Source: a virus. From it: a stretch of 64,000 nt of DNA. The number at the start of each line of letters is the position of its first letter. Position 1 is the stretch's first letter. The notes under the pieces are model-generated. The model had not been told where the DNA came from. It did no database searches and saw only the letters and a list, made by a program, of their open reading frames with translations. Where the stretch lies: IMG/VR virus record IMGVR_UViG_3300026078_000018. One strand, given 5' to 3'. Below, one piece after another: positions 1 through 64,000 of this stretch. The position numbers and the translations under genes were made by a program.

Positions 1-230
1 AGCAGTTCCGGGACGGAGGTGCGGTGCAGCTTCACCGGCCCCTCCAGCACGTGGAAGAACCGCAGATCCTTGGCCTCGGTGGCTTTGGTCACCGTCGAGC
101 CGTCGTACAGGACCGCCACCATGCCGTAGCCGTTGACGTCCTTGATGACGCCGTGCTCCGGGGTCGCGCCCGGCCGCGGCAGATACACCACCTCGGCTTC
201 GATGGCGGCGCGCGCTTCGTCAGAGAGCAT
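1..230 (-). CDS. hypothetical protein (runs off window edge)
   Basis: ATG at 230 preceded by AGGAGG; MLSDEARAAIEAEVVYLPRPG...; last gene of the leftward operon. Confidence 0.6.
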   Translation of the reverse strand, partial: MLSDEARAAIEAEVVYLPRPGATPEHGVIKDVNGYGMVAVLYDGSTVTKATEAKDLRFFHVLEGPVKLHRTSVPEL

Positions 231-618
231 CGGGCACCTCCTGCGTCTCGGGCTCGTAGGGGGCGAGGCGATAGCCCACGGGCAGCCACAGCGGTTGGCC
301 GTAGGGTTGCCCGTCGCGGTCCCGGCGCTGCTGGGGAGACCAGACGACCATGGCGATGCAGCCCGGGTTGCCCAGGACCTCGGCAACGGCGTCTTCGATC
401 GGGGTGCGACCGGTGGAGTGCAGGTTCAGGGCCAGCTTGGTGGAGTCGCCGAACCACCGCGGGCGCGTGTGGGAGTAGGTGTGGACCAAGTGCAGCCACG
501 GCAGCAGATCGTGCTGCGCGGTGATGCGGGTGCCGTTGAGGTTGATGACGGTCAGGGCCTGCTCGCCGGGCTCCAGCCGGGCGATGACCGAACGCTCGGT
601 TTCCGTCAGAGTGATCAT
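220..618 (-). CDS. hypothetical protein
   Basis: MITLTETERSV...; overlapping start/stop coupling within the leftward operon. Confidence 0.65.
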   Translation of the reverse strand: MITLTETERSVIARLEPGEQALTVINLNGTRITAQHDLLPWLHLVHTYSHTRPRWFGDSTKLALNLHSTGRTPIEDAVAEVLGNPGCIAMVVWSPQQRRDRDGQPYGQPLWLPVGYRLAPYEPETQEVPDAL

Positions 619-1541
619 GCGGGGGCTCCCCGGCTCTCCAGGGCTGCGCCGTAGGCGTTCAGGCACTTCTCCAGGTACTGCCCGAGCACCAGGGGCGGGG
701 TACCCCAGAAGTCGGCGCTGCTGTGGTCGGAGATGGCGTCAGAGAAGGCGTGTGCCAGCGAGGAGAAGTTGGTGTTGGCCTGCTCGTCGGTGAGCGAGCC
801 GCGGCGGCGCCAGTTGAGGAAGTCGGCCCGGCCGCCGGGCACCCGGTACAGGTGGGTGCATTCCATCAGGTGGTGATGTTCGTCGGCGGTGAGGCCCAGG
901 ACGGAGGCGGCATCGGCGGCGCCGCCGATGCCGAGGCTGTGCCAGCCGGTTAGACCTCGTACGGCATCGCCCGCGGCGAACAGTTCCCCGATCGGGCCCC
1001 AGGCGGCATAGCCGACGATCGTCGGCAGTCCCTGGGCCGCACGGGCGTCTGCGGCCTTGGTCTCGGTCAGGAACTCGTCCCGGCTGCCGGGATGGTTGAA
1101 GGAGAGCTTGTGACTGTTCAGCACACCGTAGTCGTCCTCGGTGATCGGATCGACGTTCCAGCCCTCTGTGCGTCGTTTCGGATCGATGTTGATGACGCTG
1201 CAGACGGCGTCCCAGCCGTCGGTGCGGCCGGGGGCTTGGTCGGCCCGCAGGCAGAAGTACAGTTCGCCGTCGGGTCTCCACAGCGCCCAGCCGTATGGCA
1301 CCGCGGTATCGGGGACCGGGACGCCGTCGTCATTCTCGTGGACGATGTGCAGGAAGTCGTGGTTGCGCAGCGCGGCCAGCGCCTGTTCGGCGCGCAGCCA
1401 GCAGTAGGAGTCGACGTCGGTGGTCAGGTCGTGCAGGTGGGGGTACTCGTTGTGGTGCAGCTGCTCGGCGATGGCGTCGAGTAGCGGGGCGTAGTTCTCG
1501 CCGAGGGCATCGAGGGCCTTCTGTCTGTAGGTGCTGGTCAT
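615..1541 (-). CDS. hypothetical protein
   Basis: MTSTYRQKAL... with GGGGAG RBS; high-GC3 frame. Confidence 0.7.
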   Translation of the reverse strand: MTSTYRQKALDALGENYAPLLDAIAEQLHHNEYPHLHDLTTDVDSYCWLRAEQALAALRNHDFLHIVHENDDGVPVPDTAVPYGWALWRPDGELYFCLRADQAPGRTDGWDAVCSVINIDPKRRTEGWNVDPITEDDYGVLNSHKLSFNHPGSRDEFLTETKAADARAAQGLPTIVGYAAWGPIGELFAAGDAVRGLTGWHSLGIGGAADAASVLGLTADEHHHLMECTHLYRVPGGRADFLNWRRRGSLTDEQANTNFSSLAHAFSDAISDHSSADFWGTPPLVLGQYLEKCLNAYGAALESRGAPA

Positions 1542-1575
1542 GCTGCTCCCTGGGGTGGATCGCCGGGGTGGCTGG

Positions 1576-1797
1576 TCAGGTCTCGGGGGTGAAGGCGCCC
1601 GCCAGGCGCGGGTTGGCCTTGACGAGATCGGCGGCAGTGGTGTGTAGCACCTCGGAGGCGTAGTCACGTTCGGAGTCACTCTTGAACTGTTCGAACACCA
1701 GCGCAGCGGCCATCACCACCGTGTCGGTGAGCATGGCCACCTCGGCGCGCAGACGGGCGATCTCGCGCTGGTCGGCAGTCGGCTTTGCGGGGCTCAC
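1576..1797 (-). CDS. small hypothetical protein
   Basis: GTG overlapping upstream stop; VSPAKPTADQREIARLRAEV... Confidence 0.6.
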   Translation of the reverse strand: MSPAKPTADQREIARLRAEVAMLTDTVVMAAALVFEQFKSDSERDYASEVLHTTAADLVKANPRLAGAFTPET

Positions 1798-2375
1798 TCG
1801 TCGTCGGCCTTCAGCGTGGCCGGGTCGACCCAGTCGGTGGTGCCGGGCAGCTCGCGCGCCTTCACCTCGGCGGTGAGGACGTGGCCGTTGGCGAGCAGCC
1901 GAGAGGCCTTGTGCCGGGCCGCGATCACGCTGTCGAAGGGGCCGAGATGGTGCTTGGGCCTCTGGGTGAAGCCGGTGCAGGTCTCCTGGATGTCCTGTGG
2001 TGTGGTGTACTCCACCGCGTACTCGGTGCGGCTGCCGTCGTTCAACGGCAGGATCTGCGGCCACAGCGGGTCGCCGGTGTGCGGCCGGTTGATCGCGTCC
2101 GCGGCGGTTAGGCAGCTGTAGGCGTTCTCCATCAGGGCCGTGAAGGCGGCCAGGTCTTCGCCGCCCAGCCAGTCGTTGCTGTCGGCGACGCCCAGGTACT
2201 CATCGCTGGACAGCTGGTTCTCCAGGCGCTTGGCGTTGTGCAGCAGGGCCTTGGCCTTGGCGAGGACGTCGGTGAGTTCGGCCTTCCAGCGCTCGCGCTT
2301 GACGAGGCTCGTGGCGACGTACTGCGAGAACTCTTCGTCGACCGATTCGGCGGTCTCGGGTTCGGTGTCGGTCAT
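1794..2375 (-). CDS. hypothetical coiled-coil protein
   Basis: MTDTEPET... with AAGGA RBS; ATGA coupling. Confidence 0.7.
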   Translation of the reverse strand: MTDTEPETAESVDEEFSQYVATSLVKRERWKAELTDVLAKAKALLHNAKRLENQLSSDEYLGVADSNDWLGGEDLAAFTALMENAYSCLTAADAINRPHTGDPLWPQILPLNDGSRTEYAVEYTTPQDIQETCTGFTQRPKHHLGPFDSVIAARHKASRLLANGHVLTAEVKARELPGTTDWVDPATLKADDE

Positions 2376-2776
2376 GAGGCGGAGTCCTTCCTTGCGGGCG
2401 TCGCCCGCGTGATGTCGGTGCAGCTGCTGGCCCAGCGCAGTCCGAGGCGCTGCCACAGGCAGCGTCTGGGCTCGGGGAACTCCGGGGCGATACGGCGGCC
2501 GCACAGGGGGCAGGAGAGCCGGGCCAGCAGCAGTGAGGCGATGGTGTCGGCTGCAAGCTCGGGGGTGGTGCAGTAGCAGGTGGTGATGCGCTCACCGGTG
2601 AGGATGGCGAAGCCGTACCAGTTGGCGTTTTCACTGCTGGTGTTCTCGCGCATCCAGCCGATGCCGTAGCCGCGGCCCCCGGCCATCTCCAGCAGCGGTT
2701 TGACTGCGCAGAGCGCGGCCGCCTCTTCATCGGTGACCGGGCGGCCCAGGCGTGTCTCGACCGGGTCGAGGTTCAT
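2372..2776 (-). CDS. hypothetical Cys-containing protein
   Basis: MNLDPVET..., CPLC plus further Cys; AGGAGG RBS. Confidence 0.65.
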   Translation of the reverse strand: MNLDPVETRLGRPVTDEEAAALCAVKPLLEMAGGRGYGIGWMRENTSSENANWYGFAILTGERITTCYCTTPELAADTIASLLLARLSCPLCGRRIAPEFPEPRRCLWQRLGLRWASSCTDITRATPARKDSAS

Positions 2777-3336
2777 AGTGTCCGCCTCCTGGTGATCTCC
2801 AGCTCCTCGTGGACGATTGCGCAGGCGGTGTCGAAGACCTCGGGGAACGTCCAGGTGTGTGTGTCGATCCAGTGAGGGGTGAAGGTGGCGGGGACGTCCT
2901 CCCAGGACCCGGAGGTGGATCGGATCTTGGCTCCCATCCGGATGCTCCATAGCGGCACCGGTTTGTGTTTGATGATGACGACCGCGACGGTTCGGGCCGG
3001 GTCCGGCACCTGGTCCAGTGCATCTCGGAACCGCACGAAAAACGCGTAGGGCAGCATGCGGCTGCCGGGGGGCAGCGGTACCGGGTTGGGGTTGGGGTTT
3101 TCGATCAGCCCGTACCGGATGGCGATGGCCACCAGGTGACAGCGGTTGCGTGCATACAGCAGGTGACGCAGCTTCTGTTCTTCGATCTTGATCTTTTCTA
3201 CGCGCATGCCGAACTTCTCGGCGATGTTCTTGTCGTGCTCGCCGCGGCTGATCTCGATCAGGATCTTGTGCTGGATGGGGCTGATGACGGGCAGCGCAGC
3301 GGCGACAACGGCGATCTTTTCATCGCTGACGATCAT
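2773..3336 (-). CDS. LuxR-type HTH protein with extra C-terminal domain
   Basis: ISPIQHKILIEISRGEHDKNIAEKFG...KLRHLLYARNRCHLVAIAIRYGLI follows the LuxR HTH pattern; GGAGG RBS. Confidence 0.75.
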   Translation of the reverse strand: MIVSDEKIAVVAAALPVISPIQHKILIEISRGEHDKNIAEKFGMRVEKIKIEEQKLRHLLYARNRCHLVAIAIRYGLIENPNPNPVPLPPGSRMLPYAFFVRFRDALDQVPDPARTVAVVIIKHKPVPLWSIRMGAKIRSTSGSWEDVPATFTPHWIDTHTWTFPEVFDTACAIVHEELEITRRRTL

Positions 3337-3395
3337 CGTTCACCTCCCGCAGAACGCAGGCCGCCGATGTGGTACTGGGACAGGTTTCTTACCCC

Positions 3396-3424
3396 ACCAT
3401 ACCATCGGACCATACTATGGTCCA
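3396..3424 (-). promoter_or_regulatory. sigma70-type promoter overlapping a 21-bp palindromic operator
   Basis: Minus strand TGGACC-N17-TATGGT; operator ACCATAG-N7-CGATGGT. Confidence 0.7.
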
Positions 3425-3723
3425 TCACCTTTTTGTCGCGCGCAAGGCCCAGTGGGGCCGTGACCGGGCATGATACGAGGCTGTGCATCATCAACACGGG
3501 TGCTCCCGTGGGCAAGGCGCGCGTCAGCGCGCAAGGTCGCGTGGCTCCCGGGCACGCCCGGGGTGTTCGAGGGTGTCGGCTGCGGAACCACACGCTGGCG
3601 TGCGCGGGAACCGGGGCTTCGAGACCTAGAGCCTAGACCTTCTGCCCCGCGCTGGTCACAGGATCCTGTGACGCACACTCGCGAACACGAGTTCGGGATA
3701 ACCCGATGCAGAAAAGTTACCCC

Positions 3724-3749
3724 ACCATAGTGTCACTCGATGGTAGGGT
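3724..3749 (+). promoter_or_regulatory. operator-promoter upstream of the sigma gene
   Basis: ACCATAG-TGTCACT-CGATGGT overlapping -10 TAGGGT. Confidence 0.65.
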
Positions 3750-3882
3750 TCTGATGGGGATATTCTTCCCCGCACACACACCCCCGCAAGTCCGCGCGCC
3801 GCAACCAGCGGCGAGAGCGGCGAGACGGGGTTTCGCACCACCAAGCCACGCGACCTGGTTCCCACACGAAGGACACGCCGCC

Positions 3883-4524
3883 ATGCCCGCGATGCCGCGT
3901 ACCCAGAAACAGCCACGAATCCCCGCCCAGAGGCACCCCGAAAACAAGCCCCTGATCCCGCCGGAAGACGCCCAGAGACTGATCGCTGCTGCCCAAGACG
4001 GCGACCGGGAGGCCTTCGGCGAGCTCTACCGCGTCTACCGTGACAGGGTCTTCCGGTACATCTACTACCGCGTGTCCACCCGGGCCCTGGCCGAGGACCT
4101 CACCAGCGAAACCTTCATCCGGGCGCTGCGCCACATCACCACCTTCTCCTGGCAGGGCTGCGATTTCGTGGCATGGCTGTTCACCATCAGCCGCAACCTG
4201 GTGGCCGACTACTTCAAGTCCTCCCGGCACCGCATGGAGGTCTCCACCGGCGAGATGCTCGACTCCGACGAGGTCGAGGCCTCCCCGGAGGAGTCGGTGC
4301 TGGAGCACCTGTCCAACGAGGCCCTGCTGAACGCCGTCCACCGGCTCACCGACGGGCAGCGGGAGTGCATAAAGCTCCGGTTCCTGGAGCAGCTCACCGT
4401 GGCTGAGACGGCACGCGTCATGGACCTGTCCGAAGGCGCCGTCAAAACCCTCCAGTACCGCGCCGTCAGAACCCTGGGACGTGCCCTGAAAAAGGACGAC
4501 TTCGACATGGCCCTGGCCGCCTGA
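3883..4524 (+). CDS. bldN: ECF sigma factor, sigma-BldN/AdsA homologue
   Basis: RYIYYRV..AEDLTSETF.RALR.I.TF.WQG.DF.AWL.TI.RNLVAD.FKSSR.R.EV.TGEMLD and KTLQYRAVRTL match my recollection of Streptomyces BldN; start chosen from a GAAGGA RBS, an upstream start is possible. Confidence 0.85.
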   Translation: MPAMPRTQKQPRIPAQRHPENKPLIPPEDAQRLIAAAQDGDREAFGELYRVYRDRVFRYIYYRVSTRALAEDLTSETFIRALRHITTFSWQGCDFVAWLFTISRNLVADYFKSSRHRMEVSTGEMLDSDEVEASPEESVLEHLSNEALLNAVHRLTDGQRECIKLRFLEQLTVAETARVMDLSEGAVKTLQYRAVRTLGRALKKDDFDMALAA

Positions 4525-4555
4525 TCGCCCCGTTCGCGTTAGGAGGTAACCCTCT

Positions 4556-5077
4556 ATGAAGCCGATCTGCTTCTTGGACGTTGACGGGGTGCTCAACGTC
4601 TTCGATGCCGCCGCCGACTGGGATGACGAACACCACTACGAGAAGAACCTGGTTTTCCGGAATCCCCGCAACAACGACCGGTGGACCCAGCGCCAGGTCG
4701 TCCTCGACCGGCGTCACCCGGCGCTGCTGGGGATGCTCGCCGCCGACTTCGAGATGGTGTGGGCGACTGCCTGGCGCGAGGCCGCCAACGCGGCCCTGTC
4801 CGAGCTGCTGGGACTGCCTCAGCTCCCCGTGGTCACCTTCCGCCACAGCGGCGGCGTCGGAGGCCTGCACTGGAAGACTCCGCGGCTGGCCGACTGGGCC
4901 GAGGGCCGCCCCTTCGTCTGGCTCGACGACGAAGCCCGCAGCGACGACGCCGCGTGGTTGAGAAACGTCAACCCCGACGTCGCGGTGCTGCGGTGCGACC
5001 CGGTCTACGGCCTCACCGACAAGCACATCCTGGACGCCTTGGACTTCGCCGCGTCTCTGGCAGGATCCAAGACGTGA
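4556..5077 (+). CDS. HAD-family hydrolase (Swiss-army-knife RNA-repair HAD type)
   Basis: FLDVDGVLN, WATAW, WK, FVWLDD motifs; AGGAGG RBS. Confidence 0.8.
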   Translation: MKPICFLDVDGVLNVFDAAADWDDEHHYEKNLVFRNPRNNDRWTQRQVVLDRRHPALLGMLAADFEMVWATAWREAANAALSELLGLPQLPVVTFRHSGGVGGLHWKTPRLADWAEGRPFVWLDDEARSDDAAWLRNVNPDVAVLRCDPVYGLTDKHILDALDFAASLAGSKT

Positions 5078-5373
5078 CCGACGATTCGATACCCCAGCTG
5101 TCCCTGGTCTCCTACCGGGGCCACGCGCTGCAGCGTGGCGAAGGCGGCGAGTGGACGTGTTTCTGCGGTGAGCTGACACTGGCGTCCTGCGTCGAAGACC
5201 CGAAAGCCTTCAGCGCGTTTTACGAGCATGCCCGTGACGCCGAGTGGATGATCTGGAACTCCGAAGAGCGGCGTTACGTCAGCGAGAGCGAAATCCGTGA
5301 GGCTGTCGAGACGCTGATGCCGCTGCCAGACACCCGGTTCCGACTGCCGCGCGAGTTCCTCGACTACCTGTGA
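5074..5373 (+). CDS. hypothetical protein
   Basis: GTGA coupling; H..CFCG..H possible metal site. Confidence 0.6.
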   Translation: MTDDSIPQLSLVSYRGHALQRGEGGEWTCFCGELTLASCVEDPKAFSAFYEHARDAEWMIWNSEERRYVSESEIREAVETLMPLPDTRFRLPREFLDYL

Positions 5374-5374
5374 C

Positions 5375-5932
5375 TCACGCACACCTCCAGCGGCCCACGA
5401 CGTAGAACGCCTGTGGGCCGCCGGAGGATGCGGCGAACCGGACCGAGATCAACCCCGTTGTGCCGTCATGATCAAGGGTGAAATACGACGGCATCGCGTC
5501 GGAGGGGTCGACGTGCACCCCGGGATACCAAACCCCGTCCACGGCCAGCGACGACCAGCCGCTCGGGCTGACAGCACCGGCGGTGGGGTGCGTACCCAGA
5601 GGAGCTGTCGACTGGGCATCCACCCCGAAAGCCAGCACCACCGCGTGCCCGTCAGCGGCCCCGGCAACCCGGGCCGCCCAATGCGGCACCCGCTCGGCAT
5701 CAGTCCACTCCCAGCAGCCTGTGACCGCATCCCTCGGCCCGAGAGCCGTCGGTGCGGCATCCGAAACACCCCGCGCGCCGGTGGCCACGCTCAGATGCAG
5801 CAGAGAGGAACCGTTTAGCGTCACATCCTGCACCGGCACCGCGGAGCTGTCCTGCACGGCCTGGACAGCCCCCGCGGAAGAGCAGGCACTCACTGTGAGC
5901 ACTACCACCCCGAGCATCGCTGACAGCCTCAT
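5375..5932 (-). CDS. putative lipoprotein
   Basis: MRLSAMLGVVVLTVSA-C lipobox; GAGGAGG RBS. Confidence 0.65.
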   Translation of the reverse strand: MRLSAMLGVVVLTVSACSSAGAVQAVQDSSAVPVQDVTLNGSSLLHLSVATGARGVSDAAPTALGPRDAVTGCWEWTDAERVPHWAARVAGAADGHAVVLAFGVDAQSTAPLGTHPTAGAVSPSGWSSLAVDGVWYPGVHVDPSDAMPSYFTLDHDGTTGLISVRFAASSGGPQAFYVVGRWRCA

Positions 5933-6464
5933 CCGCCCCTCCTCAACCGGCATGGCACCGTATATCAGGAGTATGCGGTACCCCGGTCCGGGAAGGGAAA
6001 CGTGGGTGTCCCGGCTTACCGGTGACCATGCACCGATGTGCGGGATGATGAGAGCAGACGGCGCGCGCCACACGCCGGATCCGGTGTGAACCCCCTGGTG
6101 GCATCGGGGTCCGGGGCGCGCGCCGTCTGCGGAAGGCGCGGAGTCAGCTGGGGAAGTGCTGACCGTCGCGTGACCGCGCCTTGTGGTGGATCATTCAATT
6201 GGCTTCAACAAAGAGGTGGACGTTAGAAAGTATCAGTGCTTTGCGTCACGGTGAGTTCACTGAGCGTAACCATGGCGTTCGGCGTCGCAGGATGCCCACG
6301 TCGGGCAGCTGTTCACTCTTGGCGCCTCCATTTCTGGAGGCGAATGATGTTCATCGTGCTACCTATCCATGTATAGCGCAATCCCCATACGGGGGTGGCG
6401 TGGGTGTGGCTTTTAAGCCAGAACAGGACTTCCGCAGGACTTCGAATATGCGTGACTATTCCGG

Positions 6465-7358
6465 ATGGGGGATGATGTGACAGTGAGTTTCGAGTCGTTC
6501 GCGATCAAGCGTGACCTCGGTGCGTCGTTGAAGGCTGCACGGCTGGCTATGAAACCGACACTGTCGACGACGCGCGCAGCGGCCGCCCTCGGGATCAGCC
6601 AGGCCTCGGTGTCACGGATCGAGAACGGGAAGCAGCTCGTCAACAAGGATCAGCTGTGCCAGATGGCCAACGTCTACAAGGTGAGGACCGGCCAGCTGTC
6701 GCAGTGGCTCCGGATGCTGACCCAGGTGAACGCTCCCGACCAGTGGTGGCACGAGGAGCCCTACCGGAAGTGTTTGACCAAGCGGTACGCCGAGCTCATC
6801 GGGGTTGAGGATGCAGCTGAAGCACTGATGCTGCTGCAGCTCCAGGTGGTTCCTGGACTGCTACAGACGGCGGAGTACACCAGGGCTCTCCTGGAGGGAA
6901 GCCCGATCAGGTTGAGCGCAGAGGAGATCGACTCTCTGATCGAGGTCCGGCAGGTCAGACAGCAACGGCTCAGCTTGGACGCTGTACGCCCGCTGCAGGC
7001 GACGTTCATCCTGTCTCAAGCCGTCCTCGAAATGCGCTACAGCAGCGAGGAGGTTCACCGGGCGCAGATGCGGCAGCTCGACCTCAGGGCCAAGCAGGAC
7101 AACATCACGATCGTAATCCTTCCTTTCGATCGAATGATCGATCTAAATTCAGTGGATTTGTACGACTTGCCCGGTGGCGCAGACCCCGTTGTGTTCACCG
7201 AGCCGTTGATGACGAGTCAGATGGTGCAGACTATCGATGACGTCGAAAAGGTCAGAGGCATCATGTTGAAAGCTCAACAGCGTGCTCTTTCACCTGCTCA
7301 ATCGCAAACAGCTATTAGACAAAGAATGGATGGATCACATTATGCTCGACAGCAATGA
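6465..7358 (+). CDS. XRE-family HTH regulator with DUF5753 domain (Scr1-like)
   Basis: LGASLKAAR...ISQASVSRIENG; VVPGLLQTAEY; R..RQ..L. Confidence 0.9.
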   Translation: MGDDVTVSFESFAIKRDLGASLKAARLAMKPTLSTTRAAAALGISQASVSRIENGKQLVNKDQLCQMANVYKVRTGQLSQWLRMLTQVNAPDQWWHEEPYRKCLTKRYAELIGVEDAAEALMLLQLQVVPGLLQTAEYTRALLEGSPIRLSAEEIDSLIEVRQVRQQRLSLDAVRPLQATFILSQAVLEMRYSSEEVHRAQMRQLDLRAKQDNITIVILPFDRMIDLNSVDLYDLPGGADPVVFTEPLMTSQMVQTIDDVEKVRGIMLKAQQRALSPAQSQTAIRQRMDGSHYARQQ

Positions 7359-7560
7359 CACCTCCTCCGGACAGCTGAAGTGGCGCACGTCCTCATACAG
7401 CCAAGGTCAAAACAACTGCGTCGAGGTGGCTTTCAGCGCCCCCGGCGAAGAGGTGTGGGTGCGCCACAGCAAGAACCCCGACGGCGGGGTTCTGCAGTTC
7501 ACCTCGGACGAGTGGAAAGCGTTCATCGCGGGCGCCCGTGACGGCGAGTTCGGGGCGTAG
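7342..7560 (+). CDS. DUF397 protein (Scr2-like)
   Basis: WRTSSYS..NNCVEVA...VRHSKNP...L.F...EW.AF. Confidence 0.9.
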   Translation: MLDSNDTSSGQLKWRTSSYSQGQNNCVEVAFSAPGEEVWVRHSKNPDGGVLQFTSDEWKAFIAGARDGEFGA

Positions 7561-7598
7561 CTAAGGATCTTCTCCGGGCGGTCATCAGCTCGTCACGA

Positions 7599-7641
7599 CA
7601 CCTCAGGACCCCTCCTTCCGAACAAGAGGGGGCCTGAGGTG
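7599..7641. terminator. stem-loop after the DUF397 gene
   Basis: CACCTCAGG...CCTGAGGTG with inner CCCCTC/GAGGGG. Confidence 0.55.
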
Positions 7642-7882
7642 CTCTGATGTAAGCAGCCTGTTTGCTATACCCAGATTGGCCAGGTGCACGCTACAGTGTC
7701 GGACCTGGGATGTTCGGTGTTCGCAGGTGAACGGCCCTCGCTGATCTCGCGCAAACCCGTGCGCGGGCGGCCGCCGGGCCCCGCGGATCGGCCTTCCCGA
7801 TTCAGCCACGCGATCAGCACCCCGCTTCTGGAGAGCGCCATGCCCCGATGCATTCTGCCCATCCCTCCGACACCGCCGTACC

Positions 7883-8533
7883 GTGTCTGAGACCGCCGGG
7901 ATCCCGGTGGTGGCCGCCCCGGTCCGCGCCCACGCCGTGTGCTTCACCGGCGACAACCTCAACGAGGTCCGAGCTGTCGTCTCATCGTGTCTTCACGGCT
8001 CACCCGAACCGCCGGACGGCTTCGGATTTGCTGTCGGATGGCCCGAGACCAGTAACCCGGCTGCCATCAAACTGTGGGATCCTCGCAGCGAACGCTGGGC
8101 GTATGCAATGCCCGGCGACTGGATCATCGTCGTCGATGGCGTGCTGGTGCTGAACCAGTGGTGGTTCCGGACTCTGTTCAACGGCCACGCGGCCGCCCCC
8201 GACCGGCTGTCGCAGGCTGCCGAACTCGCGGCACAGCTGCAGCAGCTGCTGGCCGTCCAGGAGGAACCGGCGCCGCCCCGGGATCCGCTGTCGCCGGTCA
8301 ACCTGGTGCAGGTGCCCCCGCATCACACCGTGCCGCCGATGCCGATCCCTGTGGTCGGCGATGTCTGGCGGGACGAGTCTGGCAAGACCTGGACCGTGCG
8401 GCGCGTCCCGGAGCAGTGGTGGGAGGCGGAGTGTGTGGACGGTGACGGCTACCAGTGGACGTGGCAGATGCTGCACAGGCACTACTCGCCGCTGGTGCTG
8501 GATCACCGCACCTCGGTCTTCACCGCCGCATAG
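7883..8533 (+). CDS. hypothetical phage protein
   Basis: AVCFTGDN..EV...AMPGDWII pattern common in phage hypotheticals. Confidence 0.65.
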   Translation: MSETAGIPVVAAPVRAHAVCFTGDNLNEVRAVVSSCLHGSPEPPDGFGFAVGWPETSNPAAIKLWDPRSERWAYAMPGDWIIVVDGVLVLNQWWFRTLFNGHAAAPDRLSQAAELAAQLQQLLAVQEEPAPPRDPLSPVNLVQVPPHHTVPPMPIPVVGDVWRDESGKTWTVRRVPEQWWEAECVDGDGYQWTWQMLHRHYSPLVLDHRTSVFTAA

Positions 8534-8619
8534 CTTCTCTACTGGTTTCATACACCAGTAAAAGACTATAGTGGTGTGTGAGGCGGGTCGTCCGTGCCCG
8601 CCCGGACGGAGGCCACACC

Positions 8620-8931
8620 ATGCAGCACCCGGACCTGAAGCAGATCCGCCGCTGGATCGACGGCGAGGACCCGGCCCCGGCGTTGAACGAGCTCTACAGG
8701 ATCGGCGAGGAGATCGGCAGGCGCCGCAAGGCCCTGCGCAAGCAGGCCGACGACGAGGGCAAGCGGATGAAGGCCATGGTGGAGCTGCTGTGGCGGCAGG
8801 GCATGGACAACCTGGCCGAGATCCAGCGGGTACTAGACGTCACCTACACCACCGTCGACAAGGAACTCACCGCCAAGGGGCTGGGGCCGCAGCGGCGCCC
8901 GAAGCGCGGAGAGACGACAACCGGCGACTGA
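8620..8931 (+). CDS. small HTH-like protein
   Basis: GGAGG RBS; LAEIQRVLDVTYTTV.KEL HTH-like; TATAGT upstream. Confidence 0.65.
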   Translation: MQHPDLKQIRRWIDGEDPAPALNELYRIGEEIGRRRKALRKQADDEGKRMKAMVELLWRQGMDNLAEIQRVLDVTYTTVDKELTAKGLGPQRRPKRGETTTGD

Positions 8932-8933
8932 CT

Positions 8934-8964
8934 CCTGTCCGGGCACCAACAGCTCCTGAGGAAG
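8934..8964 (+). promoter_or_regulatory. candidate late promoter CCTGT-N23-AAG
   Basis: Same motif recurs before several structural genes. Confidence 0.55.
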
Positions 8965-8999
8965 TAGGGAAACACCCCACCTACCTCAGGAGCCGTTCC

Positions 9000-9566
9000 A
9001 TGACCGCAGTACTCACCCGGAACACACAGCCGGGACCGCTGGTCCTGCAGCCCGCCGACGGCAACTACAACGACTACGTGGTGTGGCAGGGCGCCGGAGA
9101 TCCCGACGGACAGGACGTCCAGCTGGTCTCAGCCGAGGCAGTCCAGACCGTGCCGTTCCAACGGGCCGTGGCCCGGCAGCTACTCGTCGTCGAAGGCGAC
9201 GACGTCCCGGCCGTCGACCCGGCCGTTCAGGCCTATCTGGACCGGCAGGCCGCCATCGCCGAGGCCGCCCGCGCCCGCGCCGAAGCCGAACTCAACGACA
9301 AGATCGAACACACCGAAAACCGGGAACTGCACGGCCTGGGCTGTGTCGGCCCCGACGCCCGCGGTACCGGCACCTGCAACACGATGGTCAGCGTCTCCGG
9401 CAAGGACAAGGACAAGATCCCGCCGCTGTGCTCCCAGCACAAGCACCTCGCCTTGCACTACGTCGCCGAGGTCGTCGCCGACAACGACAAGGTCGACGCC
9501 AAGCCCGAACGCACCCGCTGGATCCGCACCACCATGGGCCCGCGCGAGAAGGCCCCCACCCAGTGA
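9000..9566 (+). CDS. hypothetical virion-region protein (C..C..C..H)
   Basis: AGGAG RBS; first gene of the structural block. Confidence 0.75.
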   Translation: MTAVLTRNTQPGPLVLQPADGNYNDYVVWQGAGDPDGQDVQLVSAEAVQTVPFQRAVARQLLVVEGDDVPAVDPAVQAYLDRQAAIAEAARARAEAELNDKIEHTENRELHGLGCVGPDARGTGTCNTMVSVSGKDKDKIPPLCSQHKHLALHYVAEVVADNDKVDAKPERTRWIRTTMGPREKAPTQ

Positions 9567-10048
9567 GCGCCGACTTCCGCGACACCGCACACCTGGTCAC
9601 CGGCACCCTGGACACCTCCGGCTACGGCGAAGGCGACCTGCGCGACGTCGCGCTGGTGTACAAGCACCAGCACCCCGCACCCGAGGCCGAACCGGCACCC
9701 GAGCCCGGTGCACCGGCCGACGACAACCTGACACCGGAGCCGCTGTTCACCCCCGACGGCGAGCCCACCGCCCAGGCAACGCCATCACCGAGGCCACCGA
9801 AGATCGGCGAGCAGGTGCTCGACACCGAGACCGGGATCGTCTCTGAGTTCGACGGCACCGACTGGGTCAAGCTGTCCCCGGAACCGGATCAGGAACCTCA
9901 GCCCGGCACCGAACCGGCTTCAGCAGCCGTCGAGATCACCCCCGTCGAAGCCCCGCCTGTTGACCAGACGGCCCGCGCTGGCAAGGAGAGCAAGCCCCCG
10001 GCGGGGGCGGCCACCAAGACGACGCGGCGCGGCAAGGCCGCCGGATAG
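9563..10048 (+). CDS. Pro/Glu-rich hypothetical protein
   Basis: GTGA coupling; VSADFRDTAHLV... Confidence 0.65.
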   Translation: MSADFRDTAHLVTGTLDTSGYGEGDLRDVALVYKHQHPAPEAEPAPEPGAPADDNLTPEPLFTPDGEPTAQATPSPRPPKIGEQVLDTETGIVSEFDGTDWVKLSPEPDQEPQPGTEPASAAVEITPVEAPPVDQTARAGKESKPPAGAATKTTRRGKAAG

Positions 10049-10062
10049 GCGAGGAGCACACT

Positions 10063-11172
10063 GTGAGCGGTCTGGTGACAGGCACCGTCGACACCGAGGG
10101 CGCGCCGGGCGGCGCGACGACGGTCCCCACTTCGCAGTCCGACGGCGCTGACGTCGAAACATCGACCAGCTACCCCGGAGGCAAGACCGGGGCGGCCCCG
10201 CAGCCGGTCGGCGAGACAGCCGGTCCGACCCCGGACACCGAAGCGGCCAGCGGCGGCAGCGCCACCTCACAGATGTTCCCCGCCGTGACCGGCACGCCCG
10301 CGACGCTGGACACCAACTCCGGGCCCGTGGACGTGGAGATGGCCTATCGGGCGCCGCGGGCCGCGCCCGGAGGCGGCACCCAGGACACCACCTACACCCA
10401 GAACCCGACCACCGACGGCCAGCCGCCCAGCGCCGATCCCGGCACGCTGATGACCGCCACCATCGACTGCTCCTCGATCGGCGCCACACCCGGTCCCGTC
10501 GGCGGCGTCCCGGCCACGCCGACCGGCGTGGCCGCGGTGGGCGGCCCGCGATCGGCGACCGTGTCCTGGACCGGCGTGGCCAACCCGGACAACGCCACCA
10601 ACAAGATCATCGACTATGTGGTGCTCGGCTCCACCGGCGGCACCACCTTCGCCGCAGCCAACGCCACCTCCGTCGTGGTGACCAACCTCGTCCCCGGGCA
10701 GGCCTACACCTTCCAGGTCGCCGCCCGCTCGGCAGCCGGAATGGGGCCCTACTCCACCGCCTCCTCCGCGGCCACCCCCTACGACCCGGACGAACCCGAT
10801 GTCAACAAGCCCTCAGGCCTGGACGCCTACTCCGCCTCCGAACCGATCTACCACTCCGACGGCACCATCGTCCCCGGCTCCTGGGGCCGCCCCACCGCCC
10901 CCACCAACGTCGTAGAAGCCACCGGCGGCTCGGCCGGACACGTCACCGTCACCTGGACCGCCCCCACCTCCGGCGCCCCCTCCGGCGGCTACTCCGTGGC
11001 CATCACCGACGCCACCACCCACGTCACCACCACCCAGGCCGTCGCCTCCGGCACCACCACCTACACGTTCGCCGGACTCACCACCGGCCACAACGTCACC
11101 ACCGTGGTCACCGCCATCGGCCAGCTCGCCAACACCGCCTCCGCCGCCTCCGCCGCCTTCACGGTGCCGTAG
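10063..11172 (+). CDS. fibronectin type III domain virion (decoration) protein
   Basis: Two Fn3-like units: ATVSW...Y...TNLVPGQAYTFQVAA and VTVTW...YTFAGL. Confidence 0.8.
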   Translation: MSGLVTGTVDTEGAPGGATTVPTSQSDGADVETSTSYPGGKTGAAPQPVGETAGPTPDTEAASGGSATSQMFPAVTGTPATLDTNSGPVDVEMAYRAPRAAPGGGTQDTTYTQNPTTDGQPPSADPGTLMTATIDCSSIGATPGPVGGVPATPTGVAAVGGPRSATVSWTGVANPDNATNKIIDYVVLGSTGGTTFAAANATSVVVTNLVPGQAYTFQVAARSAAGMGPYSTASSAATPYDPDEPDVNKPSGLDAYSASEPIYHSDGTIVPGSWGRPTAPTNVVEATGGSAGHVTVTWTAPTSGAPSGGYSVAITDATTHVTTTQAVASGTTTYTFAGLTTGHNVTTVVTAIGQLANTASAASAAFTVP

Positions 11173-11219
11173 GCGCGCGCCAGTTGCCGTAGACGGATCG
11201 AGGCCACGAGAGGACTGGC

Positions 11220-11912
11220 ATGTCGCTGCTCACCACCCGCCTGGGGATCAAAAAGCCGCAGGATCCTGACCCCTTCCTGGCATCGGACTTCCAGCAGAAC
11301 TACGACCTGATCGACTCCTATCCCGGAGTGTTCGTGTGCACGCAGGGCACACGGCCGGTATGGGGGTCGGCGCAGGCCGGGCAGCTGATCTTCTGCACCG
11401 ACACCCGGATCCTGTATGAGTGGACCGGCAGCTCATTCCGTGAACCGCTGGTATCACCGGGCGCGTGGGTGCTGAACACCACCCTCAACACCACGCTCAC
11501 GCCGCCTGGCGGTCTCGGCTACGCCATCGCCACCTACACCGTCGGGACGTTCACCTCCAGCAGGGCCTGTGCCGGGCTGCTCATCGGAGAGCTGGACTTC
11601 GTCCCGCCCGCGGTCTACTACGACCTGAACGTCAACATCGTGCTGCAGATCAACGGCCACGACCTGTCGACGTTCGGCGGCAGCTTCACCCAGCAGGGCG
11701 ACTTCACCAACATCTCCGGCGGTATGTACAGCACCTCTACCAGCCTTTTCGCGTTCGCTACCACCGGCGGCAACGCGATCAACATCGGGTCGAACACGGT
11801 CTCGGTCAAGGTGAGCATCGCCGACAACGGCGCCGACACCCCCGGTCCGACACCGATCCAGCTGAACGCGGCCGCCATGGCGGCGCTCGCCGTCAACAAC
11901 TCCAGCCAGTGA
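11220..11912 (+). CDS. minor virion/fibre protein
   Basis: TTRLGIKKP..D......N.D.ID fibre-type N-terminus; beta-rich C-terminus. Confidence 0.6.
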   Translation: MSLLTTRLGIKKPQDPDPFLASDFQQNYDLIDSYPGVFVCTQGTRPVWGSAQAGQLIFCTDTRILYEWTGSSFREPLVSPGAWVLNTTLNTTLTPPGGLGYAIATYTVGTFTSSRACAGLLIGELDFVPPAVYYDLNVNIVLQINGHDLSTFGGSFTQQGDFTNISGGMYSTSTSLFAFATTGGNAINIGSNTVSVKVSIADNGADTPGPTPIQLNAAAMAALAVNNSSQ

Positions 11913-11919
11913 GTACGCG

Positions 11920-12795
11920 GTGAACGATCTGGTCGACTACCGGGACCGGGCCTACGTCCCCCAGTACGCAGGCCCGGTGCTCGGCATGATGATCTATGTC
12001 GGCGGGGTGCTGGCCGACCCGGACGCCTCCGCCGTATCGGCGACCCTGGTCGCCGAGGCCACCGGCACCCAGGTGTTCACTCGCGCAGCCACCCGCACCG
12101 GCGCCGGGACCTACGAGGTCACGCTGGCCAGCTCAGAGACCGCGGCCCCCGGCAACTACACCCTGGTTTTCACCTACACCGTCGGTGGCACCACGGCGAA
12201 CGAGGCCGAATACCTCGTGGTCGGACTGGCCAACCCGGCCTACGACCAGCTGCCGCCTGTCATGCAGGGCGTCGTGGAGTCGGTGGTGCACCGGATGATC
12301 GACCTGTATGACTCCCCCGAGGGCGGCCCCAACCTCGCCACCTACATCCAGTCCCGGTACTCCCGCGGCCGCCTGGGCCAGCTGCTGCGCATCGCCATCG
12401 GCACCATCAACACCGTCAAACAGCCGATCATGAACTACACCGTGGACGGCGAAGGCGGCCCGCTGTTCCCGGAGGCCTACTTCGCGCTGGCCGAACGCGG
12501 CCTGTTCATCGAAGCGATCAAGCACCTGCGGCGCTCGTATGTGGAACAGCCCGAGCTGGCCTCCGGCGCCGACGTCACCCGCCTAGACCGCCGCGACTAC
12601 CTGGAACGCTGGGGAGAGATCCTCGCCGACGAAACCGACACCTACAACCTGCAGCTGGACGCATTCAAGATCGTCAACATGGGGCTGGGCAAACCACGGG
12701 TCCTCATCTCCGGCGGCGTCTTCGGCCGCTACTCCCCCACCCGCATCGCCGGATCCGCCGCCGCCCGCCCAAGGTTCTTCTCCCGCTTCTACTGA
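11920..12795 (+). CDS. putative head-tail adaptor with Ig-like N-terminus
   Basis: Position and size; beta-rich N-terminal half, helical C-terminal half. Confidence 0.55.
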   Translation: MNDLVDYRDRAYVPQYAGPVLGMMIYVGGVLADPDASAVSATLVAEATGTQVFTRAATRTGAGTYEVTLASSETAAPGNYTLVFTYTVGGTTANEAEYLVVGLANPAYDQLPPVMQGVVESVVHRMIDLYDSPEGGPNLATYIQSRYSRGRLGQLLRIAIGTINTVKQPIMNYTVDGEGGPLFPEAYFALAERGLFIEAIKHLRRSYVEQPELASGADVTRLDRRDYLERWGEILADETDTYNLQLDAFKIVNMGLGKPRVLISGGVFGRYSPTRIAGSAAARPRFFSRFY

Positions 12796-12808
12796 GCCCG
12801 AGGCCGCC

Positions 12809-12991
12809 ATGCCCTACACCGCCACCGTCACCCAAAACAACGTCCTCATGCCCGACGGCAACCTGCACCAGACCGGCGACAAGGTACTGCTGTCCGACGA
12901 GCAGTACGAACAGATGGGGCCCGCGGCGCGCACCGCAGTGCTGTCGGACGTGACTGCGATCGACACTGAGACGACGGTGCCGGAGCTCTGA
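12809..12991 (+). CDS. 60-aa protein, stand-alone paralogue of the tailspike N-terminus
   Basis: M.YTATVT.NNV..PDGNLHQ.GD..LL.D..Y.QMG shared with the ORF at 13782. Confidence 0.85.
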   Translation: MPYTATVTQNNVLMPDGNLHQTGDKVLLSDEQYEQMGPAARTAVLSDVTAIDTETTVPEL

Positions 12992-12992
12992 G

Positions 12993-13718
12993 ATGAACGC
13001 GCCTCTGCCGCCAGGCCTGGTGGTGCCGGTCCGCGGCGCCGTCCAGCCATACCGGCTGCCTGTTCGGCAGGACTGGGCTGTCGCTACCGAGCGGCAGCGC
13101 AACTCCCAGGCGCTGTACCTGATCGGCGAGTGGTGCTTCTTCGCCCTCATGTGGCACCTGGAGGACTTCCAGAACGGCCTGGTGGTGCGGTGCCTGACCT
13201 GCTGGGGCCAGGACCCGGTGGCAGCCGCCTACGGACAAGGCAACCAAAACCGCTGCCCGTCGTGCTATGGCACCACCTTCGAGGGCGGCTACAAAGCGCT
13301 GATCATCCGCCCGGCCGCCTTTGGTGACACCGACGAGGGCGAGACCCGTACCTCTCGCGGCGTGGCCCGCGGCGGCGACATCACCGTGGAGAGCACCCCG
13401 GACTTCCGGGTCCGCTCCGGCGACTACGTGTTCCGGGCCAGCGGGGAGCGGTACTACCTGCGCGTTCCGGACCGCGTCACCGCCCGCACCGGCTTCGGCG
13501 CGCCGTACCAGTCCTCGGCCGCGATCGGCTACAACCACGCGCGCGCCGCCGACGAGGACCCCACCTCCCCGGCATACATGATCCCGCCGCCAGCTAACCG
13601 GTTGCCGCAGATCTTGAATGCGCCGCTGACACCAGGCGTGTTCGATGGCACCCCCGCGAACTTCTCCGCTTTCGAGATCGTCCGCGCGCCGCTGATCCCG
13701 ATGGCCGACCGGGCGTAG
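12993..13718 (+). CDS. putative head-closure/neck protein with CxxC..CxxC
   Basis: C..CW...CPSCYGT.F.GGY motif; position among neck genes. Confidence 0.6.
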   Translation: MNAPLPPGLVVPVRGAVQPYRLPVRQDWAVATERQRNSQALYLIGEWCFFALMWHLEDFQNGLVVRCLTCWGQDPVAAAYGQGNQNRCPSCYGTTFEGGYKALIIRPAAFGDTDEGETRTSRGVARGGDITVESTPDFRVRSGDYVFRASGERYYLRVPDRVTARTGFGAPYQSSAAIGYNHARAADEDPTSPAYMIPPPANRLPQILNAPLTPGVFDGTPANFSAFEIVRAPLIPMADRA

Positions 13719-13719
13719 T

Positions 13720-13748
13720 CCTGTTGCCGTCGGCGCTCGCTGGCTAAG
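13720..13748 (+). promoter_or_regulatory. candidate late promoter CCTGT-N21-AAG
   Basis: Recurrent intergenic motif. Confidence 0.55.
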
Positions 13749-13781
13749 GGGAGACGTTCACCTCACCGCCGGAGCTGATCG

Positions 13782-15638
13782 ATGTCCTACACGGCCACCG
13801 TCACCGTCAACAACGTCGTTCTGCCGGACGGCAACCTGCACCAGGCAGGCGACTCGATCCTGCTCACCGACTCCGAGTACGCGCAGATGGGCTCGGCGCT
13901 GATCGCCGCGGTGCTATCGGGCGTAACCCCGGCCGGGGGCTCGCCAGTCGTCTACCCCAACACGGCCGGGATCGGGCAGGTCCCGGTCGGCGTCACCTCC
14001 ACCTCTGTGGCCTACGAATCTGTGATCAACGCAGGTCCGTGGGTGCACGACGTCCGCATGCACGGCGCCGTCGGCGACGGCCAGGTGACCATCGACGGCA
14101 CCACCACCGTCGGCAGCAACGTCATCACCTGTGCGTCGGGGCCCTTCCATCCCTCCGACGTCGGCAAGGCGATCCAAATCAAGGGTGCGCTCACCTCCGG
14201 CGCCACCACGCTGTGCACGACCATCACCGGGTACACCTCGGCGACGCAGGTGACGGTCGGCGCCAATGCCACAGCTGCCGTATCCGGTACCGCGCTGGTG
14301 ATGTGGGCCACCGACGACACCGCGGCGATCCAGGCCTGTATCAACGCGGCTTTCGCTTACGGCCAGGTCCACGGGGTCGGCATCATCTCCATTCCGCCGG
14401 GCGCCGGGCTCTTCTACGGCATCGCGGGCCCTCTGGTCGCCGGGGGCGCGACGGCCGCGAACGGCCAGCTGGTCATCCCCGTTCAGGCGGACACCGGCCT
14501 CAAGGTCGAGCTGATCTTCCTGGGGGTCACCGACGGCGGCACCACCCGGCACTGGCATCAGAAGATGCCGCAGATGTCCGGGTCCACGTTGGTCAGCTTC
14601 GGGGTTTTCGCCACCGCTACCGCCCAGACCGACTCGCTGACAGCCAGCGGTAACCCGGCGGTCATCTCTGGCCAGACCGGCGCCTACGGCTACGGCGGCA
14701 CCTCCCTGCTGTACAGCAACATCCTGGTCCGGCTCCAGAACCTGCAGATCTACAGCCCCCACTCGCTGAACGGCTGGACGTACGACGCGCTGAACTTTCA
14801 CGGGATTTCTGCCTGCGCGCTGGAGAACTTCGGCTACGGCACCACCGGGCTGTACAGCGCCGGGGACTTCTCCAACCCCAACGGCTTCTCTGCCGGGCTG
14901 TCCGTCGGCGTCATCCTGCCCTCGGCAGGCAACAACGACAACAACACATTGAGAAACGTGATCTGCCACGGCGGCTACACCCGCGGCATCTACCTCACCG
15001 AGCACACCGACTGGATCGGCGGAGTGGTCCTGTACTGCTGGTCCGGCATGGGTCTGATTGGCAACTACGACGACGGCGGAAGCGGCCACGGCAACCCCGG
15101 CGTCGGCGCCAGCCACGGCATCAACTTCACCCAGATCTCGATCGAGGGCTGCAACCAGGACCTGGAGGTCATCGGCGTCGGGCAGGCCGGTATCGGGCCA
15201 ATGGTCTCTGGCTACTTCGACACCGAGGGCGCCAGCGAGGTCCGCGGCCAGGCCGACGCTCTGGCCGCCGCCTGCGGCGAAGTTCACCTCAAGGGCAACG
15301 GCGGCACGCCGCCGGTGATCGACAACCCCACCAACTTGGCGATCGTCTGCGATTTCGAGTTCCCCGGCCCGGTCGCCAGCCCACCCGCAATCCCCATCAA
15401 CAACGCGCTCATGAACCCCTACGGCCGGTACGCGAATATCACTCTGACCGGCGGCACCGGCATCACATCCGTCCAGGTCAGCGGCATGATGGGCGGCGCG
15501 ACCGCGCCTTCACTGGGCAACTCGTACAGCCAGACTGCAGGCGTGCTGGCCGCGCCGGTCACAGTCCGGGTCGGACCGCAGGGCTGGATCAAGGTCAACG
15601 GCACCACAGCACCGACCGCCACCTGGGTGCTGGACTGA
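13782..15638 (+). CDS. beta-helix spike/fibre (pectate-lyase-3-like)
   Basis: DVRMHGAVGDG...DDTAAIQACINA...I.IP.G followed by beta-helix-like repeats. Confidence 0.8.
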   Translation: MSYTATVTVNNVVLPDGNLHQAGDSILLTDSEYAQMGSALIAAVLSGVTPAGGSPVVYPNTAGIGQVPVGVTSTSVAYESVINAGPWVHDVRMHGAVGDGQVTIDGTTTVGSNVITCASGPFHPSDVGKAIQIKGALTSGATTLCTTITGYTSATQVTVGANATAAVSGTALVMWATDDTAAIQACINAAFAYGQVHGVGIISIPPGAGLFYGIAGPLVAGGATAANGQLVIPVQADTGLKVELIFLGVTDGGTTRHWHQKMPQMSGSTLVSFGVFATATAQTDSLTASGNPAVISGQTGAYGYGGTSLLYSNILVRLQNLQIYSPHSLNGWTYDALNFHGISACALENFGYGTTGLYSAGDFSNPNGFSAGLSVGVILPSAGNNDNNTLRNVICHGGYTRGIYLTEHTDWIGGVVLYCWSGMGLIGNYDDGGSGHGNPGVGASHGINFTQISIEGCNQDLEVIGVGQAGIGPMVSGYFDTEGASEVRGQADALAAACGEVHLKGNGGTPPVIDNPTNLAIVCDFEFPGPVASPPAIPINNALMNPYGRYANITLTGGTGITSVQVSGMMGGATAPSLGNSYSQTAGVLAAPVTVRVGPQGWIKVNGTTAPTATWVLD

Positions 15639-15675
15639 TCTGAACACCTAGACTGAACTGCGGACGGAGGTGGCG

Positions 15676-16458
15676 ATGAGCCAGCTGTGGGTGCAAGCCG
15701 CCGGGCACGACTTCGGCGAGAACCCCTACGAGGACCCCGACACCGGCCTACACCTGCCAGTGCCAGGGCTGCACGATAAGCGCCACACGTCGCTGGTCCC
15801 GGTCGGCGTGCTGTCCGCGTACGCCGGGGACGAACGCGGGCGTGGCCGCGACATTGAGCGTGCACAGCGCGAGATGGGCGCGATGGCCGCGCACCCGGAA
15901 GAGGCCTTCATGGGCTGGCAGCGCAATCTCAGTCACACCCGCATGGCACCCGTGAAGATCATGCGGCATCCCAACGGTCTGATCCGGATGAGCCGGGGGC
16001 ACGAATACGTCCACGGCGCCCTGGGCATGGAGATGGACTCCCACCATCTGGAAGGATTCCACGCGCTGCCCACCGAGATCTCCGACATGCGCCACCCAGG
16101 CCGCACCGACCAACTGCCACCGCTGTACCACGGCACCTCGGTCGCCGGGCTGGAGCACATCCGGCCCGCCGTTCAGCACGGCGGCCTGGAGTACGCCCAG
16201 CTGCATTCCCCCGAGGCCGACCACCACTTCGCCTATGCCACCGCCAACATCAACGAGGCCAACAGCTACGCCCGAGCCCACGGCGCCATCCACGACGCCG
16301 AGCCGATCATCTACCACGTCCAGCCCCTCAGCAGGATCGAAGCCGACCCGCCCCACAACCCGGCCGACCACCTGAAGCTGAACGAGCGCATCGCCGACGT
16401 CCGCGACCCCGAAGGCTTCCGCGTCATCGGACACCACCACCCTGGCCCTGGCTGGTAA
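15676..16458 (+). CDS. leader + degenerate ParB-like domain + Arr-type ADP-ribosyltransferase
   Basis: LYHGTS...FAYAT...A.SYA...IIYHVQP...EADP...FRVIG; GGAGG RBS. Confidence 0.7.
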   Translation: MSQLWVQAAGHDFGENPYEDPDTGLHLPVPGLHDKRHTSLVPVGVLSAYAGDERGRGRDIERAQREMGAMAAHPEEAFMGWQRNLSHTRMAPVKIMRHPNGLIRMSRGHEYVHGALGMEMDSHHLEGFHALPTEISDMRHPGRTDQLPPLYHGTSVAGLEHIRPAVQHGGLEYAQLHSPEADHHFAYATANINEANSYARAHGAIHDAEPIIYHVQPLSRIEADPPHNPADHLKLNERIADVRDPEGFRVIGHHHPGPGW

Positions 16459-16468
16459 AACCCTGCCG

Positions 16469-16498
16469 CCTGTCCCCGGTTGGCGCCCGGCGTGCAAG
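16469..16498 (+). promoter_or_regulatory. candidate late promoter CCTGT-N22-AAG
   Basis: Start codon lies 7 nt from the start of AAG, compatible with a leaderless transcript. Confidence 0.55.
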
Positions 16499-16502
16499 AC
16501 AC

Positions 16503-16940
16503 GTGAAGACCCTCTGGCACCGGCATCCCGCCGTCCGCACCGGCGACAGGCTCACCCTCGGCGAACGCGCCGCCGACCGCATGCGCAACAGCATGGGGTC
16601 CTGGGCTTTCGTGTTCGGCGCGCTCGTGTTCCTTGGCATCTGGATGGCGATCAACGTCATCGCCGCCCGCGGCGGCAATGCCTTCGACGCCTACCCGTTC
16701 ATCCTGCTCAACCTCGTGCTCTCCTGTGTCGCCGCCCTGCAGGGCGCGATCCTACTCATCGCCGCCAAGCGCAGTGACCAGATCTCCTCCGAGCTGGCGG
16801 CCCATGACTACCAGGTTGACTGCGAGACCAGGCAGGCCCTTGATGACATGCGCGCCGACTACGCGGCGCTCGCCGAACAACACCGAGCCCAAGGCGAGCA
16901 GCTCGCACAGGTGCTGCAACTCCTGCAGGAGCGGCCGTGA
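16503..16940 (+). CDS. DUF1003 membrane protein (possible holin-like)
   Basis: GERAAD.....MGSW.F...W...N...FD.YPFILLNL.LS..AALQ...L. Confidence 0.85.
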   Translation: MKTLWHRHPAVRTGDRLTLGERAADRMRNSMGSWAFVFGALVFLGIWMAINVIAARGGNAFDAYPFILLNLVLSCVAALQGAILLIAAKRSDQISSELAAHDYQVDCETRQALDDMRADYAALAEQHRAQGEQLAQVLQLLQERP

Positions 16941-17632
16941 CCAGGCTGTGGGTGGAAGCCTCCTGGCTGACCGAGAAGCCCGGCGACGACTCCTGGGACG
17001 ATCACGGCTTCGGCCACGAGACCCGCGAGCAGCGCCGCGACCGGTACGTGCAGAAGGTCCAGGACATCCACGGCGTCGGCCGCGATACAGCGCTGAACGC
17101 CCTCAAGGCCGTCAGCGCACACCTGGACCCGGTCGGCGCTGGATTCGCCTCACAGCCCCGCCACTCGGAGAACGTCGACCCGACACTGCCCAAGCACCTG
17201 CTGGACCAGGAGATCTGGGCCCGCGCGCCGATCGCCGATGTCGACCTGCGTCACCCGGTCCACGCCACCCAGGGCTGGCTCAAGCGCGACCAGATGTTCC
17301 ACAACCTGTTCCACCCCGGCAAGAAGCCGCCCTACGACGACAACCTCACCGGCCACCCCGACGTCGACCCCGACCACTACCGCGACGAAGACGACGACGC
17401 CTACTGGGACTCCGACCACGGAGACCACCCCGCCTTCATCCGGCAGACCGACGGCTCCCACATTCTGCTCGACGGCCACCACCGCGTCGCCACCGACATG
17501 CTCATGGGCAGACCCACCACCCGCGGCCGGGTCCTGGACATCCGCCACCTCGGCAAGGAAGGCCGCTTCCGCGTAGCTGCGGGGGTTGTCGGTCCCCAAG
17601 CTACAGCCGGAATAGGGCCTGTTATCAGATGA
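16937..17632 (+). CDS. leader + ParB/Srx-like domain protein
   Basis: HATQ...PAFI......ILLDGHHRVA....G. Confidence 0.75.
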   Translation: MTRLWVEASWLTEKPGDDSWDDHGFGHETREQRRDRYVQKVQDIHGVGRDTALNALKAVSAHLDPVGAGFASQPRHSENVDPTLPKHLLDQEIWARAPIADVDLRHPVHATQGWLKRDQMFHNLFHPGKKPPYDDNLTGHPDVDPDHYRDEDDDAYWDSDHGDHPAFIRQTDGSHILLDGHHRVATDMLMGRPTTRGRVLDIRHLGKEGRFRVAAGVVGPQATAGIGPVIR

Positions 17633-18306
17633 CATCCCAGATCCTGCTGCCCGAGTTCCGGGTCTCCGACCACCCCGACCGGATCATCATCGTCTCGCCC
17701 GTCCTCACCGCGGCGCGCGCCCGCGCGCTCGCGAACGAGGCCGTGCGAATGGCCCGGCAGCTCTCCCCGAAGATCAACGGCGCCGGGGCGCGCCGACTGC
17801 AGCCGGTCTACGGCAAAGGCGTCGCCGGGATCCGCTGGGCCGACCCCTACATGTTCTACGTCGACCACGGCACGCAGCCGTTCACCATGTACAAGCTGGC
17901 AGGGAAGACCATCCCGATGTGGGTGGCCGACCCCGGCGGCTTCGAGCGCGAGCGCAACCCCAAGGCGAAGGTCCGCACCACCGCCGACGGCCGTGTCCAG
18001 GTGTTGATTTTCCGGCGGGTCGCCGCCCTCGGGCAGAAACGCCCCGACGGCAAGCCCGCGTCCTACCCGGGTGCGCCGGGCCGCATCAGCCGCCGCGAGG
18101 CCGCCGCGCCCTGGACGACGCCGGGCAAGCGCGGTGGTGCGATCGCTGCGGGCAACGGCGGCGTCCGCTGGCGCCATTCCGGCATCGTCGGCCGCCAGTT
18201 CATGAACCACTCCCTGGCGATCGCCGCCCAGCGCGCCGGGGTCATCGCCGACCGTGCCTACCTCGCCGACGTTGGCTGGCGCACCCGCACCGGCGAGGCA
18301 CGATAA
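17629..18306 (+). CDS. basic neck/tail-completion protein (HK97 gp10-like)
   Basis: Y..YVDHGT, WRH.G....FM motifs; ATGA coupling. Confidence 0.65.
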   Translation: MTSQILLPEFRVSDHPDRIIIVSPVLTAARARALANEAVRMARQLSPKINGAGARRLQPVYGKGVAGIRWADPYMFYVDHGTQPFTMYKLAGKTIPMWVADPGGFERERNPKAKVRTTADGRVQVLIFRRVAALGQKRPDGKPASYPGAPGRISRREAAAPWTTPGKRGGAIAAGNGGVRWRHSGIVGRQFMNHSLAIAAQRAGVIADRAYLADVGWRTRTGEAR

Positions 18307-18409
18307 GGCAAGCTCCCCCACGTCGCATTCCGTGAGGGAGCTCTCGCATTCAACTCTGGTGGCCTGCTGTCCGCAACCACCGTGCGCCTCCCAATCCACG
18401 GAGGTGGCC

Positions 18410-19180
18410 ATGAGCCTGTTGTGGATTGAAGCGGTGCAGCTGAGTCCGCGCGCGGGTTCCTTGTCTGCGTGGGACAAGGAGACTCACCCGTTCGTACACC
18501 AGGAGCACATGCTCCCCGAAGATCAGCTGTCGCAGGCCACTGAGCATCTCTGGCCGCTGCTTCGACCGGGCACGGAGACCTGGGAGCGGGTACATCGGTT
18601 GAAAGAGTCGATGACCGCCCACGGCGGATACTCCCCCGAGCGCCACGGCGAGCTGCATCTGCTGCGCAATGAGCCGAATCTGCGGCTGCACGCCGAACAC
18701 CCGGACTGGCCGAAGACGGGTGCCGGGAACCACGGAGACCATGTCGTGATGGCCCTGAACCTCAGTGGACACACGCGCCACGTTCCTGTCACGGTCCATG
18801 ACGCGAACGATCCAGGTCGCCCTCGTTACTATCACGGCACGTCAAGGGAACTCCCCGAGGGCGAACTGCTGTATTCGAACGGCCCTCGCCCCGGCTGGCC
18901 CAGCTCTCCCGAGCACACCTACGCCACGACCAGCCGCGACGGAGCGGAGCGATATGCCGACGCCGCACACGACACCTTCGGCGGCCGTCCCCGCGTCTAT
19001 GAGGTCCACCCGATGGACCCGTCCGATCTGGAGGCAGACGACAGCGAAGGCGGTGGGGTCGACTCACTGCGCAGCCGTGCCGGGTGGGAGATCGGCCATG
19101 AGGTGTGTAAGCCGCGCAGGCTGCACGACTTCCTCAACGGCGAAGAAGAGGACGACGAGGACGATGAGGGCTGGGACTGA
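18410..19180 (+). CDS. leader + ParB-like domain + Arr-type ADP-ribosyltransferase
   Basis: YYHGTSRELPEGELL...HTYAT...A..YA...GRPRVYEVHP...EADD...SLRS...EV; N-terminal LKESM..HG...GNH...A....G...VPVTV. Confidence 0.78.
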   Translation: MSLLWIEAVQLSPRAGSLSAWDKETHPFVHQEHMLPEDQLSQATEHLWPLLRPGTETWERVHRLKESMTAHGGYSPERHGELHLLRNEPNLRLHAEHPDWPKTGAGNHGDHVVMALNLSGHTRHVPVTVHDANDPGRPRYYHGTSRELPEGELLYSNGPRPGWPSSPEHTYATTSRDGAERYADAAHDTFGGRPRVYEVHPMDPSDLEADDSEGGGVDSLRSRAGWEIGHEVCKPRRLHDFLNGEEEDDEDDEGWD

Positions 19181-19833
19181 TGTCTTACGTGACCTTGGTC
19201 AAGACGACCGTGGTGAACGCGATCCTCGGGACCTTCGACACCCAGTACCCGGTGCAGCAGTTCCAGGGCGTGCGCGCGTCGATCGAATATCCGATCAAGG
19301 AGCAGGACTACCCGGGGATCTGGGTCGACTACGACGATACCGGCGATCTGACGCGCGCCGGGATCGCGCACCTGGAGCACCACGACCCCAGCACCGGCCT
19401 GCTGGTGCCGGAGTTCACGAGGTGGAGGTTCGCGGGCGCGGCCACGTTCACGATCGTGGCCATGACCTCGCTGGAGCGAGACCGGTTGTTCGACGAGCTC
19501 GTCAACGTGATCGCGTTCGGGTCGCAGGACCCGGTGCGGGGCCGGTTCCGGCAGTTCATCGACGCGAACCCGTACGTGATCATCGAGGCGAACTACGACA
19601 CCCTGACCGTCGGCGGGTCAGCCGCTTCCCCGGGAACACCGTGGGGAAGCGACGAGATCGTGTATGAGCGCACCGTCAGTCTGGACATGATCGGTGAGTT
19701 TTTCCCGGACATGGCCACCGGGACGCCGGTGCTGCTGTCGCGGGTTCAGATCGATTTCCCGGAGCCGACGCTGCCTGGCGATGCCCCGCTGATCGGGGAG
19801 CCCTCCGGGCCCGGGGTGACCAACTGGCATTGA
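19180..19833 (+). CDS. tail terminator/completion protein
   Basis: Directly upstream of the sheath; YP....YP.I.V and ERD.L.D motifs. Confidence 0.65.
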   Translation: MSYVTLVKTTVVNAILGTFDTQYPVQQFQGVRASIEYPIKEQDYPGIWVDYDDTGDLTRAGIAHLEHHDPSTGLLVPEFTRWRFAGAATFTIVAMTSLERDRLFDELVNVIAFGSQDPVRGRFRQFIDANPYVIIEANYDTLTVGGSAASPGTPWGSDEIVYERTVSLDMIGEFFPDMATGTPVLLSRVQIDFPEPTLPGDAPLIGEPSGPGVTNWH

Positions 19834-19849
19834 GGCTGCTGGCGAGGGT

Positions 19850-19879
19850 CCTGTCCCTGCGCGCAGCTGCCGGGGCAAG
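19850..19879 (+). promoter_or_regulatory. candidate late promoter CCTGT-N22-AAG
   Basis: Intergenic, upstream of the sheath gene. Confidence 0.55.
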
Positions 19880-19908
19880 GGGGGAGACCTTCGAGCCCGG
19901 GAGCGGTG

Positions 19909-21477
19909 ATGCCCGACTTCAGCACATACCAGCCGCCGGGTGTGTACGTCCAGGACACGTCCACACCCGTGGTGACCCCTACCGGGTCAGCGGCGTCGCT
20001 GGTGACGATCGTCGGCCCTGCTTCCGGCTATGAGACAGTCACCGAGGCGGTGGCGCTGCACGTCTCGCCAGGGGTAGGGCTACAGAACCGCGGTGTGTTC
20101 ACCGCCGCGGTGACCGGTCCCCCAGCGATCGCCGCGCCGGTGGTGACGACCCAGGCAGGGCTGGTCCTGACGCCTGGGGTGGACTACTCCTTCGTCTCTG
20201 ACACCTCCGGCGGGGGCGGCTCGACGAACGCCGTGGCCATGCTGGTGCGGCTGCCGTCCGGAGGCCCGACCACCCCCACACCGAATGGCGCGAACGAAGG
20301 CGACATCGTCACCGTCACCTACTCTTTCGCCGACGCCGACTACTACACCCCAACCCTGTTCACCGCCTACGACCAGCTGGCGGCGACCTACGGCCCGGCG
20401 CTGGCGACAGTGGCCCCGGCAGATCCGAACACCTCGCAGGTGACCTCGCCGATCACCTACGCCGCGAAGATCGCGTTCGAGAACGGGGCCGGGCAGATCC
20501 TGGCGCTGGCCACCAACCCGGCCGACGGAGACTTCCGCACCCAGCTGCAGGTGGCGTACACGAAGCTGCTGGCCAACCCCAGCGTGTCGATCATCGTGCC
20601 GGTGCTTGCCGACGGGCTGGTGTACGGCAACTCCACTTCGGACGCGCACACCGCTTCCGCGGTGGAGAACATGGTCTCCGACGTGCGGCTGCACTGCGAC
20701 AATTCCGCAGTCAACGGCTACGGCCGCATCGCCATCGTCGGTGTCGACCGCAACTACGACAGCACCACCGAGCCGTTCCCGGCGCTGGCCAGGTTTGCCG
20801 GGGACAAGCGCGTGGTGCTGGCGTACCCGAACCGGTTGCTGGCCAGCAACCCGGCGACCGCCACCACCATGGAGGTCGGCGGCATGTACCTGGCCGCCGC
20901 CTATGCCGGACAGCTGGCGTACAACCCCGTGGCCCGCGGCCTGACCCGCATGACCGTCCGCTCCTTCACCGGCATCCCCCCGGTGGTGCAGCAGGCGATG
21001 ACGCTGACCGCCAACAACGCGATGTCCCAGGCCGGGGTCGCCGTCACCGAGCTCAACCGGCTGGGCCAGCTGGTGGTCCGGCACGGTGTCACCACCGACC
21101 CGTCCAGTCTGATCAACCGCGAGATCTCGCTGGTGCGGATCGCCGACACCCTGTTCCAGCTGGTGCAGTCGGGCCTGGACTTCGTAGGCCTGATCGGCCA
21201 GCCGATCACCGCCGACATGCCCACCCAGGTCAAGGGAGCCGTCTCCACGATCTTGGAGAACGCGCGCCTGTCCTCGGTGATCCAGGCCTGGGGGAACCTG
21301 CTGGTCCGGCAGCAGAGCCTGCCCAACGGCGACCCCACCGTGATCGAAGTCATGTTCGCATACGCCCCGGCGGTGCCTTTGGACTATATCGAAGTCTCCT
21401 TCGCCATCGACCTGACCACCGGCGATCTCACCAACTCCACACTCCCGGCCCAGTCCTCCACCGGCACCACGCCGTGA
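19909..21477 (+). CDS. contractile tail sheath protein
   Basis: Y.PPGVYV N-terminus; VRHGVTT..REISLVR.AD; V.F.Y.P..PL.YI.V C-terminus. Confidence 0.9.
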   Translation: MPDFSTYQPPGVYVQDTSTPVVTPTGSAASLVTIVGPASGYETVTEAVALHVSPGVGLQNRGVFTAAVTGPPAIAAPVVTTQAGLVLTPGVDYSFVSDTSGGGGSTNAVAMLVRLPSGGPTTPTPNGANEGDIVTVTYSFADADYYTPTLFTAYDQLAATYGPALATVAPADPNTSQVTSPITYAAKIAFENGAGQILALATNPADGDFRTQLQVAYTKLLANPSVSIIVPVLADGLVYGNSTSDAHTASAVENMVSDVRLHCDNSAVNGYGRIAIVGVDRNYDSTTEPFPALARFAGDKRVVLAYPNRLLASNPATATTMEVGGMYLAAAYAGQLAYNPVARGLTRMTVRSFTGIPPVVQQAMTLTANNAMSQAGVAVTELNRLGQLVVRHGVTTDPSSLINREISLVRIADTLFQLVQSGLDFVGLIGQPITADMPTQVKGAVSTILENARLSSVIQAWGNLLVRQQSLPNGDPTVIEVMFAYAPAVPLDYIEVSFAIDLTTGDLTNSTLPAQSSTGTTP

Positions 21478-21505
21478 CCTCTCTACGCACTGATTGGAGT
21501 TGATC

Positions 21506-22009
21506 ATGCCGAATGGGCAGGTCCGGGTCGTCGGAAGCGGCCACACAGTCTTCTACTACCAGGGCGCCGCGATTGCCTTCTGCGAAGGCGTCGAGGACTC
21601 CGGCCAGAAGGCGTTCTCGGACTTGGGGCAGCCGTTCCAGTTCATCCACCCGCTGGGCTCCCAGCACCCGGTGGAGATCGCCACCTCAGATGTGCTGCAG
21701 GGCGGCACGCTGATCCTGACCATCCGCGAGCTCTGGAACGCGCCAGTGTGGCAGCAGCTGGCGGGTTTGGCCGGAACCAACAACATCGCAGACGTTTTCG
21801 CCGCGCTCAACAGGAACCCGGCCTACGTGTCCTGCCAGACGATCATCAAGCCGCCGAGCACCGAAAACAACCCCGGAGCCTGGCGCGGCAAAAACTACAT
21901 CAACTGCAAGGTCGTCGACATCCAGGACGGCGACACCATCACCGTCGGGGCCCTGGCGGTCACCAAGTCCATCACCGTCGCCTACACCCACACCACGTCC
22001 CTGAGGTAG
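21506..22009 (+). CDS. tail tube protein
   Basis: About 167 aa, directly after the sheath; beta-rich. Confidence 0.8.
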   Translation: MPNGQVRVVGSGHTVFYYQGAAIAFCEGVEDSGQKAFSDLGQPFQFIHPLGSQHPVEIATSDVLQGGTLILTIRELWNAPVWQQLAGLAGTNNIADVFAALNRNPAYVSCQTIIKPPSTENNPGAWRGKNYINCKVVDIQDGDTITVGALAVTKSITVAYTHTTSLR

Positions 22010-22011
22010 CC

Positions 22012-22536
22012 GTGCACGACGAATACGCCCCCTACGACCCCGTCGAAACCCTCGGTATCCGCGCCTCCACTCCAGATGACACGCCCGCCGAGGTCCCCGA
22101 GACGCCGGAGGCTCTGCCAGAGTTCGACCCCAGGTTCCGCGATGACTTCACCGGCCTGATCCACATCGGCGCGCTCTCGCGGAACATCGACTTCCTCGGG
22201 CACCAAATCAGAATCAGGACTCTGAAAAGCAACGAACTACTGGCCATCGGGGAGATCACCAAACCGTATCTGGCCACCTTGTCTGAGGCCAAGGCCTACA
22301 CCCAGGCCGTGGTATCGATGGCCGTGATGACCGTGGACGGCCAGGAGCTGCCGTCGCTTCCGCTGGGCGACGGCTCCCAGGTCGTCAGCTGGGCCCAGTC
22401 GAGGTTTGACTGGGTCGGCGACCAATGGCACGACACTGTCGTGGGCGCGATCTACAACCAGTACCTGGTGCTGGCCGAGACCGTGAACAAGGTGATCGAG
22501 GCCATGGGAAAAGCGTCGGGCCAGCCGGAGCAGTAG
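22012..22536 (+). CDS. tail assembly chaperone
   Basis: Between tube and tape measure; ends with slippery G GGA AAA. Confidence 0.8.
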   Translation: MHDEYAPYDPVETLGIRASTPDDTPAEVPETPEALPEFDPRFRDDFTGLIHIGALSRNIDFLGHQIRIRTLKSNELLAIGEITKPYLATLSEAKAYTQAVVSMAVMTVDGQELPSLPLGDGSQVVSWAQSRFDWVGDQWHDTVVGAIYNQYLVLAETVNKVIEAMGKASGQPEQ

Positions 22537-22910
22537 ATCCCTGGCTGCATAGGGAGCTTCGACTGGCCGACCGCCTGGGCCTGCTGCGGGGGGCGGCACT
22601 GTCACCGGTGGCCGAATACGGGCTGCGGATCCTGCTGTACGCCGAGGACGCCGCGCAGGCCAAAGAACGGGAGCAGCAGATCCGGCTGGCGTTGCTGATG
22701 CGTGGCGCAGACGGCCACGCGCTGTTTCCCGAGGTGTTCGGCCCTGGCGACAGCAAGGAGGACAGCGTGGACGCTGATGTCTCCCACGACTATGACCGCG
22801 TGAAGTGGCAGGTGCCCAGCCAGGACGAATGGGCACGCACACTGGCCGCGCTGGCTGACAGCCGCGTGTCGGTGCCGACACCGACGGACCCGAATGGGGG
22901 GTGGGTGTGA
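22506..22910 (+). CDS. -1 frameshift extension of the tail assembly chaperone
   Basis: GGGAAAA at 22506-22512; the -1 frame (GKSVGPAG...) is open to 22910. Confidence 0.8.
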   Translation, partial: GKSVGPAGAVDPWLHRELRLADRLGLLRGAALSPVAEYGLRILLYAEDAAQAKEREQQIRLALLMRGADGHALFPEVFGPGDSKEDSVDADVSHDYDRVKWQVPSQDEWARTLAALADSRVSVPTPTDPNGGWV

Positions 22911-25237
22911 TGGCACCGCTGCTGCCAGGCACCGACCCAGTCGACTACGGCAAGCTCATGGGCACGGTCGTCACCGAGCTGCAGGCGCTCGTCGCAGTCC
23001 AGCGCGAGGTCCACCAGGATTTCGTGGCCGCCCTGGGCGCCACCCGCGATTTCAGCTCCTCCAGCACCATCGCACGGCGGGCGCGTACGGGCCTGAAGGC
23101 CCTGGCCGGGGGTGCCAGCGCGAGCGCCGGGCAGATCAGCAGCTCCTCGGCACAGGCGCCGCGAGGCCCTGGGATGCTGGGGTTGGTCGACCCGGGCGCA
23201 GGACGGCTGTCAGGGCCCGTTCCGCACACCGTGGAGGACGCACGTGCCTCCGCCTACGGCGCGCAGGCCCGTCAGGTGCTCGGCGCCCTCTCCGGGTTCC
23301 CGCAGCCCGGGGTTCCCGGAGCGCGGCTTGTGCACTTTCTGGCCGGGACGAAGTCGTCACGGCCCGCGGCTACGGGTGGCGCCTTGCAGGGGGCCGGGGC
23401 GGCCCAGCAGAGCACCCAGGCGGCCGCGGCGAACCCTGGAGCCGGATCGGTGCCCTACGTGCCGGGCTACGGCTACTACGGCGGCGGTGGCACTCCGCCC
23501 ACAACCAGCCTCGGAGGGCACAGTGGTGCCGGTGGCCGGGGCTCGCACGGCGGCATTCCTCCGTCGGGTGCCGGATCCGGCGGCGGCAGTACCCATCTGG
23601 GGCTGGTGGGGACTGTCGGCTCGAAGGTCCCGGTGGTGGGACTTGCGGTGCGCGGCGTGGAAGAGATGCTCAGCCAGCGCGAGAAGAACGCCTACTATCA
23701 AAACGTTGAGGGAGGTTCCAACGCGGGCGGCTTCGGCGAGCGCCTGTCAGAGGAGGCCTACCGCTGGTCGACGCTGGGGATGTTCTCCTCCGGCGAGGCC
23801 CGGCAGGCCTTCAAGGGCGTCACCCGGATCGGCTACAACGGCCGCGTCGGCTCGGGCCACGGTCCTGGCCGTCAGCAGGCGCTGAACTTCGTCTACCACG
23901 GCAAGTCCAGCTACGGCGCCACCGTGGACGAGTCGCTGACGACGCTGCAGACCGCGTCGGAGAACACCGAAGTGTCCCTGACGAACCTGTCGAAGACGCT
24001 GAAGCAGCTCTCTGACGACGCCGGGAAGGCCGGGGAAAACGCCCAGATGGCCCGGTCGCAGATGATGGGCCTGTTCCAGCAGGCTATCTCCTCAGGATAC
24101 GGCTCCGGCGCGACGGCGGCCGCGGGCACCATCTCCGACACCATGGCCTCCTACGGCCGCTCCTACGCCAACTCCGACGCCTCCGGGCAGCTGACGCCAC
24201 AATTCGGCCGCTATGCCGCCGCGCAGGCCGGAATGACATACGGCCAGCTGGTGTCGCTGCAGAAAACCAACCCTCAGGCCGCGGCGAACGTCCGCACCGG
24301 CGTTGGCATGCAGGCGATCTCCCAGGTGCTGACCCCGCAGATGCAGCAGTTCCTGCGCCAGCAGATCGTCCAGTACGGCGGCAAAGTCGATGAGTCGACA
24401 TCGCTGCAGATCGCCAACGCGTTCCTGCAGCAGTTCGGCCGCCAGGTCGATCCGGGCGTCCTCAACAGCCAGCTCTCGGCACTCACCGGTATCAACTTCT
24501 CCGACTACGACCACGCCCTGGGCTGGGCCGCGATGCAGATGTCCGGGAACACCGAGTCCGCGCGCGCCGGGAACACGATGCCATCGGATCTGACCGGCAG
24601 CGGCACGATCTCCTCCGACCAGGCGCTCAAGTGGGGGCTGAACAGCGCCATGATGGAGGCAAGCATTTTCACAGACAAGGGCGTGAAAGCAGGCGTTTTC
24701 CCGTCGAAGGGCCAGGTCGACCCGGTGATGGCGCTGCTGTCGCAGAAGGTGAACTCCTCCAAGGAGTACGTCACGGTCCACACCGCCTCCGGTCCGCAGG
24801 TGATGCGGCTGGACCAGGCGATGCAGTCGAACCGCAATGAGCTTGCGGCAGGCCAAGTGCAGTTCGTCGGCAGCAGGAAACAGATCCAGGATCCCAAGAC
24901 CGGCAAATACACGGTGGGGCTGAGCAAGGACTCCCTGAGCGGCCAGACGGTGTCGCAGGTGCTGGGCGGCCAGGTGGACACCTCCCGGTCCTGGCAGGAC
25001 GAGGCTCAAGCTCCGGCGTCTGGCGGCGTTCCTCTGTCGCAGGTGCCGCTGGCGCAGCAACTGGCCAATCAGACTATGGCGGCCCAGACCAGTGCCAGTC
25101 AGACCGTGACGGTGGACCTGTCGGCGGACGCGCGCAAACTGCTGACCGTCATGGGACAGACCGGCACCGCGGGGGCCGCAGGGGAGGCGGCACCGCCGCT
25201 GAACCCGTTCGCGGTCAACCCCTCGATCAACCGGTAG
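22910..25237 (+). CDS. tape measure protein
   Basis: About 775 aa, Ala/Gly/Gln-rich, after the chaperones. Confidence 0.8.
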   Translation: MAPLLPGTDPVDYGKLMGTVVTELQALVAVQREVHQDFVAALGATRDFSSSSTIARRARTGLKALAGGASASAGQISSSSAQAPRGPGMLGLVDPGAGRLSGPVPHTVEDARASAYGAQARQVLGALSGFPQPGVPGARLVHFLAGTKSSRPAATGGALQGAGAAQQSTQAAAANPGAGSVPYVPGYGYYGGGGTPPTTSLGGHSGAGGRGSHGGIPPSGAGSGGGSTHLGLVGTVGSKVPVVGLAVRGVEEMLSQREKNAYYQNVEGGSNAGGFGERLSEEAYRWSTLGMFSSGEARQAFKGVTRIGYNGRVGSGHGPGRQQALNFVYHGKSSYGATVDESLTTLQTASENTEVSLTNLSKTLKQLSDDAGKAGENAQMARSQMMGLFQQAISSGYGSGATAAAGTISDTMASYGRSYANSDASGQLTPQFGRYAAAQAGMTYGQLVSLQKTNPQAAANVRTGVGMQAISQVLTPQMQQFLRQQIVQYGGKVDESTSLQIANAFLQQFGRQVDPGVLNSQLSALTGINFSDYDHALGWAAMQMSGNTESARAGNTMPSDLTGSGTISSDQALKWGLNSAMMEASIFTDKGVKAGVFPSKGQVDPVMALLSQKVNSSKEYVTVHTASGPQVMRLDQAMQSNRNELAAGQVQFVGSRKQIQDPKTGKYTVGLSKDSLSGQTVSQVLGGQVDTSRSWQDEAQAPASGGVPLSQVPLAQQLANQTMAAQTSASQTVTVDLSADARKLLTVMGQTGTAGAAGEAAPPLNPFAVNPSINR

Positions 25238-25243
25238 GCGCCG

Positions 25244-25897
25244 ATGTCGTTTGCGACGCTGGGTTTTGCAGGTGGCCCGAAAGCCACCTTCCGGGTCGAC
25301 CCCCAGGAGATCTCCTGGGGATATCAGATGCACACCTCGGTCATCGAAACCGTCGGTGGCCGCGTGGTGCAGGTGACCGGCGCGACTTTGTCTGACATCA
25401 CGATCAACGGGCTGTACGGGGAGGACCGCACCCGCGGCCGCGGCGCGCCTGGTGTAGACCACCCCGGCAAGGGGTGGCGGCTGGCCGAGGAGTTCGTGTC
25501 GACCATCCGGTCCCTGATGGCGTTCCAGTCCGGCGGCACCACCGTGCAGGGGCAAGCCACGGTCGCGCCTGCAGTGTTCTCCTACCCGCCGATGGGCTGG
25601 CAGTTCCGCGTCTATATCAAAGACCTGTCAGATCCGGACGGCGGCGCCGTCACCCACAAGGTCGGGAAGATCAGCTACGGGTACAGCCTGACCTTGTTCG
25701 TCGTCCAGGACGACTCCGACACCCTCACCCGAGCCGGATCCTCCGGCGGCGTCATGAACGCCACCAAAGCCGCGGCCATCGACACCTACATCAACCGGAT
25801 CTCCGACGGTGTCGGCTGGCACTACTCCCCATACAACGGGGGCACCCCTTCGAACACTTCGCTGGGGTCGTCCAGCCAGGGAGGGACCACCCAGTGA
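25244..25897 (+). CDS. baseplate/tube-initiator-like protein
   Basis: FRVDP..I.W.Y......ETVGGRVVQ; position. Confidence 0.65.
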   Translation: MSFATLGFAGGPKATFRVDPQEISWGYQMHTSVIETVGGRVVQVTGATLSDITINGLYGEDRTRGRGAPGVDHPGKGWRLAEEFVSTIRSLMAFQSGGTTVQGQATVAPAVFSYPPMGWQFRVYIKDLSDPDGGAVTHKVGKISYGYSLTLFVVQDDSDTLTRAGSSGGVMNATKAAAIDTYINRISDGVGWHYSPYNGGTPSNTSLGSSSQGGTTQ

Positions 25898-26100
25898 GTT
25901 TCGCCTCCGACGTCCCCGTATCGCTGCCCGCCCCGATCGGCCCCGACGACTCCCTGGTGGACATGTACGGGTTCTGCCTCACCAAATGGGGCGTGCGCCC
26001 GGCGCTGTCCGCCACCGACCACGAGCACCTCTCCACCCTGCAGCACGCCGCAACCCCGGGGCCGATCGTGTGGGACGACGCGCACCTGGAGGGCCGGTAG
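25894..26100 (+). CDS. small tail-region protein
   Basis: GTGA coupling; fills the gap between tail genes. Confidence 0.6.
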   Translation: MSFASDVPVSLPAPIGPDDSLVDMYGFCLTKWGVRPALSATDHEHLSTLQHAATPGPIVWDDAHLEGR

Positions 26101-26745
26101 GTGGCTATCACCCCCGACGGAGGCTTCGCAGGCCCCCTGCCGCGGCCGGGCCTGAACGGCACCCTGTCCTACCCCGACAGCGCCGGAACCGTACACGGCT
26201 TCCAGATCCGCGTAGAGGCACTCACCCACGCCCTCAAGCCCGTCTTCGACGAATCCTCCGGACGCAATCGGCGCGCGATGTACCCGCACCGCATGTCCGA
26301 CACGCAGTTCGTGCTTGGGCTGGTGACCGTCGGGCAGTCCGAGCGGCAGGCCTTCACCCAGTTCCTCGGAGGCTTCGCCGCCACGCTGCTGAACCCGGGC
26401 GCCAGCACGGTGTCGGTAATGACCGTGAACGTGCCGGTACGGAACTTCACCAGGCGAGGGATTCCGCTGTCCGGTTTCGAATGGGGTGTGAAGCTCGGCC
26501 AGACGGTCTTCCACTCCCAGGTGGTTTTCGAGACGTCCTGGAGCCCTGTGGACGGGCCGTCGGATCCGGTCGCCTCCGGCGTTCCAGGCGCCTCGGCGGT
26601 CGGGGACCCGGCTGTGCAGTACTTCTATCCGTTCGGCACACAACTGTCCGGGGACCAGGTGCCTGGCGGCGGTCCACTGCCGGAGTGGGCGCAGGTGCTG
26701 GCCGGGCTCGCGCGGCTGCTTGACCCGGCCAGCTGGGGGCAATGA
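26101..26745 (+). CDS. tail/baseplate protein
   Basis: GGAGG RBS; operon position. Confidence 0.65.
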   Translation: MAITPDGGFAGPLPRPGLNGTLSYPDSAGTVHGFQIRVEALTHALKPVFDESSGRNRRAMYPHRMSDTQFVLGLVTVGQSERQAFTQFLGGFAATLLNPGASTVSVMTVNVPVRNFTRRGIPLSGFEWGVKLGQTVFHSQVVFETSWSPVDGPSDPVASGVPGASAVGDPAVQYFYPFGTQLSGDQVPGGGPLPEWAQVLAGLARLLDPASWGQ

Positions 26746-26746
26746 T

Positions 26747-29404
26747 ATGGGATCACTAATCTACGCACCGCAGGTGACGATCTACATTCGGACCGCCTCC
26801 GGCATCACCTACGACGTCTCCGACGATGTGACCGCAGGCCAGGTCGTCCGCCGCTCCGATGGCGTGTCCACGGCACAGTTCACCATGCAGAACGCGCGCC
26901 GCAAATATGACGAGGTCTTCACACCGAACGACCGTGTCATCATCTTGGCAAAGCGGCTGGCATGGATGCGGATCTTCACCGGCTATCTGAACACGGTGCC
27001 GCTGCTGTCGATCTGGCCGACCGAGGTGACTTTGACCGCTTCGTGCACTCTGAAACGTCCTCAGTACTGGTTCTGGAACCCCATGACCCAGGCGACCCAG
27101 ACCATGATCAGCAACGCGTTCGCCGCGGCCTCCGGGGACGCCTCCACCTCCGACGGCGGCGCGGGAGCCGCCGCGCTAGCGATCTTGAACAACGTCATGG
27201 GCTGGCCCCCGTCCAAAGCCCACATCGGCGCTATTCCTGCCCGCTGGCTCGACATCGCCTACAAGATCGCCCAGCAGGTCCAGTCGTCCGAGGGGGCCTC
27301 GGACCGGTTGGCCGCGCAGTTCTATTCGAACTTGACCGCAGGCGGCATCGTCGGCGGCGTCCCCAACGGCCCAGCCATCTCCGGTGTCCTCAAAGGCTCC
27401 TACGGCCCGTTCAGTGGCCAGCAGCTCCGCAACGCAGAGACCATCTACAGCGTCGGGGTGTCCAAGGGTGCCTCCTTGGACGACATCACCGTGGCACTGA
27501 TGGTGTCGATGGCCGGGGCCAGCCTCAACAACGCGATCCTGCCGAACGCCCAGGGGTACATGGGGCTGTTCCACCAGAAGCCCGCGGACGGCTGGGGAAC
27601 CTTCGAACAGCTGCTCAACCCTACCTACGCGGCCTCCGCGTTCTTCGACAAGCTGTTGACGGTCGGCACCCGCTCCTCGCTGACCCCCGCGGCGCAGGCC
27701 CAGATGGTCTCCAAGATCCCGAACGTGACCAACTACGCCTCCTTCGAGCCCTACGCCGAGCAGATGGTCGCCGACATCTCCAAGGCCCAGGCTTCCAACG
27801 TGCCATCGGCCGCCAACAACCCGCTGCCGCAGGGCTTCAACCCCAACTCCCGGCCCACCGGCACCTCCACCGGCGCCGACTTCGCCACCACCGCCGTCAA
27901 CTTCGTCCAGCAGTACCCGACCATCCCCTACAGCGAAGACTTCGGCGGCACCCAGATGGCGGTCATCTCCGCCTCGCCGCCCCCGGGACTGGACTGCAGC
28001 TCCTTTGTCCAGGCCGCCTATCTGCGCGCTCTCGGCTCGCTCTACGACTGCCCACGCGTGGCCAGCGACCAGTCGGCCTGGTGCACCCAGATGCTCACCG
28101 CCGCCCAGGGCCTGGCCACTCCGGGTGCGTTGATGTTCAAGGGGCCCGGGAAGGGAAGCGCCAGCCACGTCGAGATCAGCCTCGGCGACGGCCATCACAC
28201 CGTCGGCTCCCACCACTCCGGCACCTACGCCTCCATCGGCGGCGACGGAGCCGGATACTGGGACTACGCAGGCCTACCCCCGCGGATGACCTTCAGCATC
28301 GCCGGAGGCGCCCCCACCGCCCTGCAACTCGCTGGGGACGCAGCAGGAGCCAACGGCGGCACCACCACCACACCCACCTCCGCCGCGGCCGCAGCAGCAG
28401 CCGGGGCAGCCGGGCTCGTCGCAGCACCCAACCCCACCCCCTTCTCCTCCACCCCGGGCTACAACCCGAATGATCGTTTCGACAGCCTGTTCGGCGACAA
28501 GGCCTGGGTCGCCGTCTCCTCCTACGACGCCACCGACCCCGACTACATCCTGGCCAACTCCCTGTCCGGCGCCCGCGCCCTGCTGGACGACCAGCCCCTG
28601 CTGCCGTATCTGAAACAACTGTTCGGCGCTTCGATGCGGAGCTTCTCCTCGGCGCCCAACGGCGACCTGATCGCATGGTTCCCGGACTACTACGGGATCT
28701 GGGGGACTGCGCCGGTCATGACCATCGAGGCTATTGAGTGCAAGAGTTTCGCGGTCAACTGGTCCGACGACTACCTGGTAACCCATCAATTCACTGCATC
28801 CACCCCCGGGGTCGGCGCCGGGGTCAACACTTTCGACCCAGCCACCGGCTCCCTGTCCGGCACCGGCATCGACCCCTCCGTGCTGGTCTTCAACTCCTCA
28901 GTGGCCTCGATCGACATCCCCGCCGTGATGTACGCCCTTTTCGGGCTGGAAGCCACCGAAGCCGACGCCGCCAACTTCGCCGCCTGGATCTACCGCCGCT
29001 TCGGCGCGCGCCCGGACTACCAGGCTGTGCCGGGTCTGGTCGGACCCGCCGCCGGATTCTTCGCCGCGCTGTACCTGTTCATGCGGCAGTGGGCGTTCCA
29101 GTACTCGGCGACGATGCCGCTGACGTGGATGCCGGAGGTGTGGCCGGGGATGCTGCTGCAGGCCCCGTGGGCCGATTTCCAGTGCTACGTCAACGCCGTG
29201 ACGCACACTTTCCAGTTCGGAGAGAATGGGTTCTTCAACACAGACGTGAACATCGCGGCCCCCGCGCGGATGCCGAAAGCCGACAACCCCAACGGCCACG
29301 TGCTGTTGGGGCTGCCGCTAGCCGGTGGGCTGGCACAGCCCTCCACCCCCAGCCCGATCCCGTCGAACGGCCCGCACGGCCGCATGTACACCGGCAACGA
29401 CTGA
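26747..29404 (+). CDS. baseplate hub with lysozyme-like and NlpC/P60 peptidase domains
   Basis: GLDCSSFV...PGALMF...HV.I (NlpC/P60); GLFHQ....WG......P.YAA..FF (lysozyme-like). Confidence 0.8.
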   Translation: MGSLIYAPQVTIYIRTASGITYDVSDDVTAGQVVRRSDGVSTAQFTMQNARRKYDEVFTPNDRVIILAKRLAWMRIFTGYLNTVPLLSIWPTEVTLTASCTLKRPQYWFWNPMTQATQTMISNAFAAASGDASTSDGGAGAAALAILNNVMGWPPSKAHIGAIPARWLDIAYKIAQQVQSSEGASDRLAAQFYSNLTAGGIVGGVPNGPAISGVLKGSYGPFSGQQLRNAETIYSVGVSKGASLDDITVALMVSMAGASLNNAILPNAQGYMGLFHQKPADGWGTFEQLLNPTYAASAFFDKLLTVGTRSSLTPAAQAQMVSKIPNVTNYASFEPYAEQMVADISKAQASNVPSAANNPLPQGFNPNSRPTGTSTGADFATTAVNFVQQYPTIPYSEDFGGTQMAVISASPPPGLDCSSFVQAAYLRALGSLYDCPRVASDQSAWCTQMLTAAQGLATPGALMFKGPGKGSASHVEISLGDGHHTVGSHHSGTYASIGGDGAGYWDYAGLPPRMTFSIAGGAPTALQLAGDAAGANGGTTTTPTSAAAAAAAGAAGLVAAPNPTPFSSTPGYNPNDRFDSLFGDKAWVAVSSYDATDPDYILANSLSGARALLDDQPLLPYLKQLFGASMRSFSSAPNGDLIAWFPDYYGIWGTAPVMTIEAIECKSFAVNWSDDYLVTHQFTASTPGVGAGVNTFDPATGSLSGTGIDPSVLVFNSSVASIDIPAVMYALFGLEATEADAANFAAWIYRRFGARPDYQAVPGLVGPAAGFFAALYLFMRQWAFQYSATMPLTWMPEVWPGMLLQAPWADFQCYVNAVTHTFQFGENGFFNTDVNIAAPARMPKADNPNGHVLLGLPLAGGLAQPSTPSPIPSNGPHGRMYTGND

Positions 29405-29436
29405 GGAGGGGAACTTTGATCCGCGCCGGAGTGGCG

Positions 29437-29661
29437 ATGACGTCGCCCCAGAATCCAAACCGCCTAGGTGTCAAACGTGTGTTCATCAGGTCGATCGACA
29501 CGGCATCCGACACGATCTACGCGACCGACCTCAACGGTGCCGAGATCCAGCTGCCGTGGCGCATCCGCCGCGTCGGGATCATCCCAGCTGTCGGCGACAC
29601 GTGGCTGGCCGATACGGCACTGGGCTTCTGGTCGCTGGCTGCGTACGTCGTTCCCGAATAA
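29437..29661 (+). CDS. small OB-fold baseplate spike-like protein
   Basis: IP.VGD.W motif typical of gpV N-termini; alternative TTG start at 29416. Confidence 0.6.
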   Translation: MTSPQNPNRLGVKRVFIRSIDTASDTIYATDLNGAEIQLPWRIRRVGIIPAVGDTWLADTALGFWSLAAYVVPE

Positions 29662-29676
29662 TGATCTTTCCGGCTA

Positions 29677-29860
29677 GTACGATTGTGAACCAGCACCACC
29701 GGATGATGACGTGTCCGGGCCTGACGGGAGTCCACGGCTCCCGGGGCATCTATCCCAGCAATCCACCGATCACGAGCCTGGGCAACGTCGAGTGGCTCAC
29801 TCAACCTCCGAGCGCGACCGGGTAATGAACGGCCCGGTCACACCTTCTTCCTCTGTCAGA
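29677..29860 (+). ncRNA. putative structured ncRNA, copy 1
   Basis: Tandem paralogue with compensatory stem changes; TACGAT -10-like box; strand inferred. Confidence 0.65.
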
Positions 29861-29863
29861 CTT

Positions 29864-30030
29864 GTACGATTACAGCCAGCACGACCGGATGATGACGTGT
29901 CCGGGCCCGGCGGGAGATCGTCACTCCCGAGGCGATACCTCAGTACCGTGGGCAACGTCGCGTGGCCCTCAATCCTAGGGGCGCGGCCGAGTAATGAACG
30001 GCTCGGCCACATCCTCCTTCTCGTGTCAGA
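29864..30030 (+). ncRNA. putative structured ncRNA, copy 2
   Basis: As copy 1. Confidence 0.65.
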
Positions 30031-30066
30031 GAGGGCGCCTCCGCGCGGAATGCGCGAGGAGGCCCC

Positions 30067-30495
30067 ATGCACACCCTGGCACTGGCAGGCGGTGACCTGA
30101 TCGCCACCGCGGCCGGATACGTCGTCATCGACGGCGCCGCGATGGTCCGGCAGAACCTGGCCTGCGCACTGGCCGAGCCGATCGGCACCGACCGATTCCA
30201 CCCCACCTTCGGCTCGACGCTGTCGCAGCAGATCGGCACGCCGATGACAGACACCGAAATCGCCGGAGTCCGAACCGAAGCCGTCCGGGTGGTACAGGCA
30301 CTCATCGCAGCACAAGGCGCGATGATCGCCGCAGACGCCGCTGCTGGTGCGCGCTCCCGGTTCTCCGCCGCTGACGTGATTGCGCAGCTCGTCGGTGTCA
30401 ACGTCACGCAGACCCTCGACACCGCCAGTGTCATGGTGCAGGTGGAGACGGCAGCCGGGGCGACCCTGGGCTCGGCCACGATGGCGGTGGTCTGA
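30067..30495 (+). CDS. baseplate wedge, gp25/GpW-like
   Basis: L.E.IGTDRFHP.FGS.L...IG. Confidence 0.8.
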   Translation: MHTLALAGGDLIATAAGYVVIDGAAMVRQNLACALAEPIGTDRFHPTFGSTLSQQIGTPMTDTEIAGVRTEAVRVVQALIAAQGAMIAADAAAGARSRFSAADVIAQLVGVNVTQTLDTASVMVQVETAAGATLGSATMAVV

Positions 30496-32333
30496 TGGGC
30501 GTGTCAGTCGACGACGTCTCGGCACAGATCCGAGCAGCGCTCGCGGTCGCCGACACCGAACTGGACACCAGCATCGGCTCTGTCACCCGCAAGATCATCG
30601 ACGCGGTCGCCGAGCAGATCGCAGCTGCCTACGTCGACACCCACCTGATCACTTACGCCTATGACGTGGATGCCAAAACCGGTGCCGACCTGGACGCTTT
30701 CACACAGCTTTTCGGGATCGCCAGACTTCCGGCCACACGCGCCGCCGGGGTGGTGACCTTCTCCCGGCCGTCCGGCGCCGGGGCCGCGGCCACCGCGTTC
30801 ATCCCGATCCACACCGAGGTCCACGACGGCTCGTCCCCGGCGATCGCCGTGCAAACCTCCACAGGCGCCGTCATGGACCCCGGGGTGACGTCGGTGTCGG
30901 TACCGGTGCAGGCAGTCGCCTCCGGGCCCAGCGGCAACCTGGCGGCCAACGCCGCGGTGAACATCGCCAGCCCGCTGCAGGGCATCACCTCGGTGACCAA
31001 CCCGCAGCCGCTGTCCGGCGGTGCGGACGGCGAGTCCGACGGCGCGCTGCGCACCCGCTGGCGCAAGACGGCACTGCGCTCGCTGGCCGGAACCGAGCAG
31101 ATGTATCTCGGGGTCGCCCTGGATGACCCGAACTGCACCGCAGCCAACGTGGTCGGCGCGTCCAAGGTGTATCGGGAGCAGGTGCAGATCGCCTCCGGCG
31201 TGGCCGTTTCCACGGTCACCGGCGCACAGTACGTATATATCAACCCGGTGACGGTCGGCGCCGACATCGACAATGGCGTGATCGCGTTGAACGGCTTCGA
31301 CTATACCTGGTCCGCTACTGTTCCTCCCCAGGTCAACGTGGTCAATTCGGCGGTGCTGCCCAATGGGACCGTGATCGATCTGGAATTCTCCTACACCTCG
31401 ACGGCATCCCGTAACAGCCCCTTGACGAACATCACCAACCGGGTCGACGTGTGGTGCGGAGGTTCCCGGCCGACCCAGGGCAGCCAGGTGGTGGCCATCC
31501 CGGCCAGCCCGCAGACGTTTTCTGCATCCTCGTCCTCACCCCTGTATACCGGGATCTTTACGCGGCTCGACGGCAACCACCCGACCACGGCGAACGTCTT
31601 CATCCCGTTGGCATTCGGACCGATCCTCACAGTGCCCGCCACCATCACCATCGGAGGCACGACCTACGGAGACGCGCAGGCCGCGGGGGTGGCCATGGGG
31701 ACCGTGAGCGGCGGGGTCACCTACGCCTACCAGATCGTCCACGACGACACTGCGTTCGGGTACTCCGCCAGCTCCAACTTCGGTCTGGAGTGGCAGGCCG
31801 CCGATCTGCCCACCGCAGGAACCACGTTCACCCTGTCCAACGGCTACACCTACAACCAGGTCCCCGCCAGCGTGCAGGCAGCGCTCGACAACTGGCGCCT
31901 GGTCGGCATCGACGCCAAGGCGCACGCCGCGCGGGTGCGCCGGATGCAGCTGTCCCTGGCCGTGGTCTACTCCCCCGGCATCACCCCCTCGACCGTCAAC
32001 GCCAGTATCACCACGGCACTGAGCAGCTTCCTGCAGGGGCTCGGCTTCGACTCGGTGCTGCGCGCATCGGATGCGATCAACATCGTGCACGGAGTCCCTG
32101 GGGTGGACAACTGTAGGTTCGCCAACGGCTCCGACTACCCCGGGTTCACCTTCGGCGCGGCCAACTCCTACCAGGTCGGCATTCAGCAGGTGAACGTGCA
32201 CGGCGCCGTCAGCAGCTCCTACGTCGATGCCACCGGCCGCCCACTGGACGTCGAATTCGGCGACGCCGATCTGCCCCAGCTGTATCAGATCAACGTGCTG
32301 ACAAAGGCCGAGAACACCTTCGGCGCGTACTAG
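30495..32333 (+). CDS. baseplate J-like protein
   Basis: G.DLD....FGI.R..AT.A.G.VTF; G.SGN; GGADGESD..LR.R. Confidence 0.9.
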   Translation: MGVSVDDVSAQIRAALAVADTELDTSIGSVTRKIIDAVAEQIAAAYVDTHLITYAYDVDAKTGADLDAFTQLFGIARLPATRAAGVVTFSRPSGAGAAATAFIPIHTEVHDGSSPAIAVQTSTGAVMDPGVTSVSVPVQAVASGPSGNLAANAAVNIASPLQGITSVTNPQPLSGGADGESDGALRTRWRKTALRSLAGTEQMYLGVALDDPNCTAANVVGASKVYREQVQIASGVAVSTVTGAQYVYINPVTVGADIDNGVIALNGFDYTWSATVPPQVNVVNSAVLPNGTVIDLEFSYTSTASRNSPLTNITNRVDVWCGGSRPTQGSQVVAIPASPQTFSASSSSPLYTGIFTRLDGNHPTTANVFIPLAFGPILTVPATITIGGTTYGDAQAAGVAMGTVSGGVTYAYQIVHDDTAFGYSASSNFGLEWQAADLPTAGTTFTLSNGYTYNQVPASVQAALDNWRLVGIDAKAHAARVRRMQLSLAVVYSPGITPSTVNASITTALSSFLQGLGFDSVLRASDAINIVHGVPGVDNCRFANGSDYPGFTFGAANSYQVGIQQVNVHGAVSSSYVDATGRPLDVEFGDADLPQLYQINVLTKAENTFGAY

Positions 32334-32342
32334 GAGGTTGCC

Positions 32343-33668
32343 GTGCCGCAGATCATCACCTCCCCCACCGACCTGTTCGCTACGCCCATCGTCCCGGTCG
32401 CCACCCTGCTGCCGCAGCAGATCAACCCGGCACTCCCGCAGCCAGCGCCACTGGCCGCCGCCACCGGGATGCTGCTGCCGCAACCGGACCTGCAAAGGAT
32501 GCTCGCGCACTTCCCCGAGGAGGTGTACGACCTTCGCCCCACCTCGCACCTGGTCCGGCTGATGGGGGTGCTACTGGGAGACTCCGGAGTCGGGCAGCTG
32601 CGCCGCCGCCAGAACCTAGCCCGGATCAACGCCACCCTCACCGGCTCATCCTGGCTGGACCAGGACCGGCTGTGGGGTGCCGTTTTCTCCATGGCCCGCA
32701 CCCTGTCCGAGCAGCTGCCGATCGACCCCGCCGACCAGGTCGCCACCATCGAAGAGTGGGATGCGCTGGAGCAAGCCGACGCCCAATACCGCGAGCGCCT
32801 CATTGCACTGTGCGCAGCATTGCCGCTGGCCGGGACAATGCCCGGTCTCATCGCCGCTGCCAGCGCCATCATCGGCGCGCCGGTGGAGGCGTATGAGACA
32901 TGGAAGATCCTCGACGGAGGAACCGTCATCCCCACCCGCACCTGGGGGCAGGTAGAGGCCTTGGGTAACTGGAGCGTCTTGGAGGGCCAGCACTGGATTC
33001 AGATCGAGACGGTGCTCAACGTGGGCCTTTCGGGGCTGAACTCCCGCGCCGAGGTCGAGATCCGGCCGCACAAGAACTACACCAGCGACCGGGCCGGGCA
33101 GGTTGCCGCGGCCGCCGACGCCAAGGCGCTGGCGGAGGTGCTGTCCAAGTTGACCCCGGACGGGATCCTGGTCACCATCGACAACGCCGTGGCCGCGCCC
33201 GGTATCGACGTGCCGATCGCCTCAGTCTGGGCTGACTCCGCATATGCTCAGGTCATTCCGCAGGTCACGGTGTCTTCCACGATCCCCGCCGCGACTGCGG
33301 CCACCTGCTACCCGCTATCGGCGCAGCAGGTGGCCGACGACGTCGACCCGTTCTCGCCGCGGTTCCTGCCGGTCCCCTACGGTGTCAACACCTCGGCCAG
33401 CGACTGGGACTTCAATGCCGCCATCACCGCGGTCACCAGCTACTCCTTCGCCGATGGCTCCGACCCGCTGACGGTGCCCGGCAGCGGCACCGCGGTGCCT
33501 GGTGACGACCAAACCGTGCCCTGGCGAGATGGCACCTCCACCACCTATACCCCGGACCTGGCGATCGCCCCTCCCGCGCTAGCCGCAGCCGCGCGGCTGG
33601 GCTCTCCGGGGCACCTGGCCGTGCACCCCTGGTCCGGTTCGCGGAAGGTGGTGCCGGTCCATGCCTGA
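32343..33668 (+). CDS. baseplate wedge/tail protein (gpI-like)
   Basis: DAQYRERL....GT..GL; follows baseplate J. Confidence 0.65.
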   Translation: MPQIITSPTDLFATPIVPVATLLPQQINPALPQPAPLAAATGMLLPQPDLQRMLAHFPEEVYDLRPTSHLVRLMGVLLGDSGVGQLRRRQNLARINATLTGSSWLDQDRLWGAVFSMARTLSEQLPIDPADQVATIEEWDALEQADAQYRERLIALCAALPLAGTMPGLIAAASAIIGAPVEAYETWKILDGGTVIPTRTWGQVEALGNWSVLEGQHWIQIETVLNVGLSGLNSRAEVEIRPHKNYTSDRAGQVAAAADAKALAEVLSKLTPDGILVTIDNAVAAPGIDVPIASVWADSAYAQVIPQVTVSSTIPAATAATCYPLSAQQVADDVDPFSPRFLPVPYGVNTSASDWDFNAAITAVTSYSFADGSDPLTVPGSGTAVPGDDQTVPWRDGTSTTYTPDLAIAPPALAAAARLGSPGHLAVHPWSGSRKVVPVHA

Positions 33669-36600
33669 GACCTCAGCTGCTGTCGCGGCCATGCCGGGCA
33701 ACCTCAACACGCCGGTCCTGGCGCCGCTGTACGCCGACGGGATGCCGCTGGCCGCGCTCGGGCAGGCCCTGTCCGGCACTGGCTCGGCCTCGGCGCCCGC
33801 CAGGTTCTGGTCCACACCGCCACGGGCGGCCGCTGACACCACTCGGGAGGTGTTGCAGGTCTCCCTCGGCGCGGCCCGCACCCTCAACCGCGTGTCCGTC
33901 TCGCTGCCCCGCTTCCCGCACACCAGCTGGCTGCAGGCCTACGACGACACGACCGCGACCTGGATGACGCTGGTCGACGCAGGCGGCAACGCCGCGCAGG
34001 TGTCATTCACCGACTCTCTGCCGCCGGTGGTATCCGTCGGTGTCACCGACACCGGACGGCGCCACCCCGCGCACTACGGCGCCGGACACTGGGTGCCCAC
34101 GACTTTCGAGTTCACCCCCGTCACCACCACCCAGCTGCGGCTCGTGCAGGTGCGTGTGCCCTCCGGCGCCATCCCCGTCGGCGTCACCGGCAGTCCCCAG
34201 CCCTACCCCCTGGGAGCCCGGGACCTGGTCGTCGGCTACGCCACCGACACCCCCGGCGGCGCACCGCTGCGCACCGGCGCGATCGCCACCACGGCCGACA
34301 TCCTCGGCTCCACCATCACCCACACCCTGCTGCGCGCCGACGCCTGGGGTCTGCCGATCGGCCGCACCTGGCGCTCGGCACCGATGCCGACCGCCGACTC
34401 GGTCGTGGGACTGTACGTGGACTGCCGCGACGCTCTGGGCGCGCCGCAGCTGGTAGACCGGCTGTATCTGGACCCGATCACCTCCGGCGTGTCAATGTGC
34501 GTGTATTACACCTCCGACGCGCCGATCGCCGACACCTTCCCGGCCTCCGATGCGCCGATGGGCGCCTACGTGGTGCCCTCAGTCTCGGCCCCAGTCATCT
34601 CCAACGGTCTCTTGACCTTCAGCGGCACCTCCTGCTATCTGGACATCGCCGCGAGTGCCGTGGCGTTCGACCCCGGCAGCCCGTTCGCGCTGGGCTTGTC
34701 ATTCGCCCCCGTGTACGCCTCCACCGCGGCCGGGCCATACACGCTGCTGGACGCCGAGGGGTTCACTGTGAGCTTTGCCGCAGGCGTGCTCACCGCCTCC
34801 ATCGGCACCGCGCAGGCTTCGCTGGCGCTGTCATTCGCGTCCGGGACGCCGCTGGTTGTTGGCGTCTTCTCCGACGGCGCCACTCTGTCTTTGTCGGTCG
34901 GCGGCGTCGGGCAGACGGCCAGCACTGCCGGGGTGAGAGCGGTGGGCAGATCGGCATCGATCCGGCTCGGCGGCGCTCAGGGCGCAACCCCGGCCACCTC
35001 CGACATGTCGGTGTCAGCGCTGGCACTGTGGCAGTGCGGCGCCGCGCAGGCACATGCCGGGCTCGCCGCCTTCCTAACATCACCGGATTCGGTGATGCTG
35101 TTGCCGTCCACCGAGGTCGTCTCGCATCCCAGCGATGGCACCGTGCTGCGGGTCGACCCGCGGCGGGCCGACGCCGACACCGCCTTCGGGGTGTTCGGCG
35201 CCCCCGGGATCGACCTGTCGCGGGTGCGGTGGATTCCTTTGGCTCGTGACGCGGTAGCGCGGTCGGGGGCCTTGGCCATGGCCCCGATGCTCGCGACTCT
35301 ACTGAAGATCGAATTCACGAACCTCGCTCCGGCGCCGCTTGAGACCACCGGCGGTGTGCTCACGTCGGCGCCGCTGCTGGATTCCACACGGCAGTCGCAG
35401 CCCTCGGTCAGCTCTACCGGCTCCCCGGATCCGGGCACCGGTGTCATCTCGGCGAACGGCGCCTCGAACTACTCCGATATGCGTAGGTTGCCTGCTGCCA
35501 CCACTTACCCGGTATCGCCGACCGAGGCGCTTTACGCGCCGGACCCGCAGGTTGCGTCCCGTATCAACGACGGGCCCGGTTTCGGATTCACCCGCTGGCA
35601 GACGCCCGCATCGCCGGTGACACCGCGGCATGCGGGAGTACACACCGACGCTCCGGTCCAGACGTCGATCACGCAGCGGCAGACGTTTTTCGTCGCACTA
35701 CGGAAGATCGCGCTGGGCCGGTTCCAGAACGGCGCCGCCCCGCTGGATTACGCCCGGTTGGTTGAGACCACTGACGACGCCCTGGGCCTGGGACCGACCG
35801 GGGGCGCAGGTCTATGGGAGCGGGCTAATGGCCGTTTGGTCACTCCCTCCCCAGCCGGAGGACGCCGGATTGTCACCTCCCTGCCCTACGTCAGCCACCA
35901 TCCGGTGGTGGCAGTGCAGTTCGCCTCGACATGTTCGGACGCTGCCGGAGTCATCACCGACGCCGACTTCACCGCCCCAGACTTCTCCGCCTGGTCGATG
36001 ATCGGGGACGCCACCGTCGCCGTCGGCACCGGCTACGCCTCAGCAGTAGGTCACGCCGCCGCGCTCACCCGGCACGGCGGCGCCTCCGGCGGCATCGCCT
36101 CGGTTCAGACGCTCACCCCGGGCCGTACGGGACGTCTGTACGGTGCGGTGCGGCTGTACGCGCCGACTGACGCCTCGGCGCCGTGGCAGCTTTCACTGGT
36201 CAACGGCGACGGCACCATCCTGGCCCAGGCGAGTGCGACACCGACGGCAGGGCAGGTGCTGGAGTTCACCTGCCAGCTGAACCTGGACGTGCCGCTCGTG
36301 TCCGGTGTGGATACCTGGGGCACCTACGACAACACCGGCACCTGGGCTTCGATGGCAGCTCATGGCAGCTATGCCGTCGTCTCCGGCGCCGGGCTGTGGA
36401 TCCATGACGTCTCCGTCCACCTGGCCCAGACCGGCGTCGATTCCGACACCGTCCTGATCGACAGCCTCGCCATGTTCTACGACCCGATCACCTGGGAAGT
36501 TTCGGCCGACGGCGGCACCGATTGGTTTCCCGTCGCCGACATCCGCAACGACCCCGCAGGGGTGCTCGTGCTCCCGCCCGCCACGACCGGGACCTCGCTG

Positions 36601-36828
36601 ATGTGGCGCGCCAGCTGTGATGCACCCGGGGTGAGCATCAGCGCAGTGGCCCTGCGCCCCTGGTACGAATTGCGCGCGGGCGGAGTGCGCCCACAACCGC
36701 CGGGAATCCCGTCCGGGCCGCTGCTTTCCCCCGCCGATCACTTCGGACCCATCGAGGAAGATCCTATGTGGATGGCCTGGGACCGCGGGGTGCCGCGCTC
36801 CTGGTGGGCATCGGGCCGCTCCTTCTGA
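33661..36828 (+). CDS. large baseplate/receptor-binding protein with LamG/discoidin-like domains
   Basis: 1055 aa, beta-rich; terminal gene of the tail block. Confidence 0.65.
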   Translation: MPETSAAVAAMPGNLNTPVLAPLYADGMPLAALGQALSGTGSASAPARFWSTPPRAAADTTREVLQVSLGAARTLNRVSVSLPRFPHTSWLQAYDDTTATWMTLVDAGGNAAQVSFTDSLPPVVSVGVTDTGRRHPAHYGAGHWVPTTFEFTPVTTTQLRLVQVRVPSGAIPVGVTGSPQPYPLGARDLVVGYATDTPGGAPLRTGAIATTADILGSTITHTLLRADAWGLPIGRTWRSAPMPTADSVVGLYVDCRDALGAPQLVDRLYLDPITSGVSMCVYYTSDAPIADTFPASDAPMGAYVVPSVSAPVISNGLLTFSGTSCYLDIAASAVAFDPGSPFALGLSFAPVYASTAAGPYTLLDAEGFTVSFAAGVLTASIGTAQASLALSFASGTPLVVGVFSDGATLSLSVGGVGQTASTAGVRAVGRSASIRLGGAQGATPATSDMSVSALALWQCGAAQAHAGLAAFLTSPDSVMLLPSTEVVSHPSDGTVLRVDPRRADADTAFGVFGAPGIDLSRVRWIPLARDAVARSGALAMAPMLATLLKIEFTNLAPAPLETTGGVLTSAPLLDSTRQSQPSVSSTGSPDPGTGVISANGASNYSDMRRLPAATTYPVSPTEALYAPDPQVASRINDGPGFGFTRWQTPASPVTPRHAGVHTDAPVQTSITQRQTFFVALRKIALGRFQNGAAPLDYARLVETTDDALGLGPTGGAGLWERANGRLVTPSPAGGRRIVTSLPYVSHHPVVAVQFASTCSDAAGVITDADFTAPDFSAWSMIGDATVAVGTGYASAVGHAAALTRHGGASGGIASVQTLTPGRTGRLYGAVRLYAPTDASAPWQLSLVNGDGTILAQASATPTAGQVLEFTCQLNLDVPLVSGVDTWGTYDNTGTWASMAAHGSYAVVSGAGLWIHDVSVHLAQTGVDSDTVLIDSLAMFYDPITWEVSADGGTDWFPVADIRNDPAGVLVLPPATTGTSLMWRASCDAPGVSISAVALRPWYELRAGGVRPQPPGIPSGPLLSPADHFGPIEEDPMWMAWDRGVPRSWWASGRSF

Positions 36829-36836
36829 TCTCTCAG

Positions 36837-36877
36837 CGAGACGCCGGTATATACCGTTGGTATATACCGGCGTCTCG
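36837..36877. repeat. perfect inverted repeat (19-bp arms) carrying two GGTATATACC boxes
   Basis: CGAGACGCCGGTATATACC-GTT-GGTATATACCGGCGTCTCG. Confidence 0.9.
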
Positions 36878-37007
36878 GCTTGTCAGCGTATGTATGATCG
36901 CGCATTTCTGTGGCATATGACGTAGGAAAACACTGACGATATCCGCCATGACCTCTACACTGTCTTCTGAGATAGGCATCTGATGCTATGGCCGGAGGTG
37001 AATTCGT

Positions 37008-37322
37008 ATGTCACTGGACCTTGAGCTGGCCGTCAACCGCACACTGATGCGCGCACGCGCCGCCGAACGCGCCCTGCACGACCATGGCATCCCCTGGAGT
37101 CTGGAGACCGCAGGGCGACGTGTCGCCGTCGAGCCGATGCTCGGTGACGACCGCATCGTCTTCACAGGTGTGATCCCGGCCGAGCTGCCCGAGCGCTGTT
37201 GGCTGATGCTGCGCTGCGGGGAGGACATCGTGGACATCGCCGAGCTGCACACCGCCCCCGGCGGTGGAGGGACCGGATGCTGGACCCAAGTCCGGCACGA
37301 AATCGTGATGGGGACAGCGTGA
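37008..37322 (+). CDS. hypothetical protein
   Basis: GGAGG RBS; coupled to the helicase. Confidence 0.65.
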   Translation: MSLDLELAVNRTLMRARAAERALHDHGIPWSLETAGRRVAVEPMLGDDRIVFTGVIPAELPERCWLMLRCGEDIVDIAELHTAPGGGGTGCWTQVRHEIVMGTA

Positions 37323-38848
37323 ACAGCCTGTATCGGGATCCGCAGAACCTGAAGGATTTCCAGCTAGAAGACATCGTCACGCTGCGCAGGCTGGGCCGCG
37401 GAGTGCTCGGCTGGGACACCGGCATGGGCAAGACCCGGGGCCTGCTAGGCCTGGCCTGCTGGCTGCTGGACAAACAAGAGATCGACACCATCCTGCTGGT
37501 GTGCGAGCAGAACAAACTCGGCCCCGACGAATGGGAAGGCGACATCAAAGCCCTCACCACCGCCACCTGGGCCAAATACCACGGCGCGCGCCGATCCAGC
37601 GTCCTGCAGGGTGAGCTCCCGCAGATCATCGCCACCACCTACGAGACAGCGCGCGAGGACATCGCAGTCCGCGACGCCGAGGGCCATCTGATTGCCGATG
37701 GGCCGCTGACTCGGGCACTGGCCGGTCGCCGGGTCCTGATCGCTTACGACGAGATGCCGAAGCTGGCGATCGCCTCCTCAGGGCTGTATCAGGCCCACAA
37801 CTACCTGGTCGAGCGCATCGGGGCGTGCGTGGTCGGGCTGACTGCCATGGCCTACACCGTCGACTACGAATCGACCTACAACATGTTCCTGCTGGTCTGC
37901 CCGGACGTGCTGCCGACCCGGGAGCAGTTCGAGGAGTTGTGTGTGGTGCGGCGCAGAAGGCGCACCAACAAGGCGATCTTCAACGACCGGGCGGTACGAC
38001 AGTACCTGCTGGAGCCGATCCGGCCGTACCTGCTGCGCCGCCGCAAGACAGACCCCGAGGTCGCGCACCTTTTCCCGAAGATGAGGGAGAAAACGCTGCA
38101 CACTGTGATGACCCCGGACCAGGCTGAGGCCTACCAGACCATGGAGGCGTTCGGCCGCGTAGAAGCCGAACGCCTTGGCGAAGAGCCGTCCGGCCTGTAC
38201 ACGGTGCTGCGGATGATCGCTTCCTACCCCGAGGCACTGCTGGCCGCCGACGGCGCTTTGGCCGCTGAAACAGTCCAGGTCCTCGGAGCCGAATGGCTCG
38301 CCTCGATCCGGCCCGGCAAGCTGGACATGCTGCAGAAGCTCGCCGCCCACGCTGCCGCCGAGGACCGCAAGACGGTGGTCTTCTCGTTTTTTGGGCCGAC
38401 GATCCTGCCGCTGTTGGCCCGCGATCTACAGCATCTGGGAGTTCCGATCCTGACGTTCTACGGGGCCGCGACCAAGGCCCGCCGGGAGTCGCTGGCCGCG
38501 TTCCGAGCGCACAAGGGCCCGGCACTCCTACTGGCCTCCAACGCCGCGGCCCGCGGGATTAATGTCCCGGAGGCCTCGCGCCTGATCGAGTATGAGGGTG
38601 CGCTGACGTACGAGATCGGTGCACAGCGGCGCAACCGCATCCACCGCCTGGACTCGCCCCACGACGAGGTGGTCTGCGCCACGCTCATCGCCGACGGGAC
38701 CCTGGAGCAGCCGATCGCCGAGAAAATGCTGCACCGCAACTTCGAGACCGATGCCGTCAACGGCGACGAGTTCGCAGCGCCCCACGGGTTCACTACCGCC
38801 TCGATCCGGCGCTCGAAAATGGACGTCTGGCAGAACGCTGTCGCCTGA
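37319..38848 (+). CDS. SNF2-like SF2 helicase
   Basis: DTGMGKT, YDEM, GLTA, RGINVP, QR.NRIHR. Confidence 0.85.
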   Translation: MNSLYRDPQNLKDFQLEDIVTLRRLGRGVLGWDTGMGKTRGLLGLACWLLDKQEIDTILLVCEQNKLGPDEWEGDIKALTTATWAKYHGARRSSVLQGELPQIIATTYETAREDIAVRDAEGHLIADGPLTRALAGRRVLIAYDEMPKLAIASSGLYQAHNYLVERIGACVVGLTAMAYTVDYESTYNMFLLVCPDVLPTREQFEELCVVRRRRRTNKAIFNDRAVRQYLLEPIRPYLLRRRKTDPEVAHLFPKMREKTLHTVMTPDQAEAYQTMEAFGRVEAERLGEEPSGLYTVLRMIASYPEALLAADGALAAETVQVLGAEWLASIRPGKLDMLQKLAAHAAAEDRKTVVFSFFGPTILPLLARDLQHLGVPILTFYGAATKARRESLAAFRAHKGPALLLASNAAARGINVPEASRLIEYEGALTYEIGAQRRNRIHRLDSPHDEVVCATLIADGTLEQPIAEKMLHRNFETDAVNGDEFAAPHGFTTASIRRSKMDVWQNAVA

Positions 38849-38860
38849 TTATCTCACTGG

Positions 38861-38902
38861 ACGACGAAACCACCCCGCCATTCGGGGTGGTTTCGTCGTT
38901 TC
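38861..38902 (+). terminator. intrinsic terminator
   Basis: ACGACGAAACCACCCC/GGGGTGGTTTCGTCGT stem plus T tail. Confidence 0.8.
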
Positions 38903-39074
38903 TGTCATAGCACCAATGTTCTGATTCGGTCTCGTCGCTTGCTCTTCCCGCCCCTGGTGCGCTGTACTGGCTGAATCAGCCTGTTCAGTAACCGCAGGGA
39001 ACGGCAACGCGTATACGAGTAGATCCAAGTACATAAAACCCCGCCAGGCAGTATGGGCACATAGGTACACATTG

Positions 39075-39171
39075 ACGCGTGCGTGCGCACATGCGTGCGC
39101 GTACCTGCGCGGGCGCGCGCATACGCACGCACGGGTGCGCGGGCGGGCGCACGCACGCACGCGCGGTATAT
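39075..39171. repeat. alternating purine-pyrimidine tract with GCGT/ACGC inverted arrays
   Basis: GCGTGCGTGCG...CGCACGCACGC. Confidence 0.7.
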
Positions 39172-39211
39172 AGAGCACGGCCACGCCCCAACGGCCGCAG
39201 GAGATCCCACG

Positions 39212-40807
39212 ATGACCGACGTCGAACAGCCCGCCGTCATGAACAGCTTCGACTACATCACTGCAAAATATGGTGGACCACGCAAAACGGTCACCCACTG
39301 GCGCGTGGTCGCCGATTCGGCGGCCAACGCCCCGACAGCCCCCGCCGCGGTACCCAAGAGGCGACCCCGGCCGAACCGCCGACCGGTGGCCAGACCCGTC
39401 GACGAGCTGCCGTTCACCGTCCGCGCGGTTCTGCAGCTTGCCCCCGACCTCGACATCCCTACTTCCCACCTGGTCTACACCGCCCTGTGGGCCCCCGTCG
39501 TCGCCGCCGACATGGAGATCCGCGACTCGCAGGTGGCCTACCTGTCCCGTGACAGGCTTGCCGAGGCCACAGGCATGCAGGGCCCCAAACTGATGCTCCC
39601 CGGCGGCGTTGTCGAACGCGCCGCCAGCACCGTCGGGATCGTCCGGATGGTCGTACGCGGCGTACCCGGCGCGGTGGCCCTCGAAAACGGCGAGGGCTGG
39701 CGTGGCGAGGCCACCTCCTGGACCGTCACCCGCTCCCTGGACGACTTCACCCACACCCCGGTCCGCACCGCCGAAACTCCGCGGGTCGTCACGGACGGCA
39801 GGGTCCTGCAGGACGGCGAGGTCGACCTGCGCGCCGTGGCCGTGTGGCTCAATCCGTTGCATCCCTGGTGGGGGCATAAGGCCGCCGGGCCCACCGGCAT
39901 GCGCGCGGTCGCTGCGCTGATCACCCGCTACGGCTGGGTCGACTTGCTGCTATCGGCCTCTGACGTGGCCGCCATCCTCGGCGCCCACCGTCAGACCGCC
40001 TGGCGCGTCCTGACCGCCCTGGCCGATCTCGGACTGGCCGAGCGTGAGGGCAAGCGGGGCCGCTGGCGCCTGCGGCTCGCATCTCGCCTCGGGCAGCTCA
40101 CCGCCGACGACGTGAAATACAACCCCCGGCGCCCCACTCCTCCCTCAGCAGCCCGCGCCAGAGTCCACGACTGGGGCTGGTTCAGCCGCGAAGGCCGTGC
40201 AGTGCGCGCCCGAGCCCGATCGATCGTCACCGAGATGATCGAGGGCTGGGACTTCCCCGGCAATGAGCTGCGGCTCGACCCGCGCACCGGTCGCCCCTGG
40301 GGCATGGTCATCTGGGTCATCGAACAGCTGCGCCATCTCACGAAGCTCGGTGAAGACGCTGCGAAGGCCCTCCTGGCGCCGTTCGTCGAGCACATGACCT
40401 CCGGGACGCATCCGGCGCCCGCAGCGCGCCAGAGGCTCTCCCAGAGGCACCACGCGCCCCTTCCTGCCCCAGTGGCCCCCGCGGCTGCACCGGCTCCTCC
40501 GGTTCTGAAGCCGCGCGAGGAGCTCCCGACCGCTTCGGCGGTGGACGACGGGCCGATGATTGACGGCTTCCCCGTGGACAAGTTCGGGCGCCCCGACTTG
40601 AAGCGGATGTCCATCGCCCAGAAGCTCGAATGCCTGCAGCGCTATCCCAAGGGCTTCCCAGACCATCTGAAGCCCTCCTGGGACGCCCCGGATGTCGCAC
40701 AGCCACCACGGGCCCCACAGGCCGCCACAGACGCTCTCAGGGCCGTTCCCGGCCCCAGGACGCCCAGGACCGGTGGCGGGGCCCCGGCTGCTTCGGCCAG
40801 CGCATAG
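39212..40807 (+). CDS. winged-HTH protein, putative plasmid replication initiator
   Basis: SRDRLAEATGM and SASDVAAILGAHRQTAWRVL..LADLGL HTH motifs; the Rep role is inference. Confidence 0.5.
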   Translation: MTDVEQPAVMNSFDYITAKYGGPRKTVTHWRVVADSAANAPTAPAAVPKRRPRPNRRPVARPVDELPFTVRAVLQLAPDLDIPTSHLVYTALWAPVVAADMEIRDSQVAYLSRDRLAEATGMQGPKLMLPGGVVERAASTVGIVRMVVRGVPGAVALENGEGWRGEATSWTVTRSLDDFTHTPVRTAETPRVVTDGRVLQDGEVDLRAVAVWLNPLHPWWGHKAAGPTGMRAVAALITRYGWVDLLLSASDVAAILGAHRQTAWRVLTALADLGLAEREGKRGRWRLRLASRLGQLTADDVKYNPRRPTPPSAARARVHDWGWFSREGRAVRARARSIVTEMIEGWDFPGNELRLDPRTGRPWGMVIWVIEQLRHLTKLGEDAAKALLAPFVEHMTSGTHPAPAARQRLSQRHHAPLPAPVAPAAAPAPPVLKPREELPTASAVDDGPMIDGFPVDKFGRPDLKRMSIAQKLECLQRYPKGFPDHLKPSWDAPDVAQPPRAPQAATDALRAVPGPRTPRTGGGAPAASASA

Positions 40808-40856
40808 CGTGCACCCGTTCGCGTGAAAAATTTCAGACAGTCGCCAGGTCAGTGGC

Positions 40857-40882
40857 AGCTTAGTATGATCTGATGCTATGAT
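40857..40882 (+). promoter_or_regulatory. operator-promoter upstream of DinG
   Basis: AGCTTAG-TATGATC-TGATGCT with extended -10 TGcTATGAT. Confidence 0.65.
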
Positions 40883-40921
40883 TGGGTAACAATCAGGTCG
40901 CCGAAGCCCCTGGAGGACTAC

Positions 40922-42952
40922 ATGACCGCCGCAAAGCAGCAGCTCAAGACCTTCGCCGAGGCGACCGCCGTCCTGCGCACCGCCCTCCCCGGCTACGAAG
41001 AGCGGCCCCAGCAGGTCGCCCTTGCCGAGGCCATCGAGCAGATCATGTCGGCCGACTGGGACGACGACTCCGAGAAGCTGCCCCCGGCGCTGGCCGGGCA
41101 GGCCGGATGCGGCACCGGCAAGTCCTACGCTCTGGCGATCCCGGCTGCGCTGTGCGGCCGCCGCGTGGTCATCGCCACCGGCACCATCGCCCTGCAGCGG
41201 CAGATCATCGACAAGGACCTCCCGTTCCTCGAAGAGCACCTCCCGGACTTCCCCAAGTTCGCGCTGCTCATGGGCCGCGGCAACTACCTGTGCGCCGCCA
41301 AGCTCGCCGAACCCGGCCTGGACCTGCCGCAGCTGACCGTCCTGCAGGAAGCCATGGCCGACGGCGACAACGAGGGCACCCGAGACAGCATCGACGTCGA
41401 GATCACCGGCGAGCAGTGGCGGCAGGTTTCCAGCACCGGAACCGAATGCCCCGGCGCCAAGAGCTGCCCCTTCTCCGACGGCTGCAAGGCCGAGAAGGCA
41501 AAGAAGGTCGCCGCCGAAGCGAAGATCGTCGTCACCAACTACGCGATGCTCGGCCTGGACATGGTCCTGCGCGAGAAGGCCGATACCACCGCGGGCCCCA
41601 TGCTCGGCGACTACGCGGCATTGTTCTGCGACGAGGCCGACTCCATGGACCACGCCATCCGCAACGCCCTGGCCGCCAAGCTCACCCACCGCGGCCTGAT
41701 GATGCTGGCCTCCGGCGCCGAGTCCTTCGTCAAGGCCCACGGCCAGATGGACGGCGAGCAGCTGAAGGCGGCCGTCGCCGTCAACCAGGCCGTCTGGGGC
41801 CTGGCGCAGGTGCTGCCCAAAACGGTCGACGAGGACAAGCCGAACGCCGACCCCGAAGGCGGCAAGCTGCGGCTGGCCTGGTTCGGCGACAACGCCGAGC
41901 CGGTCATGGCCCTCATCAACGCACTCAAGAGCCTGTCGGCCGAGCTGGCACGCGTCCCCGACGACGGCTTCGGGCCAAAGGAGAAGAACCGCAAGCGCAT
42001 GCTGGTGACCCAGGCCGACAACGCCGTGGAGGCCCTGCAGGACGCGATCCTGGCCGAGGACGGCGAGATGGCCCGCTTCGTCGCATGGAACCGCGCCAAG
42101 AGCGCCAGCGGCCGCGGCGAAGACTTCTTCACCGTCGAATTCCACCCCGTGCTCATCGCCGACCGGCTGCGCGAGAGCCTGTGGTCCCGGCAGCGCACCG
42201 TCGCCGTCTCCGCCACCCTCACCACGGCCCCCGGCGACTTCGGCTATTTCACCCGGACTCTCGGTTTGGAGCACGCCAAGACCATCGACGTCGGCACGCC
42301 TTTCGACTACGCCACCCAGGCGTTGTTGTTCGTCCCGGACCCCTCGGTCGCGGCGCCGCCCCAGCGCGAGGCGTGGATGGCCTACAGCATCACCAAGTCC
42401 TACGAGCTGGTGAAGCTCTCCGGCGGCGGCGCGCTGCTGCTGTACACCTCCCGCAAGGCCATGATGGAGGCCCACGCCATGTTGGCTCCGCGGTTCGAGA
42501 AGATGGGCCTGACCGTTCTGGTCCAGGACGGCAACGTCCCCAACGGCGAGCTCGCCGCCCGCTTCCGCGACGACGTCAACAGCGTGTTGTTCGGCCTCAA
42601 GAGCTTCTTCGTCGGCCTGGACGTCCAGGGCGAGTCGCTGAGGCTGGTCGTCATCGACAAACTCCCCTTCCCGGTCCCCACCGAGCCCATCTTCGAGGCC
42701 CGCAGCGAGGCGGAGCGGGCCGCCGGGCGCCACCCGTTCTCCTCGCTGTCCATCCCGATGATGACCCTGGACCTCACCCAGGCTTTCGGCCGTCTCATCC
42801 GCAAGCGCCAGGACAAGGGCGTCGTGGCCATCCTCGACTCCCGGCTGTCCAGCAAGGGCTACGGCAAGCAGATCATCGACGGGCTGCCCGGCTGCCCGGT
42901 CGAGGTCGAGGAGGACAAGGTCGAAGCCTTCTTCGAGGCTATGGCGAACTGA
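40922..42952 (+). CDS. dinG: DinG/YoaA-family helicase
   Basis: YEERPQQ, AGCGTGKS, GRGNYLC, Fe-S Cys, DEAD, SAT, VIDKLPF, QAFGRLIR, DSR. Confidence 0.88.
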   Translation: MTAAKQQLKTFAEATAVLRTALPGYEERPQQVALAEAIEQIMSADWDDDSEKLPPALAGQAGCGTGKSYALAIPAALCGRRVVIATGTIALQRQIIDKDLPFLEEHLPDFPKFALLMGRGNYLCAAKLAEPGLDLPQLTVLQEAMADGDNEGTRDSIDVEITGEQWRQVSSTGTECPGAKSCPFSDGCKAEKAKKVAAEAKIVVTNYAMLGLDMVLREKADTTAGPMLGDYAALFCDEADSMDHAIRNALAAKLTHRGLMMLASGAESFVKAHGQMDGEQLKAAVAVNQAVWGLAQVLPKTVDEDKPNADPEGGKLRLAWFGDNAEPVMALINALKSLSAELARVPDDGFGPKEKNRKRMLVTQADNAVEALQDAILAEDGEMARFVAWNRAKSASGRGEDFFTVEFHPVLIADRLRESLWSRQRTVAVSATLTTAPGDFGYFTRTLGLEHAKTIDVGTPFDYATQALLFVPDPSVAAPPQREAWMAYSITKSYELVKLSGGGALLLYTSRKAMMEAHAMLAPRFEKMGLTVLVQDGNVPNGELAARFRDDVNSVLFGLKSFFVGLDVQGESLRLVVIDKLPFPVPTEPIFEARSEAERAAGRHPFSSLSIPMMTLDLTQAFGRLIRKRQDKGVVAILDSRLSSKGYGKQIIDGLPGCPVEVEEDKVEAFFEAMAN

Positions 42953-42966
42953 GCCAGCACGTCGAG

Positions 42967-42995
42967 GCGGCGACCCCAACAGGGTCGCCGCTTTT
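42967..42995 (+). terminator. intrinsic terminator
   Basis: GCGGCGACCC/GGGTCGCCGC followed by TTTT. Confidence 0.8.
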
Positions 42996-43014
42996 CTATA
43001 TGCAGAATTCGGAG

Positions 43015-43043
43015 TGGACCATAGTATGAGGTGATGCTAGACT
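43015..43043 (+). promoter_or_regulatory. operator-promoter
   Basis: TGGACC-N17-TAGACT; ACCATAG-N7-TGATGCT. Confidence 0.7.
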
Positions 43044-43080
43044 GGGAACCAGAAGCCGAACTCCCCGCCAGGAGGATCCC

Positions 43081-43773
43081 ATGAACGCTCTCGACACCAC
43101 CGCCCCGGCCGTCTCCATCTCCGCCACCGGCGAGCTCACCAAGATGCACGACGCCACCCGCGAGACCGTCCCGGCCGTGCCGCTGGACGACGAGGTCGCC
43201 AAGGCCTGGCGCCACCTGCCCGCCGTGAACGGCACCGTCCGCATCCCCGCGCCCGGCAGCCCCTGGACCGACGCCGAGCTGACCAACGCCGCTGACGCCA
43301 TGGAGACCGCCCGCATCCTGCGCCACGCCGCCCAGGCCATCGAGGACGCCGTCACCGAGGGCTACCTCACCAACATCGACATGCAGGCCCACACTCGCGC
43401 GGCCCTCGACCCGGCCTACAACGCCAAGCTGGCCGAGGCGCTCCTCACCGGCAAGGGCCACCTCGTCCTCGGCGGGAAGGGCCGTCCGGTCCAGACCTCC
43501 ATCCCCGGCACCGACAAGGTGCTCTCCGCCGAGTACAAGATCGGCAACCCCCAGATCTCCGTCGAGTCCCTCACCGAGCTCAAGGCCGCGGGCACTATCA
43601 GCTGGCGTGAGTACCGGCGTCTGACCCGCACCGTCCGGGTTGTCGACACCGAGGCCATCGCCCGCGAGAGCGACACCAACCCGAACCTGCGGGCCCGCCT
43701 GCGCGGCGCCTGGAAGCGCTCCGCTTCCGTCGGCGTTTACGTCCGTAAGGCCAAGGCGACCGCGATCGCCTAA
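43081..43773 (+). CDS. hypothetical phage protein
   Basis: Strong AGGAGG RBS, strong codon bias. Confidence 0.8.
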   Translation: MNALDTTAPAVSISATGELTKMHDATRETVPAVPLDDEVAKAWRHLPAVNGTVRIPAPGSPWTDAELTNAADAMETARILRHAAQAIEDAVTEGYLTNIDMQAHTRAALDPAYNAKLAEALLTGKGHLVLGGKGRPVQTSIPGTDKVLSAEYKIGNPQISVESLTELKAAGTISWREYRRLTRTVRVVDTEAIARESDTNPNLRARLRGAWKRSASVGVYVRKAKATAIA

Positions 43774-43787
43774 GCCCCCTTCACCCA

Positions 43788-43812
43788 GCCCCCGCTGACT
43801 GGCGGGGGCCTT
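43788..43812 (+). terminator. stem-loop
   Basis: GCCCCCGC/GCGGGGGC. Confidence 0.55.
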
Positions 43813-43847
43813 CGCACATCCACCGAGAGAACCCAGGAGAGCACCTC

Positions 43848-44426
43848 ATGAGCATCACCCCACCAGAGCCGCTGGCCGCCCTTGAGCCGATCCTGGACCC
43901 CGCTGACACCCCCGGAAATATCAAAGGTAAACCCGTCCGCACCTGGTCCACCGGGGTCGTCGCCGAGACCTTTTTCGACCGGACGCTGAAGTGGTTCAAC
44001 AACCTCGCCTGGGCCCCTCCAGGGTCGTCGCCCATCATCCCAGCCGACATCATTCCTGAACCGCCTGCAGTGTCCGGCGGCCGCAGCGGACAGCGAGTCT
44101 GGACCCTGTTCGATGTTGAACGCCTCGCCTATCACCTATTCCATCACCCACGGAAACCGGACTACGACGCCACCGCGCTCTACCGGACACTGGACGTGGT
44201 CTACGCCGTCGCCAGGAACCAAGGCCTCCTGCCGAGAGACGTCGATCCCATCGCTCAGCTACGCCCCGCACCGAGGGCCTGGACCCCCGCCAAGCGCTCC
44301 AAGGCCAAGGCGAAGGCCAAGACCGACGACCAGAACCCCAAACGCCAGCCGAAGATGAAGGGCTCCAGCGCCACCCTGGAGCAGACGACGTTGGAAGACG
44401 CCATCGACGAAGCCTCACAGCAGTAA
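43848..44426 (+). CDS. putative MerR-like HTH DNA-binding protein
   Basis: WSTGVVAETFFDRTLKW...G.RVWTL.DVERLA. Confidence 0.6.
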   Translation: MSITPPEPLAALEPILDPADTPGNIKGKPVRTWSTGVVAETFFDRTLKWFNNLAWAPPGSSPIIPADIIPEPPAVSGGRSGQRVWTLFDVERLAYHLFHHPRKPDYDATALYRTLDVVYAVARNQGLLPRDVDPIAQLRPAPRAWTPAKRSKAKAKAKTDDQNPKRQPKMKGSSATLEQTTLEDAIDEASQQ

Positions 44427-44732
44427 CTCCTCGCCCACACCTTTGCACTGATCTGTAGTCCACCGCTGACAGTATCCACTCACATCTTCCACCTAGATCG
44501 AGGGATGCGAGGCCTGGATGACAGCGGTGGGCTACAGGCATGTGTGAATGCCGAATGACTACAGACGCTCCTGCCAACAGGAGCTGTAAGAGCCTGTGAA
44601 CAGAGAAGGACTCAAAGAGTCGGATGACACTGTGTCCCGATGGCGCTTGCATACTGCCTGCGCGCAGATCTTGTACCTTCAGAAGCTGATGATAGAGCCT
44701 GCTTGAGACCCGCTCTGACATCGCGGGATACA

Positions 44733-44768
44733 GGTATATACCTATGGCATATACCATCCGCGTATACC
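44733..44768. promoter_or_regulatory. three 10-bp boxes at 13-bp period (parS-like)
   Basis: GGTATATACC, GGCATATACC, CGCGTATACC. Confidence 0.7.
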
Positions 44769-44971
44769 ATCGCTGGGTACTTTAGGATCTCTCCTTCAGG
44801 CGCGGCTGACAGCAATCGTCCTGCGTTTGCGATGAAGACGTATCCGGTAGGCCCCTAGCAGTGAGACGAGACTCTCGGGCGTCACTTAGAGCGGATTCTA
44901 TTTGTGCCCGCTTATAGCCAGAGATTCAGGCCGCCGATCCTGTCCTAACCTGATCGTCTGTGATTACAGCA

Positions 44972-45009
44972 GACGGCCCCCGCAGACCCTGGAGTCCACG
45001 GGGGCCGTC
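44972..45009. terminator. stem-loop downstream of the par operon
   Basis: GACGGCCCCCG/CGGGGGCCGTC. Confidence 0.6.
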
Positions 45010-45060
45010 ATATGCCTGTCAGATCAGGCGGTCAGTATTTGCTGACGGGCGTGGACCTGA

Positions 45061-45273
45061 TCAGGCGTCGTCGTTCTTCGATCGTGGTGCAGGCGAGGGG
45101 AGCTTGCGCGTGTCCTTACCTTCGATGTCCTTCTCTGCGCACTCGGTGCACAGGTCGATCTTGTATCTGAGCTTCAGCTGTCCGCGCAGCTCGACTGTGA
45201 CCGGCACCCGCTCGGTGTTTGGCATCAGCTTTTCGCAGCGCGAGCACTGATAGATGTTTGCGACTCTTGGCAC
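45061..45273 (-). CDS. Lsr2 N-terminal-like small protein with CxxC pairs
   Basis: CSRC...YKIDLCTECA resembles Lsr2 YEIDL...A. Confidence 0.55.
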   Translation of the reverse strand: MPRVANIYQCSRCEKLMPNTERVPVTVELRGQLKLRYKIDLCTECAEKDIEGKDTRKLPSPAPRSKNDDA

Positions 45274-45298
45274 GTCTATTCCAATCCCCAGATCCCGG

Positions 45299-46111
45299 CT
45301 ACAGCACCGTCAACAACGCCTGCGTCGCCGACGTGCATCCACGCATCGCGTCCCGCGCTTCGTCGGTCAACGCCCGAAGCGGCGACCCCACCGGCAGCCG
45401 CACCATCGTCCACCGCTGGCCCGCCGGATCCGGCAGCACGGCCGCCGGGCGCCCGCTGGCCACCTGCACCTTCAGCTGGTCCAAGACGGGGTCGAGGTAC
45501 GTCTCGGTGAGCAGGTGCGCTTTCGACTCGGGGACGAAGGCCTTGTCGATCGTCAGGAAGGCGCGGACGACTCTGCGGATGAACTCGCTGCGATCCAGAC
45601 CGCAGTCGTCTGCGTCGGCGTCGAACCGAACGCGCTGACTTTCGGTCATGTACGGGCTCAGCATCGTGCGGTGCGCGGACTCGGTGACGACCTCGTCGTA
45701 GATGTCGTCGATGACCGTCGTCGCCAACGGCGTGCTGGGGAGGTCCGCGGCGACGAGCCGGTATTCCCTGGCCGCGGTCATATAGACCTGAGCAAGCGTC
45801 AAGCCGCCGAGAGCAGGCTGCGCCAGTGCGATCAACGGGAGGAGATCCCGATCCATCAGCACCGCGGTGCGCTGCTTCTTGCCCCCTGCGGAGGGGGCAG
45901 CCTTCGCAGGGGGCTTCGGCTTGGGCTTGGGCGCCTTGGCTGCCTGCTGTGACGGGACAGCAGGCTCCGGCGGCTCGGGCTCAGAGGGCGCCGCCGGGGG
46001 AGGTGGGGGCGTCTGTGGCGGGTCTGGGGGCTTGCTGGCAACGGCTGCGCTCGGCGTCCCCATCGCCAGCATCGCGGCGACGGCGTCGCTGACGTCGTTA
46101 GAGTGGCTCAC
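45299..46111 (-). CDS. ParA partner, RHH-type centromere-binding protein
   Basis: Disordered Pro-rich N-terminus; SPYMT......FDADADDCGLDRSEFIRRVV RHH pattern; coupled to parA. Confidence 0.6.
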   Translation of the reverse strand: MSHSNDVSDAVAAMLAMGTPSAAVASKPPDPPQTPPPPPAAPSEPEPPEPAVPSQQAAKAPKPKPKPPAKAAPSAGGKKQRTAVLMDRDLLPLIALAQPALGGLTLAQVYMTAAREYRLVAADLPSTPLATTVIDDIYDEVVTESAHRTMLSPYMTESQRVRFDADADDCGLDRSEFIRRVVRAFLTIDKAFVPESKAHLLTETYLDPVLDQLKVQVASGRPAAVLPDPAGQRWTMVRLPVGSPLRALTDEARDAMRGCTSATQALLTVL

Positions 46112-47151
46112 GCCGTGTTCCTTGCTGCGATTGCGGCGTTCATCCCGGCCAGGGTCTCCCGGGCGAACTCGTCGTAGTCACGCAGGATTGCGTGCTCCTC
46201 CAGCAGTTCCTCGTCGGTTGTACCCAGGGAAGTACTCCTGAGGTACTCGCCGATCGTCACGCCCTTCTCGCGAGCCTTGGCCACGTTGAGCGCCGAGTAG
46301 TGGATCATCGCGTTGAACAGCTTCGGGTAGCCGGGCAGCAGCGCGCGCTCCGAGTCGAACACCTCGTTGTCCAGTATCACTTGGATCTTCTTGGCGATGT
46401 CGACCATCGCCCCTCCGGGCCGGGCGTTGCCGTTGCCGTCCGTCCTGCGCCACGCACGGATCGTGGGGTCGGGAATGCGACCGGCCACGGCGCCGAGGAA
46501 GACGTGCTCGGGATTGCGCTCGCGCGCCTCACCGATCTCCTTGATCAGGATGTTCAGACCGTCCTCGTAGGCCGCGATGTCGTAGTCCATTGGGGCGTAG
46601 GAGAACGCCGCCGCCTCCAGCACCATGAGACGAACGGTCTTGATCTTCGGGTCGTTGTCCACCAGCGTCATGTGGTAGTCGCCGGAGACGGTCGCGATCA
46701 CCTGTCCCAGAACGTGGGTGTAGGGGCGCTTCTGCAGGACCGAGACCGCGCTCATCCCGTCGATGGCGGCTTCCAGCGCGGTGCCGCCGACGATCACGTC
46801 CACCCGGCCCCCGTTGGGGTAGGACCGCACCCCCTTCACGACGGTGGGGGCCGTCGGCGTCCCAGTCATGAACGTCACCATCAGCGCGTCGGCCAGGGAC
46901 TTGCCCTTGTCATCGTGTTCGGTCTCGTGCAGCCCCAGGTCGCGCCTGCTGGCGATGGCGTGGCTGTCGACGTCGACCACCAGGATGACGAAGCCCATAC
47001 GGGCCAGGGCGTCGGCCAGCGCGGTGATGGTCGCGGTCTTTAGGATGCCACCCTTGCCGGTGACCACGGCGAGGACGCGCGCCAGCAGGGCGCGCTCGGT
47101 CAGCGAGATCCGTGGCGGGGCGTCGGCGGCTTCGAAAGCTGCTGTGGTCAT
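46108..47151 (-). CDS. parA: ParA-family partition ATPase
   Basis: VLAVVTGKGGILKT, LVVDVDSH, LVDNDP. Confidence 0.85.
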   Translation of the reverse strand: MTTAAFEAADAPPRISLTERALLARVLAVVTGKGGILKTATITALADALARMGFVILVVDVDSHAIASRRDLGLHETEHDDKGKSLADALMVTFMTGTPTAPTVVKGVRSYPNGGRVDVIVGGTALEAAIDGMSAVSVLQKRPYTHVLGQVIATVSGDYHMTLVDNDPKIKTVRLMVLEAAAFSYAPMDYDIAAYEDGLNILIKEIGEARERNPEHVFLGAVAGRIPDPTIRAWRRTDGNGNARPGGAMVDIAKKIQVILDNEVFDSERALLPGYPKLFNAMIHYSALNVAKAREKGVTIGEYLRSTSLGTTDEELLEEHAILRDYDEFARETLAGMNAAIAARNTA

Positions 47152-47198
47152 GCGGTTCTCCCTTGCTGGCGGGTCATGGGGGGATGCAGGGCGCTGAG

Positions 47199-47221
47199 GG
47201 CGTATACCGGTGGCATATACC
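47199..47221. promoter_or_regulatory. two 10-bp boxes at 13-bp period upstream of parA
   Basis: GGCGTATACC, GGCATATACC. Confidence 0.7.
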
Positions 47222-47257
47222 TGCGGCGCGTGCCACAGCATAGCGTTTCTGGTACTC

Positions 47258-47313
47258 AAAACACGCGTTTTGAAGAGTAAAAATGGCCGTTTTCGATGTC
47301 GAAAACACGCGTT
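47258..47313. repeat. 12-bp direct repeat AAAACACGCGTT x2
   Basis: At 47258-47269 and 47302-47313. Confidence 0.7.
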
Positions 47314-47560
47314 GGTGCTTGACCGTGCATGCGGCCCATCGATAGCGTGACGGTGCCACGCCTCGGGGACGGCCGTACCGAGCGCGCGACGGCACCCACA
47401 ACGCCCCTCGACCCGGGGGAGGCGACACCGGTTCCGCGAGCGTACCGGCTGCCCACCACCTGCGCTGCAACCTGCACCGAATCCACCCTCGGTGTCTGCG
47501 GCGTCCAGTCGGACCCTGAAGCGTTGCTGACGTGCCACGCGACTAGGACAGGGGACACCC

Positions 47561-47977
47561 ATGATCGAGTTCTACGACGGTCCGGTCCAGACCGCCCCCA
47601 CCACCACCACGGCTACCACCATGACGGTGGTCCCCATCACTACTCAAGCCACTGCGACCCCCATTGTCCCTGCTGCGCATCTGATCAAGCCCGACGAGCA
47701 GTGGACCCCCGAGGATCTGCGCGACTACATCCTCACCGAGATCGTCAAGCGTCAACCCGCCGCCGCGAGCCGTCGTAACCCGGCCGCCGAGATGGCCATC
47801 TGCCGCGCTTTCAGCGAGCGCCACGGCGTCAACGCCCCCCGCATCGCGCGCTACGCCTTCACCATCGCCCAGGGCTGGTGGAACTCCAGCCCCATCGACT
47901 TCCGGCGCTTCTCCAAGGCCTCCGACACCTACTTCGCCAACATCATCATCGGGCGTCTGCCTCAGGCCAGCGCGTGA
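47561..47977 (+). CDS. replication-operon protein (possible initiator)
   Basis: First gene before DnaC/DnaB. Confidence 0.7.
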   Translation: MIEFYDGPVQTAPTTTTATTMTVVPITTQATATPIVPAAHLIKPDEQWTPEDLRDYILTEIVKRQPAAASRRNPAAEMAICRAFSERHGVNAPRIARYAFTIAQGWWNSSPIDFRRFSKASDTYFANIIIGRLPQASA

Positions 47978-48825
47978 ACCTGGCCCAGCAGCCTCCGCTG
48001 CCCGACACGCTGCTGCGCCTGAGCACCGAACAATCCAGACGGCTGAACCTGTCTTCGGCGAGGTCCTGGACCAATGCCAAAGAGAAGTGCCTGACGTGCA
48101 GCAAAGCCAACAACAGCACCTATCAGTGGTACGCCCCCGGCTCCCGCAATGAGCAGCACACCGTGCGCTACCAGTGCGACTGCGTCAGCCAGTACCGGCT
48201 CTACCGGTGGATGAGCTGGGCGGGCATCGGCCTGAACTACCAGCGGGCCGACTGGCAGGACGCCATCGGCATGGACGACTCCAAGGCGATGGAAGCCGTT
48301 CTTGACTATGCCTTGAACGCCGCCTACCACGTCAACGCAGGCAACAACCTGATTCTGTGGTCCAAGCAGTTCGGCACCGGCAAGACCTTCCTGGCCAGCA
48401 TGCTCGCCAAGCGGCTGCTGTTCCTGGGGGTTGACGTCTACTTCGCTACCCTGGATGAGATCCTCGACCTCTACACCGCCAGCTGGCGCTCCGAGACCGC
48501 GCTCGCCCACTTCGAAGAACGCGTCCGCACCTGTGACGTGCTTTTCATGGACGATATCGGCCGCGAACACCCCGGCCGCACAGATGTCGTCATCTCCATG
48601 CTGGACGGCGTCGTGCGCCGCCGTGTCGCCAACTGCCTGCCGATCGCCGTCACCACCAACCTGCAGAAAGAAGAGCTCGTCGCCTACGGCCCCAACCTGG
48701 AGAGCCTCCTGAGGGAGCGCATGATCATGGTGGAGGTCGAAGGCGTCGACAAGCGACCGGCTATGTCAGCGCGCGCTGTCCGCGAGCATGAGCTCGGCCT
48801 CACCCGACCGATTGTGATCGCCTGA
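47974..48825 (+). CDS. DnaC/IstB-like helicase loader
   Basis: CxxC..CxC, GTGKT, LFMDDIGRE, TTN. Confidence 0.85.
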   Translation: MNLAQQPPLPDTLLRLSTEQSRRLNLSSARSWTNAKEKCLTCSKANNSTYQWYAPGSRNEQHTVRYQCDCVSQYRLYRWMSWAGIGLNYQRADWQDAIGMDDSKAMEAVLDYALNAAYHVNAGNNLILWSKQFGTGKTFLASMLAKRLLFLGVDVYFATLDEILDLYTASWRSETALAHFEERVRTCDVLFMDDIGREHPGRTDVVISMLDGVVRRRVANCLPIAVTTNLQKEELVAYGPNLESLLRERMIMVEVEGVDKRPAMSARAVREHELGLTRPIVIA

Positions 48826-50153
48826 TGCCGACACCTGCAGAGAACGCCCTCATCAACGCGCTCACCGATGTCGAGGCGCTGGAACATCTGGTCGAGCTGG
48901 GCCTGGCCGCCGAATGCATTCCCACTCCGAAGCTTGCCGAGATCATCGCCTGGGCCTGTGATTACTTCATCGACTCCCGTCGCACCCAGGCCCCGGAACG
49001 TAGCGTGCTGCAGGCCACCTGGGGCGCCGCCCTGGACGCCATGGGTGCGGAGCTGGAGGCCGAGGACGTCCAAGTACCCCAGATCTCCTGGGCTGTCAGG
49101 ACCCTCAAAGAGCAGTACCTGCACCTGCAGTACCAGCAGATCCTCATCGACGGCGCCAACGCCATGGCCACGACCAATACCGGTGAGAAGGCCGCGGTGG
49201 TCCACGCCAGTATGGCGCGCCTGCAGGCCCTCGCTGACACCACCGCGGAGACTCGGATTGGAGAGGATGGCCGCACTGGCCTGGAGGCCTCCGTTGCCCG
49301 CTACGAACACCGCGTCAACCACCCCGAGTCGATGCGAGGGCTGGGGCTCGGCCTGCCCGCGGTCGACGAACACACCGGCGGCATCCAGCGCGGCGAATGT
49401 GCTGCCGTCATCGCCCCGGAGAAGACCGGCAAGTCCAACATGGCCCTGTGGTCGGCGAAGGAGCACTTTCAGGCATACCAGGACTCGGTGACGGTCCTGT
49501 ACACGCTGGAGAACTCCGTCAAAGCCGCCTACGACCGGCTGGCATGCATGGTCGCCCAGATCGACTACACCGATTACCAGTGGGGACGTGTGGCCGCCGC
49601 CGATCTGGCATACCTGCGCGACTGGCAGTCTGACCATGCTGCCGATCTAGCCGAACGCTTCTTCGTTATGCAGCCCGGTGAGGGCGGCCGCACCGCGGCT
49701 GCCATGTGCCAGACAGCGCGGGCCCGCGGCGCCGACGCGGTGATCTTCGACCAGCTGTCGCACTTCGAGATCACCCGCAACTACCGGACCGACCGCGAAG
49801 AGACCAAGCGTGCGATCAACGAACTGATCGTGGCACTGTCCGACGGCGGAGGCCAGCGCGAGCCACTGTCCGGGCTTCTGCTGCACCAGGCCAGCCGCGA
49901 GGCAGCCGAAGCCGCCAAGAAGACGGGTACCCTCGGCACCCATGGCGGCGCTGGAACTTCAGAAATCGAGCGCGCCGTCGATATGTACTTCGGCCTGTTC
50001 CAAAGCGAAGACGACGCCGGATGCGACGAGGCCAGCCTGGAACTCCTCGCCTTCCGCCGCGGCCCAGCCAAGGCGAAGTGGCAGCTGGCCTGGCGCCCCT
50101 GGGCCGGGGACGTCCACGTCCTGTACAAGCCGGTGATGTCCGGTGGCTACTGA
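48825..50153 (+). CDS. dnaB: DnaB-like replicative helicase
   Basis: GGIQRGE, APEKTGKS, YTLE, FDQL, HQ.SRE, IE..D, R.G. Confidence 0.88.
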   Translation: MPTPAENALINALTDVEALEHLVELGLAAECIPTPKLAEIIAWACDYFIDSRRTQAPERSVLQATWGAALDAMGAELEAEDVQVPQISWAVRTLKEQYLHLQYQQILIDGANAMATTNTGEKAAVVHASMARLQALADTTAETRIGEDGRTGLEASVARYEHRVNHPESMRGLGLGLPAVDEHTGGIQRGECAAVIAPEKTGKSNMALWSAKEHFQAYQDSVTVLYTLENSVKAAYDRLACMVAQIDYTDYQWGRVAAADLAYLRDWQSDHAADLAERFFVMQPGEGGRTAAAMCQTARARGADAVIFDQLSHFEITRNYRTDREETKRAINELIVALSDGGGQREPLSGLLLHQASREAAEAAKKTGTLGTHGGAGTSEIERAVDMYFGLFQSEDDAGCDEASLELLAFRRGPAKAKWQLAWRPWAGDVHVLYKPVMSGGY

Positions 50154-51270
50154 TACCGCCGGGATCGACCTGCTGCCCGAGCAGGCCCGCAGAGCCCTGC
50201 TCCTGGACCTACTGGCTCAGGCCGGGGCCGTGTCAGTCCGCGTCAACGACGCCAACGGCGAAATCATCCACGGCTGCCTGCTCACCCCCGGCGCACACCG
50301 CGATCAGGCCGCCAACCCCACTGCCAGCATCAACTACCGGCGTTTGGCCGGATCCTGCTTTGGATGCGGCGCCGCGGGCGGCCTGATCTGGTTTGTCGCC
50401 ACTGTCCTGAACACTGACGACACCGGAGCCCGGACGTGGCTCGCAGGACACGGCGCCCCCGATGGCGGCCCTATCGCGCTGCCCACCATGCTGGCCGCGA
50501 TTACCGAGCCGTTCACCACCACCGCCTCGGCTACCGAACCCATCCCGAAGTACCACCCCAGCGCCCTGGACGCCTTCGCGCACTCCCATGGCTACTGGAC
50601 CGACCCACCGGCCGCGCCCGGCACCTCAAGGGGCGGCCGAGGCATCCACCCGGCCACCGTCGCCGCCCGACACCTGGGCTACGACCCCGGCACAGGCCGC
50701 GTCGTCATCCCGCACTTCTGGCGAGGCGACCTCGTCGGCTGGCAATCACGCCCCGCCGGGGCCGTCCCGCCGGACACCCCCAAGTACCAGAACACGCCCA
50801 GCTTTCCGAAACGTACTACTCTGCATCACCTCAACTCACAGGTCGAGGAGCTGCTACTCGTTGAGTCCTCGATGAGCGAACTACGCCACGCCCACGCCAT
50901 GGACGACATCGCAGGAACATTCGGCGCATGGGTCAGCGACGAGCAGATCGAAGCCATCATCCGGCTGCCGCGCCTGCGCCGCATCATCGTCTGGCCCGAC
51001 TCAGACCCCAAAGGCTGGGAGGCCTTCGACGGCGGCCGCACCCCCAAGCACGGCCTCATCGCCCGGCTCAGCCGCTACAAGCCCGTCTTCTACATCGACA
51101 GCCCCTTCACCGGCGACCCCGCCGACATCGACACCCCCACCGCGGTGGCCATGCGCGAACACCTGCTGCGCCCCGCAGCCCTGTGGCAGCGCCCCACTGC
51201 GCTTGCCTGCTGGCACTGCAGGCTCCCCGCCCACACCGGTGCCTGTCCTCATCCGGCGGCCGCCGCGTGA
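50143..51270 (+). CDS. DNA primase (Zn finger + TOPRIM)
   Basis: C....H.D...S....CFGC; PKY.N; LVES; DSD.KG; D..D. Confidence 0.85.
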   Translation: MATDTAGIDLLPEQARRALLLDLLAQAGAVSVRVNDANGEIIHGCLLTPGAHRDQAANPTASINYRRLAGSCFGCGAAGGLIWFVATVLNTDDTGARTWLAGHGAPDGGPIALPTMLAAITEPFTTTASATEPIPKYHPSALDAFAHSHGYWTDPPAAPGTSRGGRGIHPATVAARHLGYDPGTGRVVIPHFWRGDLVGWQSRPAGAVPPDTPKYQNTPSFPKRTTLHHLNSQVEELLLVESSMSELRHAHAMDDIAGTFGAWVSDEQIEAIIRLPRLRRIIVWPDSDPKGWEAFDGGRTPKHGLIARLSRYKPVFYIDSPFTGDPADIDTPTAVAMREHLLRPAALWQRPTALACWHCRLPAHTGACPHPAAAA

Positions 51271-51272
51271 AG
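51242..51272 (+). promoter_or_regulatory. candidate late promoter CCTGT-N23-AAG
   Basis: ATG 7 nt from the start of AAG. Confidence 0.5.
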
Positions 51273-51276
51273 GGAC

Positions 51277-51465
51277 ATGGCACTCACCAAGTTCTCCGTC
51301 GGCCAGCTGATCACCGACGACTCCAGCATCGACACCACCGCCGAGCCCACCAACCGTGTGGAATCCGCACCCGAACACAGGGCTACAGCTTGCCACTGCG
51401 GCACAATGTGCCGATGCGCCCCGAGCCACGCCCCGACGGACGATTCCGACCCGACATCGACCTGA
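51277..51465 (+). CDS. small protein with CHC..CRC
   Basis: Preceded by the late-promoter motif. Confidence 0.55.
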   Translation: MALTKFSVGQLITDDSSIDTTAEPTNRVESAPEHRATACHCGTMCRCAPSHAPTDDSDPTST

Positions 51466-52298
51466 CCGACCTGTGGGCCCGCATCCCCGGCCCCACCGCC
51501 ACCCTGATCGCCTACGGCCCCGACGGCGTCCCGGTCATCCTCGTCGGCGACGGCCCGCGCCTGTGCACCTCGGCGCGCGCCGTTGTGAGCCTGCGCCCGT
51601 CGAGGATCTACGACGTCAACGGGTTCTACGCCGCCCTCGGAGTAGAACCCGGTGCCGACCGTCACACCTTGGCCAAGGCCTATGTCGCCCTCGGCGGTCA
51701 CGGTGACCCCCGCCTGACCGAGATCATGTCGATTCTGCTCGACCCAGACAAGCGGCGCGCCTATGACCGGATGCTGCCACACCAGCGGTTCGCCGACACC
51801 GAGACGGTGCAGCGGCTCACTAACGCCGAGTCGGCTCGGCGTCTCCGTGAAGCAGACCCTCTTTCGAGTGTTTTTGACACCGAAAACGTGCGTTCCGGGG
51901 GCCAAAATACGCGAGAATCAGTACACGAAACAGCCGGTCGTGTACCGGGGAATGTAACCGAAACAGATCTGACGTGGGGATACGCCTACTACCTGTGGGG
52001 CGTCACCTACTCCGCCTCGGAGACAGCGGACCTGCCATTGTGGCAACAAGCTGTCATCACCGCGCTGGGCGCCCTCCCGGGCGCGGCGCAGCAGTTCGCC
52101 GTCGGCCGCTGCGCCCTCGGGACCGACCCGGTCGCCATCCGGGTCGCAGACGTCCCGGTGGCGTTCCTGTCGGCAGGCACCGCACCACAGCAAACCCTCG
52201 CCGAGCGCGTCGCGAACCAGCTACGCGCGCTGCAACAGCACACCACCTCACCGTTTAGCCACGCGAAACAGCACACCCAAGGAGCACTCACCCCATGA
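51414..52298 (+). CDS. J-domain-like protein
   Basis: FYAALGV.P.A.......AY...LLDP.KRRAYD; start uncertain. Confidence 0.7.
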   Translation: MRPEPRPDGRFRPDIDLTDLWARIPGPTATLIAYGPDGVPVILVGDGPRLCTSARAVVSLRPSRIYDVNGFYAALGVEPGADRHTLAKAYVALGGHGDPRLTEIMSILLDPDKRRAYDRMLPHQRFADTETVQRLTNAESARRLREADPLSSVFDTENVRSGGQNTRESVHETAGRVPGNVTETDLTWGYAYYLWGVTYSASETADLPLWQQAVITALGALPGAAQQFAVGRCALGTDPVAIRVADVPVAFLSAGTAPQQTLAERVANQLRALQQHTTSPFSHAKQHTQGALTP

Positions 52299-53284
52299 GC
52301 AGCGACACCATCACGTTCAGCCCCGGCCGCGGCATCGAGGCCACGAAGGCCGCCTCCGCGGCCAGCAGCGGCGGTGACTTCCGGAAGATCCACTACTTCC
52401 AGATCCCCAAGCCCGGAGACAAGGTCGTCCTGCGCTTCATCACCTCCATCGATCGGATGCCGGTGGTGAAGTTCCATAACTTCGTGCCGACCAAGCAGGG
52501 TCCGGCGGGTGCCACCAACTGGCCCTCTTCGATGTCTGCGGTCTGCCGCTACGACGACGCCTTCAAGGGCGGCTTCAGCGACTGCTACATCTGCGACAAC
52601 AAGATCACCAATGCGCAGGGCCGCGTCTGCAAGGCCACCCCCAAGACCACCGCCCTGGCCTGCCTGCGCATGGAGTACAAGGACCCGAACACGGGTGAGA
52701 CCGGCTGGACCGACGTCCCGCGCGACGTGAAGATCAAGGAGGGGGAGACGGTCAAGGAGGTCGTCGAGCGCTCCCTGATCGTCGTGTCCATGGCCCCGTC
52801 CAATTTCTGGGACAACCTCATGGGCTTCGGTCAGAGGTTCAAATCCTTGAGTGACCGTGACTACGAGGTCGAGCGCCAGGGCGAGGGCATCAAGACCAGC
52901 TACATGTTCTTCCCCCTGGACAAGGACCCGGTCTTGTATCCCGGTTCCGAGGCCTGGGTGTACGACCAGGTCGCCGAAACCCAGGGCCTGGACGTCGACC
53001 AGATCATCGTCAACCAGGCGAAAGACGAGTACTACGCGCGGTTCTTCGACCCGCGCTACACCGTCAACGACAAGGGCATCGTCGTGCCCGTCGGCAACGC
53101 TGCTTCCAACGGCCCGGCCACCGCCGCGGCGCAGGAGAGTACTGCGGAGAAGATCGCCAGGCTGCAGGAGGAAGTCCAGAAGGGCCAGGGCCGCGCCGAG
53201 GCCGCCACCGCAGGCGCCTTCGGCGGCACCCCCGCCGCCGCCCCCTCCGGCGACCCCTGGGCCAGCGGGAACAGCGGCTTCTAG
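52295..53284 (+). CDS. single-stranded DNA-binding protein (gp32-like)
   Basis: LRF, H, C...CYIC, L.DRDY...R.G....T.Y; DPW tail. Confidence 0.7.
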   Translation: MSSDTITFSPGRGIEATKAASAASSGGDFRKIHYFQIPKPGDKVVLRFITSIDRMPVVKFHNFVPTKQGPAGATNWPSSMSAVCRYDDAFKGGFSDCYICDNKITNAQGRVCKATPKTTALACLRMEYKDPNTGETGWTDVPRDVKIKEGETVKEVVERSLIVVSMAPSNFWDNLMGFGQRFKSLSDRDYEVERQGEGIKTSYMFFPLDKDPVLYPGSEAWVYDQVAETQGLDVDQIIVNQAKDEYYARFFDPRYTVNDKGIVVPVGNAASNGPATAAAQESTAEKIARLQEEVQKGQGRAEAATAGAFGGTPAAAPSGDPWASGNSGF

Positions 53285-53373
53285 CGCATCCAGGGGCCCG
53301 CGCCGGAGGCAACCCGGTGCGGGCCCCACCCCTACACCCGCTCCACGCAGAGCGCACCGAGAGGGGACTCCCT

Positions 53374-56300
53374 ATGCGCATCGTCGAAACCTACGACCCG
53401 GCCCCGGCCGAATACAGCGACGCCACCGGCACTCGCACCTGGCCCGTCGTCGCGCTCATCGAAGACGACGACGGCTTCCGCTGGCTCATCGCCGCCACCC
53501 AGATCACCGAGCACCACTGGCGCCGCGCCCTGGCCGCAGGCGCTGCCGGTGTCACCCAAGCGGCCCCCGGCAGGGGCTGGCACAGCGCCACCGCCGAACG
53601 CTACGCCGACCTGCGCGAGCACGGCGGCGAGCTCATCGCAAGCACCGACATGCCGACCCTGATCGCTCTGCGCGAACAGGAAGCGGCAGCGCGTGCCCCC
53701 CGCCGCGCCGCCGGGTTCGTCAACCTGCACACCCATACCGAGCATTCCCCGGTGGATGCCATCTCCCGGATCCCGCAGCTGGTGCAGATCGCTGCAGAAC
53801 AGGGAGCTGGAGCGCTCGGCATCACTGACCATGGCTACTGCTCCGGCCATCCCGAGCTGCAGATTCAGGCTGCCGCCGTTGGGATTAAGCCGGTGTTCGG
53901 CATCGAGGCCTACTTCGTAGACGACGTCGAGCAGCGCGGCAGCGACCAGTATGACTACTGGCACCTGATCCTGCTCGCCCGTACTGATGAGGGGCTACGG
54001 AATCTGTGGGCGGCCTCCACCGAGTCGTTCCGGCGCGGCTTCTATGGCAAGCCCCGCATGGACTGGGACATCCTCGGCCGCCATTCCGAAGGCCTCGTCG
54101 CGACTACCGCGTGCCTGGGCGGCCCCATTGCCGAAGCGCTCAAGCGCGGCGACGTTGACACTGCGGCCGCGCGCTTGACCCGACTTAAGGGCATCTTCGA
54201 GGACCGGCTCTACGCCGAGCTGCACGTTTACCCGACCGAAGAGCAGCGCTTCGTCAACAAGAACCTCGCCGACCTCGCCGCCATCTTCGAGATCCCCTTG
54301 GTTGCCGCTGCCGACTCCCACTACCCGCGCCCGGAGGACCACGAACGGCACCAGGTGTGGCTGGCCGCTGCCACCCGCAAGGACATCGGCGAAACCGGGA
54401 TGTTCACTTCCGGCCGGTTCCACATGCACACCGCCGACGACATCCGCGCCGCCCTGGACTATATGCGGCCCGAGCAGGTCGAGGAGGCTATCGCCTCTAC
54501 GGTGGCTATCGCCAAGGCCGCTGAGGCCGAGATCCGTACCCGCAAGGTGTTGCCGCTGTACTCGCCGAAGTCCACCTACGACTCCGACGCCGAGCAACTG
54601 CGGAAGACCGCCCTGGCGAACTGGTCCAAGGTCGAGCCACGCATCACGGATGAGACCTCCAAGAGGCTTTACACCGAGCGCTTCGAGCGTGAAATGAGCC
54701 TGCTGAAGGCTCAGAAGTTCTGCGGCTACTTCTTGATCGTCGCCGACTTCATCGGCTGGGCCAAGGGTCAGGGCATCCTCGTCGGCCCCGGCCGAGGCTC
54801 CGGAGGCGGCTCCTTGGTTGCCTACCTGATGGGCATCACCGAGATGAACTCGGTCCGCTGGGATCTCCCGTTCGAGCGCTTCCTGACTCCGGGCAGGGAG
54901 TCCCTGCCCGACTTCGACACCGACTTCCCCGCCTCTAAACGTCCTGATATCTTCGCCTACTTGGCCCAGCGCTGGGGCAGCGAGAACGTTGTGTCCATTG
55001 GCACTGTGTCCCGCCTGCGCAACCGCGGCGTCGCCAAGGAGCTGGAGCGGGCCATGCGCCCCATGCTGCCGGACGGCTCGTTCGACGACATGGTGAAAGT
55101 CAGCAAGATTATCGAAGAGGCGGAGGCCGGGACCGCGGGCCTGGGCCTGTCCTGGGAAGACCTCTGGGACCAGCACGGAGATCAGCTGGCCGAATACCGT
55201 ATGCGCTACCCGAACCTGTTCGATCACGCGGACCACCTAGTCGGCCTGCTCAAAACCTACGGCAAGCACGCTGCGGGCGCCGTCATTTCCACCGACGAAC
55301 CGCTCACCGGCGTCATGCCGCTGCGTGGCGGCGAAGACGGCAGCCGGATGATCACGCAGTTCGACGATGACGCCGTCGAAATGCAGGGCTACATCAAGTA
55401 CGACGTCCTCACTCTGACGACCCTGGACACCATCCAGATGACCATCGATGCCATCGAGGAGCGCTGGGGCCATCGCCTCAACCTCTACAGCTTCGACAAC
55501 GAGCTCGACGACCCCATCGTCTGGGACATGCTCTGCGCAGGCGACGTCCTCGGCTGCTTTCAGATCGAGACCTCCCTGGGCATCCGCATGGTCCGCGACA
55601 TGCAGCCCCGGAATATCGCCGACCTCGCCGACGTCATCACCCTGGTCCGGCCGGGCCCCCGCAACTCCGGCATCACCCGCACCTACCTCGCTCGCCGCAA
55701 CGGCGAAGACGGGGTCACCGTCCCCGACGAGCGCCTGCGCGAAGTCTTGGCCCCCACCTACGGCACCATGATCTACCAGGAGCAAGTACTGGCCATCTGC
55801 CGGATCATCGCAGGGTACAACGATCTCGAAGCCGACGACATCCGCAAGATCCTCGGAAAGAAGAAGATCGACAAGGTCGACGCGGCGGGCCGCGACTTCG
55901 TGGCGCGCGCCATCGAACGTGGCATGTCCCGCAACGCAGCCCTGATGTTGTGGGGCCAGATGGCCGAGTTCTCCAAGTACGCCTTCGGCAAGGCCCACGC
56001 CTATGCCTACGGCCTGCTGTGCTACTGGACTGCCTTCCTGAAGATCCACTACCCGGTGGAGTTCATGGCCGCGACCCTGTCCACCGTCAAAGACGAGCGG
56101 CTCCCGGTTTTCGTCAAGGAATCCCGGCGCATCGGGGTGCCGGTGCTGGCCCCGGACATCAACATCTCCGGCACCGGATTCACCATTGACAACGCCTCCG
56201 TCCGCTACGGCATCAGCTCCCTGAAGGGTGTCGGGGAGGCTGCCGCCGCAGAGATCATCGCCCACCAGCCCTACACCAGCATCGAAGACCTCGCCGAGCG

Positions 56301-56991
56301 CACCAGCAGCAAAGCCGTCACCCGCGGCACCATCGGCACCCTGGCGCTCGCTGGAGCCTTCGACACCCTCTACCCGCACCGCGCCGCCCTGGTCGCCCGG
56401 CTGAAGGCCGAGGCCTCCGGCGAGGCCACCCGCTGCCGGTTCAAGACCGACGACGTGCCGGAGGGGGAGCTGCCGTGCCGGTTCGACTGGGCCAGCGAAC
56501 CGCCGCTGGTCAACCCGAAGACCGGGAAGAAGCTGAAGCCCAAGCCGCCGCCGAAGCGGTGCGTCAAGTCCTGCCGCCAGTACGCAGCCCCCGAGCCGTT
56601 CGACCCCGAGGCCGTACCCCGCTACACCCCCGAGCAGATCGGCGCCATCGAGCGCGAACTGTTCGGCCGCCACCTGACCTACAGCCCCTTCGACGTCATC
56701 GCCAACCGGGTCACCCGTGACGAGTTCCGGCACGTCGCCGAAACCGCCGAAACCGCCTACGGCACCCACCTGCTGCTGGCCTACGTCGAGGACGTTGCCC
56801 CTCGCACCTCCAAGAACGGCCTGCGGATGGGCCGCATCACCTTGGCCACCGAGGGCCCCGACTTGGAGGCCGTCATTTTCTCCACCCTGTGGGAGAAGCT
56901 CGACCCCGACGCCCTGCGCGGCCGCCTGGTCGCCGCCGAGGTGCAGCACACCGACCGGGGCATGAACGTCAAATCCATCGAGCTCCTGTGA
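53374..56991 (+). CDS. dnaE: DNA polymerase III alpha subunit
   Basis: NLHTHTEHS, ITDHG, GRGSGGGS, FERFL, PDFDTD, HAAG, KYD.L, YQEQ, F.KAH. Confidence 0.95.
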   Translation: MRIVETYDPAPAEYSDATGTRTWPVVALIEDDDGFRWLIAATQITEHHWRRALAAGAAGVTQAAPGRGWHSATAERYADLREHGGELIASTDMPTLIALREQEAAARAPRRAAGFVNLHTHTEHSPVDAISRIPQLVQIAAEQGAGALGITDHGYCSGHPELQIQAAAVGIKPVFGIEAYFVDDVEQRGSDQYDYWHLILLARTDEGLRNLWAASTESFRRGFYGKPRMDWDILGRHSEGLVATTACLGGPIAEALKRGDVDTAAARLTRLKGIFEDRLYAELHVYPTEEQRFVNKNLADLAAIFEIPLVAAADSHYPRPEDHERHQVWLAAATRKDIGETGMFTSGRFHMHTADDIRAALDYMRPEQVEEAIASTVAIAKAAEAEIRTRKVLPLYSPKSTYDSDAEQLRKTALANWSKVEPRITDETSKRLYTERFEREMSLLKAQKFCGYFLIVADFIGWAKGQGILVGPGRGSGGGSLVAYLMGITEMNSVRWDLPFERFLTPGRESLPDFDTDFPASKRPDIFAYLAQRWGSENVVSIGTVSRLRNRGVAKELERAMRPMLPDGSFDDMVKVSKIIEEAEAGTAGLGLSWEDLWDQHGDQLAEYRMRYPNLFDHADHLVGLLKTYGKHAAGAVISTDEPLTGVMPLRGGEDGSRMITQFDDDAVEMQGYIKYDVLTLTTLDTIQMTIDAIEERWGHRLNLYSFDNELDDPIVWDMLCAGDVLGCFQIETSLGIRMVRDMQPRNIADLADVITLVRPGPRNSGITRTYLARRNGEDGVTVPDERLREVLAPTYGTMIYQEQVLAICRIIAGYNDLEADDIRKILGKKKIDKVDAAGRDFVARAIERGMSRNAALMLWGQMAEFSKYAFGKAHAYAYGLLCYWTAFLKIHYPVEFMAATLSTVKDERLPVFVKESRRIGVPVLAPDINISGTGFTIDNASVRYGISSLKGVGEAAAAEIIAHQPYTSIEDLAERTSSKAVTRGTIGTLALAGAFDTLYPHRAALVARLKAEASGEATRCRFKTDDVPEGELPCRFDWASEPPLVNPKTGKKLKPKPPPKRCVKSCRQYAAPEPFDPEAVPRYTPEQIGAIERELFGRHLTYSPFDVIANRVTRDEFRHVAETAETAYGTHLLLAYVEDVAPRTSKNGLRMGRITLATEGPDLEAVIFSTLWEKLDPDALRGRLVAAEVQHTDRGMNVKSIELL

Positions 56992-56999
56992 GGACCGAA

Positions 57000-57806
57000 G
57001 TGACCGACACTCTCTTCAGCCCGGTGCGCGCCTCCAGCGTGTATGTGCCGGATGAGCAGCTGCACCTGATCCCGATGCTGCGGAATTTCCTCATCCCGTC
57101 CCTGGGCAACCTGCCGGACGTCATGCACTTCACCGCCTCGGGCCTCGCGCCGCGCACGTCGCCGCCGTCAGGCTACTTCTCCCCGTCGACCCACCCCACC
57201 TGGTCGCTGCGGGACCTGGTGCTGTACGCGATGGAGCCGACTTACGTGCCGCCGGATCAGAAGGCGTTCTCGGACGACACCCAGATCTCCGCCCTGATGG
57301 GCACTATCTTCCACGTGATCTTCAACTACGCGTTCCGGGAGATGGGGATCCTGGTGGCGCCGCCGGAGAAGAGCTGCCCGCTGTGCCACAAGCCCCGCGG
57401 CTACAAAGCCGGAGTCGACACCTGCAACGAGCACGTCGTCATCGACGAGAAGCTCAAGCGCCGCGGCCACGTGGACGGCGTGGTCAAGCTGCCGGACCTC
57501 GGCACCATCCCCATCGACGTCAAGACCTGCGCCCACCAAGCCATCAAGTGGATCAACAATCACGACGCGCAGCCGTTCATCGAGGCCAAGGCAGGCAGCC
57601 TGAAGGCCAAGTACTACGGCCAGGCCCAGGAGTACCTGGCCATGCGCGACGAAGACATGCTGATGTTCGTCTACATCGGCCTGGGCTATCCCTGGGAGAT
57701 GCGCGAGATCATCATCAAGCGGGACCAGCCCTACATCGACGCCCTGCAGGCCAAGTACAAGCTCGCCCGGGAGATGGCCTCCCGCAGGGAGATCCCGCCC
57801 GCCTGA
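57000..57806 (+). CDS. PD-(D/E)xK exonuclease (RecB/Cas4-like)
   Basis: FSPS, GT.FH, GHVDG, DVKT, Q...Y. Confidence 0.8.
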   Translation: MTDTLFSPVRASSVYVPDEQLHLIPMLRNFLIPSLGNLPDVMHFTASGLAPRTSPPSGYFSPSTHPTWSLRDLVLYAMEPTYVPPDQKAFSDDTQISALMGTIFHVIFNYAFREMGILVAPPEKSCPLCHKPRGYKAGVDTCNEHVVIDEKLKRRGHVDGVVKLPDLGTIPIDVKTCAHQAIKWINNHDAQPFIEAKAGSLKAKYYGQAQEYLAMRDEDMLMFVYIGLGYPWEMREIIIKRDQPYIDALQAKYKLAREMASRREIPPA

Positions 57807-57839
57807 TGTCCGCGCCGGGCCCGGCGGCCACCAAAGTGC

Positions 57840-58385
57840 GTGAGCCGACTCCTCCCACGCCCCATCGACACCGACCCGGCCCTGCTCGCCCGCGGCACCG
57901 TCCTCGCATTCGACGCCGCGCTGGCCAACACCGGCTGGTCGGTGATCCGCAACGACGGAGAGCATCTTGACGTGTTGAACTGCGGATGCGAACACACCTC
58001 CTCGCAGGCCACCAGCCACGAGAAGACCTACCAGCGCACAGACGAGCTGATGAGCCACTTGACGCGGCTCATCGGCAACTGGGGTCACGCAGTCGACCAC
58101 ATCGTGGTCGAGCGGCCCGCAGTGGCAGGACACCGCATCGAATCAGCCCTGATGGCCGCCTACGTCGTCCACCACGTCACCGGCGGCCGAGCGGTACTGG
58201 TATCCCGCCAGCACGTGCTGTCGCTCCTGCTCGGCCCCGGGAACCACACCAAAGCCCAGGCGCGCGCCGCCGCTCGCCGTTGGATCCCCGACCGGGGTGC
58301 CGAGCCGTTCAACGAGCACATCGCCGATGCCGAGTTGCTCGGCATCACCCACTTGTTCGACCTCGCCCATGGAGGTGTCTCATGA
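57840..58385 (+). CDS. ruvC: RuvC-like Holliday junction resolvase
   Basis: LAFD....NTGW, VVE, K, H.ADA. Confidence 0.85.
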   Translation: MSRLLPRPIDTDPALLARGTVLAFDAALANTGWSVIRNDGEHLDVLNCGCEHTSSQATSHEKTYQRTDELMSHLTRLIGNWGHAVDHIVVERPAVAGHRIESALMAAYVVHHVTGGRAVLVSRQHVLSLLLGPGNHTKAQARAAARRWIPDRGAEPFNEHIADAELLGITHLFDLAHGGVS

Positions 58386-59059
58386 CCGCCACCGCCCCCA
58401 TCGAGTTCTACGACGCCCCCTCCGCCACGGAGGAGCCCGTCGCGAGCCCGTCCACCCCCTCGGCGTTGTCGGAGGCCGTGGCCGAGCTGGACGAGGCCCT
58501 GGAGGGCCTCGACGAGCCGGAGCTGCCCGTCGAGCGGGAACGCACTCTGCGCGCGCCGGGCTTCACCCGCATGCCGGTCAGCTGGCACGGCGATCACGCC
58601 CCCATGATCAGGACGATCAACGTCATGGCCGAGGAGTGGGTCCGCCAGGAGTTCGACGACTTGTTCGCGCTGAAGGAGGAGATCGAGCGCGCTGCCTGCC
58701 CGATCGATCTGTCCACCGGCGAGAAGGGACGCCCGGACTACGCCGCCATCCCCGAGACCCGTAAGCAGCACTGGGTGCTGGAGCTGTCGATCAAGTTGGT
58801 TGACTGGGAGCAGAAAGCCGCAGCGTTGTGGGGCGAGGCGATGATGGCAAAGGTCATCCGCCAGGAAGTCTTCACCGACGCCTATCTGAACGCGGTGAAA
58901 GGCCGCACCGTGGAGGACCGCACCCAGTCCGGACAGAATGCGTCGCTGCAGGACTACTACTTCGCGGTGTTGTGCGCGCTGCGGCACAAGCATGCTGTGG
59001 CCGCGTGCTCCGGCGCTGAGCGGCTGTGTCAGCGCCTGAAGGACTTCTGCGCACGCTGA
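58382..59059 (+). CDS. hypothetical helical protein
   Basis: GGAGG RBS; G.TVEDR motif. Confidence 0.75.
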   Translation: MTATAPIEFYDAPSATEEPVASPSTPSALSEAVAELDEALEGLDEPELPVERERTLRAPGFTRMPVSWHGDHAPMIRTINVMAEEWVRQEFDDLFALKEEIERAACPIDLSTGEKGRPDYAAIPETRKQHWVLELSIKLVDWEQKAAALWGEAMMAKVIRQEVFTDAYLNAVKGRTVEDRTQSGQNASLQDYYFAVLCALRHKHAVAACSGAERLCQRLKDFCAR

Positions 59060-59328
59060 TTCATTCAGGTATATGTCAGGGCCATTATTAATAATCCCAT
59101 CTTCACGGGTTCGCAGTGTTCTGTAATCAGTTTGGTGGGAACAGGCGATCGAACTAGGAAGATCCGGGGATGTTCATTTGATCACGCCATAACGCCGTTC
59201 CTATCCTGCGGACACAGGCGCCCCGATCACCTCGGGAATCTTCTCCTTTTCCTTCCGCGGGATCGGGTGTTGTTCACAACCCGGGGTGGTCGGGGCGCCG
59301 CCCACCACCGCGCACCCCGGGACGACAC

Positions 59329-59763
59329 ATGGCCACATCTCCTGACGCGCTGCCCACCGTCGGCGTGCTCCGCGAGCTCTTCCGCAACCTGCAGCCCTGG
59401 CGCTCCGCCGCCATCGAATACGGCATCGATTCCCTCACCGGCCCCGACGGCACCGAATACGCCCTCGTCGACATCGAAGCCCTCTACGCGCTGCGCCACC
59501 TGCTGTCTATGCGCCAGCGCCAGGCCATCGAGGCCTGCCTGGTCGCCGACCAGCGCGAGGTCGACGTCGCCATCGCCATGAGCGTCTCACCCACCAACCC
59601 CGTCGCGTCCTACGCCACCCAGGGCATGCGCCGCCTGCTGGCCATGGCCGCGGAACAGCGCGCCGGACGTGATTCCCGCAGCCTCGGCCCCGAACCGCTG
59701 CCGTCCCGGCGTGAGGCCGAAGCCATGGCCGCCTGGAGCAGCCCGGAAGCGATCGCCGCATGA
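59329..59763 (+). CDS. sigma-70 region-4-like HTH protein
   Basis: LSMRQRQAI.......REVDVA.AM.VS....V..YA..G..RL. Confidence 0.7.
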   Translation: MATSPDALPTVGVLRELFRNLQPWRSAAIEYGIDSLTGPDGTEYALVDIEALYALRHLLSMRQRQAIEACLVADQREVDVAIAMSVSPTNPVASYATQGMRRLLAMAAEQRAGRDSRSLGPEPLPSRREAEAMAAWSSPEAIAA

Positions 59764-60137
59764 GCCGCGTCTGGTCCGGCGTCCATCCCCAGCTGGAGGA
59801 CTACGCCGACGAACTCCTGCGACAGAGCTTCGTCGGCGTCACCCGCGCCGAGGAGCGCGGTGGCGTCCTGACTGCCTACATGCTCGCCTCCCGGCGCGCC
59901 CGCGAGGTCTACCCCGCCTCCGGCACCCCGGACCCGGCCATGAGGCAGGGTCTGTTCCATCGCGCCTACAACCCCGGCCGTCCCGACCTCAACTCCCGCG
60001 ACGGCATCGCCGCCGCGGCCCCTGGACGTCTCGGCCGGGGCCTGCAACTGCAGACCGGCGGCACCTCCGCTCCCGTCGACCGGGTGACCCGCGCAGCCGC
60101 CCGCTCTGACAACGAACCCGAACTGCAGCCGTGGTGA
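59760..60137 (+). CDS. hypothetical protein
   Basis: ATGA coupling. Confidence 0.65.
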   Translation: MSRVWSGVHPQLEDYADELLRQSFVGVTRAEERGGVLTAYMLASRRAREVYPASGTPDPAMRQGLFHRAYNPGRPDLNSRDGIAAAAPGRLGRGLQLQTGGTSAPVDRVTRAAARSDNEPELQPW

Positions 60138-60772
60138 CCGGACCGGCGGACACCGATGACCAGCCGCGCGCCATGGCCGAAGTCAAAATCGGCGGCAGGG
60201 TCTACCCCGTCGTGTCCCGCCCCAACTGCCGCACCTGCCAACACCCCGACCGCCTGCACATCGAACACCAGATCATGTCCGGCATCTCCTACACCGCAGT
60301 CGCCGACTGGGCCGCGGACCAGGAAAACGGACACCTGCCACCTCCCGGGCCGGACTCCTTGGCCACCCACGCCAAAACCCACATGGGCATCCCCGGCCGG
60401 GTGCAGCGCGCCATCATCGACCGCCGCGCTGAGGACCTTGTCCTCGACGCTGACGACACCATGGCCGCCGACTATGTCACCCTCGCCCGGCTCCTGATCA
60501 AAACCGGCCTCGAAGGCCTCGCCGACGGCACCCTCAAACCCCAGCTGTCCGACATCCTCGCCGCCGCCAAATTCCTCGCCGAACACGACAGCACCGACGA
60601 CGACCAGGACATCAACGCCTGGCGCGAAACCCTCATGACCTATATGGAGGTCGCGCGCCGCTATATCCCCGACACCGCGTGGCCTGCTTTCGCCGCCGAA
60701 CTGTCTGGCCATCCCAACCTGCGCAAAACCACCCCCGCCCTACCACCCGGCACAGAACGGAACCAGCCATGA
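60134..60772 (+). CDS. putative small terminase-like protein
   Basis: CRTCQHP.R..IE...H...H; upstream of terL. Confidence 0.55.
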   Translation: MTGPADTDDQPRAMAEVKIGGRVYPVVSRPNCRTCQHPDRLHIEHQIMSGISYTAVADWAADQENGHLPPPGPDSLATHAKTHMGIPGRVQRAIIDRRAEDLVLDADDTMAADYVTLARLLIKTGLEGLADGTLKPQLSDILAAAKFLAEHDSTDDDQDINAWRETLMTYMEVARRYIPDTAWPAFAAELSGHPNLRKTTPALPPGTERNQP

Positions 60773-61173
60773 TCGACCTCTACGACTCCGAAGTCATCAA
60801 GATCGAACAGGTGCTGGACACGCTCAAGGCACGCGCCATCAACCGCCGCAACTACGAAGACTTCGACCGCGAAATCAAAGAGAAGCTCGCCGAGGCAGGA
60901 TTCGTCGCCACCGTCCACTGGTTCACCGCCGCGGGCCCCGACAAGGTCCAGATCCCCGACATGCTCATGCCCGAGATCACCATCGACGGCCGCATCGCCC
61001 CCGATGGCGCAGTCCTGGCCGCCGACCAGTTCGAGTTCGACCACAACCAGCAAGTCCACGAGGTCACCCACAACCTGCTGGAACTCCCCGGCGAAGACGG
61101 CGTCATCAAAACCGGCCCCATCGACGCCGCCCACCGCGACATCCTCGACGCCCACAAGCACCACAAGCACTGA
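60769..61173 (+). CDS. hypothetical protein
   Basis: MIDLYDSE...; ATGA coupling. Confidence 0.75.
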   Translation: MIDLYDSEVIKIEQVLDTLKARAINRRNYEDFDREIKEKLAEAGFVATVHWFTAAGPDKVQIPDMLMPEITIDGRIAPDGAVLAADQFEFDHNQQVHEVTHNLLELPGEDGVIKTGPIDAAHRDILDAHKHHKH

Positions 61174-61183
61174 AGACCCAGCC

Positions 61184-63277
61184 ATGGCGCGCGCCGGGAT
61201 GCTGGACGGCTTCGGCCCGCGCCAGATCCATACCCTCTACACCGGGCTGCCGATCCCGGACCCCGTGACGTTCTGCGTCAGCCCCGACTACCTCAACCGC
61301 CCCAACCTCTATCCGAGGCAGGCCACACTCCTAAAGATCATCTTCCTGCGGGATGACCTATTCACCGATTACGACCACGCCGTCATCGACGAATGGGAAG
61401 CCGCCTACGCCGAGAGCGGCGAGGAAGGCATCTGCCCCCAGATCCGCGAACGCATCCGCCTGCTCAAAGCACTCGGCGCGCGCTGGTTCAAGGAGGTGCT
61501 GCTGGTCCTGGGCCGCCGCGCCGGGAAGGGCCACATCTCGGCGATCGCGATGGCGTATGTGCTGTGGCACTACATGGCCAAGGGCGACCCGCAGGAGCAC
61601 TACGGCGTCGACCGCGACAAGAAGCTCGCCTGCATGATCTTCGCCGGGAAGCGCGACCAGGCCAAGACCAACCTGTGGGGCGACCTGGCCAACGTGATCA
61701 CCGGTAGCGAGTGCTACACCCCCTACATCAACTCCGACCAGGCCGAGAAGCTCTCCGTCTACGTGCCGCACGACTTCGTCCGGCTGGCCGAGCTGCGCCG
61801 CAAGGGCCTTAACCCGGGCCGCGACCTGGCGACCCTGGAGATCCTGCCGAAGGAAAGCACCATGATGGCCGGTCGCGGACCTGCGTCTTGCGTGCTGGCC
61901 TTCGACGAGATGGCCCACGTCGTCGCGGCTGGAAGCAACCGGAGCGCCGAAGAGGTCTATACCGCATCTACTCCATCTCTGGACCAATTCGGACAAGACG
62001 CCTTTATTGTCGAGCCAAGCTCGCCGTATCAGATGACTGGTCAGTTCTATGCCAACTACCAGGCCTCTATCGCCATCGACGAAGAGACGGGCGTCCCGGA
62101 ACGCCCCAACATGCTGATGCTGCAGCTGCCCAGCTGGGCCATCTACGTCGACTGGGAGCGCGCCGTCGACATCCCGCTGTTCCCCGAAGGCTTCACCGGC
62201 GACCTGGATGAGTACCTCCACACCCCGCCACCCGGCTTCAAGCGGCTCAAGGGCGCCATCCAGACCTACGACCGCGAGATGGAGCTGCTGGAAAGGGCCA
62301 ACCCGGAAAGCTTCGCCGTCGAGCGCCGCTCCCACTTCGCCACCGTCGTCGATGCCTACCTGCGCAAAGACCGGGTCGACGCCATGTTCACCCCCTGGTA
62401 CGGGCGCCCGGCCATGTACGGGACGCCGCAGCTGGAGATGCAGACCTCCGGCCCGCTGGCCATCATCTACCGCGGCCATGCCGACCCGAGCAAGAGCAAC
62501 TGCAACTTCGCCGTCGCCGTCGGCCACTCCGAGCGGGTTCCGAAGACCCACCACACCGCAGTGGAACTCGCCATCATCGAAGCCGCCATGAACATGGGCG
62601 CCGCCCCGCCGGACACCGTCCTCTACGACAACCACGTGGTATTCGACCTGATTAAGCATTGGGAACCGGGTGACTTCGAAAACCACATCGTCGACTACGA
62701 CGAGATCGCCGAATACATCCTTGACAACATCCTGCTCGCTTTCCACCCCACCGAATTCACGTTCGACCAGTTCAACTCGGCACAGACCATCCAGCAGCTC
62801 AACAAGGGACTGCGCCAGCACCGGCTGCCGAAGAACATTGCCGTCTACGAGAAAACCGCCACCGCCCCGCACAACTGGAAGCGCTACGAGACGTTCAAGA
62901 CAGCCTTGAACCTGGGCCGCCTGCACGCCCCCGAATACGAGCTCGCCCAACTGGAACTGCAGTTCCTGCAAAAGCCCCCCAACATCGACAAAGTCGTGTG
63001 CCCGGACATCGGACCGGTCCAGACCAAAGACATCGCCGACGCCATGTCTGAGGTCGTCTATGGCCTCATCGGCGACGAGATCACCATGCTGCGCGAACAG
63101 CTCGGCCGCACCCGCTTGTCCGGCGCCATGCAAGGAGGTACGCGCCCCGTCCCCCAAACCCCCAACCAGAGCGCCCTCACCGAAGATGACCCCCGACACG
63201 CCCTGTCAGCCGCCGGACGCCGCGGACGCTCACCCATGGGCGACATGGGAGGCTTCGCACGCCCCCGCCGCCGCTGA
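61184..63277 (+). CDS. terL: terminase large subunit
   Basis: LGRRAGK Walker A, LAFDEMAH Walker B, SS.Y...GQFY, HADP, FDQFN, KDIADA. Confidence 0.9.
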   Translation: MARAGMLDGFGPRQIHTLYTGLPIPDPVTFCVSPDYLNRPNLYPRQATLLKIIFLRDDLFTDYDHAVIDEWEAAYAESGEEGICPQIRERIRLLKALGARWFKEVLLVLGRRAGKGHISAIAMAYVLWHYMAKGDPQEHYGVDRDKKLACMIFAGKRDQAKTNLWGDLANVITGSECYTPYINSDQAEKLSVYVPHDFVRLAELRRKGLNPGRDLATLEILPKESTMMAGRGPASCVLAFDEMAHVVAAGSNRSAEEVYTASTPSLDQFGQDAFIVEPSSPYQMTGQFYANYQASIAIDEETGVPERPNMLMLQLPSWAIYVDWERAVDIPLFPEGFTGDLDEYLHTPPPGFKRLKGAIQTYDREMELLERANPESFAVERRSHFATVVDAYLRKDRVDAMFTPWYGRPAMYGTPQLEMQTSGPLAIIYRGHADPSKSNCNFAVAVGHSERVPKTHHTAVELAIIEAAMNMGAAPPDTVLYDNHVVFDLIKHWEPGDFENHIVDYDEIAEYILDNILLAFHPTEFTFDQFNSAQTIQQLNKGLRQHRLPKNIAVYEKTATAPHNWKRYETFKTALNLGRLHAPEYELAQLELQFLQKPPNIDKVVCPDIGPVQTKDIADAMSEVVYGLIGDEITMLREQLGRTRLSGAMQGGTRPVPQTPNQSALTEDDPRHALSAAGRRGRSPMGDMGGFARPRRR

Positions 63278-63484
63278 AGCAGGCGTTGCCCACAAGCGAA
63301 GCTCTTTGAGACCATCGGAGCGGCCTCGCCGCGGCACGGTGGTCCTGGCGGGACACCGGCTTCTTCGGCGAGGCCACCACCCATTCCGCAGCCGCGCGCA
63401 ACGGCGATCATCGCGCTACGCTTGCCAAACCCGGAAAGTACACCAGCCATAGCATCGGACACCTACACGACGGCGAGGAACTGC

Positions 63485-63904
63485 ATGCCCCGAAAGGCAG
63501 TCCCTTCGAGCACGAAATGCGTCACCTGCCACCACCCTCGCAGCTTCCACCCCGGCGGTGGCCGATGCCTGGCTGCACAGTGCTCCGCAGAGTGTAAGAA
63601 GTTCAAGATGCCGTCGCCTGCGGCGGCCACGACGATGCCCGTCGCGCCGGATCCCCGTGAACTGATCGCAGCACTGGATGTCCTGACCACCGTCGTACAG
63701 CGCGCGCCCAAGACCTACCGTGCCAAGGCTGCGATCAACCTGGAATGGTTCATCAACTCCTTCCCCACCCTGCGTAGAGCCGCCGGATCCTCAGACCGGC
63801 CCCTACGTCAAATTCTCGCCGACTGTCGCCAACCGCCCGCCGCGCCCCAAGACGCGGAGGTGGCCCCCGACGATGCCAGCAGAGAAGACACACCAGGACC
63901 ATGA
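63485..63904 (+). CDS. hypothetical protein with C..C.H...H..C..C..C
   Basis: GAGGA RBS; Cys/His cluster. Confidence 0.6.
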   Translation: MPRKAVPSSTKCVTCHHPRSFHPGGGRCLAAQCSAECKKFKMPSPAAATTMPVAPDPRELIAALDVLTTVVQRAPKTYRAKAAINLEWFINSFPTLRRAAGSSDRPLRQILADCRQPPAAPQDAEVAPDDASREDTPGP

Positions 63905-64000
63905 CGGCCTGCTGTACCAGTTCGCCAGCGCACCGCCGCTGAGCATCACCGCCGCATTCGGCAGCGACGACCAGGACGACGAGTACCACAACTGGGCCCT

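Follow-up and report, generated by a model that had tools for sequence, protein, structure and literature searches.

A gene encoding a BldN-family ECF sigma factor is carried on the plus strand, at positions 3883–4524, of a 64,000 nt stretch of phage DNA (the window, i.e. the whole stretch analysed here), and its reading frame, Pfam domains, match to the NCBIfam family TIGR02952, sequence identity and position in phylogenetic trees confirmed this assignment, the match being far beyond chance. As judged by comparison with its relatives, the gene was captured by phages from an actinomycete of the Catenulispora lineage, is derived from the host developmental sigma factor BldN, and is kept by the phages under what appears to be purifying yet relaxed selection. 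BldN stands near the top of the cascade leading to aerial hyphae and sporulation in actinomycetes; among its targets are the chaplin, rodlin, bldM and rsbN promoters, and the formation of aerial hyphae depends on it. In the reading to which we assign an even chance, the phage protein would act as a deregulated BldN on the host BldN regulon, since its DNA-recognition helices have been preserved and the readable phage genes lack BldN-type promoters in front of them.

The longest ORF in this frame opens at 3706 and would encode 272 amino acids. This start was ruled out, as 1–2 nt indels further upstream break the longer frame in related phages, and an ATG at 3883, the sequence AAGGA eight bases ahead of it and the N-terminus MP(A/T)MPR are common to four relatives; the gene is therefore taken to be the 213-amino-acid form, running from this ATG to the stop codon at 4522–4524. 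The sequence-only reading had proposed a phage-encoded homologue of BldN on the strength of three motifs, all of which (TFSWQGCDFVAWL, FKSSRHRMEVSTGEMLD and KTLQYRAVRTL) were found in the protein and aligned with host BldN. Pfam analysis detected Sigma70_r2 at residues 48–115 and Sigma70_r4_2 at residues 146–198, i.e. the two-domain ECF architecture of sigma2 and sigma4 without sigma3. The TIGR02952 ‘BldN family’ model scored 211.3 bits, marginally above its cut-off of 206.45, with the second-best family at 103 bits; the host protein scored 231 and the sister phage copies 187–211, several of them (187–205 bits) lying under the cut-off. The top solved structure, both by sequence and by fold, was Streptomyces venezuelae BldN (6DXO chain A, from the RsbN–BldN complex), to which the phage protein is 54% identical. 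An AlphaFold (AF2) model with a mean pLDDT of 73 showed two helical domains joined by a floppy linker and matched the fold of ECF sigma factors. The family score, the 6DXO match and the nesting of the gene in the host BldN clade described below thus uphold the proposed homology.

The anatomy of the protein could be laid out along the gene, all on the plus strand. A short phage-type N-terminus of 32 amino acids (MPAMPRTQKQ..., 3883–3978), delimited by alignment and of low pLDDT in residues 1–20, is followed by the sigma2 domain (residues 33–116, 3979–4230), whose helix 1 comprises residues 33–46, and by the sigma4 domain (residues 140–205, 4300–4497), whose recognition helix KTLQYRAVRTL is identical to that of the hosts. 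The protein ends in a phage-specific C-terminal tail, KKDDFDMALAA (4489–4521), a candidate ClpXP degron. It shares family, fold and domain order with cellular sigma-BldN (ECF121), which occurs in Streptomyces and other sporulating actinomycetes.

The window belongs to a ∼153 kb myovirus-like phage from a rhizosphere metagenome. It encodes structural proteins (tail sheath, baseplate wedge, minor tail and virion proteins), a large terminase and a replication set made up of two helicases, DnaC- and DnaB-like proteins, a primase, SSB, an exonuclease and a 1224-amino-acid DnaE-type polymerase, the last only ∼30% identical to its counterparts in large mycobacteriophages. No nucleotide match to known phages was obtained when 20 kb of the window were compared with 50,697 phage records. 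Read depth in the same sample was ∼5× for host-type bldN contigs and ∼29× for the phage.

The sigma gene was found in the same setting on five contigs of one phage lineage, one of them of 104 kb, from several public samples. In the order common to these, leftward genes and a gap of ∼0.5 kb are followed by the sigma gene (215–218 amino acids), a HAD_SAK_2 gene, an Xre-HTH/DUF5753 gene accompanied by a DUF397 gene, and structural genes. A sixth copy (L107:8001–8561) lies in a 39 kb temperate phage of unrelated type, L107, which encodes an integrase as well as both a small and a large terminase; its product is 74% identical to Catenulispora BldN and carries the phage-type residues D41 and R53. 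L107 is one of eight provirus-like contigs in IMG/VR, apart from the five of this lineage, that encode BldN-like sigmas 41–66% identical to that of the window, BldN being the best family for all eight, although all score under its cut-off. In L107 and in L108–L114 (IMG/VR), the BldN-like sigmas sit in integrase-bearing proviruses. Temperate elements of actinobacteria may carry BldN-derived sigmas recurrently. None of the 50,697 catalogued phages encoded a BldN-like sigma, the best phage sigma among them being 29–33% identical, and a phage BldN was not described in the literature searched.

A candidate seventh phage copy, the protein P0002 encoded by the Logan contig L104 (L104:1–2290), was rejected as the contig is chimeric. 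Its first ∼960 nt, covering the control region and the 5′-terminal half of the sigma gene, are 100% identical to the phage L003; beyond them come a host-type bldN and then the host rsbN-like gene, with the changeover where phage and host DNA are 95–97% identical. Either L104 arose as an artefact of assembly or it is a genuine phage–host recombinant. A break within the sigma gene, at 4253/4300, is also present in the source assembly of the window.

The closest cellular relatives among 5.8 billion proteins were Catenulispora BldN proteins, with 78–80% amino acid identity over the sigma2–sigma4 core. DNA identity to Catenulispora bldN, measured in 60 nt windows, was 83–97% in sigma2 and 60–80% in sigma4 and fell to background outside the core. 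The relationship to host bldN is confined to the mature part of the gene. In a maximum-likelihood tree, the phage copies fell within a clade with Catenulispora BldN (support 100/87), outside which lay BldN of Actinospica, Streptacidiphilus, Kitasatospora and Streptomyces. A second tree placed L107 and the five other copies in one phage clade (95/92) nested in the Catenulisporaceae BldN (100/99), a grouping that is less than certain, as the single phage clade could owe something to long-branch attraction. The phylogeny that the sequence-only reading had called for hence sets the gene inside the host BldN clade and not among unrelated ECF groups, and both the trees and the protein identities require its host lineage to be corrected from Streptomyces to Catenulispora. 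Synonymous divergence between phage and host copies (dS 0.28–0.48) was similar to that among Catenulispora species (0.25–0.42), which places the capture within the radiation of the Catenulispora genus-level lineage.

Since then, the phage protein has evolved 10–20 times faster than its cellular counterparts, with dN/dS ratios of 0.42–0.73 between phages versus 0.02–0.05 between hosts; by domain, the phage ratio was 0.34–0.42 in sigma2, >1 in the linker and 0.33–0.66 in sigma4. Ratios so far above the host value, and exceeding 1 in the linker, point to relaxed constraint or a shifted function. Such rates, and the several copies scoring at 187–205 bits, might also be those of a passenger without phage function that arrived by illegitimate recombination and is slowly decaying, but we regard this as very improbable, as the frames are intact in all six phage copies at a dS of ∼0.3, dN/dS stays below 1 in both domains, and the new N-terminus, the derived residues S41D and C53R and the fixed position beside the HAD gene have been kept in at least five phages from several samples.

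The phage copies differ from host BldN at both ends. In Streptomyces, the N-terminal extension of BldN is a pro-sequence that must be cleaved to yield the mature sigma. The alignment showed ∼80–110 residues ahead of sigma2 in hosts and only 30–40 in the phage copies, in which no cleaved pro-sequence was thus recognizable. At the C-terminus, where host BldN reads LLPAE(S/A)L and never carries the phage tail, four of the six phage copies have an added (A/D)DFD-x-(M/A/L)ALAA, absent from the other two. The tail is disordered in the AF2 model. Among the 47 window proteins, no other has LAA as its last residues; in Catenulispora sp. GAS73, the tmRNA tag closes with GLAA. By analogy, the ...ALAA tail resembles an SsrA/ClpXP degron and is a candidate for one. 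A parallel is offered by sigma-AntA, an orphan Streptomyces ECF sigma whose C-terminal Ala-Ala is required for degradation by ClpXP (PMC7142297). Both are ECF sigmas with no cognate anti-sigma gene and a C-terminal Ala-Ala, although sigma-AntA belongs to another ECF subfamily and serves antimycin biosynthesis, and the phage tail, missing from two of six copies, is only a candidate degron.

No anti-sigma gene adjoins the phage sigma gene, as had been noticed from the letters alone. In its place a HAD gene follows directly, again as claimed: a HAD_SAK_2 phosphatase gene (PF18143; 4556–5077, plus strand) with DVDG and DDE motifs, which throughout the lineage lies directly 3′ of the sigma gene. 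A tblastn search of the 64 kb window with the host RsbN-like protein detected no RsbN-like gene (best E = 5.2). Catenulispora itself has an RsbN orthologue beside bldN, encoded ∼265 bp downstream, a 399-amino-acid DUF5667 protein with a transmembrane segment near residue 115. It is very divergent, giving no sequence match, and its N-terminal helix keeps A11, F14 and L18, which are contact residues in S. venezuelae RsbN. Unlike the cellular genes, the phage gene thus has neither pro-region nor adjacent rsbN nor host synteny, and both known post-translational controls of cellular BldN appear to have been stripped from the phage copies.

Altogether, 17 of 170 core positions differ from the hosts in at least four of five phage copies, and the derived features shared by the phages include, apart from the N-terminus, S41D and C53R. 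The phage-specific changes cluster in helix 1 of sigma2, which lines the RsbN groove and in which six of 14 residues are phage-specific changes (P = 0.0007). The RsbN contacts themselves, mapped from the Streptomyces structure onto Catenulispora with its very divergent RsbN, are mostly kept: four of 18 contact positions are phage-changed (E11-equivalent S to D, A12 to M/R, S23-equivalent C to R, and V133 to I), as a set not significantly enriched (P = 0.087), whereas 14 are unchanged or conservative. The changes A12 to M/R and S23 to R are phage-specific, and the large hydrophobic contacts are all retained (F15, Y19, F48, L52, L118/119, F137, L138, Q161, Y162 and V165). An escape of the phage sigma from RsbN, which the sequence-only reading had suggested, is no more than a possibility.

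The same residues bear on a different role, that of a decoy or dominant-negative protein which would soak up RsbN or compete for core polymerase and so derail or block host development. The spread of phages in S. venezuelae is contained by development that depends on bldN, and plaques on a bldN mutant are larger and do not shrink (PMC10117723), so that a block of the pathway would pay. Retention of every hydrophobic RsbN contact and concentration of the changes in the helix lining the RsbN groove would suit such a protein, and the LAA tail could, speculatively, deliver a bound partner to ClpXP. Titration of RsbN, however, would free host BldN and push development rather than block it, and a pure decoy would have no need of the DNA- and core-binding determinants that are under purifying selection here (sigma2 dN/dS 0.34–0.42); we consider this role clearly unlikely.

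A divergent control region of 546 bp (3337–3882) separates the sigma gene from the leftward gene and is conserved in four phages, with a mean column identity of 85% and a pairwise identity of 79%, compared with 72–81% for the flanking genes. It contains two operator-like elements. The perfect 8-1-8 palindrome GGACCATACTATGGTCC (3407–3423) occurs once in the window, where 0.05 occurrences are expected, and is conserved in relatives; the perfect 18 bp palindrome GTCACAGGATCCTGTGAC (3655–3672) likewise occurs once, with 0.02 expected, and is invariant in the four phages. The latter was considered as a BldD box and set aside, as its half-sites TCAC-N8-GTGA do not show the spacing expected of BldD boxes. 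A scan of 2700–8700 for sigma-70-type promoters detected none in the control region, and a structured 5′ leader found no support (RNAalifold covariation term +2.1; two of 58 pairs compensatory). Rfam hits and tRNAs were absent from the window. Of the ‘operator-promoter’ proposed from the letters, the operator part is hence borne out by the conserved 546 bp with their two palindromes, no promoter was demonstrable by scanning, and ‘operator-like’ is a fair description of the region.

One run of a rhizosphere metatranscriptome contained 6% of the sampled words of the stretch, and its coverage was confined to 3986–4398. The loose ends of the RNA contigs read like host bldN (VRQAQEGSAD and VTLRFLQGLS). 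The run thus represents host mRNA and is uninformative on phage gene expression, and its signal was rejected as a transcript of the phage sigma.

The promoters that BldN would be expected to recognize were defined from Catenulispora host DNA, the resulting motif resting on four sites. Ahead of the host rsbN-like gene, GCCGTAACC and TCGTTTTCC flank a variable 17 nt spacer in five Catenulispora sequences, a footprint of the form CGTAAC-N17-CGTT in which the hexamers are conserved. Similar sites precede three of the six chaplin genes of Catenulispora sp. GAS73, with CG(T/C)(T/A)AC or AAAAAC, a spacer of 16–17 nt and CGTT(G/A). Searching both strands of the window for BldN-type sites gave six loose matches where 7.1 were expected, and no canonical intergenic site. 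Control of the chaplin, rodlin, bldM and rsbN regulon by the phage sigma may accordingly be surmised from the unchanged recognition helix together with these host sites.

Phage-encoded sigmas usually time phage genes, and the protein could instead be a classical phage transcription factor that drives middle or late genes, possibly including its own operon, from drifted promoters. A near-match to the host-type promoter, GTTAC-N17-CGAT (3716–3741, plus strand; CGTAAC/CGTTAC-N16–17-CGTT in the hosts), lies within an ACCAT-N11-ATGGT inverted repeat ∼140 nt ahead of the sigma gene and is kept in four phages; the pattern is, however, no more frequent than chance in the 64 kb. The raised dN/dS and a change in the sigma2 specificity loop of the window copy would also accord with promoters that have drifted, as would the position of the related copy in the temperate phage, between an early region and the terminase genes. 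The loop reads SWQGCDFVAW (R to C and G to V) in the window copy, and in other ECF sigmas this loop reads the −10 base, as in sigma-E structures, so that the promoter preference of this copy may differ. The other phage copies keep the host-like SWQGRDFGAW, and the −35 recognition helix is that of the host throughout.

The phage DNA itself argues further against such a role. No BldN-type site was found before ∼47 window genes or in L001, L003 and L004 (∼40 kb of relatives), a de novo repeat search recovered no repeated bipartite or promoter-like motif among the intergenic regions of the window, yielding only the operator-like repeat GGTATATACC, and cognate promoters repeated before gene blocks, as a phage late-gene sigma should have, were not seen in the window or the three relatives. 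A second sigma gene was not present in the window. The promoter scan covered 64 of the 153 kb, and within these and the three relatives the lack of a canonical intergenic BldN-type site favours host promoters as targets. We therefore think a sigma dedicated to phage genes rather unlikely.

Relatives of the HAD gene were limited to proteins of 27–33% identity in JGI metagenomes, with none in IMG/VR. In Catenulispora sp. GAS73, a HAD-family hydrolase gene of PF12710 is located just upstream of bldN (L011:4548–5345); as its Pfam family differs from HAD_SAK_2, the pairing of a HAD gene upstream in the host and downstream in the phage is probably a coincidence. On the other side of the control region, a divergent gene (2773–3336, minus strand) encodes a 187-amino-acid protein, without a Pfam hit in the window copy, whose positional counterpart in the 104 kb relative has a GerE/LuxR HTH (PF00196), a link that is tentative. 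Further downstream are a WhiJ-like regulator gene with Xre HTH and DUF5753 (6465–7358, plus strand), a conserved neighbour in the same phages, and, paired with it, a gene for a small DUF397 (BldB-family) protein (PF04149; 7282–7560, plus strand), whose true start is probably an internal ATG, the product being 71–81 amino acids long in relatives. This pair is retained in all related phage contigs, and its cellular relatives are only ∼33% identical, which argues against a recent capture, in contrast to the sigma gene. Among the names that NCBI gives the family is ‘Scr1 family TA system antitoxin-like’.

Other features of the window were recorded alongside. The gene at 5375–6073 (minus strand) is convergent with the sigma–HAD pair, has a lipoprotein signal (MRLSAMLGVVVLTVSAC) and no family match; its product may be a surface or exclusion protein. 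A direct repeat of 146 nt with 76% identity (12809–12954 and 13782–13927) lies where two nearby genes begin, one encoding a 618-amino-acid pectin-lyase-like protein, and has the look of an N-terminal module that tail-fibre-type proteins share. The palindrome GGTATATACC, with six matches in the window where 0.27 are expected, occurs in intergenic tandem pairs at 36846–36868, 44733–44755 and 47212–47221, near replication and ParA genes, and these repeats are probably operators or iterons. Inside the replication module, 45299–47562 (minus strand) encodes a ParA-like P-loop ATPase of 483 amino acids and a partner, which makes it conceivable that this large phage can adopt a plasmid-like or carrier state.

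The reading we hold at even chance, a deregulated BldN acting on the host regulon, can be set out as follows. Of the host gene, only the mature sigma2–linker–sigma4 part was retained, without the pro-region, the host promoter and the adjacent rsbN, and the short new N-terminus and the ...ALAA tail were gained. The sigma would be expressed from the conserved control region of the phage, together with the HAD phosphatase, bind host core RNA polymerase and steer it to BldN-type promoters (CGTAAC-N16–17-CGTT) before the host rsbN and chaplin genes. The aerial-growth regulon could then be switched according to the schedule of the phage, without pro-protein processing and with RsbN control altered and possibly weakened, and the lifetime of the sigma would probably be limited by ClpXP via the LAA tail.

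Such an effect could either push or block development. The containment of plaques by bldN-dependent development in S. venezuelae makes interference at the BldN node plausible, and for the same reason a lytic phage would not obviously gain from activation of the regulon. A bolder version holds the protein to be a purpose-built ‘override’ sigma for aerial growth, active without processing, hardened against RsbN through helix 1 and timed by ClpXP, which would force or mistime development, for example to carry the phage genome into spores or to break the developmental barrier that contains plaques, and which would have spread between unrelated phage types; this is possible, but we lean against it.

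Precedents exist in other phages. Bacillus phages carry SigF/SigG-like sporulation sigmas that are thought to interfere with the programme of the host (Schwartz et al., 2022; PMC9429907), and outside Firmicutes phages the survey of that study saw no such homologues except for a few that were SigK-like. Like the gene described here, they are phage-borne homologues of a host sigma governing development or dormancy; they differ in being group 3 rather than ECF sigmas, in belonging to another host phylum, and in relating to endospores, not aerial hyphae. Actinophages are known to carry homologues of WhiB, ParB, FtsK and SsgA (PMC10117723), which are also regulators of host development or division, none of them being a sigma factor.

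A stripped-down viral BldN would be the first sign of actinophage intervention at the level of the bld sigma factors, and would parallel the sporulation sigmas that Bacillus phages carry, albeit in another phylum and another class of sigma. The gene also amounts to a natural experiment on BldN control, in which the sigma core stands without pro-region and anti-sigma, with a degron-like tail and with defined substitutions in the RsbN groove. The near-identical sigma2 DNA of phage and host, at which assemblies break or turn chimeric, offers a site for the study of phage–host recombination. If the phage sigma acts on the host, the virus may tamper with the development of Catenulispora.

Follow-up and report, generated by a model that had tools for sequence, protein, structure and literature searches.

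Next to its tail genes, an uncultured phage of the Streptomyces type (~153 kb) carries three enzyme-like genes with a common short N-terminal leader, M-[ST]-x-[LV]-W-x-x-A, which exists as a tag in its own right, is selected at the peptide level, does not depend on the fold behind it, and is required at a free N-terminus only. We consider the chances about even that this leader acts as a docking tag, which would bring each enzyme into the assembling virion, and we infer that the tagged proteins may be loaded, injected, and directed against the host. A search of all six frames of the window, i.e., the whole 64-kb stretch of DNA analysed, with the pattern [MVL][ST].LW[VI][EQ]A resulted in exactly three matches, all at the starts of the ORFs at 15676, 16937, and 18410, while chance expectation was ~0.002 based on residue frequencies and averaged 0.005 over 200 shuffles. 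The three leaders (Table 1) were thus present as described in the original prediction.

Table 1. Tagged genes, their leaders, and the surrounding genes of the slot in the window
Feature	Position	Strand	Description
A2806, upstream anchor of the slot	12993..13718	+	phrog_2806; four invariant Cys, CxxC...CxxC
Shine-Dalgarno GGAGGTGG and spacer	15666..15675	+	common to P1 and P3
P1	15676..16458	+	260 aa; MSQLWVQA, then degenerate ParB-like region and Arr-type ART (predicted)
P1 leader codons	15676..15699	+	8 residues
DUF1003 membrane-protein gene	16503..16940	+	between P1 and P2; stop overlaps P2 start
P2	16937..17632	+	231 aa; (M)TRLWVEA, then ParB/Srx module (predicted) with HNLFHPG and DGHHR
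P2 leader codons	16937..16960	+	GTG start
N2819, conserved backbone gene	17635..18306	+	phrog_2819; leader genes on its flanks in all related loci
P3	18410..19180	+	256 aa; MSLLWIEA, variable linker, ParB/Srx-like domain, Arr-type ART (predicted), acidic tail
P3 leader codons	18410..18433	+	
T2748, downstream anchor of the slot	19180..19833	+	phrog_2748; directly before tail sheath gene
Tail sheath gene	19906..21477		3' of T2748

Homologues obtained in searches with the whole proteins retained M-[ST]-x-[LV]-W at an identity of only 30–37%. Conservation of the leader in homologues, a check set beforehand, was borne out, since M1 and W5 were invariant in 10/10 sequences of the P3 family and 7/7 of the P2 family (the window's own included in both cases) and kept in 4/4 P1 homologues. 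As an exception, P2-type homologues of the MTLVW lineage begin with MLVS[ML]AAWW and do not possess Trp5. Otherwise position 5 was always W and residue 2 always small (S, T, G, or A), while position 7 was occupied by Q, T, E, R, N, S, H, or K; relatives carried leaders of the types LWRTA, LWKNA, or VWS[EQ]I, and an E or Q at this position in all tagged genes was a feature of the window's lineage only. Leader classes included MTLVWS-I, MSLLWRTA, and MSLLW[IV][EQ]A. The proposed Glu-specific cleavage after (I/L)xE, as in T4, was abandoned because of this variation and because the putative site displays Trp instead of Leu/Ile at its P3 position, and comparison of the relatives' leaders revealed no conserved protease site. 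Ser2 was encoded by AGC, AGT, TCC, or TCG and the Leu by CTG, TTG, CTC, CTT, or CTA, so that with such varied codons at fixed residues selection acts on the peptide. The leader also followed GTG and TTG starts, and in the P2 family it was often trailed by a second conserved aromatic (AWW). The DNA stretch ACGGAGGTGGCsATGAGCC reported upstream of two of the genes is indeed shared by those at 15676 and 18410, but consists merely of a strong Shine-Dalgarno sequence plus the start and Ser codons, and a special regulatory element was rejected, as similar sequences precede untagged genes in relatives.

All three proteins appear to contain ParB/Srx-related domains, with P1 and P3 organised as two-domain proteins and P2 as a single-domain protein. 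They are acidic and, as claimed before, rich in His (10.4, 7.8, and 8.2% for P1, P2, and P3, respectively, compared to 0.8–2.3% in the adjoining structural proteins). The Pfam match of P3 to Arr-ms stayed below the cut-off (E=7.6e-4; 20.1 bits vs. a gathering threshold of 25). Foldseek comparison of P3 with 2hw2 revealed an E-value of 2.9e-4 at prob 1.0, a search of the PDB with the P3 family profile led to the same entry (E=1e-5), and homologues carry a precomputed assignment to PF12120. The ART motifs YHGT, YAT, and v-E-x-D-P align with YLHGT, IYIT, and IEDDP of 2hw2, H142, Y171, and T173 are invariant in the P3 family alignment, and the catalytic His, Tyr, and acidic residue of Arr-ms we take to be H19, Y49, and D84. 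Based on these alignments, P3 is predicted to possess the fold and the catalytic-residue positions of an Arr-type ADP-ribosyltransferase (PF12120), and the fusion of the ART to a ParB-like domain suggests a target other than rifamycin. P1 displayed the corresponding motifs YHGTS, FAYAT, and IEADP, and the acidic tail of P3 ends with GWD.

For P2, Foldseek resulted in hits to sulfiredoxin (prob 0.97) and ParB (prob 0.77) with E-values of only 0.02–0.3 (0.02 for sulfiredoxin); DGHH is invariant and the following R nearly so in its family, and relatives revealed weak matches to ParBc_2 and DUF1015. By fold and by its predicted nucleotide-binding Arg motif (DGHHR/GxxR), P2 is assigned to the ParB/Srx superfamily. 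The N-domains of P1 and P3 matched ParB/Srx at prob 0.66–0.8 and E-values of 0.1–0.5, do not contain DGHHR, and carry a conserved GYSPERHG motif. P1 is a paralogue of P3 that has diverged from it. Thus, the domain calls of the original prediction hold (ParB/Srx-like plus Arr-type ART in P3, ParB/Srx with DGHHR in P2), while its description of the proteins as otherwise dissimilar was overstated in view of the P1/P3 paralogy and the apparent ParB/Srx relationship of all three. All tagged proteins belong to one of two linked clusters, which are composed of ParB/Srx and Arr domains. The leader is also present at the start of L024_8573, which has an ART domain alone, and of small proteins in which no domain was recognised. 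The idea of a freely swappable cargo of unrelated domains was narrowed to two superfamilies, ParB/Srx and Arr-like ART.

In AlphaFold models the leader was unstructured (pLDDT 31–45), which, together with its absence from internal modules, speaks against a first strand of the folded domain. AF2 assigned the leader a pLDDT of 31 in P3, and in P2 the value stayed under 50. The domains did fold in these models (pTM 0.81 for P2), and in neither protein was the leader docked on the domain of the same chain. The spacing between W5 and the first conserved motif of the domain was variable (48–68 residues). Further evidence came from L022_7287, L023_7287, and L013_6841, which are fusions of two or three modules. 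Their internal modules are 60–80% identical to stand-alone genes and do not carry the leader but retain the residues just after its position; MSTLWAQ|AMAWF is replaced by EDTMSRE|AMAWF at one junction and MSALWTQA|AWEQD by HMRRFS|AWEQD at another. When 1.84 billion representatives were searched with a profile, the leader was found on 19/21 N-terminal modules and on 0/6 internal ones, the latter located inside proteins of 744–2293 aa (Fisher p=9e-5). Insertions of 8–100 residues between leader and module were present in P0026, P0027, P0029, P0031, and P0037, and in P0027 the leader is located at residue 1 even though the module begins at residue 108. As the leader is unstructured in the models and lost from internal modules, it is a peptide signal specific to the N-terminus, not a strand of the fold. 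Giant proteins of 1473–2293 aa, which combine the DGHHR ParB/Srx module and Arr-ms with GNAT, ART-PolyVal, NUDIX, and 2H domains, carry no leader; the genes adjoining the giant protein of L025 had no PHROG match.

The relatives are uncultured phage genomes of ~155 kb with 20 syntenic loci, and the clade consists of actinobacterial (Streptomyces-associated), myovirus-like phages of that size. In these 20 loci, leader genes were confined to the slot A2806–N2819–T2748–sheath, always upstream of the tail sheath gene, with 0–5 per locus and at least one in 19/20 loci; the tagged genes are co-oriented and closely packed, with no internal promoter or terminator. A scan of five complete genomes, with a pattern confined to ATG starts and to Leu/Phe as the third residue, revealed no genuine leader ORF outside the slot. 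The 151.6-kb contig JBHYLR010000017.1 of the Streptomyces griseoaurantiacus assembly GCA_042742255.1 encodes an orthologue of P3, whose leader reads MTLVWSQI. Two extra matches in complete relatives, MSLVW and MSFVW, lie in Ser/Trp-rich, antisense-looking frames and were discarded as non-genes, and the window ORF at 59760 (MSRVW...) encodes a DUF7236 protein, whose resemblance to the leader was taken as chance. The DUF1003 gene between P1 and P2 carries no leader and does not belong to the tagged set. An ORF at 8571–9566 was rejected as a capsid gene, since the GC3 frame plot indicated that it is not one gene; searches of PHROGs, Pfam, Atlas, and phage records returned nothing for it. Profiles of A2806, N2819, and T2748 resulted in no PDB match, so that the term "neck genes" used for this backbone is a positional label. 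Searches of cultured phage records at the DNA level and with tblastn, using the region, P2, P3, and N2819, revealed no cultured member of the clade. Matches to cultured phages were obtained for the sheath and T2748 only, namely from distant Rhodococcus, Gordonia, and Mycobacterium myoviruses, the sheath being ~30% identical to the Rhodococcus E3 and Mycobacterium Myrna types. In phage Finch, one of these distant matches, the annotation of the corresponding slot was uninformative.

If the leader is an address for the virion, it would act as a short, unstructured docking peptide specific to the N-terminus and followed by a variable linker. Its cargo would be late-expressed enzymes of the ParB/Srx type and the Arr type (the latter predicted to use NAD), encoded between the genes for head completion and the tail sheath, and the tag would bring every polypeptide to the assembling virion, either to the procapsid or to the neck. 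The loaded enzymes would then enter the next host along with the DNA, and with one tag per polypeptide, the set would act like an unbundled polyvalent protein. The restriction of tagged genes to the structural block, together with domains that recur in polyvalent proteins, points to such a delivery with the DNA. On the other hand, the acidity of the tagged proteins speaks against loading, and so does the slot being shared with genes for ThyX/ThyA, DUF1003, and HTH/DUF397 regulators, which surely are not virion proteins; position by itself therefore proves little about a role in the virion.

The same sharing of the slot is in line with a different reading, in which the leader is an N-terminal signal with a purpose outside the virion, such as stability or degron timing, docking to a membrane or host factor, or recognition by a phage chaperone. 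The evidence for N-terminus dependence fits this equally well. Methionine aminopeptidase removes the initiator Met where residue 2 is small, so that S-L-L-W would probably be exposed. Nevertheless, we regard a non-virion signal as less likely, since sequence inspection of the leader revealed no Sec/Tat-like hydrophobic core, lipobox, or twin-arginine motif, and since neither the restriction of the tag to structural-block genes nor the recurrence of the domains in polyvalent proteins favours it.

It seems improbable to us that the leader was simply inherited as an N-terminal extension within a single family of paralogous enzymes, where instead of being an address it would have an enzymatic or oligomerisation role, e.g., docking in trans into a ParB/Srx or ART domain. 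The two linked clusters and the AWW aromatic behind many P2-family leaders would agree with it, but the AF2 models show no docking on the own domain, internal and giant-protein modules dispense with the leader, the inserted residues separate it from the module, and it also heads proteins with ART only or with no recognised domain. Common descent of two related families would thus explain the presence of the tag, but not its strict N-terminal dependence. Loss of the leader at fusion junctions, where the initiation site is absent, and the Shine-Dalgarno and start context common to P1 and P3 could also be ascribed to translation initiation, i.e., to effects of the mRNA or the nascent peptide over the first codons instead of a function of the mature protein. 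We give this very little credence, as the residues stay fixed in spite of synonymous codons (including both Ser codon families), GTG and TTG starts bear the peptide too, and it is absent from other late genes that share this Shine-Dalgarno context, e.g., the L040 gene at 12688.

Of known systems, the capsid-targeting sequence (CTS) of T4 on IPI–III and Alt is one precedent for an N-terminal capsid tag (PMC3012670), being a short leader that is the only conserved part of diverse defence and takeover proteins, including an ADP-ribosyltransferase (PMC3012670; PMC5512222). Like the CTS, the leader described here is common to divergent proteins of one phage, whose genes lie in a variable locus; unlike it, the leader reveals no sequence similarity to the CTS, has no conserved (L/I)xE site, and comes from a different phage lineage with acidic putative cargo in place of the basic internal proteins of T4; no gp21-type protease or scaffold core was recognised in the window. 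In phage P1, the other precedent, the first 30 residues of DarB are sufficient for capsid localisation with no defined cleavage motif (PMC9024508), and DdrB, which has a ParB-like domain, is located in the head (PMC5512222). Phage P1 thus shares an N-terminal signal with no cleavage motif and a ParB/Srx-family domain in its head-packaged set, but only one protein, of 250 kDa, bears its signal, whereas here a motif recurs on several small paralogues; the window proteins revealed no homology to Dar proteins. For polyvalent proteins, packaging and injection were argued by Iyer, Burroughs, Anand, de Souza, and Aravind in 2017 (PMC5512222). The domain repertoire is the same, and P1 and P3 of the window likewise unite more than one conflict-type effector domain in a polypeptide, but here the domains are split over 1–5 small genes, and every gene has a leader of its own. 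With Arr, the rifampin ADP-ribosyltransferase (PF12120; 2hw2), the fold and the positions of the H-G-T, Y-x-T, and acidic motifs align, while the window protein is phage-encoded, stands behind a ParB/Srx-like domain, and falls below the Pfam gathering threshold. No MuF (SPP1 gp7-like) domain was found here using Pfam and PHROGs. MuF polymorphic toxins of temperate phages, encoded in head modules, reportedly combine a constant virion-associated N-terminus with variable C-terminal enzyme or toxin domains, as Jamet et al. are said to have described in 2017; the likeness lies in a constant N-terminal part on variable enzyme domains, which in MuF is a folded domain of several hundred residues.

A literature search, of limited coverage, revealed no description of the motif, nor any account of actinophage capsid tags. 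Tentatively, we see in the tag a previously undescribed virion address with no T4-like protease site, used by a clade of large actinobacterial phages; it would show that the giant polyvalent effectors of other phages can be unbundled into small injected tagged enzymes. As such an address, it would extend the principle of pre-packaged injected enzymes known from T4 and P1 to actinobacterial phages, using a very short signal that is unrelated to theirs and has no obvious cleavage site, and it would offer a simple sequence rule to list the injected arsenal of the clade. An evolutionary link between small tagged enzymes and giant polyvalent proteins would follow, ParB/Srx modules and Arr-like ADP-ribosyltransferases would be first-minute effectors against Streptomyces-type hosts, and cargo could be brought into Streptomyces phage particles by attaching the portable 8-residue tag. 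Should the loading hypothesis fail, there would still be a motif of five N-terminal residues to explain, as its conservation is stricter than that of the catalytic domains behind it.

Three ORFs of the window, P1, P2 and P3, open with the near-identical 8-aa leader described in the original prediction, and the leader pattern matched exactly three times across the six frames of the window, each time at one of these starts (chance expectation about 0.002). The upstream DNA said to be shared by two of them (ACGGAGGTGGCsATGAGCC) is indeed common to P1 and P3, but represents a Shine-Dalgarno site and the first two codons. All three proteins are acidic and, as claimed, His-rich (8–10%). Their genes are co-oriented in an uninterrupted late block with stops overlapping starts, and a search for promoter or terminator signals around them revealed none. 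Third-position GC of the P3 gene was 0.77 vs. 0.88–0.92 in its neighbors, which may reflect more recent acquisition or relaxed selection.

Coordinates of the leader genes and of further features in the window and in related loci
Feature	Locus	Coordinates	Remarks
Sigma factor and regulator genes	window	3706-4524, 6465-7358	
Listed long ORFs	window	8571-9566, 9083-10048	probably not genes
Shorter genes	window	about 8578-8931, 8950-9566, 9600-10048	
60-aa ORF	window	12809-12991	
A2806	window	12993-13718	phrog_2806
618-aa protein	window	13782-15638	phrog_32881
P1	window	15676-16458	starts MSQLWVQA
P1 tail	window	16440-16458	
Slot accessory genes	window	16503-16940	
P2	window	16937-17632	GTG start; starts (M)TRLWVEA; start overlaps stop of DUF1003 gene
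P3	window	18410-19180	starts MSLLWIEA
P3 tail	window	19142-19180	
Sheath gene	window	19906-21477	
Slot accessory genes	L001	8494-9225	
Slot accessory genes	L003	7728-8531	
Slot accessory genes	L007	6160-7953	
Slot accessory genes	L040	5480-7921	
Two giant ORFs	L025	160-9725	consecutive

The phage genome of which the window is part has a GC content of about 67% and carries a contractile-tail module, its sheath sharing about 30% identity with those of Rhodococcus phage E3 and Mycobacterium phage Myrna. Contigs bearing the window proteins are about 153 kb long. A DNA-level search of cultured phage records with the region resulted in no matches. One of the three proteins has a relative on a 151.6-kb contig from a Streptomyces griseoaurantiacus assembly; other relatives were found on IMG/VR and metagenome contigs of 154–160 kb, five of which were rated 100% complete, two of these with terminal repeats. 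Just upstream of the structural block lie genes for an ECF/sigma-70-type sigma factor and an HTH_31/DUF5753 regulator, followed by two listed long ORFs that, according to a GC3 frame plot, are probably three shorter genes instead, corresponding to small genes in relatives.

The predicted enzyme domains stand, based on structure and profile matches. The C-terminal half of the P3 AlphaFold model (11-sequence alignment) resembled rifampin ADP-ribosyltransferase Arr (2hw2, E=2.9e-4, prob 1.0), and the family profile also hit Arr in the PDB (E=1e-5) with HGT, Y-x-T and acidic motifs aligned; the N-terminal domain matched ParB/sulfiredoxin folds weakly. For P2 (pTM 0.81), sulfiredoxin and the ParB N-domain were the top structural matches (prob 0.97–0.77, E 0.02 or higher), with DGHH invariant in the family and the following Arg and an HNLFHPG motif nearly so. 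However, "otherwise dissimilar" was too strong a description, since P1 is a diverged paralogue of P3 sharing its C-terminal domain. The P1/P3 family (homologues in L001–L023) also displays an acidic, His-rich C-terminal tail with Trp within the final three residues in 12 of 16 members (e.g., DEGWD, GHWH, HGDW, GPGW), a second conserved terminal motif.

Whole-protein searches revealed nine relatives of P3, six of P2 and four of P1, and the leader is conserved throughout: every one begins M-[ST]-x-[LV]-W, despite overall identities down to 30–37%. In 20 distinct syntenic loci mapped via conserved backbone genes, the order was p2791, A2806, 0–4 leader genes, N2819, 0–3 leader genes, T2748 and sheath, with at least one leader gene in 19 loci and five consecutive ones in L024. 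In five complete genomes, real-gene matches to the leader DNA pattern (ATG starts with Leu or Phe as residue 3) were confined to this slot. As the slot also houses thymidylate synthase genes (ThyX or ThyA), DUF1003 membrane proteins and WhiJ-like regulator sets (HATPase_c_2 with HTH_31/DUF5753 and DUF397, typical of Streptomyces), location is weak evidence. The backbone protein A2806 has four invariant Cys (CxxC...CxxC), suggesting a zinc ribbon. The neighboring ORF of 60 aa duplicates the N-terminal ~50 residues of the 618-aa pectin-lyase-like beta-helix protein (MPYTATVTQNNVLMPDGNLHQTGD vs. MSYTATVTVNNVVLPDGNLHQAGD), and a 185-aa L001 protein matches both; the stretch in common is a possible second N-terminal module shared within the block.

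As judged from the models, the leader is not part of a fold, let alone the first strand of a shared domain: pLDDT averaged 31 at residues 1–10 of P3 and was below 50 at residues 1–9 of P2, with domains confident in both, and the spacer separating W5 and the first conserved motif varied from 48 to 68 residues in the P3 family. A natural deletion experiment is provided by L022_7287 (593 aa), L023_7287 (451 aa) and L013_6841 (385 aa), fusion proteins that each combine two or three P2-type modules existing as separate genes in other loci (60–80% identity). At the junctions, the leader is lost and the residues behind it are retained, e.g., stand-alone MSTLWAQ|AMAWF becomes EDTMSRE|AMAWF, and MSALWTQA|AWEQD becomes HMRRFS|AWEQD or RMQRTG|AWEQD. 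From a P2-family profile search against 1.84 billion cluster representatives, 27 matches below 1e-30 were taken. N-terminal modules carried the leader at the start in 19 of 21 representatives, while none of six modules within proteins of 744–2293 aa was preceded by it, the profile match starting only at position 9–19 (Fisher p=9e-5, for representatives that are not phylogenetically independent, which makes the fusion junctions the cleaner evidence). In P0027, the leader stands at residue 1 and the module begins at residue 108; four further representatives (P0026, P0029, P0031, P0037) have 8–12 additional residues between leader and AWW motif.

Tagged proteins fell into two groups, ParB-like with Arr and the DGHHR module, besides an ART-only protein (L024_8573, weak DUF3990 match) and a few small ones with weak or no domain matches. 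Based on this clustering, the predicted swappable cargo is polymorphic (copy number, fusion state, presence), yet is drawn from two superfamilies. Giant proteins with the DGHHR module also contain Arr-ms, GNAT, ART-PolyVal, NUDIX and 2H phosphoesterase domains and belong to the polyvalent proteins, for which Iyer et al. 2017 (PMC5512222) argue that the phage-encoded members travel in the capsid and are injected; the same authors point out that the P1 head incorporates DdrB, which has a ParB-like domain. The 82-kb viral contig L025 carries two giant ORFs, of which one (at least 1396 aa) had no family matches and the other (1799 aa) combines GNAT, DGHHR ParB/Srx, NUDIX and 2H/LigT domains; a PHROG search of their neighbors gave no matches.

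A loading signal would be expected once per polypeptide at the free N-terminus, i.e., on each separate gene and only on the first module of a fusion. Based on one tag per polypeptide and the co-oriented late block, we consider the weaker claim of an N-terminus-specific peptide signal highly probable, and a virion-addressing tag about evenly balanced. Counted against the latter were the MTLVW lineage, whose P2-type gene starts MLVS[ML]AAWW and lacks Trp5, and, for T4-like loading, the acidity of the tagged proteins. Some N-terminal function other than virion loading is possible, if rather unlikely. A family-specific extension with an enzymatic role seems improbable, with the leader missing at fusion junctions. 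Four codons (AGC, AGT, TCC, TCG) specify Ser2 and five the leucines, a synonymous variety that shows selection on the peptide; a translation-initiation effect is very improbable, the Shine-Dalgarno site common to P1 and P3 notwithstanding.

A T4-style cleavage after (I/L)xE did not hold up. No conserved cleavage site was found in the leaders, positions 6–7 vary widely, Trp occupies subsite P3 of the putative site, and Glu/Gln at position 7 of every tagged gene is restricted to the lineage of the window; the system thus differs from that of T4. In line with the earlier statement, the literature searched yielded no account of the motif or of any capsid tag in an actinophage. Compared with known leader tags, new here are the phage lineage, the motif, which is unrelated, shorter and without a protease site, and the clear link to polyvalent proteins.

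Follow-up and report, generated by a model that had tools for sequence, protein, structure and literature searches.

Two tandem copies of a structured non-coding RNA occupy the 405-nt gap between an 81-aa open reading frame (ORF) and the ORF for a 142-aa gp25-like protein in an uncultured Streptomyces-type myovirus. With five further distinct copies in relatives, they form a small family (n = 7 sequences, from uncultured phages) that is a new RNA motif within phage accessory non-coding RNAs. Judged from sequence motifs, the RNA is probably free-standing and made from its own promoter. A role as a protein-binding decoy is proposed tentatively. The stretch of DNA analyzed, referred to as the window, comprises 64 kb of a genome of ~153 kb.

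The phage and the locus

The phage encodes a BldN-family sigma factor that scores above the curated cut-off, and a streptomycete is therefore the likely host. Bxz1/E3-like myoviruses are distant kin (~32%), and the Streptomyces plasmid pRLB1-9.1 is closer (47%). No relative of the phage was found in 401 genomes from one actinomycete family, probably not Streptomycetaceae. A ParA-like gene (46108-47562, - strand) is consistent with a prophage that exists in plasmid-like form, as pRLB1-9.1 does. Also present in the window are an Xre-family regulator with, directly after it, a short ORF like the Streptomyces DUF397 partner, the latter recognized by eye (6465-7560), and a gene beside the tail genes with a weak match to Arr-type ADP-ribosyltransferases (18410-19180; E = 8e-4).

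Neither the gp25-like protein nor the upstream 81-aa ORF, with or without the C-terminal extension seen in some relatives, had a Pfam match. This extension of 160 aa is found in L015 (130-861), L017 (9211-9942), and L035 (126-857), without regard to the presence of the RNA (L numbers designate loci of relatives).

The original prediction had described two units built from shared sequence blocks, and both units and blocks are present where it placed them. The units start 186 nt apart, are 72% identical over 189 nt (E = 5e-20), and have a 20-mer in common (2 occurrences versus 0.05 expected). Divergence on this scale excludes an assembly artefact as the source of the pair. Instead of arising by simple duplication, the units may have been captured as separate alleles.

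Table 1. Features of the RNA locus and associated genes in the window
Feature	Position	Strand	Remarks
BldN-family ECF sigma factor of the phage	3883-4524	+	TIGR02952, 211 bits (cut-off, 206)
Upstream 81-aa core ORF	29416-29661	+	243 aa in several relatives
Unit 1 promoter candidate	29657-29685	+	Degenerate ECF-type AATAAT-N17-CGATTG over TACGAT (29678-29683); predicted transcription
RNA unit 1	29692-29853	+	CM, 148 bits; predicted 5' end ~29692
Unit 1 P1 (CCGG/CCGG)	29699-29718	+	Invariant 12-nt loop L1 at 29703-29714
Unit 1 P2 hairpin	29719-29747	+	2-nt bulge
Unit 1 P3 (CCCAG/CUGGG)	29754-29782	+	Variable 19-nt loop
Unit 1 putative pseudoknot 3' strand ACGUCG	29785-29790	+	Partner UGACGU of L1; invariant, without double change
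Unit 1 P4	29795-29813	+	Variable C-rich loop
Unit 1 P5	29816-29839	+	Invariant loop AAUGAACG
Presumed remnant TGTCAGA	29854-29860	+	Apparent copy of gp25 promoter upstream box; unit 1/unit 2 junction
Unit 2 -10-like box (TACGAT / CGATTA)	29865-29872	+	-35 match absent
RNA unit 2	29878-30019	+	CM, 148 bits
Unit 2 P1	29885-29904	+	
Unit 2 P2	29905-29933	+	
Unit 2 P3	29939-29952	+	6-nt loop
Unit 2 putative pseudoknot strand	29955-29960	+	
Unit 2 P4	29965-29982	+	
Unit 2 P5	29985-30008	+	
Terminal hairpin CCUUCUC/GAGAGGG	30016-30035	+	Terminator-like; arms changed yet paired in L014 and L034
Phage promoter motif TGTC-N21-AAT for gp25-baseplate genes	30024-30051	+	Outside the RNA motif
gp25-like 142-aa baseplate gene	30067-30495	+	Named by position and length; followed by baseplate J

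Distribution of the RNA among related phages

The orthologous site was reached via 12 homologues of the gp25-like protein. One copy of the RNA was found in each of L014, L034, L035, L024, and L052, in every case at this same site, and a covariance model (CM) trained on six copies recovered the most divergent one, that of L052, at E = 1e-9. In P0003, a 235-nt gap at the site probably holds one unit. The RNA is missing from the site in six relatives: in L017/18, L019, L022, L038, and L056 the gap is only 56 to 85 nt, and L023 has a 197-nt insert unrelated to the RNA. The L023 insert (8700-8890), rich in hairpins and without a match to the CM, is possibly another RNA cargo. At the same site, pRLB1-9.1 carries a parAB-like pair (ParA-containing). 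Lying immediately 5' of the gp25 promoter, the insertion site is a hot spot for cargo. L024 has a convergent ORF between the RNA and gp25; it encodes a hydrophobic protein of 93 aa (3396-3677, - strand) without an NCBIfam match, and its stop codon abuts the 3' end of the RNA.

In a tree of gp25 plus J, every carrier falls in one clade of eight loci (support, 100/99), two of which are without the RNA, a pattern compatible with one gain plus losses or relocation. The nearest protein relative of the window is L034 (support only 88/87), yet the RNAs of the window are just 70 to 72% identical to that of L034, which suggests allele exchange or faster change. The L014 and L034 RNAs are 90% identical.

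No further copy was located outside this clade. Pattern scans of IMG/VR, JGI metagenomes, and GTDB gave chance matches only, as did blastn against phage and plasmid collections, where the matches were short. CM searches yielded no additional copies elsewhere in the window or in the complete relatives, no credible copy in ten IMG/VR relatives (five complete) plus pRLB1-9.1, where the top score of 17.5 bits lay inside a tape-measure ORF, and no copy in 151 Actinomycetes genomes (20 candidates scored in each), which may not include the host; both CMs were built on an older fold of the middle domain, which may have lowered their sensitivity. Nor did an exact two-block pattern reveal a host counterpart in GTDB.

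It is extremely unlikely that the units lack a function as RNA and are a DNA-level element or what is left of a small mobile element. Patchy presence, the tandem arrangement, and unremarkable whole-unit folding z-scores (-0.9 and -1.1) would suit such a relic; against it, the RNA has no other copies in the window or the complete relatives, resides at one fixed site, and has dedicated promoter motifs and strand-asymmetric wobbles. Inspection for a MITE or insertion sequence remnant found neither terminal inverted repeats nor a target-site duplication.

Sequence conservation and coding potential

Across all seven copies, 38 nt of the RNA are invariant, and four-fold silent sites of gp25 are 49 to 71% identical between carriers. 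By this comparison, the RNA is under strong purifying selection within a small phage clade. The original prediction that reading frames are not conserved was borne out, and a conserved peptide on either strand was rejected, as the spacings between conserved blocks differ modulo 3. Strand-asymmetric G-U wobbles favour an RNA read from the + strand.

The variable segments have a composition of their own (C, 36 to 54%; G, 7 to 22%), and the variable loops of L014 and L034 are 81 to 88% identical, compared with 64% at silent sites. These properties, C-richness with few G residues and loops more alike than silent sites, could be those of a base-pairing small RNA whose single-stranded P3 and P4 loops recognize mRNAs of the host or the phage, perhaps around their ribosome-binding sites, and two alleles could serve two target sets. 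However, matches within the window do not exceed 13 nt and none of the best comes from the P3 loop; loop lengths vary from 6 to 19 nt; and the predicted invariant pseudoknot core exceeds what pairing small RNAs usually need. A base-pairing RNA thus seems unlikely.

Predicted fold

The only fold open to all seven members in our modeling is a 5' hairpin with a pseudoknotted 12-nt loop plus four further hairpins. The invariant loop L1, closed by P1 (CCGG/CCGG), reads AUGAUGACGUGU. In L052, insertions on both flanks lengthen P1 while the loop stays exact, and the strand needed for an alternative long rod is absent. UGACGU of L1 can pair with a downstream ACGUCG (ACGUUC in L052), which would give an H-type pseudoknot in seven of seven members; its third loop would consist of hairpins P2 and P3 with a GAAAY-type linker between them. 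We infer this pseudoknot from modeling: covariation cannot prove it because it is invariant, and double changes number zero in P1 and in the pseudoknot helix alike.

Covariation was seen in the other helices. Pairing extends to 93.7% of cells in the CM-fitted alignment, and eight pairs have double changes, two of them in P4 and three in P5. Of 500 shuffles, 0 to 1 reached four of the five covariation measures, a result inflated by kinship and fitting. P3 (CCCAG/CUGGG, CUCA/UGGG, CCCG/CGGG, GCCC/GGGC, and AUCAG/CUGAU in different members) is paired in all seven (28/28; 12 of 5,040 arm permutations), with the register picked after seeing the data; P5 is paired 56/56 (48 of 5,040). These data support the predicted family of conserved, structured phage non-coding RNAs. 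Two of the compensatory stems first proposed from the units alone, GACCGGG/CCCGGTC versus GGCCGAG/CTCGGCC (P5) and GCTC/GAGC versus GCCC/GGGC (P4), hold across the seven homologues, and the AUGA(A)CG noted in two hairpin loops is shared by both invariant loops. Other elements had to be revised. A GGGG/TCCC versus GAGG/CCTC hairpin is favoured by unit 2 alone and belongs to a competing fold, P2a plus P3 being better supported. In the proposed pairing of UGACGU-GUCC with GGGC-A-ACGUCG, the UGACGU:ACGUCG part is possible in all members and the GYCC:GGGC part was replaced; an earlier middle-domain model that combined GYCC:distal GGGC with a GGG/CCC hairpin was dropped after comparison of folds. 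Nested folding prefers the rod, with P1 disrupted, in four of seven members. The 5' domain thus appears in these models to have two competing folds, and a switch is possible.

The conserved scaffold, a P3 loop of 17 to 19 nt in five of the seven members, and allele differences among close phages could point to a guide or scaffold RNA in which the P3 loop is programmable; the RNA-guided protein that uses it would be encoded elsewhere, and the ~90 kb of the genome beyond the window leave room for it. However, the P3 loops are visibly homologous (CACYGAUC-like core in common) rather than independently acquired, and that of unit 2 is only 6 nt long. Matches of loops to targets were not above chance in the window or in phage and plasmid collections, and no recombinase (IS110/Nop), Tas, TnpB, IscB, reverse transcriptase, or Cas protein, such as would accompany a bridge RNA, TIGR, omegaRNA, or retron, was recognized among the ~45 window ORFs scanned. 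The guide reading of the original prediction gained no support, since the loops are homologous and drifting and neither target nor effector was found within 64 kb; we regard it as very unlikely.

Transcription signals

Promoter motifs of several types precede the RNA. In L014 and L034, a perfect CGTAAC-N17-CGATGA ends 10 nt before ACCGG; these two sites, directly before the RNA, are the only mismatch-free matches to CGTAAC-N16/17-CGWTGA in the scanned loci, and the window has none. The BldN consensus is similar to that of ShbA. The ShbA consensus has identical hexamers but a spacer of 16 (PMC12019637) versus 17 in L014 and L034. The BldN-family sigma factor of the phage is a candidate reader of these promoters. 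As read from their sequence, the two promoters in the window are decayed forms of the same motif; the -10-like TACGAT box predicted for each unit was found in both, that of unit 2 lacking a -35 element, and the TAA stop codon of the 81-aa ORF coincides with the -35 position of the unit 1 promoter. L052 has TACACT (TANNNT type) as far from the RNA as TACGAT, and L024 has a phage TGTC-N21/22-AAG motif (TGTC..AAAG) at a matching distance before it; no clear promoter motif was found in L035. The different motifs all imply a 5' end 5 to 8 nt before P1, as would be expected if the RNA were an accessory gene standing on its own.

TGTCAGA, originally listed among the shared RNA blocks, does not belong to the RNA: the TGTC at 30024 is the promoter box of gp25 and is also present in relatives without the RNA. 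Seven of 11 + strand occurrences of TGTC-N21/22-AAG lie 30 to 80 nt before gene starts (P = 2e-8). With AAG or AAT, the motif occurs on the + strand of the window at 8936, 16471, 18368, 19852, 22867, 30024, 47493, 51244, 57807, and 63824, and it precedes structural and replication genes. The motif is sometimes 3 to 4 nt from the start codon, with AAG as close as 4 nt, and such genes are probably leaderless.

At its 3' end, the L052 RNA has a 10-bp GC terminator-like hairpin. The CU-rich tail described for both units is present in unit 2, where it can be understood more precisely as pairing with GAGAGGG just downstream. Stand-alone gene features (promoter and terminator motifs) are clear in L014, L034, L024, and L052 and degenerate in the window. 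Independent transcription thus gained in silico support for the family, from promoter motifs of different types whose distance to the RNA is constant and from the terminator-like hairpin of one member. The case is weaker for unit 2, which has only the -10 box and may share a transcript with unit 1.

In read-through RNA, the Shine-Dalgarno (SD) region of gp25 is more paired at RNA-adjacent loci (unpaired, 0.10 to 0.36) than at others (unpaired, 0.30 to 0.57), the loci being related and not independent. In the window, read-through RNA has a hairpin (30036-30066) that covers the ribosome-binding site of gp25; RNA from the local promoter is less affected, and the hairpin is possibly a form of insulation. 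The more paired SD region and the two competing folds of the 5' domain could indicate a cis-acting element of the late operon, whether riboswitch-like, an antiterminator, or a translational control of the gp25-baseplate genes. However, the RNA is absent from the site in six relatives, the promoter motif of gp25 itself sits downstream of the RNA, a convergent ORF (L024) or a terminator-like hairpin (L052) parts the two, and SD masking is better read as insulation from read-through. Cis action is therefore highly improbable.

Comparison with known RNAs

As originally stated, the RNA matches no known family: Rfam 15 gave no match at the gathering score. For three stretches (window, L035, and L052), the best Rfam E-values were 2.9 to 9, with no family common to members. 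Searches of Rfam and of the literature turned up no Streptomyces phage RNA that matches this one and nothing that describes it. Individual candidates also failed. Rfam sR28 scored 8 to 12 bits against a cut-off of 39; tRNA or tmRNA was rejected with no ARAGORN call and no T-loop GUUCRA; neither pairing with rRNA nor resemblance to it exceeded the level seen in shuffles; and resemblances to the hairpin ribozyme, T-box, k-turn, and type I-E handle failed by eye or by motif. AUGAUGA equals the box C consensus of archaeal box C/D small RNAs and k-turns, and box D is not conserved here: unit 2, L035, and L024 lack CUGA, and its positions in the other members are scattered.

Small ribozymes are common in phages, and a new catalytic RNA, whether self-cleaving or of another kind, built on a pseudoknotted core deserves consideration, given that invariant unpaired nucleotides surround the helical junction and that AUGAUGA plus GAAAY is reminiscent of a hammerhead core. 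Compared with hammerheads, including non-circular permutations (PMC10085705), UGAUGA is present in seven of seven members and GAAA between two stems in four, being replaced by AUCUAU in unit 1, GAUAC in unit 2, and GAACUC in L052. In contrast to hammerheads, position 3 is A, P1 interrupts block C, and the 10.1-11.1 pair is missing. All permutations were rejected: CUGANGA occurs in no member on the + strand, with one isolated - strand match in L052 only. There is no Rfam ribozyme match, and a fixed 5' end under differing promoters better fits a stand-alone RNA. The ribozyme reading of the original prediction is thus weakened by the failure of the hammerhead in motif tests, and catalysis seems quite unlikely. 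Taken as one proposal, a new class that is either a ribozyme with a pseudoknotted four-helix core or an RNA-guided scaffold, in which the 17- to 19-nt P3 loop would set specificity and tandem copies would provide two specificities, is improbable.

The closest known systems are RNAs that bind proteins. Pseudo-ToxI of phage PhiTE, a type III antitoxin mimic (PMC3475682), is likewise a phage non-coding RNA; it has an H-type pseudoknot of the kind predicted here and undergoes tandem increases in copy number and allele exchange by recombination. Unlike the 36-nt repeats of pseudo-ToxI, the units here are ~150 nt and multi-domain, are 72% identical with separate promoter boxes, and have no cognate host antitoxin that could be found. 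A type III or AbiF toxin-antitoxin locus was rejected, the gene directly downstream being the gp25-like baseplate gene and not a toxin, as were type III antitoxin repeats of 34 to 57 nt, the repeat unit here being 186 nt and single in five relatives. The AbiF antitoxin RCd22 (RF03085; bioRxiv 10.1101/2025.04.15.648962) resembles the RNA in size, in its two related loop motifs, and in its terminator, and it inspired the idea of a dimeric protein bound at two sites; in contrast, the RNA here has another sequence, a predicted pseudoknot, no RF03085 match, and no adjacent toxin gene.

Proposed function

The RNA probably acts in trans, to judge from its predicted fixed 5' end under varied promoters, its terminator-like end, its dispensability, and its separation from gp25 in L024 and L052. 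Conservation is concentrated in the two AUGA(A)CG loops and the putative pseudoknot and the other loops drift, so recognition of shape fits better than guiding. The octamer AUGAACGG in the P5 loop is one base off a type I-E 5' handle. Racr (PMC10651486) and vsgRNA (bioRxiv 10.64898/2026.06.01.729453) are phage-encoded stand-alone RNAs that sequester host proteins; unlike these, the RNA has no repeat hairpin directly 5' of the octamer, no repeat:anti-repeat duplex, and no 5' guide, and a Racr-type mimic of a type I-E repeat was rejected with the octamer in the P5 loop.

By analogy with pseudo-ToxI (PMC3475682), RCd22, and the Racrs, we tentatively favour a protein-binding decoy or modulator RNA, a possible role in which the protein partner and the counter-defence function are guesses. 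Each unit would be a stand-alone accessory RNA gene of ~140 to 165 nt, inserted upstream of the gp25 promoter, driven by its own promoter, and ending at a terminator-like hairpin. At the core of the folded RNA would be an H-type pseudoknot, formed by P1 and L1:ACGUCG and bearing P2-P3, with P4 and P5 following. A protein, possibly dimeric, would dock on the two invariant loops, each with AUGA(A)CG. The partner, for example a host defence nuclease or regulator, would be titrated or inhibited, and the phage may keep two diverged alleles for dose or breadth. Phages with RNA decoys, and the expansion of such decoys, have been described before (PMC3475682; PMC10651486). Searches of the 64-kb window, of GTDB by pattern, and of 151 Actinomycetes genomes returned no partner protein, host counterpart, or target; the lack of a host model counts against the decoy, because a mimic should have one.

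Orphan RNA motifs turn up in large numbers. The fold of this one is unlisted, and natural alleles are ready for testing. If the RNA is a decoy, capturing its partner would bring to light a streptomycete protein of defence or regulation that depends on RNA. The phage-encoded BldN sigma factor and the BldN/ShbA-type promoter of two relatives could tie a phage RNA to the developmental programme of the host.
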